Source: an uncultured Candidatus Saccharibacteria bacterium (GTDB lineage Bacteria > Patescibacteriota > Saccharimonadia > CAILAD01 > BJGX01). From it: a stretch of 39,996 nucleotides of DNA. This document shows, one piece after another, positions 1-39,996 of this stretch. The notes under the pieces were generated by a model that had not been told where the DNA came from, ran no database searches, and saw only the letters and a program-made list of their open reading frames with translations. Within the stretch, counting starts at the first letter, position 1, and the number at the start of each line of letters is the position of its first letter. The translations under genes and the position numbers were made by a program. Where the stretch lies: assembly GCA_964512085.1 (NCBI GenBank), contig CAZEIU010000002.1, forward strand, positions 1 to 39,996, in the 5' to 3' direction.

Positions 1-936
1 ATGATTTACAATGTAGTAGATTTTTTCTTAATGTACGCCCAAGTGGATAATTGGGTAGCAAAAGCTGATGTTCCTCAGCCCGAAAACATACTGGACAAAT
101 GGATACTATCTAAGTTGCAAGGCTTAATACTTGAAGTTACTACAAATATGAATCAATACAATCTAATGCATGCTACGAGGCCAATATACGAGTTTATTGA
201 TGGCTTAAGTAATTGGTATGTACGTCGTAGCCGAAAAAGATTTTGGAAGAGCGAAAACGATAGTGACAAGAGTCAGGCATACCACACTCTTTACTATGTG
301 TTGGTAGAGCTCGTTAAGCTTATAGCTCCGTTTGCGCCTTTTATGAGCGAAGATATTTACTCACAGCTTGTCGATACAGAAGATTCGGTGCACCTACAAG
401 ACTATCCGATTGTGAACAAAAAACTTATGTTTAGTGAAATCGAGAAAGAGATGGACGCAATTAGAGCTTTGATTACCGAAGGATTAAGAATGCGTAGTGA
501 AGCGCAAATAAAAGTAAGGCAACCGCTTGCTACTGCAACCATTGGATTGCCAATTGAGCTCAATAACGAATTAATTGATGTTGTAAGTGAAGAACTAAAT
601 GTTAAAAAAGTTGTAGTAAAAAACAGTGACCAGCCGGTTGTTGAGTTGGATACTAAAATTACTCCAGAATTAAAAAATGAGGGTATCGCGAGAGAGATAA
701 TTCGCAATGTTCAGCAAGCTAGAAAAGATGCTCTACTCGATGTAGATAACAGAATAGAGTTAATACTTAATAGCGATAGCAATGAGATTGTAGACGCTAT
801 TAATCAAAATAGTGAGTTGATAAAAAAAGAAGTGCTGGCTACAACATTAGAGCAAAGTGCAGCTCAATACGACTTTACAGTCGATGTCGAAATTGAAAAA
901 CAAAAATTAACAATTAGCCTTAAAAAAGCGAGCTAA
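1..936 (+). CDS. ileS: Isoleucyl-tRNA synthetase, C-terminal part (5' end lies outside the window)
   Basis: Open from base 1. The motif 'SNWYVRRSRKRFW' and the following anticodon-binding helices (HTLYYVLVELVKLIAPFAPFMSEDIY) are typical of IleRS. Confidence 0.85.
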   Translation: MIYNVVDFFLMYAQVDNWVAKADVPQPENILDKWILSKLQGLILEVTTNMNQYNLMHATRPIYEFIDGLSNWYVRRSRKRFWKSENDSDKSQAYHTLYYVLVELVKLIAPFAPFMSEDIYSQLVDTEDSVHLQDYPIVNKKLMFSEIEKEMDAIRALITEGLRMRSEAQIKVRQPLATATIGLPIELNNELIDVVSEELNVKKVVVKNSDQPVVELDTKITPELKNEGIAREIIRNVQQARKDALLDVDNRIELILNSDSNEIVDAINQNSELIKKEVLATTLEQSAAQYDFTVDVEIEKQKLTISLKKAS

Positions 937-945
937 TTAGAACTT

Positions 946-2076
946 ATGCAGAATAAGGTTTTATTACAATTCAAGCGTTTTGACGGTATCTTGTTGGCAG
1001 CGACACTTTTGCTTATAGCCTTAGGACTTTTGATACTTTATTCATCAGGTCTTAGGTCTAGCGTAACTGCTTCGCAACTAGATACCAGTCGACAGATATT
1101 GTATGTAGCTGTCGGTTTTGTCTTGTTTTGGATGATGGCCAAAGTAGATTACAATCTTTGGGGTAATTATTCTCGTATATTGTATATTGTTATGCTCGTA
1201 CTTTTATTGATAGTAGAAATTTTTGGAGCAACTAGACTGGGAGCTACTAGATGGATAAATCTTGGGTTTTTTCAGTTTCAACCTTCAGAATTTGCTAAAT
1301 TAGCCTTAACTGTAGTGTTGGCAAAGTTTTTTTCGAAAAGCTACGAGCAAAGTGATAAATTTAAATATCTAGTAATTTCCTTGCTTTACTTATTGCCACC
1401 TCTAGTACTTGTATTGGCTCAACCCGATCTTGGTACAGCGCTGGTTCTTAGTGCGATTTGGTTTGCCATGGCGCTTACTAGCAGAATTAAAAAACGCTAC
1501 TTTCTAATTATGGCTGCTTCGCTTATTTTGTTATTCCCGCTTATTTATCCTCGTTTGGCGCCATACCAACAACAAAGAATTGCCACATTTTTAAATCCAA
1601 CTGCCGATCCGTCTAGTACCGGTTATAACGTTAATCAGGCAATAATTGCTGTAGGCTCGGGTGGTATGTTTGGTCAAGGCCTTAGCTCGGGAAGCCAGAG
1701 CCAAGGAAATTTCTTGCCCAGTCAACACACTGATTTTGTTTTTGCTGTCTTGAGTGAAAAACTTGGGTTTGTAGGGGGGGTTGTAAGTATATTTTTATAT
1801 ATTGTAGTTATATTGCGAGCCGTTTGGATTGCCAAAAACAGCTCTAATCGTTTTGGAACATTTTTGGCAATTGGCATAGCGACAATGTTTGGGTTTCATG
1901 TGCTGGTCAATATTGGTATGAATACAGGTTTACTACCAGTGACCGGTATACCTCTACCATTTATTTCGGCTGGTGGTACTAGCATGATAATCTCATTAAT
2001 ATCGATTGGTATGCTCGAAAGTATTTATGCCCGACGACGAAGTATGAGCATCAATACTAAAGAAATTTATGAGTAG
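946..2076 (+). CDS. SEDS-family peptidoglycan glycosyltransferase (RodA/FtsW)
   Basis: 376-aa polytopic membrane protein with FtsW/RodA/SpoVE signatures: 'INLGFFQFQPSEFAKL', 'QPDLGTA', 'LPSQHTDFVFA', 'TGIPLPFISAGGTS'. Confidence 0.85.
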   Translation: MQNKVLLQFKRFDGILLAATLLLIALGLLILYSSGLRSSVTASQLDTSRQILYVAVGFVLFWMMAKVDYNLWGNYSRILYIVMLVLLLIVEIFGATRLGATRWINLGFFQFQPSEFAKLALTVVLAKFFSKSYEQSDKFKYLVISLLYLLPPLVLVLAQPDLGTALVLSAIWFAMALTSRIKKRYFLIMAASLILLFPLIYPRLAPYQQQRIATFLNPTADPSSTGYNVNQAIIAVGSGGMFGQGLSSGSQSQGNFLPSQHTDFVFAVLSEKLGFVGGVVSIFLYIVVILRAVWIAKNSSNRFGTFLAIGIATMFGFHVLVNIGMNTGLLPVTGIPLPFISAGGTSMIISLISIGMLESIYARRRSMSINTKEIYE

Positions 2077-2635
2077 AAGAGTATTAATAAAACGAAGCCT
2101 TAACTTATTATTAATTATCATTGTTGGCGTTACCATAACCTATGCGGGTATAAGAAATCACACCAACACTTATTCGTCTCGAGGTACCAATAGCCCTACT
2201 TACAAAGTAGTACAGGTGCTCGATGGTGATACAGCCAAACTTAATATAAACGGACAAATTAGAACTGTCAGATTTATAGGCATGGACACACCCGAGGTAG
2301 TTGATCCGCGCAAGGTAGTACAGTGCTTTGGTAGAGAAGCAAGTAGCAAAGGGCACCAATTATTAGATAACCAGAGCGTCGGCATAGAATACGACGACTC
2401 GGTCGGTCGACAAGATAAGTACGGCCGACTACTTGGCTATATAATATTGCCAAACGGTGAAATTTATAACAAAAAGATGATTGCCGATGGATTTGCTCAT
2501 GAGTATACCTATCAAAACCAGACGTATAAGTATCAGGCTGAATTTAGGCAGGCTCAAGCGAATGCTAAGCAAAATAATCTCGGGCTTTGGAATATCAACA
2601 CATGTGGCGGAGACACAACTAAACCTGCTGTATAA
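2069..2635 (+). CDS. Membrane-anchored thermonuclease (staphylococcal nuclease/SNase-like)
   Basis: N-terminal TM helix. SNase motifs 'VLDGDTAKL', 'RFIGMDTPE' and 'DKYGRLLGYI'. The start overlaps the upstream stop by 8 nt. Confidence 0.8.
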   Translation: MSRRVLIKRSLNLLLIIIVGVTITYAGIRNHTNTYSSRGTNSPTYKVVQVLDGDTAKLNINGQIRTVRFIGMDTPEVVDPRKVVQCFGREASSKGHQLLDNQSVGIEYDDSVGRQDKYGRLLGYIILPNGEIYNKKMIADGFAHEYTYQNQTYKYQAEFRQAQANAKQNNLGLWNINTCGGDTTKPAV

Positions 2636-2652
2636 TATAAACAAATAAAACT

Positions 2653-3156
2653 ATGCCGAATCCTAAATATGAAAATTATTCTGAAGATAAAAAGATAAGA
2701 GAACACCAACTTATTGAAGAATTTTTGCGTATTTGTCCTGACTTTGATGACTACAAATTTGTAAGATTCTCAGAAAATCCAGATATGGTATATCAAAAAG
2801 GTTCTAATGTGTTAGGCTTTGATAGCGTTATAATTTCTGATGATCAAGCAAGTATTGATTGCTATTTTGAAGAGTCCATGTGTCAAATCGGCATACCATC
2901 ACGCCTAAGTGAAGAAGAAAAAAACGACAAAATAACAATATTTTTTGAGAACAAACTTTTTAAACACTTTCGGCGTTATGATGTGCCGACCGTACTTGTT
3001 TTTTCTCTAGTAGATACTGAACCCACAACTTATACTCAGTTAATAAATGTAGCAAAGAGATTTGCTTTACCAGAGTTTGAGATGTTTAATATTGTTGATT
3101 ATTATATTACCGACTCTCATAACTACCAAAAAATTACCAAAACCAAACCGATTTAA
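2653..3156 (+). CDS. Hypothetical protein (167 aa)
   Basis: Clean ORF in a co-directional gene string. I recognise no motif. Confidence 0.5.
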   Translation: MPNPKYENYSEDKKIREHQLIEEFLRICPDFDDYKFVRFSENPDMVYQKGSNVLGFDSVIISDDQASIDCYFEESMCQIGIPSRLSEEEKNDKITIFFENKLFKHFRRYDVPTVLVFSLVDTEPTTYTQLINVAKRFALPEFEMFNIVDYYITDSHNYQKITKTKPI

Positions 3157-3171
3157 TTAATTATATATATT

Positions 3172-3180
3172 TGTTATAAT
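3172..3180 (+). promoter_or_regulatory. Extended -10 element (TGtTATAAT) upstream of the heliorhodopsin gene
   Basis: 'ttgttataat' at 3171-3180, followed by the RBS AAGAGG at 3197-3202 and the ATG at 3208. The -35 is weak (tttaat). Confidence 0.4.
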
Positions 3181-3207
3181 TTAAGCATAAGCATTAAAGA
3201 GGAACAT

Positions 3208-3978
3208 ATGGCTAAAAAAATAACTATAGAAAAATTGCGACGTTTTAATTTTATAATGGTGCCAATCTTTGCGCTACAAGGCATTGCAATGCTTTTACTT
3301 GCCAAAGATTTTAAATTACCTGTTACTGCCAGTTATTTAACCTTTAATGCAGCTACCCAAACACTTATACCAGCTACCAAAACATTGTTTGAGGTGCCAT
3401 TAGCTTGGCTGGTAGCGGGCTTTTTGTTTATGAGCATGACAGCTCATCTTATTATTTCTACTATTTGGTACAGAGGCTACAAAAAAGATTTATCGAAAGG
3501 CATGAACCGAGCTCGCTGGATAGAATACTCAGTTTCGGCCAGTACTATGATAGTTGCCATTGCGATGCTCGTAGGAATTTATGATTTGGCAAGTTTAATA
3601 ATGCTCTTTACCCTAGTAATGGTAATGAATCTTTGCGGACTTGTTATGGAGGTACATAATCAAACCACCAACAAAACCAAATGGATAAGTTATATTGTGG
3701 GTTGTATAGCCGGCATTGTTCCATGGATAGCAATTGGAGTATATTTTTGGGCCTCTGATACTTATGGCGCAGGACAAATTCCAACCTTTGTATATTACAT
3801 CTACATAAGTATATTTATTTTCTTCAACTGCTTTGCTCTTAACATGTTCTTGCAGTACAAAAAATGGGGACCATGGAAGAACTATCTTTTTGGTGAAAGA
3901 GTTTATATTATTCTAAGCCTTGTAGCCAAAAGCGCCCTAGCTTGGCAGGTATTTGCCGGCACCCTAAGACCAATGTAG
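3208..3978 (+). CDS. Heliorhodopsin (7-TM retinal protein)
   Basis: 256 aa and 7 predicted TM helices. It aligns end to end, from memory, with heliorhodopsin 48C12. Matching blocks: 'RWIEYSVSASTMIV' (counterion Glu), 'GCIAGIVPWI', 'FLQYKKWG', 'GERVYIILSLVAKSALAWQVFAGTL'. The Schiff-base Lys falls at residue 241 (codon 3928-3930) and His80 is retained. Confidence 0.85.
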   Translation: MAKKITIEKLRRFNFIMVPIFALQGIAMLLLAKDFKLPVTASYLTFNAATQTLIPATKTLFEVPLAWLVAGFLFMSMTAHLIISTIWYRGYKKDLSKGMNRARWIEYSVSASTMIVAIAMLVGIYDLASLIMLFTLVMVMNLCGLVMEVHNQTTNKTKWISYIVGCIAGIVPWIAIGVYFWASDTYGAGQIPTFVYYIYISIFIFFNCFALNMFLQYKKWGPWKNYLFGERVYIILSLVAKSALAWQVFAGTLRPM

Positions 3979-3988
3979 TTGGCTAAAG

Positions 3989-4495
3989 ATGTCAAAAAAA
4001 ATATGTGTTACCGATAAGTTTCAAAAAAATTATTGTTATGATTTAACAGCTCAAGAAGGCAAAGATTTTGCAATAGATTTTAAGCCCGAACTTACGCCCA
4101 AACAAATGCTTAAACTAGGAGTCTTTGGTGGCGAGTATTTTGCCGATAAACCCAGCGATTTACCAACTGATTGGGTTGCGTCAGCCAAACTATCAGACGA
4201 ATATAATGAGCACATGAATTTCTTTGGCGTAAAAGCGAGCCAGCCTCGCGAGGTGTGGCTCAAAAAAGGCTGGATTAATGAAGATTATGATCCAAGGGGT
4301 TGGTTTCAGTGGTACTGTCGGTATTACCTTGGCAGAAGAATAAAAGGTTATGATGACTGGCAAATAAAGAGATGGAAGGCAATTAAGCGACACATTGCTC
4401 AATTACAAAAATCTTGCACAAAAGGCGACCTAAATTGTCGTCCTGTTCAGCGCCAAGCAATACTGCATTGGGCCTATGATAGTCGTAATCTCTAA
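3989..4495 (+). CDS. Conserved hypothetical protein (168 aa), probably co-transcribed with the heliorhodopsin gene
   Basis: Starts 10 nt after the heliorhodopsin stop. Soluble and Trp/Arg-rich, with the block 'PRGWFQWYCRYYLGRRIKGYDDWQIKRWKAIKRH'. I cannot assign a family. Confidence 0.6.
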   Translation: MSKKICVTDKFQKNYCYDLTAQEGKDFAIDFKPELTPKQMLKLGVFGGEYFADKPSDLPTDWVASAKLSDEYNEHMNFFGVKASQPREVWLKKGWINEDYDPRGWFQWYCRYYLGRRIKGYDDWQIKRWKAIKRHIAQLQKSCTKGDLNCRPVQRQAILHWAYDSRNL

Positions 4496-5097
4496 ACAGC
4501 TTTTGGCGTAATTAAATCAAAGTACATAAGTTTGCGGTATTCATCAAAGATACCATCGCAAGTAATTAGCACCAAATGGGGGCTAGAAGGTTTTTCGTAC
4601 ATTACATCGGTATTGTTAGGACTAACTCTTTTAGTGGTTGATAATGCATAGGTCCATTTTTGCGATTTTTCGTCGGTAATAATAACAACTCCACCAGCAT
4701 CTAGCTGTTTTACTTTGCCAAACAAATGATTTTTGCTATGGGCATAGAGTACTGTTTGGGCGCCACTGGTAGTGAGCTTAGATGTAGGCTCGGCAAAATA
4801 TGCGGCAGAGTCAGAAATGTTCCAAGACGCTGTTTTGGCATTGTAAGAGCCAAGCTCTATGGGCAAATTGAGATTTAGTTGCGGCACACTAATAGCTACC
4901 GGTTGAGTATTGAGCGAATACTCAATTTTTGCAGGCAACTCAAATTTGGTTGAGGTGTCGCTCATTGTAGTTCTATAAACCAAGGCTTTGCTTTCGGCAA
5001 TTGTATGCGCGCCTAATTGCAAAACGCCAAAACTCGCACTTGCAAAATATATTACAAGTACGAGTAGAGCAATGAAAAATTTGTTTTTGACTGACAT
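4492..5097 (-). CDS. Sortase-family transpeptidase
   Basis: N-terminal TM anchor. Candidate catalytic residues are His in 'VLYAHS', Cys in 'LVLITCDG' (TLxTC-like) and a downstream Arg in 'EYRKL'. It lies next to a sorting-signal protein. Confidence 0.75.
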   Translation of the reverse strand: MSVKNKFFIALLVLVIYFASASFGVLQLGAHTIAESKALVYRTTMSDTSTKFELPAKIEYSLNTQPVAISVPQLNLNLPIELGSYNAKTASWNISDSAAYFAEPTSKLTTSGAQTVLYAHSKNHLFGKVKQLDAGGVVIITDEKSQKWTYALSTTKRVSPNNTDVMYEKPSSPHLVLITCDGIFDEYRKLMYFDLITPKAV

Positions 5098-5119
5098 GAG
5101 TTTTCTTTAAACCTTGAGA

Positions 5120-5791
5120 TTAAAAGAATCTGCTGCGTAGTGCGCGAACACCTAGACCAACTACGCTAGATAGGGCACCGAGCGCCAAGAAGGCGTTGGT
5201 TTGGCCGCTACCGTCTGTATAAGGTAGAGTTTTTACAGCTGATGCAGTTGTAGCAGTTGGGGTAGTTGGAGTGGTTGGATTTTCACCACCTTGACCACCT
5301 TTTATACAATTGCCTTGCTCGTCGAAGTAATAACCAAATGGTAATTCTGATTGTACGCCATCGATGTTAGGGCAAACATCTTTTACGACAACTACGTAAT
5401 TACAATCATTTTCCCAAATAGCTTGACCTTCTGGCCAGTTTAAACCCTCTGGATGGGCGGCTGTAGGTGGAATAATGTCACCCCAAAAATCCTGATTAGT
5501 GTTATTAAACAAAGGCCCTTTATGTTCTGAAAAGTGATCTCCTTTGCCTTGATCTGCACCGGTTTCGTTATTACTAGTTCCATCTACAGCACTTAAACTA
5601 ACCTTTTCTTGATTATATGGATTTCCTACTGGTCCACCGCCGTTACCATTACTAGGGTTGGGCTGGTGACTATGACAAATAGTAACCTTTGGCTCTGGAA
5701 CATCTTCTTTTACTGCAGCAAACGCAGTTTTTGATTGCAAAACTACAACTGCAACAGCCGCCAGTGCTACAAACATTAAATATTTTTTCAT
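5120..5791 (-). CDS. Secreted surface protein with an LPXTG-like sorting signal
   Basis: Signal peptide (MKKYLMFVALAAVAVVVLQSKTAFA). Thr/Pro linker, then 'LPYTDG', a hydrophobic stretch and a basic tail (RALRSRFF). Confidence 0.7.
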   Translation of the reverse strand: MKKYLMFVALAAVAVVVLQSKTAFAAVKEDVPEPKVTICHSHQPNPSNGNGGGPVGNPYNQEKVSLSAVDGTSNNETGADQGKGDHFSEHKGPLFNNTNQDFWGDIIPPTAAHPEGLNWPEGQAIWENDCNYVVVVKDVCPNIDGVQSELPFGYYFDEQGNCIKGGQGGENPTTPTTPTATTASAVKTLPYTDGSGQTNAFLALGALSSVVGLGVRALRSRFF

Positions 5792-5940
5792 TTTTCCTCC
5801 TTATTTATATATTTCTGTACTGATGGTACTCTTACACACATTGACAATGCAAGCATAAGATTATTTAATATTGTTATGGTTATAAGATATTAATGTAAAT
5901 ACTAAATTATGCTTAAGGTTACAATTAAGCATTAAAAGTA

Positions 5941-5969
5941 TTGACAAAAAACTAATATGGGTGTAAAAT
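5941..5969 (+). promoter_or_regulatory. Sigma-70-type promoter (TTGACA-17 nt-TAAAAT)
   Basis: TTGACA at 5941-5946, a 17-nt spacer and TAAAAT at 5964-5969, in the 280-bp divergent intergenic region. Confidence 0.5.
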
Positions 5970-5996
5970 ACTACTTAGAATTAATTTATTACTTAC

Positions 5997-6024
5997 GGAG
6001 GGTTTAGCCCTCTTTTTTGTTTTT
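5997..6024 (+). terminator. Short GC hairpin plus T-tract (terminator- or attenuator-like) between the promoter and the mini-ORF
   Basis: GAGGG (5998-6002) pairs with CCCTC (6008-6012). It is followed by TTTTTTGTTTTT. Confidence 0.35.
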
Positions 6025-6071
6025 ATAGACATTAAAATTGTTGCTAAACCCACCAAATAAAAGGAGTAGAC

Positions 6072-6272
6072 ATGTATAACGGACAAGGTGGCGCAATAAT
6101 GGGTGGAATAGGCACAACTGCTACTGCAGCTGGTGCAGCTGGCATTGCAGTATTGCCAAATACTGGCGCTAATATTGCTCTTACAGTATTGAGTGCATTG
6201 ACTTTGGCAATTGGGCTAACTGTATTGGTTAGTTTTGTAGCATCGCGCATAATGATTGCTCGCCAGAAATAA
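6072..6272 (+). CDS. 66-aa Gly/Ala-rich mini-protein with an LPNTG sorting signal and no N-terminal signal peptide
   Basis: RBS AAGGAG lies 6 nt upstream of the ATG. LPNTG is encoded at 6153-6167, followed by a hydrophobic helix and the basic tail 'SRIMIARQK'. Confidence 0.6.
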   Translation: MYNGQGGAIMGGIGTTATAAGAAGIAVLPNTGANIALTVLSALTLAIGLTVLVSFVASRIMIARQK

Positions 6273-6299
6273 TTATTCAATAGCTAGGAACAAATCAAA

Positions 6300-7556
6300 A
6301 TGATGACAATAATATTTTATACAATATTGTTTCTTTGCTTTGTTAATCTTTTTCGTATCGCTTTTTATCTGATAGCCAGCGATATATATAGTGTTAAATT
6401 AGCCAAACAAAAGAATTCAAGAAAATACCGAAATTTACCTACAATATCGGTACTCGTACCTGTACACAATGAAGAGCACACCATTGAACGTTGTTTGGCG
6501 TCTGTAGTAAATAGTAATTATCCGAGCAGTAAATTAGAATTAATAGTTTGTAACGATGGTTCTACCGACAAATCAAAACAAATTATTCATAAGTTTAAAA
6601 AAGACAATAAGAATAAATGTAAAATTCGGCTTATTAATCGACCACAAAAGGGTAAGGCTGCGGTACTAAACTATGGCTTGCGACGAGTCGCCAAGAATCA
6701 ATTAGTAATGTGCCTTGACTCAGACTCATATCTAGACCCAATGGCCCTAAGAAACGCTGTTGAGCATTTTAGAGACAGAGGTGTTTTAGCGCTCTCTAGC
6801 AATGTAAATATTATTGAAGACAATTCTTTGCTATCATTGTTGCAACGATTTGAATACTTAGTTTGTTATCAAATGAAAAAAGGTCAAGCAGAATTTGGGG
6901 TTGAGTACATAGTAGGTGGAATTGGTTCGATGTTTCGTAGAAGTGCATTAGATAAAGTAGCTTATTACGATACCAATACAATGACTGAAGACATAGACCT
7001 CACATTAAAAATAATTGTAAACAAAACTCATCAACAAAAAATTGCTTATGCAGCAGACAGCATAGTTTACACCGAAGCAGCTCACTCAATAAAAGAATTA
7101 ATGAAGCAAAGATATCGCTGGAAGTTTGGTAGAAACCAAACCTATTTAAAAAACAATAATTACTTTTTTTCAAACAATAAGCGACATAATAAAAGAGTAG
7201 CTTGGTTTATGATTCCATTCTCAATAGTACAAGATATGCTCTTTTTGCTTGAACCATTTGTAATAGCTTACTTTTTATTTATTGTTATCTACTTTGGCGA
7301 TTACCGAACAATAGTTACCGCACTAACTGTACTTAGTACATATTTACTTTTTAATATTTGGAGCAGTCAACACCTGAGAGCAAAAGACAAAATCAGATTT
7401 TCACTTTTATCTCCTCTTATGTATTTTCTTATGTATGTTTTGGCGTGGGCTGAGTATTACGCACTTATTAAGTCACTTATAGATTTGCCCAAGCTCAAAC
7501 AAAGCATTGCCCAAAAGCACATTGTCTGGAACTCGCCAGCTCGCAAAAAAGCTTAA
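6300..7556 (+). CDS. Membrane-embedded processive family-2 glycosyltransferase (PgaC/IcaA/cellulose-synthase-like)
   Basis: 'VLVPVHNEE', 'CNDGSTD', 'LDSDS', 'TEDIDL' and 'QRYRW' (the Q-x-x-R-W processivity motif), plus N- and C-terminal TM helices. Confidence 0.85.
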   Translation: MMTIIFYTILFLCFVNLFRIAFYLIASDIYSVKLAKQKNSRKYRNLPTISVLVPVHNEEHTIERCLASVVNSNYPSSKLELIVCNDGSTDKSKQIIHKFKKDNKNKCKIRLINRPQKGKAAVLNYGLRRVAKNQLVMCLDSDSYLDPMALRNAVEHFRDRGVLALSSNVNIIEDNSLLSLLQRFEYLVCYQMKKGQAEFGVEYIVGGIGSMFRRSALDKVAYYDTNTMTEDIDLTLKIIVNKTHQQKIAYAADSIVYTEAAHSIKELMKQRYRWKFGRNQTYLKNNNYFFSNNKRHNKRVAWFMIPFSIVQDMLFLLEPFVIAYFLFIVIYFGDYRTIVTALTVLSTYLLFNIWSSQHLRAKDKIRFSLLSPLMYFLMYVLAWAEYYALIKSLIDLPKLKQSIAQKHIVWNSPARKKA

Positions 7557-7569
7557 AGCTTATAAAAGT

Positions 7570-7595
7570 AAAAACCCCAACTAGAGATGTTGGGG
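7570..7595 (-). terminator. Rho-independent terminator for the 72-aa gene (may also stop the convergent GT2 gene)
   Basis: CCCCAAC (7575-7581) pairs with GTTGGGG (7589-7595). The A-run on the + strand gives a T-run on the - strand. Confidence 0.6.
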
Positions 7596-7599
7596 TAGA

Positions 7600-7818
7600 T
7601 CATAATACTGATCTTTGCTTGGGATAGTTAATCAGGTAAATTGCACCAAGGATAATTGTAAGCGGTAGCCACAAAAAGATTATTGTGAGGTTAAAAATGC
7701 TATTTTCAGAGTCAGAAGCAGCTTCTTTTAATTGTGGCGCAAAAGAGTTTGTATTTTTATTACTAAGATAGGCGATTAAGCATCCTACTAAACAATATAG
7801 TGCAAATATGATAATCAT
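7600..7818 (-). CDS. Small 2-TM membrane protein (72 aa)
   Basis: Two hydrophobic helices. The second contains 'LPLT' and is followed by a basic tail. The gene has its own terminator. Confidence 0.5.
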   Translation of the reverse strand: MIIIFALYCLVGCLIAYLSNKNTNSFAPQLKEAASDSENSIFNLTIIFLWLPLTIILGAIYLINYPKQRSVL

Positions 7819-7896
7819 ATCTGACCCCCTTTGTGCGAAGGTACAATGTTAGCTCGAGCTTAACACTTTATTTATCAATCATCAATAAAAATAAAA

Positions 7897-7916
7897 ACCC
7901 CAACCTAAGTTGAGGT
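7897..7916 (-). terminator. Rho-independent terminator for the 76-aa gene
   Basis: Imperfect hairpin ACCCCAAC/GTTGAGGT with a T-run on the - strand. It has the same 'aaaaaccccaac' lead-in as the terminator at 7570. Confidence 0.45.
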
Positions 7917-7920
7917 GAAA

Positions 7921-8151
7921 TTAGACCCCTAGATGGGCCTTGATATTTGATCGATTTTTTACAATCAACACGGCAGTAAGTGGTAGCAAGGCAAGAAAGT
8001 AAAAAGTAGCAATATATAACTTGTCTATAAATGAAGACTGTGAATATGTCTTGCTAAATTTGGTTTTGGCATTATTAAATGCGCAGGTGCAAAACATTAA
8101 CCAAAAGAAAACATAGATAATGATTGCTATCTCCCAAGCGTCCAACGTCAT
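7921..8151 (-). CDS. Small 2-TM membrane protein (76 aa), with the same architecture as 7600-7818
   Basis: Two hydrophobic helices. The second contains 'LPLT' and is followed by a basic tail. Confidence 0.5.
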   Translation of the reverse strand: MTLDAWEIAIIIYVFFWLMFCTCAFNNAKTKFSKTYSQSSFIDKLYIATFYFLALLPLTAVLIVKNRSNIKAHLGV

Positions 8152-8287
8152 GCCTCCAATGTGCTATTTTGGGCAGTCCAAGCTTACTATAAAAATATTT
8201 CTATGTCAAAAATATACGTATTCCATTTTTTGGCAAATATATTTAAAAGGTGTATGATAATGCTAATACTTAATAAAAAAGGAAAAA

Positions 8288-8788
8288 ATGGCTAAACGTA
8301 AAAAAAATGACCTAGGTAGTAAGGTCTCATCTCTAGTTTTACCTGGAATGATTGTTCTGGCTTGGATAATGGCTCTAAGTGGACAAACTGCTCCCGGCGC
8401 TGTAGCAGGTGAAGTAGCTGCGGCGGGATATATAAAATGGATATTATACTTTTGTGGATGGGTATTTTTATTCTCTAGCGTAATGCATTCTGTTTTTGCC
8501 AAAAAAATGGCTGAGAGTATTGGTTGGAAAACAAATGGTTTTCAATATGAAATTGCCTTTGTGTCGCTTGGGTTAGCCCTAGGTAGCTTTTATGCTGTTT
8601 ATCATGGCATTGAAGCACAAGTAGCAATTTCATTACCTATAATTTCTTTCTTGGCACTCGCTGGCCTTAATCACCTAAAAGAAATTATTAAAGACAAAAA
8701 TTATGCACCCAATAACACTATGATTTTGATTTGGGATTTTGGCGTTCCGTTGTCTTTGGGCTTATTGCTTTTTATGCTTGTTAAATAG
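8288..8788 (+). CDS. Integral membrane protein, unknown function (166 aa)
   Basis: About 5 predicted TM helices. The overlapping antisense ORF 8263-8502 is less protein-like. Confidence 0.6.
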   Translation: MAKRKKNDLGSKVSSLVLPGMIVLAWIMALSGQTAPGAVAGEVAAAGYIKWILYFCGWVFLFSSVMHSVFAKKMAESIGWKTNGFQYEIAFVSLGLALGSFYAVYHGIEAQVAISLPIISFLALAGLNHLKEIIKDKNYAPNNTMILIWDFGVPLSLGLLLFMLVK

Positions 8789-10417
8789 TTAATTATTATA
8801 TTTAACGCCGCTTTCTTCTGGGGGGTCGCTACCGCTTTCTGTTACTATTTTGTTTGCAACACCATTAAAATTATCATTTGTAACAGACCAATTTTTAATT
8901 TGATTTCTGGCTAAGTATGCGATGTCGGTAGTGGTTGGTAGGCCATACCATTTGTTATTATCAAATGTTATGTTTTTGATTTGAAAAACAGGACCAGTTC
9001 GTTTGAGTCTATCGCCCAACAGAGCAAGCTGCTTATTAGAGCTCTTTAGATTGAAAGTATTGTTTTGAAAAACAAAATTCTCTGTGATGAATTTTTGTGA
9101 CTCATCACCGATATAATAATTGCCACGAAGTTCTAATACTGCTTCTCTATCTACACCTCCATCTATTTGCATATTAGAATTCTTTAGTCTTATATTGCGA
9201 GCGTCACCAACCGAGAAAATAGCTTTATATCTTTTTGATTTGGCGTCATTCACATTTAAGTTTTCAAAGACAATATCGTCAGATCTTTCGCCAACATCAA
9301 CTGGCCAAACACCATAAAAATTTTGTGGGGTACAGTCTGTGTTAGGATTGCCCGCCGGGCAAGAGACCGGTTTGTATCGTAAATTTATATTCTTAAACAA
9401 AGTGTGCGATGAGGCCATTTTTACTTCTATTGCTCTACCGGCATATACAGCATTAATATCTGTAAATATATTTTTTATTAGTGCGTTCATCGCTAGAGGA
9501 GTTGTCATGTTCTCAAAATTAACTTGTTTTATAAAACAGCCGTAACACAAACCTCTATCAAAACCTAAATCGCCACCTCTAAAAGTTAAGCCAGATATTT
9601 CTACTGATTGGATACTGTACCACTGTACATCCTTGCCCATCACTGCACTAATATAAGGATCTCTACCTTCAATTTTACAAACCTCTGGGTCTTCGACTTT
9701 ATTGACTGACCTTTCGGCAAAATGCAAAGTGTTACCATCAATACTTTCTATTCTTGTAAACTGAACTTTATCTGGTTGCTCATAATCACCAACTGCAAGG
9801 CCGAGCTTAGAGCGTACACAAACAATTTCACCGGGTTGTAATCTCGCGGTGTCAGCAGAATTTAACAATGTAATTGTATTAGCGCCTTGAGGCCAGACGT
9901 TTTCGGTAGGCTTTGGCTTATTACTAGGCGGTTCGAACTTGGCCGGCATGTTTGTAAAGGTTTGCCTTCGGCCCTGAGCATCATAGTTATTGGTGGGCGT
10001 AAAAGCCCAAGGGTGAGCATCGCCTAATATAATATGACTTTTTTCGCCAGGATTTGTGCTGCCTTGTAGAATGATACTTTGCCCTGGTATGCCTCTTAGC
10101 TGCACATAAGATTTCATTAAAAGCGGCTTAGTTATCTTATATGTACCAGATGGCACCTTTAGTTCTTGTGCTTGCTTTATGCTAGAACCTGAAGCCGATA
10201 CGGTGTCTATTGCCGTTTGAATCGCCACTGTATCATCAGTTATTCCATCACCTATAGCACCAAATTCAATAACAGATTTTGGTGGAGCGCTGGCCTTTGA
10301 AACCAATACAAACATTACGCCGATAACTGCAATGATGCCAACTACTAGAAAAGGCATCCATCGATTATATTTGACTTTATTGTTTAAATTATACCTTTTG
10401 TTTTTTTTGGATGCCAT
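8789..10417 (-). CDS. Membrane-anchored, extracytoplasmic right-handed beta-helix protein (pectate-lyase superfamily/tailspike-like glycosidase fold)
   Basis: N-terminal signal anchor, then 'FGAIGDGITDDTVAIQTAID'. That is the hallmark N-terminal motif of the Pectate_lyase_3/GH28-related family. Confidence 0.75.
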   Translation of the reverse strand: MASKKNKRYNLNNKVKYNRWMPFLVVGIIAVIGVMFVLVSKASAPPKSVIEFGAIGDGITDDTVAIQTAIDTVSASGSSIKQAQELKVPSGTYKITKPLLMKSYVQLRGIPGQSIILQGSTNPGEKSHIILGDAHPWAFTPTNNYDAQGRRQTFTNMPAKFEPPSNKPKPTENVWPQGANTITLLNSADTARLQPGEIVCVRSKLGLAVGDYEQPDKVQFTRIESIDGNTLHFAERSVNKVEDPEVCKIEGRDPYISAVMGKDVQWYSIQSVEISGLTFRGGDLGFDRGLCYGCFIKQVNFENMTTPLAMNALIKNIFTDINAVYAGRAIEVKMASSHTLFKNINLRYKPVSCPAGNPNTDCTPQNFYGVWPVDVGERSDDIVFENLNVNDAKSKRYKAIFSVGDARNIRLKNSNMQIDGGVDREAVLELRGNYYIGDESQKFITENFVFQNNTFNLKSSNKQLALLGDRLKRTGPVFQIKNITFDNNKWYGLPTTTDIAYLARNQIKNWSVTNDNFNGVANKIVTESGSDPPEESGVKYNN

Positions 10418-10471
10418 GATTATATTTTGATGTAATTATACCATAAGCGAAATATTTAATATAATAAGTAT

Positions 10472-11314
10472 ATGCCTACAAAAAAATATAATTTGTTTTA
10501 CAAATTTAAGTTATGGTTTTGGTATAAGACTAAAGTCAAAAAAACTTTAAATATTAAAATAATAAAAAGTAATAATAAAAACTCACCGCAGGTAGTGTTA
10601 TTGCACGGTATTGCTAGCAATATGCTTGTTTGGAATGATGTTGTAAGCAACCTTAAAGGCAAGTATAATATCGTTCTTATAGACTTGCTTGGGTTTGGTA
10701 AGTCGCCAAAACCAGATGATATTGCATACAATGCTGATCAACATGCTTATTTGGTTTATTACTCACTCAAAAAAGCTCGTGCCTATAAACCCTCTGTTTT
10801 TATTGGCCACTCTATGGGCGCAATAATAGCTACTCGTTTTGCAGTAAGTTACCCAAAAAATGTTACCAAGCTTGAACTCTGCTCTTTGCCTATTTATAGA
10901 AGAAGTGAACTTACCGACAAAAAACTTTTTGCATGGCAGAGAGAAACTGACAACTTATACTTTCGTCTTTATGGTCTATTGAGACACAAAAAAGATTTTT
11001 CAATAAAAACAGCACAAGTGTTACGCAAAATGGGTATGCGACAAGTTGAGCTCAATGAACAGTCTTGGTTAGCATTTAGAAATAGTCTTCAGAATACTAT
11101 CGAAAATCAAAACGTAGAAGTCGATATTAGAAAAATAAAAGTACCTATTAGAATCATATATGGTAAATTTGATTTTCTGTTAATCTCCAAACATTTAAAA
11201 AGCTTGGCAAAATATAGCAATGTATTTGTAACACAAGTAAACGCTCATCATGATATTACCAAACGATTCGCAAAAGAGATTGTTACAGATTTAGAACGAA
11301 CTACAAAGAACTAG
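10472..11314 (+). CDS. Alpha/beta-fold hydrolase
   Basis: 'VVLLHGIASN' (oxyanion region) and the nucleophile elbow 'GHSMGA'. A C-terminal 'HHD' is a candidate catalytic His. Confidence 0.8.
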   Translation: MPTKKYNLFYKFKLWFWYKTKVKKTLNIKIIKSNNKNSPQVVLLHGIASNMLVWNDVVSNLKGKYNIVLIDLLGFGKSPKPDDIAYNADQHAYLVYYSLKKARAYKPSVFIGHSMGAIIATRFAVSYPKNVTKLELCSLPIYRRSELTDKKLFAWQRETDNLYFRLYGLLRHKKDFSIKTAQVLRKMGMRQVELNEQSWLAFRNSLQNTIENQNVEVDIRKIKVPIRIIYGKFDFLLISKHLKSLAKYSNVFVTQVNAHHDITKRFAKEIVTDLERTTKN

Positions 11315-11329
11315 GCTATAATTATATTA

Positions 11330-12895
11330 ATGAACGCTTTATCGAAATCTGAATACATGATGTTTCTTAAGCATCCGGCATGGTTGTGGCTTAAGCGCCA
11401 TGACAAATCAAAACTGCCAGAACCCGATGCTAATCAACAAGCTATGTTTGATGCCGGAAATCTATTTGAGAGCTACGCCGAAGAAAGATTTGATAATATT
11501 GTGCGCGTTGGTTTTGAAAACTATCAAGAGTATTTAACTATGCCAGAGCGTACGCAAAAGGTTCTTTTAACAGCCGAAGTTATTACGCAGGCTCGTTTTG
11601 AAGCTGCATTTACAGATCGATATAAAATCACCTGTATTGTGGATGTAATTAAAAAAGTTGGCGAAAATGAATATGATCTATATGAGATTAAGTCGAGCAC
11701 CAAAGTAAAGCCAGAGCATATAGAAGACCTAGCCTTTCAATTGTTGGTACTTGAAAACTGCGGCTATAAGATTCGAAATATATATGTTATTTATTGCAAC
11801 AATCAATATGTGAGGCAGGGGCAGATTGATTCGGCAGAACTAACGGTTAGTCAAAACGTAACCGAAATGGTTCGATCAAGACTCGAGTTTTGCAAAAAGG
11901 CAACCAAAGAAGCTTTTGAGTGTATCGAGCTAAATGAAATGCCCGACCCGACTCCACGACGAACCAAACTTGGCGCCTTTAGCGAATGGCTCAAAATATA
12001 TCTTAGCTTGGTACCTCAGAATGATAAATATTCTATTTATAAACTCGCTCAAGCTAAGCCAGAACAGTTAGGGCAACTAGAAGATATGCATATAGAATCA
12101 CTAAATGATGTTCCTAGCGGCTTTTTGCTTAAGCCTGTACAAAAACGCCAAATAGAAGCTACTAAGTTGGGCCAAGTAGTAGTTGATCAAATTAAAATTG
12201 AAAATTTTATTACAAAGCTACAATACCCCTTATATTTTTTAGATTACGAAACTCTAGCCTCTGTGGTGCCGCCATTTGACGGCCTTAAGCCTTATCAGCA
12301 ATTACCCTTTCAATACTCATTGCATGTTATTGATTCACCAAACGGAGAACTCAAACACTATGAATATTTACATACACTCGAAACCAGTCCGGTGCAAGAA
12401 TTACTCAAACATTTGCAAGACCAAATCGGCACTCATGGAACAGTTTTGGTTTGGTACGAAGGTTTTGAAAAAACCTGCAATGACTTGATGGGCAAGCTAG
12501 AGCCTGAGTATGCTAGTTTTTTACAGGCTGTAAACGATAGAGTAGTAGATTTGATGATTCCGTTTCAGAAAGGTTGGTATGTCGATGCTGATTTTTATGG
12601 ATCAGCTAGTATCAAAAACGTATTGCCGGTAATTGCGCCAGAGCTAAGTTATAAAGATATGGAAATATCTGAGGGAGCATCGGCTCAGCGCCTTTGGATG
12701 AGTGCTGTATACGACAATGCTTTTAGTGGCGAAGAAAAAGACAAACTTATGAAAAATTTACTAGCGTATTGTGAGCTCGATACCTATGCCATGGTTAAAA
12801 TCTTTGAATTTTTATTGGCATTCATAAATAATGAAGAAGCATCAGGAACTGATTCACAGCCGCTACAAACTTTTAAACAACAATCGCTATTTTAG
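11330..12895 (+). CDS. DUF2779-like protein: N-terminal PD-(D/E)xK nuclease fold plus C-terminal DnaQ/RNase-H-like exonuclease fold
   Basis: 'IVDVI...(14 aa)...LYEIKSS' fits D...ExK. 'FLDYETL', 'PFQYSLH' and 'YCELDTYAM' fit DEDD-type exonuclease motifs. Confidence 0.55.
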   Translation: MNALSKSEYMMFLKHPAWLWLKRHDKSKLPEPDANQQAMFDAGNLFESYAEERFDNIVRVGFENYQEYLTMPERTQKVLLTAEVITQARFEAAFTDRYKITCIVDVIKKVGENEYDLYEIKSSTKVKPEHIEDLAFQLLVLENCGYKIRNIYVIYCNNQYVRQGQIDSAELTVSQNVTEMVRSRLEFCKKATKEAFECIELNEMPDPTPRRTKLGAFSEWLKIYLSLVPQNDKYSIYKLAQAKPEQLGQLEDMHIESLNDVPSGFLLKPVQKRQIEATKLGQVVVDQIKIENFITKLQYPLYFLDYETLASVVPPFDGLKPYQQLPFQYSLHVIDSPNGELKHYEYLHTLETSPVQELLKHLQDQIGTHGTVLVWYEGFEKTCNDLMGKLEPEYASFLQAVNDRVVDLMIPFQKGWYVDADFYGSASIKNVLPVIAPELSYKDMEISEGASAQRLWMSAVYDNAFSGEEKDKLMKNLLAYCELDTYAMVKIFEFLLAFINNEEASGTDSQPLQTFKQQSLF

Positions 12896-12909
12896 AGAAA
12901 GGAATAATT

Positions 12910-13311
12910 ATGCTTAAGAAAACCAAATCAAGTCGCCACCTGTTGATTATTATATCTGCAATAGCAACTTTAATTATCATGATTTTGATATATATTTGGT
13001 ATTACCTGAGTATACAAACTCACGCTCTAAATGGCACTATTACACAAATAAAGTATAATTGCGGGCCCAATAAAATACTTACTGCCGATAATAAAGTGAT
13101 AACCAGTACTGACAATACGCTTTGTGATGTAGGTGATTCTATCGTTGTGGGCGGCAAGAATATCTATACATCAAGTGGGAATGTTGCAGAGGATAAACGA
13201 TTCTCGGTAGATATTAGCAGTTTTGAACCAGGAGATAGAGTTAAAGTTATATATGTAGATCATGGTAGTTTTAGTTTGAATTGTAGTAAATGCTCTATAA
13301 CTAAAGAATAG
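12910..13311 (+). CDS. Hypothetical membrane-anchored protein (133 aa)
   Basis: One N-terminal TM helix followed by a Cys-containing extracytoplasmic domain. I recognise no family. Confidence 0.5.
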   Translation: MLKKTKSSRHLLIIISAIATLIIMILIYIWYYLSIQTHALNGTITQIKYNCGPNKILTADNKVITSTDNTLCDVGDSIVVGGKNIYTSSGNVAEDKRFSVDISSFEPGDRVKVIYVDHGSFSLNCSKCSITKE

Positions 13312-13343
13312 CAACATTTAATATATTGCTCAGATACAATTGA

Positions 13344-13372
13344 TTGCATTTATTTGTAGCAAATGCTATAAT
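13344..13372 (+). promoter_or_regulatory. Candidate typA promoter (TTGCAT-17 nt-TGcTATAAT)
   Basis: TTGCAT at 13344-13349 and an extended -10 'tgctataat' ending at 13372. It lies inside the over-long ORF call, which argues against the TTG 13344 start. Confidence 0.4.
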
Positions 13373-13385
13373 ATTGGTTATATGT

Positions 13386-13427
13386 AGCGCGAAAGCATTT
13401 ACATTTGCTAGAGCGCTTTTATTTTTT
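13386..13427 (+). terminator. Composite hairpin plus long T-tract in the typA leader (attenuator, or late terminator of the upstream gene)
   Basis: AGCGC (13386-13390) pairs with GCGCT (13413-13417). An inner AGCA/TGCT pairing follows, then TTTTATTTTTT. Confidence 0.4.
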
Positions 13428-13439
13428 ACTAAAAAATTT

Positions 13440-15266
13440 ATGAACAATACCAATCAAGACCCAACTAAAATTCGTAATATCGCCATTATTGCTCACGTAG
13501 ACCACGGCAAAACTACCTTGGTAGATGGGCTGCTTAAGCAATCGCAAACTTTTCGTGACAACCAAGCCGAAATGAACCAAGAGCTCATTATGGATAGCGG
13601 AGATCAAGAGCGCGAACGTGGCATTACTATTACAGCCAAAACAACTGCTGTTACTCACAATGATTATCGTATAAATATTATCGATACGCCTGGGCATGCC
13701 GACTTCAGTGGTGAAGTAGAACGCACTCTCAATATGGCCGACGGCTGTCTATTAATAGTTGATGCTCAAGAAGGGCCTATGCCTCAAACTAAATTTGTTT
13801 TGCAAAAAGCTTTGGTTGGCAACCTAAAACCAATTGTAGTAATAAACAAAATTGACAAGCCGGGCAGTAGAGTAGCCGAAGTAGAAGAAGAATTGGCAGA
13901 TTTATTTTTGGAGCTTGCCGTACACGAAGACCAACTTCATTATGCAGTCTATTATGCCATTAGTCGCGAGGGCAAAGCATGGTCACAGATGCCTAGTGAT
14001 ATGACCGCCGAAGCAAACCTCGATGTTTTATTTGATGCAATTATAGAAGGTATTCCGGCCCCAAGCGTGGAGTTGGATGGTGATTTTCAGATGCTCGTGA
14101 CAGCTCTAAGGTGGGATAGCTATAAAGGTAAATACGCAATTGGTAGAATCAATCGAGGTAAGGTTAAACCCAACGACAACTTAGTACTTTGCCAAAAAGA
14201 CGGCAAACAAACCAAGGTAAGTATAGACAACGTTTTTATTAGCCGCGGACTTTCTGTAGTAGAATCGCCAGTTGGTATTGCTGGAGATATTGTGCAGCTT
14301 ACCGGAATAGCCAACGCCCAAATTGGTGAGACTATTGCTGGAGGCGATAATCCAGAAGCTTTGCCGATAATTGAGGTTGAATCGCCAACCCTTAAGATCT
14401 ATATTGGGCCAAACACTAGCCCAGTAAAAGGTACTGAAGGAGACTTTACTACTTCGCGCCAAATAGGCGATAGACTGCAAAAAGAACTCGAAACCAATGT
14501 AGGTTTGCAAGTAGAGCAAAACGATGTGGGCTTTTTGGTAAGTGGTAGAGGCGAACTACACCTAAGTGTATTAATAGAGTCATTGCGTAGGGAGGGGTTT
14601 GAGATAGAAGTTGGACGACCGCAAGTTGTTACCAAACAAGAAGACGGTAAAACAATGGAGCCAATAGAAGAGCTGAGCATTGAGGTGCCTCCGGAACATG
14701 TCGGTGCTGTGCAGATGGAGCTCGGTACTCGCCGCGCCGAACTAAAAGAACAGTTCAGTACTAGTAAGGGTGTGTCTAAGTTGGTTTACGAACTACCTAC
14801 TCGAGCTTTGCTTGGTTTACGTAGTGTGCTTATGACCAACACTAAAGGCGCTGCAGTAATTAATAGTCTTATGATTGGCTATCAAGAACAGGGTGGTGCG
14901 CTCAAGCAACTACGCAACGGTGCACTTATAGCTTTTGAGACTGGCACAACTACTGCATACTCACTACAAAAAGTTGAAGAACGCGGGGTTTGTTTTGTAG
15001 AGCCAGGTATAAAAGTATATGCCGGTCAAATAATTGGCCTAAACAACCGTAGCGAAGATATGGAGATTAATGTTTGCAAAGGCAAACAGCTTACCAACAT
15101 GCGAACTAGCTCTAGCGATGGTATTGTACAACTAATGCCACCAGTCAAAATGAGCTTAGAAGAATGTATAGATTTCATTGAAGACGATGAGCTATTAGAG
15201 GTTACGCCCAAATCACTGCGACTTCGCAAACGCGAACTCGACCCCAACAAGCGCAAGCGAAAATAA
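13440..15266 (+). CDS. typA: Translational GTPase TypA/BipA
   Basis: 'IRNIAIIAHVDHGKTTLVD', 'DTPGHADF', 'NKIDK' and an EF-G-like domain layout. About 608 aa when started at the ATG at 13440. Confidence 0.9.
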   Translation: MNNTNQDPTKIRNIAIIAHVDHGKTTLVDGLLKQSQTFRDNQAEMNQELIMDSGDQERERGITITAKTTAVTHNDYRINIIDTPGHADFSGEVERTLNMADGCLLIVDAQEGPMPQTKFVLQKALVGNLKPIVVINKIDKPGSRVAEVEEELADLFLELAVHEDQLHYAVYYAISREGKAWSQMPSDMTAEANLDVLFDAIIEGIPAPSVELDGDFQMLVTALRWDSYKGKYAIGRINRGKVKPNDNLVLCQKDGKQTKVSIDNVFISRGLSVVESPVGIAGDIVQLTGIANAQIGETIAGGDNPEALPIIEVESPTLKIYIGPNTSPVKGTEGDFTTSRQIGDRLQKELETNVGLQVEQNDVGFLVSGRGELHLSVLIESLRREGFEIEVGRPQVVTKQEDGKTMEPIEELSIEVPPEHVGAVQMELGTRRAELKEQFSTSKGVSKLVYELPTRALLGLRSVLMTNTKGAAVINSLMIGYQEQGGALKQLRNGALIAFETGTTTAYSLQKVEERGVCFVEPGIKVYAGQIIGLNNRSEDMEINVCKGKQLTNMRTSSSDGIVQLMPPVKMSLEECIDFIEDDELLEVTPKSLRLRKRELDPNKRKRK

Positions 15267-15352
15267 TTTTTACATTAAATACTTAAGCTTGCATCTTATA
15301 TAAAACTAGTTTAAAGTATCTTAGCCGCTACAAATCAACCGAAAGGCAGACT

Positions 15353-15748
15353 ATGACTTCTAGCGAAGCAACTCAAGTGTGGGATAATACTGGTAGTGAT
15401 AGCCCAGACTTAAAACCGACCAATTGGAGCCTTGCAAAAACCCCTTGGCCAACTGGACCTTTTGAAAACGTTATATATTTGTTTCCGCCAGATGATCCGC
15501 GAAGTGCACTTATAAAAAGAGCCGAACAAAGACTTTTGTTAGATAGCCAAGAGGCATGGGTATTGGTAAAAGAAAGTGAAATTAAAGCAATTTTACATCT
15601 ACGCACTTGTAGAAGTACACACGTATTTGATCGTGATGGTGGTAAGATAGAACCATTTACGGCACACTGCATCTTACAAGCTGGCCATACCGGTAGTCAT
15701 GGCAACGGATATTTTACATGGAAACCAGAATTAATTGTTGTCAAATAA
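15353..15748 (+). CDS. Hypothetical protein (131 aa)
   Basis: Clean ORF followed by a strong terminator. No motif recognised. Confidence 0.5.
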   Translation: MTSSEATQVWDNTGSDSPDLKPTNWSLAKTPWPTGPFENVIYLFPPDDPRSALIKRAEQRLLLDSQEAWVLVKESEIKAILHLRTCRSTHVFDRDGGKIEPFTAHCILQAGHTGSHGNGYFTWKPELIVVK

Positions 15749-15754
15749 ACGTAT

Positions 15755-15785
15755 AAGCTTACCAATAATAGGTAGGCTTTTTTTT
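15755..15785. terminator. Bidirectional rho-independent terminator between convergent genes
   Basis: AAGCTTACC (15755-15763) pairs with GGTAGGCTT (15771-15779), with one G-U pair. It is followed by T7. Confidence 0.65.
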
Positions 15786-16950
15786 AATTACCAACAATAT
15801 ATAGCTCTTCTTCGGCTCGCGTAACGGCGGTATAGAGCCAACGGCGCCAGTCATCGTCGCTCATTTGCGAAAATCTTTCTTCAAATAATAATACTCGCTG
15901 GGCTTGTGAACCCTGAGCCTTATGTACAGTAAGGGCATAGCCAAAATCAAACAAACCAATCAAGTCTGTCTTTTTGCGCTTAGGTAGGCGCGACATTGTA
16001 GTAAGCGCGCCAAATTGTTCACGCGGGGCATAGCCCTCAAAACTTGTCCCGTCAAAGTCGGCTTGCAAATACCACCATTGTTTTTTAGTGTCATCATCGG
16101 CTTCGCCAATAAACTTAATAACACCTACTTGTCCATTGCTAAGCCCACTCTCACGACTATTGCGTAAGCATACAATTACATCACCGGCCATGGGGTCTGG
16201 CGACTCAAACTCTTTTAATTCTCTTATATAGCTATTGAGTTTTTGGCGAGTGTGGTTGTAGCCACAGAGCACCAAACTTTCGTCGTTGTGACGACGTAAT
16301 ATCTCCTCTACAATTTCGCCAGTTTCAATATTGGACTTTTGCATTTTTTTTACAATTGGCGAGTAGTCGCCCACTAATACCTCGCCGTTTATACGAGCAT
16401 TGGTGGCAATTTTTATTATTGGGCTAGTTGCCGATTGACGAAATATTTGCTCCAACTTTATTTGGGGCTCTGCCATCAGATTAAAATCTGAGCCTATTGG
16501 TGGTAATTGCCCATGATCACCAACGGCCAAAATAGGTATATTATAGCTTAGTAGATCCTGCCAAATATCTTGGCCAATCATACTGGCTTCATCGGCTATA
16601 ATTAGATCGTACTTAAGTGATTCGCGTTTACGCCAACTCACCGGCTGGTCTTTTTTGGAGTTTGAGTAGTATATAAGCCCATGAATAGTTGATATAGTGT
16701 CGATGCTTTTTACGGCTTTTTGCGAGCGTAAATGCTTTTTTAAGACTTGGGTGGCTTTGCCAGTATAAGCCACAAACGCCAAGCGCATGCCGGGTCGATT
16801 ATTAGCAAGCAACTCACGCAGTGCTGCAATAAGCGTTGTTTTGCCAGTGCCGGCATAACCGCCTAGCGTTAAATATGGCTGATCTTTAGATTTTAGCCAT
16901 GCGCCTATTGTGCTGAGTGCCTCAGCTTGTTGGGTAGAGAGTTTTTGCAT
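15784..16950 (-). CDS. Compact SF1B RecD/Dda-like ATP-dependent DNA helicase (388 aa)
   Basis: Walker A 'GYAGTGKTT', Walker B 'LIIADEASMI', 'AVGDHGQLPPI' and a C-terminal 'ALTVHKAQGSQ'. Confidence 0.8.
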   Translation of the reverse strand: MQKLSTQQAEALSTIGAWLKSKDQPYLTLGGYAGTGKTTLIAALRELLANNRPGMRLAFVAYTGKATQVLKKHLRSQKAVKSIDTISTIHGLIYYSNSKKDQPVSWRKRESLKYDLIIADEASMIGQDIWQDLLSYNIPILAVGDHGQLPPIGSDFNLMAEPQIKLEQIFRQSATSPIIKIATNARINGEVLVGDYSPIVKKMQKSNIETGEIVEEILRRHNDESLVLCGYNHTRQKLNSYIRELKEFESPDPMAGDVIVCLRNSRESGLSNGQVGVIKFIGEADDDTKKQWWYLQADFDGTSFEGYAPREQFGALTTMSRLPKRKKTDLIGLFDFGYALTVHKAQGSQAQRVLLFEERFSQMSDDDWRRWLYTAVTRAEEELYIVGN

Positions 16951-17020
16951 GTGTTATTTATTGTAACAAAATAGCTACTACTTATTAGTACAATCTTTTA
17001 CTACTAAAATTTTATTTATA

Positions 17021-17395
17021 CTAATCGTGGTGAGCGGCCATGGCATCGGCCTTGGTAGCATGTACAGTGCCGTCGGGGTGCTCTGGTGGTGAGTAAATGG
17101 TGTAGAGTTTGAGCTTGCCTTCACCTGTATTTACGATATTGTGTTCTACTCCAGCTGGTATAACTACACAACTTCCATCGCTCATTTCAGATTCTTCGCC
17201 ATTTAAAATAGCTTTGGCACTACCTTCGTCGATACGAATAAACTGATCGTGCTCTGGGTGAGTTTCGAGCCCAATTTCTTCGCCTACTTCTAGGCTCATT
17301 ACTACTAACTGCATGTTTTTGCCAGTATATAATACCTTGCGAAAATTATTATTTTCTAATGTATCCTTTTCGATATTTGTTACAAATCCAACCAT
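17021..17395 (-). CDS. Cupin-domain protein
   Basis: Two-motif cupin pattern: 'GEEIGLETHPEHDQFIRIDEG' and 'VVIPAGVEHNIVNTG'. Confidence 0.75.
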   Translation of the reverse strand: MVGFVTNIEKDTLENNNFRKVLYTGKNMQLVVMSLEVGEEIGLETHPEHDQFIRIDEGSAKAILNGEESEMSDGSCVVIPAGVEHNIVNTGEGKLKLYTIYSPPEHPDGTVHATKADAMAAHHD

Positions 17396-17468
17396 AAATG
17401 CCTCCTTTATTTATGTCTTTATTATATCACACCCAACTAAGCTCAAAACTTTGATATAATATTTGTCT

Positions 17469-18398
17469 ATGGCAAAAAATAGCAAAATTTACGACGTTAT
17501 AATTATTGGAGCGGGCCCAGCTGGTTACACGGCAGCTATCTATACTGCCAGAGCAAATCTCAAAACAATCATGCTAGCTGGTGATACTCCAGGTGGTCAG
17601 CTTTTACTTACCTCAGAGGTAGAAAATTTTCCGGGATTTAGAAAAGGCATATTGGGGCCAGAGCTCATGGAAGAAATGAAAGCCCAAGCTTTGCATTTTG
17701 GCACCGAGTTTAGAGCCGATTTTGTTACCAAGATAGACCTTGCCGGCAAAACCAAAAAAGTTTGGGTGGGCAACGACGAGTATGAATCTAAAACCGTAAT
17801 CATTGCTACTGGTGCAAGCGCTAATTGGCTCGGGCTAAAAAACGAGCAGAGATTAATGGGCAAAGGCATCTCAGCTTGCGCCACTTGCGATGGATTCTTC
17901 TTTACCGGCAAAGAAGTGGTAGTAACCGGTGGTGGTGATAGCGCCATGGAAGAAGCCCTTACTCTTGCTAAGTTTGCCAATAAAGTTACAATTGTGCACC
18001 GTAGAGATGAGTTTAGAGCCAGCAAGATTATGCAAGATAGGGTTAAGCAAAACCCCAAAATCGACATTATATTTAATGCCGAAGTTATTGATGTTTTGGG
18101 TAAAGATTTTGTAGAGGGGGTTACACTTAAAGACACCCAGACTGGTGAGGCAAGAGAATTTACATGTGGCGGTTTATTTGTGGCTATTGGACACACTCCA
18201 GCTACTAAGCTTTTTGAAGGCGTATTAGAGCTCGATGATAAAAAGTATATTAAGACCAAACCCGATACTACTACTAAATTAGCCGGCGTGTTTGCGGCCG
18301 GCGATGTAGCTGATAGCCGTTATCGCCAAGCTATCACTGCTGCAGGTGAGGGCTGTAAGGCTGCACTCGAGGCCGAACATTATATTGAGAGCATGTGA
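17469..18398 (+). CDS. trxB: Thioredoxin-disulfide reductase
   Basis: FAD motif 'IIIGAGPAGYTAA', redox centre 'CATCDG', NADPH motif 'VVVTGGGDSAMEEA' and 'FAAGDV'. The ATG at 17469 is preferred over the TTG at 17463. Confidence 0.9.
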   Translation: MAKNSKIYDVIIIGAGPAGYTAAIYTARANLKTIMLAGDTPGGQLLLTSEVENFPGFRKGILGPELMEEMKAQALHFGTEFRADFVTKIDLAGKTKKVWVGNDEYESKTVIIATGASANWLGLKNEQRLMGKGISACATCDGFFFTGKEVVVTGGGDSAMEEALTLAKFANKVTIVHRRDEFRASKIMQDRVKQNPKIDIIFNAEVIDVLGKDFVEGVTLKDTQTGEAREFTCGGLFVAIGHTPATKLFEGVLELDDKKYIKTKPDTTTKLAGVFAAGDVADSRYRQAITAAGEGCKAALEAEHYIESM

Positions 18399-18466
18399 TT
18401 GATTTGAATATTAACATCTGCTAGAATAGTTTCGTTCAGTTGCCTCTATGAGAAGGGGAGTCTTGA

Positions 18467-18829
18467 ATGCATCTTATTACGAAGCTGAGACTTTATTGGG
18501 CAACAAGAAGAGCTCTTAAAACATATTATATTGATCCTGAAAATCCACCCTTACAGATATACAAGCTTGTAGTGCCAACAACGCTCGCTGGAGATAAATG
18601 GTTTTGGCGAGTTAGTATCTGGAATACAAATGATACTTTTGAAGGACAAAGGGTGTTTAATAGACCTTGGTCGCTTACTGAGCTTGGGTCTTCGTACGAC
18701 GGATATGTAAGTAACTATTGTAAGACACAACAAGAAGCAGAAGAGCAGGCTAAATACGTATATAGTTACTTTCAAACATGCTGGCCAAGTATAGTATTTA
18801 TTGCTAATCACTTAGACTATGCAAGTTAA
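18467..18829 (+). CDS. Hypothetical protein (120 aa)
   Basis: RBS-like AAGGGGAG lies upstream of the ATG and a terminator follows. No motif recognised. Confidence 0.5.
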   Translation: MHLITKLRLYWATRRALKTYYIDPENPPLQIYKLVVPTTLAGDKWFWRVSIWNTNDTFEGQRVFNRPWSLTELGSSYDGYVSNYCKTQQEAEEQAKYVYSYFQTCWPSIVFIANHLDYAS

Positions 18830-18844
18830 ATAATGTACTAAAGT

Positions 18845-18870
18845 AAAAAACCACCTTACTAGGTGGTTTT
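18845..18870. terminator. Bidirectional rho-independent terminator
   Basis: AACCACCT (18849-18856) pairs with AGGTGGTT (18861-18868). It is flanked by an A-run and a T-run. Confidence 0.7.
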
Positions 18871-18876
18871 ATTAAT

Positions 18877-19185
18877 TTAGGCTTTTATATTTGTAATAGT
18901 TATTTGTGAGTACTTTTGGCGATGACCAGTCTTTACACTTTGGCGCTTTTTGGCCTTGTAGTGCAAAATAGTTACTTTATCGCCCTTAACTGGCTCGGCG
19001 CTAATCTCGGCTGTAACAAGAGCGCCAGCTACTTCTGGTTTGCCAACTTTTACGTTGTCGCCATCGATTATAAGTAGAGGTTTAAACTCTACTTTGCTTT
19101 TTTGAGTAGGCAAAAGCTCAACCTCTAGAGTTTGGCCTTTTTCTACGATATATTGGTGTGATCCGGTTTCGATTACTGCTTGCAT
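18877..19185 (-). CDS. rplU: 50S ribosomal protein L21
   Basis: 'MQAVIETGSHQYIVEKGQTLEVE...KKRQSVKTGHRQ' is typical of bL21. Confidence 0.9.
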   Translation of the reverse strand: MQAVIETGSHQYIVEKGQTLEVELLPTQKSKVEFKPLLIIDGDNVKVGKPEVAGALVTAEISAEPVKGDKVTILHYKAKKRQSVKTGHRQKYSQITITNIKA

Positions 19186-19209
19186 AATGTTTGTTATTTA
19201 CAAAAGACT

Positions 19210-19238
19210 ATAATAGCAAATTTTACTTGGTTTGTAAA
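19210..19238 (-). promoter_or_regulatory. Candidate rplU promoter (TTTACA-17 nt-TATTAT on the - strand)
   Basis: The reverse complement of 19233-19238 is TTTACA and that of 19210-19215 is TATTAT. Confidence 0.4.
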
Positions 19239-19295
19239 GAAATACTACAGGTTTATTGAGTATAAATGAATATGTACGTATATTGTTCGTATTTA

Positions 19296-19324
19296 TTGAA
19301 TAGAAATTAGCGATATGATAAACT
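19296..19324 (+). promoter_or_regulatory. Candidate parAB promoter (TTGAAT-17 nt-TAAACT)
   Basis: TTGAAT at 19296-19301 and TAAACT at 19319-19324. GGAGG lies at 19351-19355. Confidence 0.4.
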
Positions 19325-19368
19325 CTATTAATAATACATATGTTTAATTTGGAGGGTGAGTAGTAGCA

Positions 19369-20139
19369 TTGAGTCGTATAATCGCTCTAGCTAACCAAAA
19401 AGGCGGTGTAGGTAAAACTACCTCGGCTATCAATATTGCAGCCTATTTGGCCAAAATGGGCCGGTCTGTTTTGCTTGTAGATCTCGACCCACAAGGTAAT
19501 AGCTCGAGTGGTTTGGGCTACTCTAAATCTCAGGTCGAAACTAGCTTGTACGAGGTAATCTCGGGCTCGCAAGAAATTGGCTCGGCGATTATTCACACGC
19601 CATACAATAAGTTAGATCTTGTAGCTGCCAACAACAATTTGGCTGGTGCCGAGCTTAGTCTTACACGCGTGCCATCTAGAGAATTTGTGCTCAAAAAAAT
19701 AATCGAGCCACTAAACTACGACTATATACTTATAGACTGCCCGCCATCACTTGGCCTGCTTACGCTCAATGGCTTAGTGGCTGCCAATTACTTACTTATA
19801 CCAACCCAAGTTGAGTTCTATGCGCTAGAGGGCTTAAGCCAACTTTTAAATACCGTTAAGCGTGTGCGCTCTGCGCTTAACCCCAACCTCAAACTCTTGG
19901 GTGTTGTAGCTACTATGTATGATGGTCGCATGAGCCTAAGTAGTGCAGTTATGGCCGAACTCAACAAGCATTTTGACAAAATGTTATTTGACACTACTGT
20001 GCCACGCAATATACGATTGGCAGAGGCGCCCTCGCACGGCAAACCTATATATGCCTACGACAGATTTTGCAAGGGGGCATTTGCTTACAAAAAACTTACC
20101 AAGGAGATAGTAAAACGTGTCGAACACACCAACCAATAA
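19369..20139 (+). CDS. parA: Chromosome partitioning ATPase ParA/Soj
   Basis: Deviant Walker A 'NQKGGVGKTT', plus 'LLVDLDPQGN' and 'IDCPPSLG'. TTG start. Confidence 0.9.
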   Translation: MSRIIALANQKGGVGKTTSAINIAAYLAKMGRSVLLVDLDPQGNSSSGLGYSKSQVETSLYEVISGSQEIGSAIIHTPYNKLDLVAANNNLAGAELSLTRVPSREFVLKKIIEPLNYDYILIDCPPSLGLLTLNGLVAANYLLIPTQVEFYALEGLSQLLNTVKRVRSALNPNLKLLGVVATMYDGRMSLSSAVMAELNKHFDKMLFDTTVPRNIRLAEAPSHGKPIYAYDRFCKGAFAYKKLTKEIVKRVEHTNQ

Positions 20140-21034
20140 TCGATTGGGTAAAGGTCTAGATGAACTTATACCTACAGATATTTCTCAGCTCGATGAGCTA
20201 GTGGCCGATAGCTTACCTCAAGAAGTTAGAGCTAGCGAAAAGAATACTTCTGAGATTTCTGTCGATGCTATAGATACCAACCCCTATCAACCACGTTCGG
20301 AGTTTGAAGAAACCGAGCTCCAACAGCTCTCAGAAAGCATTAAACAGCACGGCGTGTTACAACCTCTTATACTTACCAAAGAAAGTGATATGAGCTATAA
20401 GCTTGTAGCAGGCGAGCGACGCTTGCGTGCCGCCAAGCTGGCTGGGCTCAAAACTGTACCGGCAATAGTGCGTAGTTTTTCTGAGCAACAAAAGCTAGAG
20501 GTAGCTCTAATAGAAAACGTGCAACGCGAAAATTTAAGACCTCTTGAGCAAGCTGCAGCCTATGCAAGGCTAGAAGATCAGTTCAATATGAGCCAAGCCG
20601 AAATAAGCAAAGCTGTGGGCAAGGCTCAATCGACTGTAGCAAATATTATGCGTCTGCTTAAGCTCACCCAAAAAGGCAAAACTGCTCTCAATGACGGCGT
20701 TATTACCGAGGGTCACGCTAGGTGTTTACTTGCTCTTGTAGACCCGGTGCGACAGGATCAGTTTTTGAACTATATTATTAAGCACAATCTTACAGTTCGC
20801 CATGCCGAGAATTTGGTGCGAGAGTTTAAAGGCGGAGTAGAGATCAAAAAACGCAAAGTTGCCGCTGCCGAGGCGCCACAACGCAAAATTATTACCGACC
20901 TTGGTAAGTTTTTGGGTACCAAGGTAAGTTTGCAAAAGTCGGCCAAAGGCGGAAAAGTGCAAATAGAATATTACTCCGACGAAGAGCTTGCTAGAATTTA
21001 TAAAAGTATTACTGGCCAAGACCCGCAAGTGTAA
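20117..21034 (+). CDS. parB: Chromosome partitioning protein ParB/Spo0J
   Basis: 'NPYQPRSEF', 'LQPLIL', 'GERRLRAAKLAG' and the HTH 'SQAEISKAVGKAQSTVAN'. It overlaps parA by 23 nt. Confidence 0.9.
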   Translation: MSNTPTNNRLGKGLDELIPTDISQLDELVADSLPQEVRASEKNTSEISVDAIDTNPYQPRSEFEETELQQLSESIKQHGVLQPLILTKESDMSYKLVAGERRLRAAKLAGLKTVPAIVRSFSEQQKLEVALIENVQRENLRPLEQAAAYARLEDQFNMSQAEISKAVGKAQSTVANIMRLLKLTQKGKTALNDGVITEGHARCLLALVDPVRQDQFLNYIIKHNLTVRHAENLVREFKGGVEIKKRKVAAAEAPQRKIITDLGKFLGTKVSLQKSAKGGKVQIEYYSDEELARIYKSITGQDPQV

Positions 21035-21107
21035 TTTATTTTTATCTCAGTAAGTTTTGTAAAATTTTTATCTTTCTTATGATACAATATATGCATAACT
21101 ATTTTGC

Positions 21108-24041
21108 ATGTATAGATTAAATAATCGAATCCAATCAGTCATACTTTTGCTAATTATTACTCTTGGATTGGCTAGCATTGCTTTTGGTATCAAAATACAC
21201 CCAGCCAAACCGGCTAGGGCTGCTACAACTTATACTGTTACCACCAATGCCGACTCTGGTGTTGGCTCATTACGCCAAGCTATTATCGACGCCAACGCCA
21301 ACCCGGGGGCAGATGTAATTGTCTTTAATGCGGCTATGACTATTCAGCCAACTTCGGCTTTACCAGACATTACCGACCCAGTAGAAATAAACGGCTATAC
21401 TGGCTCGCCCGGCGGTGCTACACCCAACACTGCAGTTAGTCCTAATCCTTTTAATGGAACACTCACTATAGAATTAGATGGCACGAGTGCTGGCACAGCA
21501 AATGGGCTAACGTTTGTGGGTGGGTCTGACCTTAGTGTTGTTAGTGGGTTGGTAATAAATAATTTTGCTTTAAATGGTATAGAATTGTCGCTAAATTCTA
21601 ATATTAGAATAGTCGGTAATTACATAGGTACTGACACAGCAGGTACTGTAGATGCTGGCAATACAAGCAATGGAGTATATATAAATACTAGTTCTCATAA
21701 CAATGCTGTCGGAGGTATCTCGGCAGCCGATCGCAATGTGATATCGGGCAACAATAATGATGGTGTAACTATTGGTGATCCGGGTAGTACTAGTAATACT
21801 GTACTTGGTAATTATATTGGTCTAAAAGCTGATGGCAGCGCTATTTCTATAGGCAATAGTAGTAATGGTGTAAGTATTTTTAGTTCGGCAGACGAAAACT
21901 TAGTAGGAGGGACTGCTGCAACCTCTAAAAATGTGATATCTGGTAACAACAATGGTGTGTACATTAGCTCAGCAAGTTCGAATACTATATCTGGTAATTA
22001 TATAGGTACAAGATACACTGGTATTGCTGCACAGACTAATACAGCCTATGGCGTTTTAGTAGATGGTTTTAGTAGCTCAACTACTATCGGTGGAACTGTC
22101 GATATTACAGTTGATGGGCCGTGTACGGGTGCATGTAATGTCATATCTGGCAACAGTTCTGATGGAGTGAGCCTTACGGGCGCCAATGTTACCGGAACAA
22201 TAGTTGAGGGTAACTATATTGGTACTGACGTAAATGGAGCTATAAATCTAGGAAACACTAGTGATGGCGTTGAGGTTGGTAGCGGTGCATACAGCAATTC
22301 GGTAGGAGGAGCTAATGCTGAATCTAGAAACATAATCTCTGGCAATGGTCAGAGCGGAGTATATTTAAGTGATAGTAGTCATAATAACACTGTAGCAGGT
22401 AACTATATTGGTACAGACGTAGGGGGCACTAATAATATTGGGAATACTACAGATGGCATTCATCTTCAAGAATCAGACAGTAATACTATTGGAGGCACAA
22501 GTGGTGTTGCTCTCGGTGGAAACTGTACGGGTTCTTGTAATCTTATTTCTGGAAACGGTGGAGATGGTATAGGCATATTATTTAATTCAGATTCAAATAT
22601 AGTAGAAGGTAACTTCGTTGGTGTAGATGTAAGCGGAGCGACTGCAATTTCTAACGCTAGCGATGGGGTAGCTATTACGCATAGCTCTGAGAGTAATACT
22701 ATTGGTGGTACTACAGCCGGATCGCGTAATATTATCTCTGGTAACTCAGTCAAAGGGGTAAACACCGAAGACTCGGGCACAGACAATAATGTTATCTTAG
22801 GTAATTACATCGGCACCGATACTACCGGCACATCAGCAATCGGTAATAATATAGGGGTTGGTATCTCTGGTGGCAGCGGCAATATTGTGGGTGGCACTAC
22901 AGCCGGCTCGCGCAATATTATCTCTGGTAGCACTTCTAGTGGCATAGCTCTTGGCGGGGATGCAATTGTGCAGGGTAACTACATTGGCCTAAATGCTAAC
23001 GGTGATGGCGTGTTGGCTAATGCCACTAGTGGGGCGAATATAGGTATTTTTGGTGGATCGAACAATATTATTGGAGGTAGTACACAAGCTGCACGTAATG
23101 TAATATCGGGCCCTTCTATTGCAGAAATCCAGGTGATTGGCGGCACTGCTTTTGGGGGTGGTCCTTCAAATGGTAATAAAATTCAGGGTAACTATATTGG
23201 TACTGATGCTACTGGTGCGGTACGCGCCGGATTTGGCTCTACAAAGAACGCTGTTATTTTTGTTTTTGATGCTCAGAATAATTTGGTAGGTGGTGCTAAT
23301 TCGGGTGAAGGGAACCTTATTGCTGGCAATAGTTCTGGTGTAGGCGTAAGTAACTTCTCGAGTTTTGAGGCGCTCAACAACTCTATTCTGGGTAACAGTA
23401 TCTATGATAATACTGGCGGTTCCGCTCCCTCTAATCTTGGAATAGATCTACTCGGCTCAACTGTGAATGGTACAACTTTTACGGATGCGGGAGTTACTCC
23501 AAACGATGCCGGTGATACCGATGAACTATCTAACCATCTAATGAATTTCCCCGTAATACAATCTATTACCTCCACCAACGGTACGGCCACTGTTACTTAC
23601 AATCTAGACATCAACGATGCTGAGGCTGGAGCAACCGGGTATAGAGTAGAGTTCTTTGCCAACGACAGTGCCGATCCATCTGGAAATGGCCAAGGCCAAA
23701 CTTACTTAGGCAGTGATACGGTTAGCGGTGACGTAACTGGCCGCCAAGCCACCATTACCCTGCCTGCCGGTGTAGACGGCTCTAAATACATCACTGCTAC
23801 TACTACCATGACCGATAACTCTAGCGATGGTTTTGGTCACTCCAGTGAGTTTGCGGCTAATCTGCAAGCTACTTTAGTGCCAGCATCTACGCCATCTGGA
23901 GGTTCTAGCTCTATAGCCAACACTGGCCAAGCTCAGAATAACAAACCGCTTATAATAATTGCATCAGTACTTATTGCACTGGGTGCCATAGGTATAGCCA
24001 CATTGGCAGTGACAAAAATAAGAAAACGTAAATTACGTTAA
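21108..24041 (+). CDS. Large (977 aa) cell-surface parallel-beta-helix repeat protein with a C-terminal sorting signal
   Basis: Signal peptide, then a CSLREA-like N-terminal motif ('GVGSLRQAIIDANANPGADVIVF'). More than 10 repeats of 'N(V/I)ISGN..(D)GV.I......N.V.GNYIGTD' follow. The C-terminus is 'IANTG' plus a TM helix and 'KIRKRKLR'. Confidence 0.8.
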   Translation: MYRLNNRIQSVILLLIITLGLASIAFGIKIHPAKPARAATTYTVTTNADSGVGSLRQAIIDANANPGADVIVFNAAMTIQPTSALPDITDPVEINGYTGSPGGATPNTAVSPNPFNGTLTIELDGTSAGTANGLTFVGGSDLSVVSGLVINNFALNGIELSLNSNIRIVGNYIGTDTAGTVDAGNTSNGVYINTSSHNNAVGGISAADRNVISGNNNDGVTIGDPGSTSNTVLGNYIGLKADGSAISIGNSSNGVSIFSSADENLVGGTAATSKNVISGNNNGVYISSASSNTISGNYIGTRYTGIAAQTNTAYGVLVDGFSSSTTIGGTVDITVDGPCTGACNVISGNSSDGVSLTGANVTGTIVEGNYIGTDVNGAINLGNTSDGVEVGSGAYSNSVGGANAESRNIISGNGQSGVYLSDSSHNNTVAGNYIGTDVGGTNNIGNTTDGIHLQESDSNTIGGTSGVALGGNCTGSCNLISGNGGDGIGILFNSDSNIVEGNFVGVDVSGATAISNASDGVAITHSSESNTIGGTTAGSRNIISGNSVKGVNTEDSGTDNNVILGNYIGTDTTGTSAIGNNIGVGISGGSGNIVGGTTAGSRNIISGSTSSGIALGGDAIVQGNYIGLNANGDGVLANATSGANIGIFGGSNNIIGGSTQAARNVISGPSIAEIQVIGGTAFGGGPSNGNKIQGNYIGTDATGAVRAGFGSTKNAVIFVFDAQNNLVGGANSGEGNLIAGNSSGVGVSNFSSFEALNNSILGNSIYDNTGGSAPSNLGIDLLGSTVNGTTFTDAGVTPNDAGDTDELSNHLMNFPVIQSITSTNGTATVTYNLDINDAEAGATGYRVEFFANDSADPSGNGQGQTYLGSDTVSGDVTGRQATITLPAGVDGSKYITATTTMTDNSSDGFGHSSEFAANLQATLVPASTPSGGSSSIANTGQAQNNKPLIIIASVLIALGAIGIATLAVTKIRKRKLR

Positions 24042-24062
24042 AGCATTAATAAAAGTAGCTAT

Positions 24063-24827
24063 TTAACTACTAGGATATTCGGGGCGACCAATAAACATAA
24101 AACTATTTATTGGTAATAATCTAAAGGCACCAAAACCAGCAATGTTTTGCTGAGGCAGTTGCCCCCAAGCACGACTGTCATAACTACCATCGGGGCTACG
24201 GTTGTCGCCCATAACAAAGACTTTGCCTTCTTCTACAACTTGGTCAATATCGCCTTCGGTTTTATATTGCGGGTCAATATACTTTTCGTTTAACACAAAC
24301 CCATCGGGGTGTTGCTGATTGTAGATAGTAACTACACCATCTTTGACTGTAATTCTCTCACCAGGCAAAGCAATAGCGCGTTTAATAAAGAAAGTATCGG
24401 GTGCGCCCGGTGGTCTAAAAATAAGTACATCACCTCTATGAATATCCATATTTTTTTGCCCAAAAAGTTTGGTTATATCAAACATAGTAATAGGAATCTT
24501 AGAAGTTATAAGATAATCGTCGTTGTGAAAATCTGGCTCCATACTGCTGCCCGATACATAAAAAGGCAAGAATATAAAGTTTTGAATAATTAAAACTATT
24601 CCAACGGTTACTCCTACCCATATAAGTAATTCTTTGATGATAGAACGTTTTTTCTCGGGTTCTTCTTCGTAGTCACCAGTACTGTCTGGAGCATTTAGTT
24701 CTTGAAGGTCTTTATTGTAAGCCTCGTGAGACTGTTGCTGTTGCAATAGTTTTTGTTCTGCCTCAATTCGCTCCTGCTCGGTTTGCGGAGTAATTTTTTT
24801 GCCTGGCTCTAGTTCAGATTCGCTCAT
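24063..24827 (-). CDS. lepB: Signal peptidase I
   Basis: 'GSSMEP' (catalytic Ser), 'FIKRAIALPGE' (catalytic Lys) and 'GDNRSPDGSYDSR'. Confidence 0.9.
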   Translation of the reverse strand: MSESELEPGKKITPQTEQERIEAEQKLLQQQQSHEAYNKDLQELNAPDSTGDYEEEPEKKRSIIKELLIWVGVTVGIVLIIQNFIFLPFYVSGSSMEPDFHNDDYLITSKIPITMFDITKLFGQKNMDIHRGDVLIFRPPGAPDTFFIKRAIALPGERITVKDGVVTIYNQQHPDGFVLNEKYIDPQYKTEGDIDQVVEEGKVFVMGDNRSPDGSYDSRAWGQLPQQNIAGFGAFRLLPINSFMFIGRPEYPSS

Positions 24828-24902
24828 TAGTACTATTATAGACTCTTTGGTGGTTTATCAAAAGCATTTTTAATTGTATTGTTTGTAGTTATAATAGAGC
24901 TA

Positions 24903-26270
24903 ATGAGACTAAAAAAATCAAACGACGATGCAATATCGCCAACTTATAGTTTAGACCAAAAAGTAAAAAAACCTTTCTATAAAAAACTCTGGCTCAAGAT
25001 TGTACTTGCTGTAATGTTAATACTAGTAATTGCCAGTAGTGCCTATGCCTATAATACCTACAAAAAGCTAGGCAAGGTGATTCAAAAAAATAGTGGAGTA
25101 GCTGCAGAAGGCCTCAAAACCGAAAACGTGACACCCGAAAAACTCAATGGCGAAGGTGATGGTAGGGTAAATATATTACTGCTTGGCGTAGGCGACAAAG
25201 GTCATAGTGGTGAGAAACTCAGCGATACTATTATTGTGGCAAGCTATGACCCCAAAACTCATGATGTGGCTATGCTAAGTATTCCACGAGATTTATATGT
25301 AAGTATTGATGGAGAAGGTTATGCCAAGATTAATGCCGCCCATGCTTTTGGTGAACAAGAAAAAGAAGGCGGTGGCCCCGAATTAGCCAAAAAAACCGTA
25401 TCGCAAGTGTTGGGCATACCAATTCATTATTATGTTCGTGCTGATTTTACTGCTCTAAAACAAGCTGTAGATGTTGTAGGAGGAATAGATGTGACGGTCA
25501 AAAAAGACTTAGTTGACCCAGAGTACCCATGTAGTAAGCAAGAGGATTTGGTGTGTGGATTTAGTCTAATGGCTGGGCAGCAACACTTAAACGGAAGCGC
25601 TGCACTCAAATATTCGCGTTGTCGCAAGGGTGACTGTGGCGATGATTATGGTAGAGCCCAACGCCAGCAAGACGTACTAGTTGCGCTACGTCAAAAAGCT
25701 ATGCAGCAAAATATTTTGATGAATCCTGCTAAAATAACCGACCTTATTGGTATAGTTTCTAATAATATTCGCACCGATTTGCAACCTCGCGAAATACAAC
25801 GCTTGGCCGAAATTGCTAAAGCAACCGATCCGCAAAAAATAACCACAAAGGTTTTAGATAATGAAACCAACCATTTGGTAGTAAATGATAGTATTGGTAA
25901 TGAAAGCGTGGTGGTACCCGCCGAGGGGATTGGATCTTACAAAGCCATACAGGCCTACGTACGTAGTATTTTTGTGGATGGTTATATCAAACAAGAAGCC
26001 GCTACAATTGAGCTACAAAACGCTACTGGCAACAAATCGCAGACCGCTCTGGCTAGCGAGCTTCTTAAAAGTTATAATTATAACGTAGTATCTTCAGTGG
26101 CTTTGCCGACAGTTGCCAAAAAAACCAGAATAATAGACAACACCGGCGGTAAAAAGCCTTACACAATTCAATACTTACAAAAAAGACTCAACGCAGTGGC
26201 CGAGACTAATAGCGCCGAAGCGCCTAGTCCTACTGCCGATATAACAGTTATCTTAGGAGCAGATTATTAA
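24903..26270 (+). CDS. LytR-CpsA-Psr (LCP) family cell-wall glycopolymer transferase
   Basis: TM anchor, 'NILLLGVGD', 'LSDTIIVASYDP' and 'SIPRDLYV', plus a C-terminal LytR_C-like domain. The ATG at 24903 is preferred over the TTG at 24879. Confidence 0.85.
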   Translation: MRLKKSNDDAISPTYSLDQKVKKPFYKKLWLKIVLAVMLILVIASSAYAYNTYKKLGKVIQKNSGVAAEGLKTENVTPEKLNGEGDGRVNILLLGVGDKGHSGEKLSDTIIVASYDPKTHDVAMLSIPRDLYVSIDGEGYAKINAAHAFGEQEKEGGGPELAKKTVSQVLGIPIHYYVRADFTALKQAVDVVGGIDVTVKKDLVDPEYPCSKQEDLVCGFSLMAGQQHLNGSAALKYSRCRKGDCGDDYGRAQRQQDVLVALRQKAMQQNILMNPAKITDLIGIVSNNIRTDLQPREIQRLAEIAKATDPQKITTKVLDNETNHLVVNDSIGNESVVVPAEGIGSYKAIQAYVRSIFVDGYIKQEAATIELQNATGNKSQTALASELLKSYNYNVVSSVALPTVAKKTRIIDNTGGKKPYTIQYLQKRLNAVAETNSAEAPSPTADITVILGADY

Positions 26271-26367
26271 ACTTCGCGATCAACTCAAACGAATAGAAAT
26301 ACTAACCCACGACCAACGCTTAATTGCGGCGGCGAGTGGTATTATTACGCTTATTGCTATTGCACTT

Positions 26368-27075
26368 ATGTACTATTCGCCTTATCAAATATTATTATTA
26401 CCAATTGTTTTGGTACTAAATTACTTCTTACTAGGCCGATTGTTGGTAAATCATAAAAGATCGCATGTGTTTGCACGCATGATCAAACCTAGTTTGTGGC
26501 TACTTATTCTATATGGTTATTTATTTAGTTTGCACGCTATTTTCTTATTAAATATAGTTTGGTTTAGTTTGTTTTGCGTTTTGGTGGGAGCAGGTTATGG
26601 CATAATGATGATTCAAGAGATTCGCACCCAGCCCCGAGTAATTGTCGACAACATATTACAAGCGATTCTGATCGTAATTAGTACTACTCTTGCGAGTATC
26701 GCTTTAGCTTACTGGCACTGGCCAACAGTACTAGTTATGCTAAGTCTTTGGCTAATAATGTTTTTCTTGGCTCTAAGTTGGCTAGTGGGCTTTACTAACA
26801 AGCCGTATATGATAGCCGTAGTTTGGGCGCTTATTGTTATAGAAATATTCTGGATTAGTACTCGATGGATTAATCTTTATCATATTCCGAGCACTGCCTT
26901 TTTATTAAGCCAAGCTGCTTTGGTGGTAGGAGCACTAGCTTACGGTTTTGGTGGCTTGTACTTTCATTATAAAAACCAAACTCTCAAAAGAGCCTTACTA
27001 TTTGAGTATATTGGTGTCACAACGGCGATTTTTATTGCGTTAATGTTTTTAAGTAAATGGTCGGTAGCGATTTAA
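26368..27075 (+). CDS. Polytopic membrane protein, unknown function; the true start may lie upstream (see findings)
   Basis: About 7 hydrophobic helices. The upstream in-frame sequence is open back to 26257 and is protein-like. Confidence 0.55.
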   Translation: MYYSPYQILLLPIVLVLNYFLLGRLLVNHKRSHVFARMIKPSLWLLILYGYLFSLHAIFLLNIVWFSLFCVLVGAGYGIMMIQEIRTQPRVIVDNILQAILIVISTTLASIALAYWHWPTVLVMLSLWLIMFFLALSWLVGFTNKPYMIAVVWALIVIEIFWISTRWINLYHIPSTAFLLSQAALVVGALAYGFGGLYFHYKNQTLKRALLFEYIGVTTAIFIALMFLSKWSVAI

Positions 27076-27085
27076 AATTTAGAAT

Positions 27086-28216
27086 ATGCCACAAAAAGAA
27101 AATTCAAACAATCAAATAGAAAATCAATCTCAAAAAAGTCTTAGCTTAGTCTTTGTAGTGCTTGCTTGTCTGGTGGCTGGGTTTGTTGGAGCGGCTGCTT
27201 ATGGGTGGGTCTCGGCAAAACTACCAAACTCTCGTATAGCCAATACACAAAGCAAAAATGTGGTAGTGAGTGAACAAAATGCCACTATAGATATCGCCAA
27301 AAAAGTTGGCCCAAGTGTCGTGAGTATTACGAGCTCAAGCTCTGGCCAAGATGTATTTGGTAGAGCTACCCAGCAACAAGCAGCCGGTACAGGAATAGTC
27401 TTAAGTGCAAACGGATTAATACTTACCAATAAGCACGTAGTAGAAGGCGGAAGTGCTTTTGTAGTCACTACTTCAGATCAAAAACAATACAAAGATGCCA
27501 AGGTGGTTGCTACCGATCCAAGTAACGACATTGCGTTTATAAAGGTAGATGCCAGTGGTCTTAAGCCAGCAGAGCTAGGAGATAGTAGCAAGGTAGAGAT
27601 TGGCTCTTTTGTTGTAGCTATTGGCAATGCCTTAGGCGAGTTTCAAAACACCGTAACTACTGGGGTTATCTCGGGCAAAGGCCGTCCGGTAACAGCTGCA
27701 TCTGGAGATTCGGCCGAGAAATTGCAAAATCTATTTCAAACTGACGCTGCAATTAACCCCGGCAACTCTGGTGGCCCGCTGGTGAATATTGACGGTCAAG
27801 TAATTGGTATTAACACTGCAGTAGCCGGCCAAGGCTCAGAAAATATTGGTTTTGCCATACCTATTAATGAAGCCAAGCGAGATATTGAGACAGTCGAAAA
27901 AGGTCAACAAATCAAACGTGCCTATCTAGGCGTAGCCTATGTAATGTTAAACTCAGAGCTCGCTCAAGAAAATAATATTAAAGTCGACAAAGGCGCTTAT
28001 ATTTCTAATACCGGCGCTAATCAAGATAGCCCTGCGCAATCAGCGGGTCTAAAAACTGGTGATGTGATAATAAAAATTGATAATACTGAACTTACCGAAG
28101 ACAACAACTTAAGTAGCGTAATAGCTTCATATAATCCGGGCGACACTGTAACAGTTACTTTTGTAAGAGACGGCAAAGAACAAACTGTCAAAGTTAAACT
28201 TGGCCAAAAAACCTAG
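27086..28216 (+). CDS. htrA: HtrA/DegP-family serine protease with a PDZ domain
   Basis: Catalytic triad contexts 'TNKHVV', 'NDIAFIKV' and 'GNSGGPLV'. C-terminal PDZ ('AGLKTGDVIIKIDN'). Confidence 0.9.
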   Translation: MPQKENSNNQIENQSQKSLSLVFVVLACLVAGFVGAAAYGWVSAKLPNSRIANTQSKNVVVSEQNATIDIAKKVGPSVVSITSSSSGQDVFGRATQQQAAGTGIVLSANGLILTNKHVVEGGSAFVVTTSDQKQYKDAKVVATDPSNDIAFIKVDASGLKPAELGDSSKVEIGSFVVAIGNALGEFQNTVTTGVISGKGRPVTAASGDSAEKLQNLFQTDAAINPGNSGGPLVNIDGQVIGINTAVAGQGSENIGFAIPINEAKRDIETVEKGQQIKRAYLGVAYVMLNSELAQENNIKVDKGAYISNTGANQDSPAQSAGLKTGDVIIKIDNTELTEDNNLSSVIASYNPGDTVTVTFVRDGKEQTVKVKLGQKT

Positions 28217-28230
28217 TTTTAGCACTACGC

Positions 28231-29049
28231 TTATTGGTTTTGAAAACCCAAAATAAAATAATCTTCAAATATAGCTTTTAAGCCAATAGACTCAGCCAAG
28301 TCTTTTAAGCTTTGATGTTGCCAAGGGTCAGACTCATGATAAACCAGCGCATTAGATTTAATATGTTTTGGCAATTGCTCATAAAACTTTCTATACAGTT
28401 CTAGCCCGTCGCCTTTACCACCAAACAGCGCAATGGCTGGTTCGTTTTGCACCTCTGGTTTCATTTTGCCTTTATAGTCTAGTGATACGTAGGGCAAATT
28501 TGTGACTACTACGTCGTATTTATTTTGTATCTTTGAGAATAGATCAGACTCTACAAACTCAATTGAATTAGGCGTTAATAACTGCTCAGCATTTCTATGA
28601 GCAACCTTTAGTGCATCGGCTGATATCTCGGTAGCAGTTATACTTATGTCTGGTCGGTATTTGGCTATTGCAACTGCGATAGCCCCAGAGCCAGTACCGA
28701 TGTCAATTAGGGTGCTATTACGAGGCGCCATTTTTATTACTTGTTCTACGATGGTTTCGGTCTCGACTCTAGGGGATAAGACTCTATTGTCTATATAAAA
28801 CTCAAGGCCATAAAATTCTAATTTGTTGGTAATGTAACAAACTGGTTCTCTTTGGAGTCTTCGCTCAATTAGTTCATTAAAGCGATTAACTTGCTTGGGG
28901 CTCAACTCTTGTTCGACATGAGCAATAAGATATTCTTTGGGCTTAGCAAGCAAATAAGCCATTAAAAGTTGAGCATCTAATTGAGCCGAATGAATGCCCG
29001 CGTTTTTTAATCGCTTGCTAGCTTGAGATATTTGATTAGCTATTGTCAT
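28231..29049 (-). CDS. prmC: Release-factor glutamine N5-methyltransferase PrmC/HemK
   Basis: SAM motif '[12 protein letters not shown]' and the catalytic 'VTNLPYV' (an NPPY variant). It overlaps prfA by 14 nt, the classic prfA-prmC arrangement. Confidence 0.85.
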
Positions 29050-30103
29050 TATCTTGAAGGGCCTTGGCTATATCGGCGTCTTGCAAGGCATTGAATAATT
29101 TGTCGAGATCGCCATCTAACACTTTGGCAATGCCATGAGTTGTAAAACCAATTCTATGGTCTGTAATACGATCTTGAGGAAAATTGTATGTTCTTATTTT
29201 TTCAGATCTATCACCAGTACCAATTTGTGATCGACGATTTTGGCCGAGTTCTTCGGCTTCTTTTTGAGCTCTAAGATCGAGCAGGCGAGAGCGTAAAACG
29301 TTCATGGCCTTGAGCTTATTTTTGAGCTGAGATTTTTCGTCTTGGCAGGTAGCCACTATGCCGGTAGGTATGTGAGTGATGCGCACTGCGCTGTCGGTGG
29401 TGTTTACACTCTGCCCACCATGGCCTCCACTACGAAAGACATCTATTCGTAGTTCGGCTGGGTTAATCTCTATGTCGGCTTCTTCGGCCTCGGGTAGTAC
29501 GGCCACGGTTGCTGTGCTGGTATGAATACGGCCAGCGCTCTCAGTAGCTGGTATGCGCTGCACCCTATGTACGCCACTTTCATATTTGAGCTTACCATAA
29601 GCATTTGCTCCGCTTACAGTAATAATAACTTCTTTATAGCCTCCATTGGCATTTGCACTCTCGCTTAATAGCTCAACTTTGAGGCTATGGGTTTCGGCAT
29701 AGCGCATATACATTCTAAGTAGCTCTGCTGCAAACAGGCTTGATTCGTCGCCACCAGCTCCAGCCCTAATCTCTACGATGGCGTTTTTGCTATCATTGGG
29801 GTCAGTGGGCAATAGGGCTTTTTGAGCCTCGGCTTGTAGTTTAGTCAGCTGTGGCTCAAGCTCACTAATGGTCTCGGTAGCTAGTTCTTTCATTTCGTTA
29901 TCATTGAGCATTGTTTTAGCGTCTTCAATTTCTTGCTCGAGTTTTTGGATTCTACTAAATAGATCGATCTTTTCTTGTAAATCTCTTTGTTTGTTTACCA
30001 AAGCACCAGCATTGGGGCTAGTATATACCTCGGGTTGAGATAGTTCTTCTTCTACCTTACGAAGCTCGGTTGTTAAATTGTTGATTTTTTCAGTGTAATC
30101 CAT
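29036..30103 (-). CDS. prfA: Peptide chain release factor 1
   Basis: '[17 protein letters not shown]' (the PxT tripeptide of RF1) and '[10 protein letters not shown]' (GGQ). Confidence 0.92.
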
Positions 30104-30192
30104 AGTTGTTTACTTAATAAAAAATACTGTTTCTATTATACTTTTGTTGCTACCATGTAGGCAAAAATATCAATTAAAAAACAGTATTTTAG

Positions 30193-30519
30193 TTATTTAT
30201 CGTCGGTTTTGAGCTTCTTAAGGGCTGCTTTGGTGTCAACTTTGGTTGACTCTTTAGTAGACTTAGATTTTTTAATAGCTTTTTGAGCTTTTTTCGACAA
30301 GGCTTCTTTTTTGGCTTCGGCGGCAGCAGTTTTGGCTCTAAATCGATCAACTCTACCAGCGGTGTCAACTAATTTTTGTTTGCCAGTATAGAATGGGTGA
30401 CAATTGCTGCAAACATCAACATTCATTTCGCTTACAGTAGAATACGACTCAAAGCTCGTACCGCAACCGGCACAAGTAACTTTGGTTTTCTTATATTCTG
30501 GATGAATTTTAGTTTTCAT
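30193..30519 (-). CDS. rpmE: 50S ribosomal protein L31 (Zn-ribbon type) with a Lys-rich C-terminal tail
   Basis: '[20 protein letters not shown]...[13 protein letters not shown]'. Confidence 0.9.
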
Positions 30520-30560
30520 ATCTTAGTTATGATAACAGATTATTACTACTATTTCAATAT

Positions 30561-30584
30561 AAAAACCCCTTCAATTTGAAGGGG
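30561..30584 (-). terminator. Rho-independent terminator of the hydrolase operon
   Basis: CCCCTTCA (30566-30573) pairs with TGAAGGGG (30577-30584). The T-run is on the - strand. Confidence 0.65.
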
Positions 30585-30591
30585 TATAAAA

Positions 30592-31791
30592 TTAGTTAGA
30601 ATTCATGTGTTCTAGAGCTCTCTCTACATAATGCTCTACAGTAGAAATTCCGTCTGATCGACCAAGGGCGCGGGGGTCTCCCACGGCACCGGGTCCGGCA
30701 AACCACGCAACAGCTACATCGTGCCAATTACCAAATCTGGAGTAGTACTCAGTCATCTTGTGGGCAACAACTCTATTTTGGTTGTCTGGCGATTGTTCGG
30801 CATCAGCTGGTAGGCCAGCTTCTTGAGCCCAGTTTGGCCAGTTGTCTGGCATAACTTGCCAACGGCCGTGAGCGCCAGTGGTGTCATTATGGGCTTCGTA
30901 TCCACCTGCAGTATCAGATTCGTTGTAAGCAATAGCATCCATAAAGTCTAAAAGCTGCAAATTGAACTGATCGGCTACAGCCGTGGGCGACACCGTAGTG
31001 CCGCTAGGCTGAAACAGCGGTCGATTGTCTGACACAGACCTACTACCACTAAAGCCGTTGGCTTGAGCGTGAGACTTGTCCCAGCCGTTTCGACAACTGT
31101 CATCTCCAAAACATCCACCCCAAGTTAAACCATTACTGCGTACTATTTGGCCATAAATTTGCCAGTAATGAATATCGTCTATAATTTGGCCGTTCTTAAC
31201 GGGCCAAGCATCAAAAGCCAAGCCATAATTGTGAGCACTCTCGCCGGGTCCGGCTTGAGTATATTGCTGGCAATGGGGTTCGTCAGGAACTCGCCCAACA
31301 GCCTGTAGCGTTGTTGCTAGATCCGGTCTATTATACTCAAACTCGAGCTCATGAGCCTTGCTCTGAATCTGCTCGATAGATCGACAATGCCGATAAATCT
31401 GAGCTTGAGAGGCAATGCTACGATAACTACTAGTAATGTATAGCCTTGTACCGTCATTGGTAGCCTGCTCAAATTGAGTACGAATATTCTCAAACTTAGA
31501 TTGCATCTCAGCTGTAAGACCATTAAGGCAGTAATCTTCGGTGCTCCAATCTGGTGCACCAGAAGTAGCGTTGCTACAGGTGCCATCGCTAGACGTATCG
31601 CCAGAAGGCGGTACATTTGGTTCGGCTACAGCCTCAGGATTGGCGTCAGAATGTCTACGTGGTTCGGCCTCGGAGACCTGAACGCCATTAGTGAAGCGCG
31701 AGACAGCAAAAAGAATAAGCAGAATAGGCAATACATATCTTAGTAACTTCATATTGCTATTGCTAGACGAAGAACTTCGATTTTCAGACAT
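30592..31791 (-). CDS. Secreted bifunctional peptidoglycan hydrolase: M15 (VanY-like) metallopeptidase domain plus lysozyme-like/lytic transglycosylase-like domain
   Basis: Signal anchor 'LLRYVLPILLILFAV'. M15 Zn motifs 'ESAHNYGLAFD' and 'WDKSH'. The C-terminal 'AYNESD...GRWQVM' resembles the SLT catalytic Glu and G-x-x-Q. Confidence 0.75.
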   Translation of the reverse strand: MSENRSSSSSNSNMKLLRYVLPILLILFAVSRFTNGVQVSEAEPRRHSDANPEAVAEPNVPPSGDTSSDGTCSNATSGAPDWSTEDYCLNGLTAEMQSKFENIRTQFEQATNDGTRLYITSSYRSIASQAQIYRHCRSIEQIQSKAHELEFEYNRPDLATTLQAVGRVPDEPHCQQYTQAGPGESAHNYGLAFDAWPVKNGQIIDDIHYWQIYGQIVRSNGLTWGGCFGDDSCRNGWDKSHAQANGFSGSRSVSDNRPLFQPSGTTVSPTAVADQFNLQLLDFMDAIAYNESDTAGGYEAHNDTTGAHGRWQVMPDNWPNWAQEAGLPADAEQSPDNQNRVVAHKMTEYYSRFGNWHDVAVAWFAGPGAVGDPRALGRSDGISTVEHYVERALEHMNSN

Positions 31792-31792
31792 A

Positions 31793-32407
31793 TCAATCAG
31801 TCTGCATTGGCAATGCTAGGGCTGGATCAACACTATTGTCGCTACGCGAGAACTTGTTGCGAACGAAGGCAATTGGTCTTGGCTCCCAATCCTCATCGGG
31901 CGAAATTGCCTTAATGCCATGAATCAGCACTAGATCGTTAAACGAGCAAAACATCACTACCGTAAGCCACAGCACAAGCCACTGAATACTAAACTCGTGC
32001 GGAAAAAGATTAATTGGCTTTTCACCTGGTAGCCACTTGAGTACAATCGATCCATCAAAAAGGGCGTCGATAGTAAAGAATAGAGCAAATACCATAGTGG
32101 CAAGCCTACGCTGTACCTCGGGCATCTCTTTATTGGCAATCCAAATTACGCCAATAAAAGTCTGAATACCAGACATTACGATACTCATTACCAAAGTAAT
32201 TGTAGTGGGCTCTACTCGGTATCCACCGGCTCGCACTGGCGTCTTAATAATGGTATTAAGCGCAGCCGAACCGACAAAGACATCGAGCCAAATCAGACCA
32301 ATAATCACTGCCAAAATAATTGGGTATCTCGAAATTTTAATAATCATACGACAAAACCAACCAAAAAACGGACCAGTACCCAATACACTTTTGTTGCTGG
32401 TACTCAT
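31793..32407 (-). CDS. 4-TM membrane protein (holin-like position), immediately upstream of the hydrolase
   Basis: Its stop lies 1 nt from the hydrolase ATG. It has four hydrophobic helices. The ATG at 32407 is preferred over the TTG at 32455. Confidence 0.55.
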   Translation of the reverse strand: MSTSNKSVLGTGPFFGWFCRMIIKISRYPIILAVIIGLIWLDVFVGSAALNTIIKTPVRAGGYRVEPTTITLVMSIVMSGIQTFIGVIWIANKEMPEVQRRLATMVFALFFTIDALFDGSIVLKWLPGEKPINLFPHEFSIQWLVLWLTVVMFCSFNDLVLIHGIKAISPDEDWEPRPIAFVRNKFSRSDNSVDPALALPMQTD

Positions 32408-32509
32408 GTTCTGCTCTCTTTCTTGGAGTCGATGACATGCTCTTTGAGCCCTCAAATAAATAGGGCAAAAAGTCTTCGCTATATTATCATAATAAGGTCA
32501 AATAGTCAA

Positions 32510-32857
32510 CTATTTGGCAGCTTCGGGCTTGCCAATTTTGGCGCTTAGTACTACAGCTCTAGTTTCGCCCAAGTCGTCGGTTACTTGAGTGGCATTAGTT
32601 TCTCGATAGTGACTTATGAGGTAGTGACTCAATATCTCTTGAAGATCCTTGAGCTTTATTCTTTCGTCATCAAGATCGGCACTGACTTTTTGGTAATCTT
32701 TATCATCGAGCAAAGCTTTTTTGGCAGCCAAACGTTTTTCGCTTAAGGCCTTTATTTCGTCGGCTAAACGCTTGTATTCATCGTTTTGTTCCATTACGTC
32801 TTTGAGCTGTTCACGCAGGGTTTTGACATTATTTTGAGCCTCTCGTATCTCGGGCAT
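32510..32857 (-). CDS. Coiled-coil protein (115 aa)
   Basis: Heptad-like, Glu/Lys/Leu-rich sequence. It is the first gene of the minus-strand string. Confidence 0.5.
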   Translation of the reverse strand: MPEIREAQNNVKTLREQLKDVMEQNDEYKRLADEIKALSEKRLAAKKALLDDKDYQKVSADLDDERIKLKDLQEILSHYLISHYRETNATQVTDDLGETRAVVLSAKIGKPEAAK

Positions 32858-32931
32858 TAAGTGCTGAATTGCTTCAAGCGGTGTGCGGTCTTCTATGGCA
32901 TCCTCCTAAATAAGTTATGTATAAGAATTTG

Positions 32932-32960
32932 ATTATAGCAACTGAGCAGTTGCTACTCAA
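32932..32960 (-). promoter_or_regulatory. Minus-strand promoter (TTGAGT-17 nt-TGcTATAAT) whose spacer is an 18-bp perfect palindrome (32937-32954)
   Basis: The reverse complement of 32932-32937 is TATAAT, with TG at the extended -10 position. AGCAACTG-AG-CAGTTGCT at 32937-32954 fills the -35/-10 spacer. Confidence 0.45.
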
Positions 32961-32978
32961 TACTTATACTGCTAAAGC

Positions 32979-33007
32979 TTGCAAATATAATACAACTAGT
33001 ATATAAT
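32979..33007 (+). promoter_or_regulatory. Sigma-70-type promoter (TTGCAA-17 nt-TATAAT) for the Zn-ribbon gene
   Basis: TTGCAA at 32979-32984 and TATAAT at 33002-33007. Confidence 0.5.
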
Positions 33008-33052
33008 GTGGGCAATTCGCACCTTGCAAAAAATTCGACCAAAGGAGTGGGA

Positions 33053-33418
33053 ATGAGTAGCATTAGAGCTTCGTGCCCAAACTGCAACGAAGTTGAATTT
33101 ACTACTCAAGATATCGTTGTAAGTCTAGTTTGTCTAGATAATGGCGAAGGTATTTACAAATTTGTATGTCCAGAATGTGGCCTGTCTGTCTCAAAGTCGG
33201 CATCGGCGCGCACCATCGATCTATTGGTAGCAGCTGGAGTCGAAGTTCAAGGCACGGTTGACAAGTGGACCAAAAAGAATCAATATCCAGAACATTTGCA
33301 TCCTAGCCAAATAAACAAACCGCCAATTGACCTGCAGGATGTAATCTTATTTGAGTCTCTTCTTGATGCAGAAGATGAAACAGTTTGGTTTAATGAATTA
33401 ATTGATAGTCTAGAATAA
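33053..33418 (+). CDS. Zn-ribbon protein (121 aa), unknown function
   Basis: RBS AAGGAG lies upstream of the ATG at 33053. 'CPNC...(about 30 aa)...CPEC' gives four Cys ligands. Acidic C-terminus. Confidence 0.55.
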   Translation: MSSIRASCPNCNEVEFTTQDIVVSLVCLDNGEGIYKFVCPECGLSVSKSASARTIDLLVAAGVEVQGTVDKWTKKNQYPEHLHPSQINKPPIDLQDVILFESLLDAEDETVWFNELIDSLE

Positions 33419-33422
33419 TTTA

Positions 33423-33449
33423 CCCTTATCAAAATTGATAAGGGTTTTT
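33423..33449 (+). terminator. Rho-independent terminator
   Basis: CCCTTATCA (33423-33431) pairs with TGATAAGGG (33436-33444), followed by TTTTT. The tail reads TTTTTACTTA. Confidence 0.7.
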
Positions 33450-33454
33450 ACTTA

Positions 33455-34153
33455 CTAAATCCTAGCTTGGGCTTTGCGAGCGATTGCCATAATAGTCTCT
33501 ACGTCATCGGTGATGGTATATAGGCTAGTGTCCTCGGGGTCGATAGTTTGCATGTCTTCGGCCAGCATTTGCGAGCGGTGTAAGCCCATATCTATAGGCT
33601 CCCAAAACTTAGCACCAACGCATACAATCGGAACTTGGTGAATTTTTTGGTTTTGAACCAATGTTAATATTTCATAAAACTCGTCTAATGTACCAAAACC
33701 ACCCGGAAAAAATATATACATTCGGGCCGAAAAAGCCAGCGCGACCTTTCGAGTAAAAAAGTAATGAAAGGGTATAGAGGCGGTTTGGTATTTATTAGCA
33801 GCTTGCTCGTGTGGCAATTGGATATTTAGCCCTAGAGAGTGTCCACCGGCTTCTTGAGCGCCACGGTTGGCGGCTTCCATTATGCCCGGACCGCCACCGG
33901 TAAGGATTGTGTAGTTAAGCTCTTTTACTAATCTCGAGGCTAATTCGCGAGCTTTTATGTATAGGGGGTTTTCGGCTGTAAAACGAGACGATCCAAATAT
34001 AGTTATTTTTTTGGGGTAACGGGAGATTATGCTTAAGCCTTGAGTAATTTCTTCGTTGATAAGACAAATTTTTGACTCCGTAGAATCGGTATTATTGGGG
34101 TCGCAAGCATGCATTATTTCATCGAGAGTATGGGCTTTGGCGATATCCTTCAT
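33455..34153 (-). CDS. LOG-family (TIGR00730-type) nucleotide 5'-monophosphate nucleosidase/'lysine decarboxylase-like' protein
   Basis: 'ITIFGSSRF', 'GGGPGIMEAANRGA' and 'PGGFGTLDEFYE'. The ATG at 34153 is preferred over the TTG at 34201. Confidence 0.85.
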   Translation of the reverse strand: MKDIAKAHTLDEIMHACDPNNTDSTESKICLINEEITQGLSIISRYPKKITIFGSSRFTAENPLYIKARELASRLVKELNYTILTGGGPGIMEAANRGAQEAGGHSLGLNIQLPHEQAANKYQTASIPFHYFFTRKVALAFSARMYIFFPGGFGTLDEFYEILTLVQNQKIHQVPIVCVGAKFWEPIDMGLHRSQMLAEDMQTIDPEDTSLYTITDDVETIMAIARKAQARI

Positions 34154-34194
34154 ATTTATAATTGTAATGCTTAATATTATGGTTGCCAAGTGAA

Positions 34195-34223
34195 TTGACA
34201 AATATAGGATATTCTGATAACAT
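34195..34223 (+). promoter_or_regulatory. Candidate promoter of the DGQHR gene (TTGACA-17 nt-TAACAT); its -35 overlaps the -35 of a divergent LOG promoter
   Basis: TTGACA at 34195-34200. On the opposite strand TTGTCA is the reverse complement of 34196-34201, with TAATAT 16 nt downstream. Confidence 0.35.
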
Positions 34224-34340
34224 TCCTAAGACGCCACGACAGGTGTGGGCTGGTAAAGCACGTTCACTCAGCTGCTTGTAAAACCATCCATGCGCACTTT
34301 GTCTTGGTAGGTAGTACCCTACAGTTCGATGGAGGATCGA

Positions 34341-35375
34341 ATGGGTAAGGAAGAAGTTCAGAGGTTCAAGTTCAATCTGCTTACTCAACGTTCTATTCCG
34401 GTCTATTCTTTTGTAATGAGCGCTAATGATTTGATTAATCTTGCCCGTGTTGATAGGTTTGGCGAGTCCTCGGACGGCGTAAACCGTAAGCTCAATGAAA
34501 AGCACGCTCTCGATATTGCTCAGGCGATGATTGACGGCGAAGCCGCCATGATGCTTGATGCTATCTGTGGCGACTTGCAGGGTAATTGGGAAATCTCTAA
34601 CGGATTCTTGGTGCCTAGTGAAGATGCATTTTTGTCTATCGACGATGGCCAGCACCGTTGGTATGCAGTGACGGAGCTTCTTGTGCCCGAAGAGCGGGAA
34701 CGCTGGAGCTTTAACGTTGTTGCAACCATGGGTCTTGATCTGGTTACTCGACTGAGGATCTTTCGACAGCAGAAGATGCGCAAGCCAATCGATTCTCGAC
34801 TGGATCTTGCTCAGCGTCATGTACTCGATGAGTGGCGTAGTGAGGCCGAGAGAGAAGCCTACAATCTTATTCTGGTACTTAACTCTGAGACTGGATCGCC
34901 TCTCAAGGGCATGATCGTACTCGAGGAGACTGTTAAGCGCCCCTACGAACATCAGCATCGTGTGGCAGGTATTAACGCCAATGGTTTGTGGCAGAGTATG
35001 AAGTCGGTTATGGGTAAAAACTCACCGCTTTTCTCTCTTTCGATTGAGAAGCGCGTAGAGGTTATTCGTAACATGATTTTGTTGGCTTCGGAAACCTGGC
35101 CTACAGCGTGGGGATCTGATGAGCACATTCTATCTACTGCACGCGGCATTAACGCCGTGCTGATGCTGATGGTTTCTAGCCCAGAGTTCCGTGGCGTAAT
35201 TGGTGATGATTTCAGGGTTGAATCCCTGCGTAGAGCTTTTCAGATGGCCAAGCGCTTTAGCTGGAAAGCTTCTGCTCATAAAAACGCCAGCGTGCGTGAA
35301 ATTACCGACGGTCTAAATCAGGCCATTAAGTCTGGTCGTGCCCGCCAGGGTACTGCCGATACGATTTTAGCCTAG
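34341..35375 (+). CDS. DGQHR-domain protein (DndB-like, ParB/Srx-fold)
   Basis: 'SIDDGQHRW', with DGQHR encoded at 34644-34658. The N-terminal 'VNRKLNEKHALDIAQAM' is typical of this family. GGAGG at 34331-34335 lies 5 nt upstream of the ATG at 34341; an alternative ATG is at 34329. Confidence 0.8.
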   Translation: MGKEEVQRFKFNLLTQRSIPVYSFVMSANDLINLARVDRFGESSDGVNRKLNEKHALDIAQAMIDGEAAMMLDAICGDLQGNWEISNGFLVPSEDAFLSIDDGQHRWYAVTELLVPEERERWSFNVVATMGLDLVTRLRIFRQQKMRKPIDSRLDLAQRHVLDEWRSEAEREAYNLILVLNSETGSPLKGMIVLEETVKRPYEHQHRVAGINANGLWQSMKSVMGKNSPLFSLSIEKRVEVIRNMILLASETWPTAWGSDEHILSTARGINAVLMLMVSSPEFRGVIGDDFRVESLRRAFQMAKRFSWKASAHKNASVREITDGLNQAIKSGRARQGTADTILA

Positions 35376-35389
35376 TAGTTACATTACCA

Positions 35390-35413
35390 AGCTCTCCCTT
35401 TTGGAGGGCTTTT
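35390..35413 (+). terminator. Rho-independent terminator
   Basis: GCTCTCC (35390-35396) pairs with GGAGGGC (35402-35408), followed by TTTTT. The tail reads TTTTTACTTA. Confidence 0.65.
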
Positions 35414-35431
35414 TACTTATAAGTTAATTTA

Positions 35432-35460
35432 TTTGACCATTAAGCTAATAATTGTTAGAA
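35432..35460 (+). promoter_or_regulatory. Sigma-70-type promoter (TTGACC-17 nt-TAGAAT) for the 445-aa gene
   Basis: TTGACC at 35432-35437 and TAGAAT at 35455-35460. GGAGGA lies 6 nt upstream of the TTG start at 35504. Confidence 0.5.
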
Positions 35461-35503
35461 TACCTGTCGGGTTGTACCTTGAACCTCGATTGGAGGACGG
35501 AAC

Positions 35504-36841
35504 TTGCGAGAAACTGCCGGAAAGGCTTTTGCTCGTAAATATTTCTTTGAGTGCTATTTACCGGGCGTGATGTCGCCTCACACCTTAAGGAACAGTAATT
35601 TTCTTTTGCTTCTAGGAGAAGACTTTAGAGAATTACCGCATCTCAAGGCGCTTGATATTGAGCCTTATAGAGTATTTTCGGTAGAAAGAGATCTCGATGT
35701 TTTTCAAAGACAAAAAGCCATAAACCAAAAAGACGATCTTGGTTTTGCTCTTTATTATGGTGAATTGGCTGATTACATCAGAAGTTATATGTTCACCAAT
35801 CATCAAATTTCGGTTCTCAATCTAGATATCTGTGGGTCTTTTATGAACGGAATTGATCCTGTTATGGGTAAGCTTTTGCACTTTGCTAGACGAAATTCTA
35901 GCACTGTAATGGCGACCTACTCTAGTGCGGGCCGAGACAAGCCAATGCTAGAAGAAGGGGTGAAGGCGTTAATTCTACTTATGTGGTTAGCACCTAGCGC
36001 TGTAGAGCGGCTTGTTCAAACAATGTACGATTCTTACGCTGTCGAAAATTTTGCTGGGCAAAAGAGTGCTACCGAAGATCTTTGTAAAAATATGGTGCTA
36101 CGTCACATGTACTGGCTCAATTCTTACCTTCACCACGTTCTAATAGGTAGTTACGAATTGGGCTATATAACAGAAGACGAAATACAGGCTGCTTTTAATG
36201 AGCACAGGCAACTATGGTTAGATTTTGTGGAGTATCAAGGCGAAGAACCAATCACTTTTGGCGATATCATTGAATTTACGGATAGCTACAAAAGACCACA
36301 ATTTCAAGATGTAAATGTCGATATGAGCTTTGGTGACGTACAGCTAATGTCGTATTCTGCAAACCAAAGCTTTTTTCAAAACTGTTATTTTGTTACTTTT
36401 GAATGTAGCGGAGATTTGATTCCATTGCAGACTTGGTTGGTAGAAACAGCACTGTTAATGCGCCGTAATGAAGTTTTGGTGGTAGATGCAATGGGTAACT
36501 ACTGCCTTAACCCTATAGCGGTTGAGTCGTTATATAAGGTTGTGCTATGGAAAAACAAATTTGGTAAACCTAGCATGGTACTGCCGACAATTCCACCCAA
36601 TGCAAAAACATCTACTGATCTAGTTAAAATTAAGCCCGTTAATTCTGAAAGAAAAAGCAGGCCAAATGATCGTACAGCAGTAGATAATATTAGCGAAAAG
36701 CAAGCCAGAACAATTAGGGCAATGGCACGCAAAGGTTTAAATTCTAATCAAATTTGTGCCAAAATGGGCTTAAGAGAGGAGCTACTCCCAAACATCCGTG
36801 CCTATATGGCTGCCGTAACAAAGGCCTCTAGTAAACACTGA
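35504..36841 (+). CDS. Uncharacterised 445-aa protein: N-terminal Rossmann/methyltransferase-like region, unknown middle domain, C-terminal helix-turn-helix
   Basis: Strand/acidic pattern 'FLLLLGEDF' and 'VFSVERD'. 'VLNLDICGSF' (35813-35842) resembles the Trm1-type D-P-(F/Y)-G-S motif IV, but no GxGxG is present. The C-terminal 'KQARTIRAMARKGLNSNQICAKMGLREELLPNIRAY' looks like an HTH. TTG start. Confidence 0.6.
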   Translation: MRETAGKAFARKYFFECYLPGVMSPHTLRNSNFLLLLGEDFRELPHLKALDIEPYRVFSVERDLDVFQRQKAINQKDDLGFALYYGELADYIRSYMFTNHQISVLNLDICGSFMNGIDPVMGKLLHFARRNSSTVMATYSSAGRDKPMLEEGVKALILLMWLAPSAVERLVQTMYDSYAVENFAGQKSATEDLCKNMVLRHMYWLNSYLHHVLIGSYELGYITEDEIQAAFNEHRQLWLDFVEYQGEEPITFGDIIEFTDSYKRPQFQDVNVDMSFGDVQLMSYSANQSFFQNCYFVTFECSGDLIPLQTWLVETALLMRRNEVLVVDAMGNYCLNPIAVESLYKVVLWKNKFGKPSMVLPTIPPNAKTSTDLVKIKPVNSERKSRPNDRTAVDNISEKQARTIRAMARKGLNSNQICAKMGLREELLPNIRAYMAAVTKASSKH

Positions 36842-36847
36842 TTTTAT

Positions 36848-36872
36848 CCCTCACCAAATGGTGGGGGTTTTT
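36848..36872 (+). terminator. Rho-independent terminator
   Basis: CCCTCACC (36848-36855) pairs with GGTGGGGG (36860-36867), followed by TTTTT. The tail reads TTTTTACTTA. Confidence 0.7.
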
Positions 36873-36919
36873 ACTTAGCAAACACTACATGTAGTGCCAA
36901 AAAACATCACAAAGCACTA

Positions 36920-36949
36920 TTTACAAATGAATTTGTAGGGGTGTATAAT
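36920..36949 (+). promoter_or_regulatory. Promoter (TTTACA-18 nt-TATAAT) overlapped by a 7-2-7 palindrome (36922-36937)
   Basis: TTTACA at 36920-36925 and TATAAT at 36944-36949. TACAAAT-GA-ATTTGTA lies at 36922-36937. Confidence 0.5.
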
Positions 36950-37030
36950 CATAAGCACGAACACAGTTTTGTAAGACCACATAGACTTACAAAGGCAGTG
37001 AAAATAAAAATTAAAAGGAGGGTGTTAAAA

Positions 37031-37129
37031 GTGCCAGAACAAAATAAGATTAGTGACGAAGCTTGGGATAAACCAATGGTTTGCCCAATTGACCCCAAAG
37101 AATTGGCTGAGTGTGAGGCTTGCCAGTAA
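37031..37129 (+). CDS. 32-aa Cys-containing peptide (V/M-PEQNKISDEAWDKPMVCPIDPKELAECEACQ)
   Basis: GGAGG at 37017-37021 lies 9 nt upstream of the GTG at 37031. It has its own promoter and terminator. The longer ORF call from 36941 would begin inside the promoter. Confidence 0.45.
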   Translation: MPEQNKISDEAWDKPMVCPIDPKELAECEACQ

Positions 37130-37155
37130 AACGCAAAACATTGTTTATAATATAA

Positions 37156-37186
37156 AACCCGCTTAAACAAAAAGGCGGGTTTTTTA
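37156..37186 (+). terminator. Rho-independent terminator after the small peptide gene
   Basis: AACCCGC pairs with GCGGGTT across a 12-nt loop, followed by TTTTTT. Confidence 0.55.
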
Positions 37187-37210
37187 ATAGCCGATAATAT
37201 ATTAAATAAT

Positions 37211-37235
37211 AAAAAACCTCCACAAAAAGTGAAGG
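37211..37235 (-). terminator. Rho-independent terminator after the pyrF/pyrE-like operon
   Basis: On the - strand, CCTTCAC-TTTTT-GTGGAGG (one mismatch) is followed by TTTTTT. Confidence 0.5.
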
Positions 37236-37246
37236 TAAACATATAT

Positions 37247-37987
37247 TTAAAGCAATTCTACAAATCCACCAGAATAGTTTGGATTATCTAGTTGCCATGC
37301 TTGTCCCTTGCCCAGAGCAGCATCTACGACCATTGGGACATTACTAGCACACAACGGGCATTCGCTAGCCTCGTATTGAGTCATATTGATATCAACTACT
37401 GCTGTAAAAACAGGTACACCTAAGTCGGTTGCAGTAACGCCCCCGCGGCTAACAAAACTGGCTACAGCAATTACGTTACCACCAGCAGCTCTAACGCATT
37501 CGATGACTTCGCGAGTACTAGTGCCAGAGTTGAGAACATCTTCTACTACCAATACATCCATATCCTTACAAACTTCAGCAAAGCCAGTTCGCTCGAGTGC
37601 AAAGGTGCCACCTGCAAGCTTATCGGCAAAGACGTGTAATACTTGCGAGGGAGAGCTAAGACGAAATAGCGGATCAACCCTTTCAAGACTCATAATTGAC
37701 AATCGTTCATTGTATTGGCTGGCAACCATTAAGCCGAAGCTAATTGCGCCTACGGCAGGGTCGGCTACAACATTAGGAATAGGTAGACCAGCTTTTTCGC
37801 AAGCCGTAGTAATTTGATGCGCAATAGCAATAATCGCATTAGGTTGGTACAAGACAGGGTCGACATTAATATACGCCGAGCCATGTTTGCCCGACTTGTA
37901 AACAAAGTGCTGGCCATCAAACACCAAACAGCCAAATTCAGATAACATATCAATTACCTCTTGCGATAAGGGTGATGCGCTATTCAT
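37247..37987 (-). CDS. pyrE: Phosphoribosyltransferase, orotate-PRTase-like, with a C-terminal extension
   Basis: PRPP-binding loop 'VLVVEDVLNSGTSTRE' and an N-terminal 'FVYKSGKHGSAYIN'. It is translationally coupled (ATGA overlap) to pyrF. Confidence 0.7.
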   Translation of the reverse strand: MNSASPLSQEVIDMLSEFGCLVFDGQHFVYKSGKHGSAYINVDPVLYQPNAIIAIAHQITTACEKAGLPIPNVVADPAVGAISFGLMVASQYNERLSIMSLERVDPLFRLSSPSQVLHVFADKLAGGTFALERTGFAEVCKDMDVLVVEDVLNSGTSTREVIECVRAAGGNVIAVASFVSRGGVTATDLGVPVFTAVVDINMTQYEASECPLCASNVPMVVDAALGKGQAWQLDNPNYSGGFVELL

Positions 37988-38850
37988 TGTTGACCTCTCT
38001 GGTTGCGAATGGTTTGAATGTCGGTACTTAGTTTGATAGTTTCTTCTCTAGCGCGCTCTGCAAAATCTTCGCCATTGCTAGCAAAGATAATTCCTCGACT
38101 AGAGTTGATTACAAAACCACCTTCATTGGTAGATGCATTAATAACTGAAGCTTCTAGCTCACCGCCCTGAGCACCAATACCAGGTATAAGCAATGGAACA
38201 GTTGGCGCGAACATTCTCACTCTCTCTATCTCTTGGGGAGTAGTAGCGCCTGTTACCAGCCCACAGTTAGTATTGGTATTCCAAAAAGTTTCTACTCTGT
38301 ATGCTACTTCAGTAAATACTCTGCTACTCAATGCATCGTCCATACCACTGAGTTCCAAGTCTTGAAACTCATCTGCGCCATCATTGCTAGTACGACAAAG
38401 CACAAAAATAAGTTTATCGGGGTAATCTAAGAATGGCTGGTTCGCGACCTGGCCCATATAGCTATGAATAGTTAGAGCATCGGCATCAATTTCGTCAAAA
38501 GCAAACTGGGCATAACCATCATTTGTATTACCGATATCACCAAACTTGGCATCAAGTATTACAACAACATCGGGGAACTTAGCATGTATATATGCAACAG
38601 TCTCTTTAAGTGCCTCAAGACCATCAGAAGCATATAAGTAGAATGCAAAATTTGGCTTAAAGGCAGCCACAAAAGGTCCGGTTGCATCAACAATCTGCCT
38701 ATTAAATTTAACTTGTTCGTCTGCACCAACATCCCAAGGATGTTCGTTGGCAATATGATTAGGTAGTTTTGCAAGCGCACTATCTAAACCGACACAAACA
38801 AATTTACCTTCGGCCCATTTGGCCCTAAGCATTTCTATTGCTGTTGGCAT
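37984..38850 (-). CDS. pyrF: Orotidine-5'-phosphate decarboxylase (long/type-2 form)
   Basis: 'VCVGLDS' and 'LDAKFGDIGNT' (catalytic K-x-x-D-I-x-x-T), plus 'PGIGAQGG'. Confidence 0.85.
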   Translation of the reverse strand: MPTAIEMLRAKWAEGKFVCVGLDSALAKLPNHIANEHPWDVGADEQVKFNRQIVDATGPFVAAFKPNFAFYLYASDGLEALKETVAYIHAKFPDVVVILDAKFGDIGNTNDGYAQFAFDEIDADALTIHSYMGQVANQPFLDYPDKLIFVLCRTSNDGADEFQDLELSGMDDALSSRVFTEVAYRVETFWNTNTNCGLVTGATTPQEIERVRMFAPTVPLLIPGIGAQGGELEASVINASTNEGGFVINSSRGIIFASNGEDFAERAREETIKLSTDIQTIRNQRGQQ

Positions 38851-38938
38851 TAGTATAAGCCTTTCTGTAAGGTGCGGATATAACTACAGTATTATCAATG
38901 TAGACTGTAAAAAACACAAGCATAAATATTTTGTATAC

Positions 38939-38963
38939 AAAAAGCCCCCGTTTATAGGGAGCT
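38939..38963 (-). terminator. Candidate terminator after the Rpf-like gene
   Basis: On the - strand, AGCTCCC-TATAAAC-GGGGGCT (one mismatch) is followed by TTTTT. Confidence 0.45.
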
Positions 38964-38998
38964 TTCTGTTTTAGTAACTACATGCTAGCGACTTCGTC

Positions 38999-39700
38999 TT
39001 ATAACAAACCTAGTTTTCTAGCACAGGCAGGCCATGGAGACCAACCTCGTGCAGCTTGAGTGGCACGAGCCTTAGCGTCTTGCACCTCTGGAGGAGCAAG
39101 GTCGGGTCGGGCAAATCCACCATAGTTAGCCCAAGTACGAATATCGTACTGGTAGGCACCATAGTAACCGTTACCGGTGTTTTTGTTATAGTCACCACCA
39201 GCCTCACAGTATCTAAGCTGAGCAAAAGCATCGTCTCCACCAATAACCAATTTGGTTTTGGCAGGAGCAGTGCTAGTTTTTGCAACAGTTGTAGCTTTTT
39301 GAGCGGCAAGCTTAGCTTGTTCGGCTTCGGCAGCGGCTTTTTGGGCCTGAGCGGCTTTAAGGGGAGCAACATAGTCGCTCTCAAATGTACCCTTATTGGC
39401 TTTTAGCACCAAAGCGTCGCTAGAACCTGTATTTAATGTCAATGTATAGTTACTTGGTAGATCAGCTTGAACCTCGGCGGCTTTAGCTGACTCGGTGAAA
39501 GGTATTTCTACCGGAACAAACACCTGTTTTGCAACCATTGCTAGAGCAATGATTATTTCTGGAAGTAGGCGCATGATATTTCTAAATACGTCGTACTGGC
39601 TATTGCCAGCGGGGGCGTTAATTAGACGTGCGTCGTATCTCCTTTCGTTAATTACATTTTTATGTGCTTGTTCTATGAGTAAGATTTTTGACCAATTCAC
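38999..39700 (-). CDS. Resuscitation-promoting-factor-like (Rpf/transglycosylase-like domain) secreted muralytic protein
   Basis: C-terminal 'YCEAGGDYNKNTGNGYYGAYQYDIRTWANYGG...GWSPWPACARKLGL' matches the Rpf catalytic domain. An Ala/Lys-rich linker precedes it. The start is uncertain: GTG at 39700 or ATG at 39574. Confidence 0.8.
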   Translation of the reverse strand: MNWSKILLIEQAHKNVINERRYDARLINAPAGNSQYDVFRNIMRLLPEIIIALAMVAKQVFVPVEIPFTESAKAAEVQADLPSNYTLTLNTGSSDALVLKANKGTFESDYVAPLKAAQAQKAAAEAEQAKLAAQKATTVAKTSTAPAKTKLVIGGDDAFAQLRYCEAGGDYNKNTGNGYYGAYQYDIRTWANYGGFARPDLAPPEVQDAKARATQAARGWSPWPACARKLGLL

Positions 39701-39877
39701 AGAACGTCGGCTAGTATACCAAACATAAGCTCTTTTGTCAAGGGTATTTTACACACAAATAATAGTTTACACCTGTAAAATCGTTATTTACTTATGCTTG
39801 ACAGGTTAATCATGCCTAGCTTAAAGCGCTTATTTGATCAAAATGATATAATACAGTTAAGTAATAATGGAGGTGTT

Positions 39878-39996
39878 ATGGCTAAACAATCAAAAGCAAA
39901 GGCGCGCAAAAAAGCTCAAAATAAGGCCAAATTAGTTAATGAAGAGCAGAAGTTGTCAAATACTCAGGCAACTCATAAAAATAAGCCTAATATAGC
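39878..39996 (+). CDS. 5' end of a Lys-rich protein gene that runs off the window
   Basis: GGAGGTG lies 5-6 nt upstream of the ATG at 39878. The frame stays open to the window end (MAKQSKAKARKKAQNKAKLV...). An upstream 'tgatataat' looks like an extended -10. Confidence 0.35.
   Translation, partial: MAKQSKAKARKKAQNKAKLVNEEQKLSNTQATHKNKPNI

What the first reader, a model, noticed from the sequence alone, without database searches (positions are those of the whole stretch)
34154..36875. Stand-alone DGQHR (DndB-like) gene paired with an uncharacterised 445-aa Rossmann-like + HTH protein: candidate undescribed DNA-modification or defence module
Seen in sequence:
- The 34341-35375 product carries the literal DGQHR motif (nt 34644-34658) and the N-terminal NRKL...I(A)QAM helix typical of the DndB/ParB-Srx fold.
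- The next gene (35504-36841) has no motif set I can assign to a named family.
- Its N-terminus alternates hydrophobic strands ending in acidic residues (FLLLLGEDF, VFSVERD).
- It contains VLNLDICGSF, which looks like a proline-less version of the Trm1-type D-P-(F/Y)-G-S amino-methyltransferase motif IV. No GxGxG SAM loop is visible.
- Its last ~45 residues look like a sigma-r4/LuxR-type HTH.
- Each gene has its own -35/-10 promoter and hairpin terminator.

Established knowledge: DGQHR proteins include DndB. They are known as accessories of phosphorothioation (dnd) and related DNA-modification loci, and some are reported next to putative methyltransferases.

Inference: no dndACDE, sspABCD, dpd/queuosine-type or restriction nuclease genes lie within at least 4 kb on either side. 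This would therefore be a minimal two-gene arrangement, a DNA-binding/nicking ParB-fold protein plus a degenerate MTase-like DNA binder. It could be a new modification, exclusion or regulatory system in a reduced genome.
Basis: partly seen in the sequence, partly recalled or inferred. Interest (0 to 1): 0.8.

Follow-up and report, generated by a model that had tools for sequence, protein, structure and literature searches.

The report
ParB-like gene with orphan methyltransferase-fold partner
In a group of tiny symbiotic bacteria (Saccharimonadia), a DndB-like DNA-associated gene is always followed by a previously undescribed gene whose predicted shape is that of a methyltransferase; together they look like an unstudied DNA-acting module, but no function has been shown.

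Summary
Gene 1 (34341-35375) is a true DGQHR/DndB-family ParB-fold protein. Gene 2 (35504-36841) is an orphan with no Pfam, NCBIfam, PADLOC or PHROG match. No dnd/ssp/dpd or nuclease genes lie within ±10 kb.

New evidence on gene 2:
- Its AlphaFold model (pLDDT 86.5) has an N-terminal class-I methyltransferase fold with a helical lid and a flexible linker to a three-helix tail. SAM-contact positions (G38, E61, D108) are invariant across the superfamily. GxGxG and known catalytic motifs are absent, and no sequence-level MTase match exists.
- In its close clade it sits directly downstream of the DGQHR gene in 7 of 7 distinct loci, despite at least three flank arrangements.
- In four more distant loci its relatives pair with a GHKL (MORC-like) ATPase.

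Caveats:
- The DGQHR gene is usually solo (5 of 5 sampled loci) in a conserved groESL-pgi slot.
- All paired copies form one subclade, so pairing may be a single event.
- Gene 2 has its own promoter.
- Neither gene was found in phage, plasmid or viral collections.

Best reading (about 0.4): an NTPase-assisted nucleic-acid modification module analogous to DpdA/DpdB. Defence, nicking and sigma-r4 claims are unsupported.

The parts
34195..34223 (+). Promoter-like site upstream of the DGQHR gene (TTGACA-17-TAACAT with TG). It lies in the divergent intergenic region shared with the LOG-family gene on the minus strand.
   Evidence: Consensus scan, 10 of 12 matches. This is a pattern match only.
34341..35375 (+). 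Gene 1: a 344-aa DGQHR/DndB-family ParB-fold protein (alternative start at 34329).
   Evidence: - Pfam DndB scores 40.2 bits against a cut-off of 29.1. TIGR03187 scores 55.8 bits.
- 102 homolog clusters exist, 57-71% identical within Saccharimonadia.
- The AF2 model has pLDDT 93.5. Its best PDB fold match is the ParB-like PadC, and that match is weak.
- A GGAGGA Shine-Dalgarno sequence precedes 34341.
34644..34658 (+). DGQHR motif (D102-R106), the equivalent of the ParB Box II / P-motif.
   Evidence: The stretch translates to DGQHR. G103, Q104, H105 and R106 are invariant in 40 homologs, and D102 is nearly invariant (at least 90%).
35389..35411 (+). Intrinsic-terminator-like hairpin plus T-run after gene 1.
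   Evidence: Scan result. A GC-rich hairpin at the same place is present in all 7 paired loci with different stem sequences. Solo loci L007 and L008 have it too.
35433..35461 (+). Promoter-like site for gene 2 (TTGACC-17-TAGAAT with TG).
   Evidence: Scan result. Equivalent -35/-10 boxes are present in L002, L012 and L013.
35474..35480 (+). GTACCTT element in the gene 2 leader, positionally conserved 26-37 nt upstream of the start codon in 4 loci.
   Evidence: The 7-mer itself is common by chance; only its position is notable.
35504..36841 (+). Gene 2: a 445-aa orphan protein with a methyltransferase-fold domain, a helical lid and a C-terminal tri-helical tail.
   Evidence: - No family hit in any library.
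- 33 close clusters and 113 representatives among 1.84 billion proteins.
- AF2 model pLDDT 86.5, pTM 0.79.
- The listed Foldseek hits in PDB are class-I MTases and those in BFVD are mostly so.
35591..35938 (+). Rossmann-like core of gene 2 (about residues 30-145, strands beta1 to beta5). It carries motif-I-like LLLLG38, motif-II-like E61, motif-III-like G86-E87-L88 and motif-IV-like N106-L-D108-I-C110-G111.
   Evidence: Secondary structure. L36, G38, E61 and D108 are the only invariant positions across 33 superfamily members.
35819..35836 (+). NLDICG (N106-G111) directly after beta4, at the position of methyltransferase motif IV.
   Evidence: Invariant within the family. In the wider superfamily only D108 is invariant and G111 nearly so; C110 varies (Q, T, E, D or Y).
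36695..36829 (+). C-terminal three-helix HTH-like tail (residues 398-442), joined by a low-confidence linker (residues 350-393).
   Evidence: Helices 398-409, 414-421 and 425-442. Weak HTH_32, IclR, HTH_24 and Tc3 hits appear in some members. No significant PDB match.
36848..36867 (+). Terminator-like hairpin plus T-run after gene 2.
   Evidence: 8-bp stem with 6 GC pairs, followed by TTTTT.

Best explanation
The two genes form a chromosomal, NTPase-assisted nucleic-acid (most likely DNA) modification module.

- Gene 2 is read as the catalytic subunit. It would be a highly divergent class-I methyltransferase-fold enzyme that binds SAM or a related adenosine cofactor through G38, E61, G86-E87 and N106/D108. 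It would hold its substrate under a large helical lid and be tethered to DNA, or to its partner, by a flexible linker ending in a three-helix HTH-like tail.
- Gene 1 is read as a DGQHR ParB-fold nucleotide-binding protein that loads on or moves along DNA and positions or activates gene 2. This is how the ParB-like ATPase DpdB is required for DpdA to modify DNA.
- In other lineages the same enzyme family uses a GHKL (MORC-like) ATPase as its NTPase partner.
- No nuclease accompanies the pair, so it is read as modification-only (epigenetic or protective marking, or regulation) rather than a complete restriction system.

Shown: gene identities, fold prediction, motif conservation, gene adjacency and alternative partners.
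Inferred: cofactor binding, catalysis, DNA as the target, physical or functional coupling with the DGQHR protein, and NTP dependence.
For: - Fold: the AF2 model is confident (pLDDT 86.5). The listed Foldseek hits in PDB are class-I SAM methyltransferases, and those in BFVD are mostly methyltransferases or capping enzymes. Domain-level TM reaches 0.60 (PmtA 9ko3), 0.55 (TYW2) and 0.51 (RsmD-like 2fhp).
- Motif topology: the only invariant positions across the wider superfamily (L36/G38 after beta1, E61 at the end of beta2, D108 after beta4) lie in loops that contact SAM in this fold. Faint RsmD-type and Methyltransf_35 hits occur in distant members.
- Adjacency: the DGQHR gene is immediately upstream on the same strand in 7 of 7 distinct close-clade loci. 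About 9 further clusters are inferred to share a contig from matching contig lengths. Adjacency persists through at least 3 different flank arrangements.
- Alternative partner: gene 2 relatives in four loci (L003, L015, L016, L023) sit next to a GHKL HATPase_c_3 ATPase and HTH proteins. The ATPases of L003, L016 and L023 are mutually homologous; the L015 one is related only in the ATPase core.
- Precedents: DpdB, a ParB-like ATPase, is required for DpdA-catalysed DNA modification (PMC10164549). MORC/paraMORC GHKL ATPases occur with DNA methylases in R-M operons (PMC2292703). A DndB-like protein binds ATP and GTP, and ParB-fold/methyltransferase fusions bind ATP (bioRxiv 10.1101/2025.10.10.680097, also PMC12704722).
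- The DGQHR motif is essentially invariant.
Against: - No sequence-level link to any methyltransferase was found. Pfam and NCBIfam give nothing, PDB profile searches are non-significant, and hhalign against PrmC gives probability 0.1.
- The GxGxG loop is reduced to one Gly, and motif IV (NLDICG) matches no known catalytic class. Cys110 is not conserved in the superfamily.
- Foldseek E-values are modest (about 1e-4 to 1e-3).
- The DGQHR gene is solo in 5 of 5 independently sampled loci and is more conserved than gene 2, so it has a function that does not need gene 2.
- All paired DGQHR genes form one subclade, so the 7 of 7 adjacency may count as a single evolutionary event.
- A terminator and a separate promoter lie between the genes in at least 4 of 7 loci.
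- A distant superfamily member (P0221) stands alone among archaeal-type housekeeping genes.
- No modified base, cofactor binding or protein-protein contact has been shown.
Confidence: 0.4

Rival explanations
1. Regulatory pair. Gene 2 would be a ligand-sensing DNA-binding regulator, with a catalytically dead methyltransferase-fold domain as a SAM or nucleotide sensor plus an HTH tail. The DGQHR protein, like DndB, would be a nucleotide-modulated transcriptional regulator. Together or separately they would control chromosomal genes rather than modify DNA.
For: - DndB is described as a regulator of the dnd operon, and as ATP-modulated in later work (PMC4507180; references quoted).
- The G-loop is degenerate and no known catalytic motif is present.
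- Gene 2 has a C-terminal HTH-like tail.
- Each gene has its own promoter and terminator.
- The context is housekeeping, vertically inherited and non-mobile.
- wHTH (TrmB-type) genes recur next to related loci.
Against: - Many polar and aromatic residues are invariant in the motif-IV loop and the lid (N106, D108, C110, R144, D145, E151, N196, R200, H211, several Trp/Tyr). That fits a substrate pocket better than a simple sensor.
- The recurrent linkage of relatives to a 530-670-aa GHKL ATPase suggests an energy-dependent DNA transaction.
- The third tail helix is unusually hydrophobic (A/V-rich) for a sequence-reading recognition helix.
Confidence: 0.2
2. Independent neighbours. The DGQHR gene is a lineage-conserved solo gene with its own function. 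Gene 2 was inserted once downstream of it in one Saccharimonadia ancestor and has stayed there by inertia, with no functional coupling.
For: - All paired DGQHR genes fall in a single subclade.
- The DGQHR gene is solo in 5 of 5 other loci and occupies the same groESL-pgi slot with or without gene 2.
- Transcription units are separate. The hairpin is the DGQHR gene's own terminator, and solo loci have it too.
- Gene 2 relatives exist without any DGQHR gene.
- A breakpoint is unlikely by chance within a 60-130 nt spacer.
Against: - The pair kept strict adjacency and orientation while its flanks changed at least three times (window, L001, L002 versus L005/L012-14).
- In three loci the spacer is only 60-80 nt with no room for a promoter, which implies read-through co-transcription.
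- In the four more distant loci sampled gene 2 relatives sit beside a DNA-associated NTPase. Landing next to another NTPase class is therefore suggestive of functional replacement.
Confidence: 0.25
3. Anti-phage or anti-plasmid defence module. The DGQHR NTPase would sense or scan foreign DNA, and gene 2 would be the effector or self-marking component of a novel innate immune system.
For: - ParB/DGQHR and GHKL/MORC ATPases are typical components of R-M-like conflict systems (PMC3632139; PMC2292703).
- Gene 2 is rare and patchy. It was found in only 2 of 185,579 species representatives, and the pattern scan did not even recover the window's own genome.
- In L001 a HerA/mad8-like ATPase lies just downstream.
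Against: - Neither protein nor any partner hits a PADLOC model.
- No nuclease or toxin partner is present.
- The flanks are housekeeping genes, not defence islands.
- There is no presence in phage, plasmid or IMG/VR collections.
- Inheritance looks vertical in a fixed chromosomal slot.
- DGQHR conservation of 57-71% is high for an arms-race gene.
Confidence: 0.1

Closest known systems
DpdA/DpdB of the Dpd 7-deazaguanine DNA-modification system
   Same: Both are two-component arrangements in which a DndB-related ParB-fold NTPase (DpdB) accompanies a DNA-modifying enzyme. In Dpd the ATPase is required for the modification reaction (PMC10164549). This is the best mechanistic analogue for 'DGQHR protein plus modifying enzyme'.
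   Different: - DpdA is a TGT-like TIM-barrel transglycosylase, whereas gene 2 is predicted to have a Rossmann methyltransferase fold with no TGT signal.
- No dpdC-K restriction genes or preQ0 biosynthesis genes are nearby.
- Coupling between the two proteins is untested here.
DndB (regulator of dndBCDE phosphorothioation) and the TIGR03187 DGQHR-domain family
   Same: Gene 1 carries the DGQHR motif, passes the Pfam DndB threshold and matches TIGR03187 over nearly its full length.
   Different: - No dndA/C/D/E or dndFGH genes are linked.
- The Pfam match covers only the N-terminal half (profile positions 8-156 of 338).
- The dnd-specific TIGR04172 model is far below threshold (17 bits against 450).
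- The gene sits in a conserved housekeeping slot and is mostly solo.
ParB-fold proteins fused to methyltransferase domains (N6_N4_Mtase, Methyltransf_23, UPF0020, MT-A70)
   Same: Both combine a ParB-type NTP-binding fold with a methyltransferase-fold module. Some such fusions bind ATP (bioRxiv 10.1101/2025.10.10.680097, also PMC12704722).
   Different: Here the two modules are separate genes with separate promoters. The methyltransferase-fold partner belongs to none of those Pfam families and lacks their catalytic motifs.
MORC/paraMORC GHKL ATPase and DNA methylase R-M operons
   Same: Distant and intermediate clades of the gene 2 family are adjacent to HATPase_c_3 GHKL ATPases. This parallels GHKL-methylase linkage in R-M-like systems (PMC2292703).
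   Different: - No SF-II helicase or restriction endonuclease is seen in these loci.
- The GHKL proteins hit no PADLOC system, apart from weak REase_II-type GHKL similarity for one of them.
- The window itself has no GHKL gene.
Class-I SAM-dependent methyltransferases (e.g. RsmD/Cons_hypoth95, PmtA, Rickettsia PKMT1/2)
   Same: The predicted beta1-alphaA-beta2-...-beta5 Rossmann topology matches. So do an acidic residue at the end of beta2, a G-[DE]-L after beta3 and a conserved Asp after beta4. These structures are the best matches.
   Different: There is no significant sequence similarity and only a single Gly in motif I. Motif IV is NLD(I/F/Y)xG rather than (D/N/S)PP(Y/F/W) or PC. A large helical insertion and a C-terminal HTH-like tail are added.

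Membership tests
DGQHR domain / DndB family (PF14072, TIGR03187) | Conserved DGQHR motif in a ParB/Srx-like N-terminal domain | tested here: met
   nt 34644-34658 translate to DGQHR. G103, Q104, H105 and R106 are invariant, and D102 nearly invariant, in 40 homologs.
DGQHR domain / DndB family (PF14072, TIGR03187) | Score above the curated model cut-off | tested here: met
   Pfam PF14072 scores 40.2 bits against a cut-off of 29.1, though only over profile positions 8-156 of 338. TIGR03187 scores 55.8 bits, marginally below its 58.85 cut-off, over positions 5-272 of 276.
DndB sensu stricto (phosphorothioation regulator) | Genomic linkage to dndCDE (and dndA/iscS) | tested here: not met
   No dnd genes lie within ±10 kb of the window locus or in any homolog locus inspected.
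DndB sensu stricto (phosphorothioation regulator) | Match to dnd-specific equivalog models (TIGR04172; DndB equivalog) | tested here: not met
   TIGR04172 scores 17.2 bits against a cut-off of 450. No other dnd-specific NCBIfam model was reported.
ParB-CTPase-fold NTPases | Nucleotide (CTP/ATP/GTP) binding through the Box II arginine | not testable with these tools
   R106 is invariant, but binding needs biochemistry. The fold match to ParB-like PadC is weak (E=0.34, TMt 0.50).
Class-I SAM-dependent methyltransferases | Seven-stranded Rossmann-like alpha/beta fold | tested here: met
   AF2 model pLDDT 86.5 with the order beta1 to beta5, helical insert, beta-hairpin. The listed PDB hits are MTases, and the listed BFVD hits are mostly MTases or capping enzymes. 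This is a predicted structure, not an experimental one.
Class-I SAM-dependent methyltransferases | Glycine-rich motif I (GxGxG or close variant) | tested here: not met
   The motif is LLLLG38-E-D-F-R-E. Only one Gly is conserved across the family and superfamily.
Class-I SAM-dependent methyltransferases | Acidic residue at the C-terminal end of beta2 (binds the ribose hydroxyls) | tested here: met
   E61 closes beta2 (residues 57-61) and is invariant in the family and in 33 superfamily members.
Class-I SAM-dependent methyltransferases | Recognised catalytic motif IV: (D/N/S)PP(Y/F/W) for N-MTases, or PC plus ENV for C5-MTases | tested here: not met
   The motif is N106-L-D-I-C-G. There are no prolines, the Cys is variable in the superfamily, and no second conserved Cys or ENV motif exists.
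Class-I SAM-dependent methyltransferases | Significant sequence or profile similarity to a curated MTase family | tested here: not met
   - No Pfam or NCBIfam hit.
- PDB profile searches are non-significant.
- hhalign against PrmC gives probability 0.1.
- Only faint sub-threshold RsmD-type and Methyltransf_35 hits occur in two distant relatives.
Class-I SAM-dependent methyltransferases | SAM binding and methyl transfer | not testable with these tools
   This requires biochemistry, or a docking or co-folding tool that was not available.
Dpd (DpdA/DpdB) DNA modification system | TGT-like transglycosylase DpdA next to ParB-like DpdB, with dpdC-K | tested here: not met
   Gene 2 has no TGT signal and a Rossmann fold rather than a TIM barrel. 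No dpd genes are nearby.
Known anti-phage defence systems (PADLOC-DB v2) | Any component matching a defence-system HMM | tested here: not met
   Genes 1 and 2 have no hits. Partner proteins of relatives give none beyond weak GHKL-REase similarity. Newer DefenseFinder models were not available.
HTH DNA-binding domains (reader: sigma-70 r4 / LuxR type) | Significant match to an HTH family model | tested here: inconclusive
   AF2 predicts a three-helix tail. HTH_32 is hit in 5 of 18 members (best E=6.6e-4), with IclR, HTH_24 and Tc3 weaker; the window's own tail has none. No sigma r4 or LuxR hit was found.

The most novel reading that the evidence does not exclude
Gene 2 founds a previously unrecognised superfamily of methyltransferase-fold enzymes. 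It has about 100 representatives among 1.8 billion proteins, no annotation, and was seen here in Saccharimonadia-type (CPR) contigs and one archaeal-looking contig. On this reading the enzymes work obligatorily with a DNA-clamp NTPase, interchangeably a DGQHR ParB-fold protein or a GHKL/MORC-like ATPase. They would install a DNA (or DNA-bound substrate) modification by atypical chemistry at the NLD(I/F/Y)xG site. That would be a new class of NTP-dependent epigenetic marking system in ultra-small episymbionts.
Probability: 0.2. Interest if true: 0.8.

Novelty: new variant of a known kind. Interest (0 to 1): 0.55.

Why it matters
- If the pair is a functional module, it adds a third enzyme fold to the theme of a ParB-like or GHKL NTPase helping a DNA-modifying enzyme. 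The other two are the DndCDE machinery and the TGT-like DpdA.
- It would give a first functional handle on an entirely unannotated protein superfamily.
- It concerns Saccharimonadia (CPR), whose reduced genomes keep few non-essential genes. A conserved chromosomal DGQHR protein in a fixed slot next to groESL is itself an unexplained feature of their biology.
- The interchange of ParB-fold and GHKL partners would be a natural experiment on how unrelated NTP-gated DNA clamps serve the same effector.
- If the genes are merely neighbours, the finding reduces to a new orphan family plus a solo DGQHR homolog. That is useful for annotation but ordinary.

Tried and rejected
1. Sequence-level assignment of gene 2 failed everywhere.
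   - Pfam, NCBIfam, PADLOC and PHROGs gave nothing.
   - PDB profile searches with the full family and with a broader superfamily core gave only non-significant hits (SepL, RFC, a few MTases).
   - hhalign against the window's own PrmC gave nothing.
2. The third large-database search, with superfamily profile A4, returned only 3 proteins. The cluster look-up returned no names. Taxonomic spread of the superfamily therefore remains poorly defined.
3. The 607-aa protein after a solo DGQHR gene (L009) and the 170-aa neighbour in L008 are not diverged gene 2 copies (hhalign probability at most 0.2).
4. The HTH and 416-aa partners of distant clades are not cryptic DGQHR proteins.
5. No GHKL homolog exists in the 40-kb window.
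6. The fold search for gene 1 found no close solved structure. ParB-like PadC was only weak and SspE ranked 39th, and the sequence profile against PDB found nothing.
7. The mobile-element hypothesis found no support. There are no relatives in GenBank phages, PLSDB plasmids or IMG/VR.
8. A C5-cytosine or RNA m5C type mechanism based on Cys110 (NLDICG resembles DAPCSG) was considered and set aside. The Cys is replaced by Q, T, E, D or Y in superfamily members, and no second conserved Cys exists.
9. A HEPN domain in the C-terminal half of gene 1, as proposed for DndB, was considered. I saw no conserved Rx4-6H motif in the conserved-position list and consensus (inspection only, not a formal test).
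10. The reference-genome and metagenome pattern scans are limited by their peptide patterns. '2 of 185,579 species' is therefore a lower bound, not a census.

Full report
**1. The observation**

Both ORFs are real and lie at the stated coordinates.

Gene 1 (34341-35375; an upstream ATG at 34329 is less likely because GGAGGA precedes 34341) encodes 344 aa. nt 34644-34658 translate to DGQHR. It passes the Pfam DndB threshold (PF14072, 40.2 bits against 29.1, N-terminal half of the model). It matches TIGR03187 'DGQHR domain' over almost the whole model at 55.8 bits, just under the 58.85 cut-off. The dnd-specific TIGR04172 is far below threshold.

Gene 2 (35504-36841, TTG start preceded by GGAGGA) encodes 445 aa. 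It has no hit in Pfam, NCBIfam, PADLOC or PHROGs.

Promoter-like and terminator-like sites flank each gene. The source record is GCA_041906685.1, contig JAYRIS010000022.1. All genes within ±10 kb are housekeeping (PrmC, RF1, L31, VanY-type peptidase, LOG-family protein; PRTase, OMP decarboxylase, transglycosylase, ABC transporter, S2, EF-Ts, RRF, UppS), with no dnd, ssp, dpd or restriction genes.

**2. What gene 2 is**

The family is small. There are 33 clusters at 90% identity, 30-46% identical to the query and none annotated. An exhaustive profile search of 1.84 billion representatives finds 113 proteins, 75 of them at E<=1e-30. Named records are Candidatus Saccharimonadia/Saccharimonadales.

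An AlphaFold2 model built on 32 sequences is confident (pLDDT 86.5, pTM 0.79). It shows:
- an N-terminal beta-alpha-beta core (beta1 33-35, beta2 57-61, beta3 82-85, beta4 104-106, beta5 133-141);
- a long helical insertion (146-261);
- a beta-hairpin/helix region (275-327);
- a low-confidence linker (about 350-393);
- a three-helix tail (398-442).

Foldseek returns class-I SAM-dependent methyltransferases for all listed PDB hits. These include Rickettsia PKMT1/2, RsmD-like 2fhp, PmtA 9ko3 (TMt 0.60), TYW2 (0.55), aTrm4 and RlmI/RlmKL-type enzymes. The listed BFVD hits are mostly methyltransferases or viral capping enzymes. E-values are modest, about 1e-4 to 1e-3.

Family-invariant residues sit exactly where this fold contacts SAM: L36/G38 after beta1, E61 at the end of beta2, G86-E87-L88 after beta3, and N106-L-D108-I-C110-G111 after beta4. 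In an alignment with intermediate and very distant relatives, the only invariant positions are L36, G38, E61 and D108. That pattern is the signature of a conserved cofactor pocket.

Several points argue against a canonical enzyme:
- The GxGxG loop is reduced to one glycine.
- Motif IV fits no known catalytic class.
- Cys110 is not conserved in the superfamily.
- No sequence-level relationship to any methyltransferase could be shown. Only faint RsmD-type and Methyltransf_35 hits appear in two distant members.

The tail gives weak generic HTH hits in some members (HTH_32 in 5 of 18, IclR, HTH_24, Tc3) and nothing significant in PDB. 'HTH-like' is reasonable, but 'sigma-r4/LuxR-type' is not supported. 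Its last helix is A/V-rich and ends in RRK, so a partner-docking role is also possible.

**3. What gene 1 is, and how it is distributed**

The DGQHR family is larger (102 clusters) and better conserved (57-71% identity among the closest species) than gene 2. The AF2 model is excellent (pLDDT 93.5). It has no close solved relative: the best match is the ParB-like PadC (E=0.34) and SspE ranks 39th. This fits a divergent ParB/Srx fold. The DGQHR motif and a GVNRK...H-A..I...M block are invariant or nearly so.

Five loci chosen through the DGQHR protein alone all lack gene 2 within 6-7 kb. They are L007 (a Paceibacterota record), L008 (labelled Verrucomicrobiae but with Saccharibacteria-like synteny), L009, L021 and L022.

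Many loci share the synteny groES-groEL -> DGQHR -> ... pgi -> ftsX/ABC, with or without gene 2. The DGQHR gene is therefore a vertically inherited chromosomal gene that normally works without gene 2.

**4. Is the pair a unit?**

*For.* In the close clade of gene 2, every distinct locus has the DGQHR gene immediately upstream on the same strand, 7 of 7 (window, L001, L002, L005/6, L012, L013, L014). About nine further clusters share identical longest-contig lengths between the two hit lists, which is an inference. Adjacency survived at least three flank arrangements:
- pair after groESL (L005, L012-14);
- pair before groESL (L002);
- unrelated flanks in L001 and in the window (LOG ... pyrE-like/pyrF).

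Three loci have spacers of only 60-80 nt with no room for a promoter.

*Against.* All paired DGQHR genes fall in one subclade of the DGQHR tree, and solo genes occupy sister clades. The association may therefore be a single acquisition followed by vertical descent. All paired loci keep a GC-rich hairpin after the DGQHR stop codon, and solo loci L007 and L008 have it too. Four paired loci keep a -35/-10 promoter for gene 2. Gene 2 is thus largely a separate transcription unit.

**5. The alternative partner**

The more distant relatives of gene 2 have no DGQHR neighbour. Instead, four loci place the gene next to a 530-670-aa GHKL ATPase (HATPase_c_3), together with Cro/C1-type or winged-helix HTH proteins, in differing gene orders. 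The loci are L003/L004/L011, L015, L016 and L023. The ATPases of L003, L016 and L023 are mutually homologous (E=1e-113, 1e-57 and 5e-37). The L015 ATPase shares only a short stretch of the ATPase core.

GHKL/MORC-type ATPases, like ParB-fold proteins, are NTP-gated DNA-associated dimers. They are documented partners of DNA methylases in R-M-type operons (PMC2292703). A ParB-like ATPase (DpdB) is required for DNA modification by DpdA (PMC10164549). DndB-like and ParB-methyltransferase fusion proteins bind ATP/GTP (bioRxiv 10.1101/2025.10.10.680097, also PMC12704722).

The simplest unifying reading is that the gene 2 family is an effector enzyme working with a DNA-associated NTPase, and that in one Saccharimonadia lineage the resident DGQHR protein took over that role.

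Two limits apply. A very distant member (P0221) stands alone in an archaeal-looking housekeeping context. No partner protein matches any PADLOC system.

**6. Mobile element or defence?**

Neither gene has relatives in GenBank phages, PLSDB plasmids or IMG/VR contigs. Flanks are housekeeping genes, and there is no nuclease, toxin or helicase. Pattern scans found gene 2 in only 2 of 185,579 species representatives and in 5 metagenome contigs. This is a lower bound given the pattern method, which did not recover the window's own genome. Rarity fits an accessory function. Nothing positive points to defence.

**7. Verdict**

- Best explanation (confidence about 0.4): a chromosomal, NTPase-assisted nucleic-acid modification module. 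Gene 2 would be a highly divergent methyltransferase-fold enzyme tethered by an HTH-like tail, and the DGQHR ParB-fold protein its NTP-dependent DNA-loading partner, analogous to DpdA/DpdB.
- Rivals: independent neighbours after a single insertion (0.25), a regulatory pair with a non-catalytic sensor domain (0.2), and a defence system (0.1).
- Membership: gene 1 is a member of the DGQHR/DndB domain family but not a DndB in the functional sense, because it has no dnd linkage. Gene 2 has the fold but fails several defining sequence features of class-I methyltransferases. It should be described as 'methyltransferase-fold, family unassigned'.
None of its stated refutation criteria was met, but the defence, nicking and sigma-r4 elements lack support, and the two-gene-system claim is weaker than simple co-occurrence suggests.
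- Novelty: a new variant of a known theme (NTPase plus DNA-modifying enzyme), built around an undescribed protein superfamily.
- Interest: 0.55.

Noticed in passing
window 35474-35480; L002 7966; L012 5975; L013 3057: A (C/T)GTACCTT element sits 26-37 nt upstream of the gene 2 start codon, just after the -10 box. It appears in the four paired loci that have their own gene 2 promoter. It could be a conserved leader or operator element. The 7-mer alone is frequent by chance elsewhere in the loci.
   Followed up: partly
window 36941-37129 (+), promoter 36920-36949, hairpin about 37158-37185: A 62-aa Cys-rich ORF (...MVCPIDPKELAECEACQ) has the best promoter match in the region (TTTACA-18-TATAAT, 11 of 12) and its own hairpin plus T-run. 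It is not called in the NCBI record, and Logan calls an antisense 97-aa ORF there instead. It may be an unannotated small protein.
   Followed up: no
L015 6001-6654 and 6778-7386: The gene 2 homolog in this GHKL-linked locus is split into two ORFs that together cover the family profile. It is either a frameshifted pseudogene or an assembly error.
   Followed up: no
L001 9665-12466: A 933-aa DUF8128/DUF87/TrwB-like ATPase lies directly downstream of the pair in the 1.19-Mb Saccharimonadia chromosome. It hits PADLOC mad8 (E=2.4e-14) and HerA models. It could be a T4SS/HerA-type ATPase or a defence component.
   Followed up: partly
L022 4657-5382 and L023 6177-6920: Homologous TrmB-type winged-helix proteins (E=3e-29) flank a solo DGQHR gene in L022 and a gene 2 + GHKL locus in L023. 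They could be a shared regulator linking the two kinds of locus.
   Followed up: partly
L008, L009, L005, L012-L014 (groES-groEL -> DGQHR -> ... pgi -> ftsX/ABC): The DGQHR gene occupies a conserved syntenic slot next to groESL across many Saccharimonadia-type contigs, and it is 57-71% identical between species. That is unusually core-like behaviour for a DndB-family protein and is unexplained.
   Followed up: partly
window 33455-34201 (-): A LOG/SLOG-cluster4 family protein (PF03641 E=4.5e-26, PF18306 E=4.6e-16) is divergently transcribed from the DGQHR gene, with overlapping promoter-like sites at 34161-34223. This neighbour is not conserved in other loci.
   Followed up: partly
P0233 and P0243 (distant superfamily members): The gene-2-type core occurs in domain fusions. 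P0233 has a weak N-terminal winged-helix (HTH_45-like) hit before the core. P0243 has an N-terminal PghP-like poly-gamma-glutamate hydrolase domain (PF05908, E=3e-40).
   Followed up: no
L007 493-4352: A solo DGQHR gene in a Paceibacterota contig lies 3-6 kb from a run of DNA-repair or restriction-type genes (ATP-cone + Mrr_cat, PDDEXK_1, MGMT, UDG).
   Followed up: no
L017/L018 4659-6365: A 568-aa distant superfamily member sits among archaeal-type genes (aIF5B-like GTPase, a diphthamide synthase fragment). This suggests the superfamily also occurs in archaea, possibly DPANN, as a stand-alone gene.
   Followed up: no
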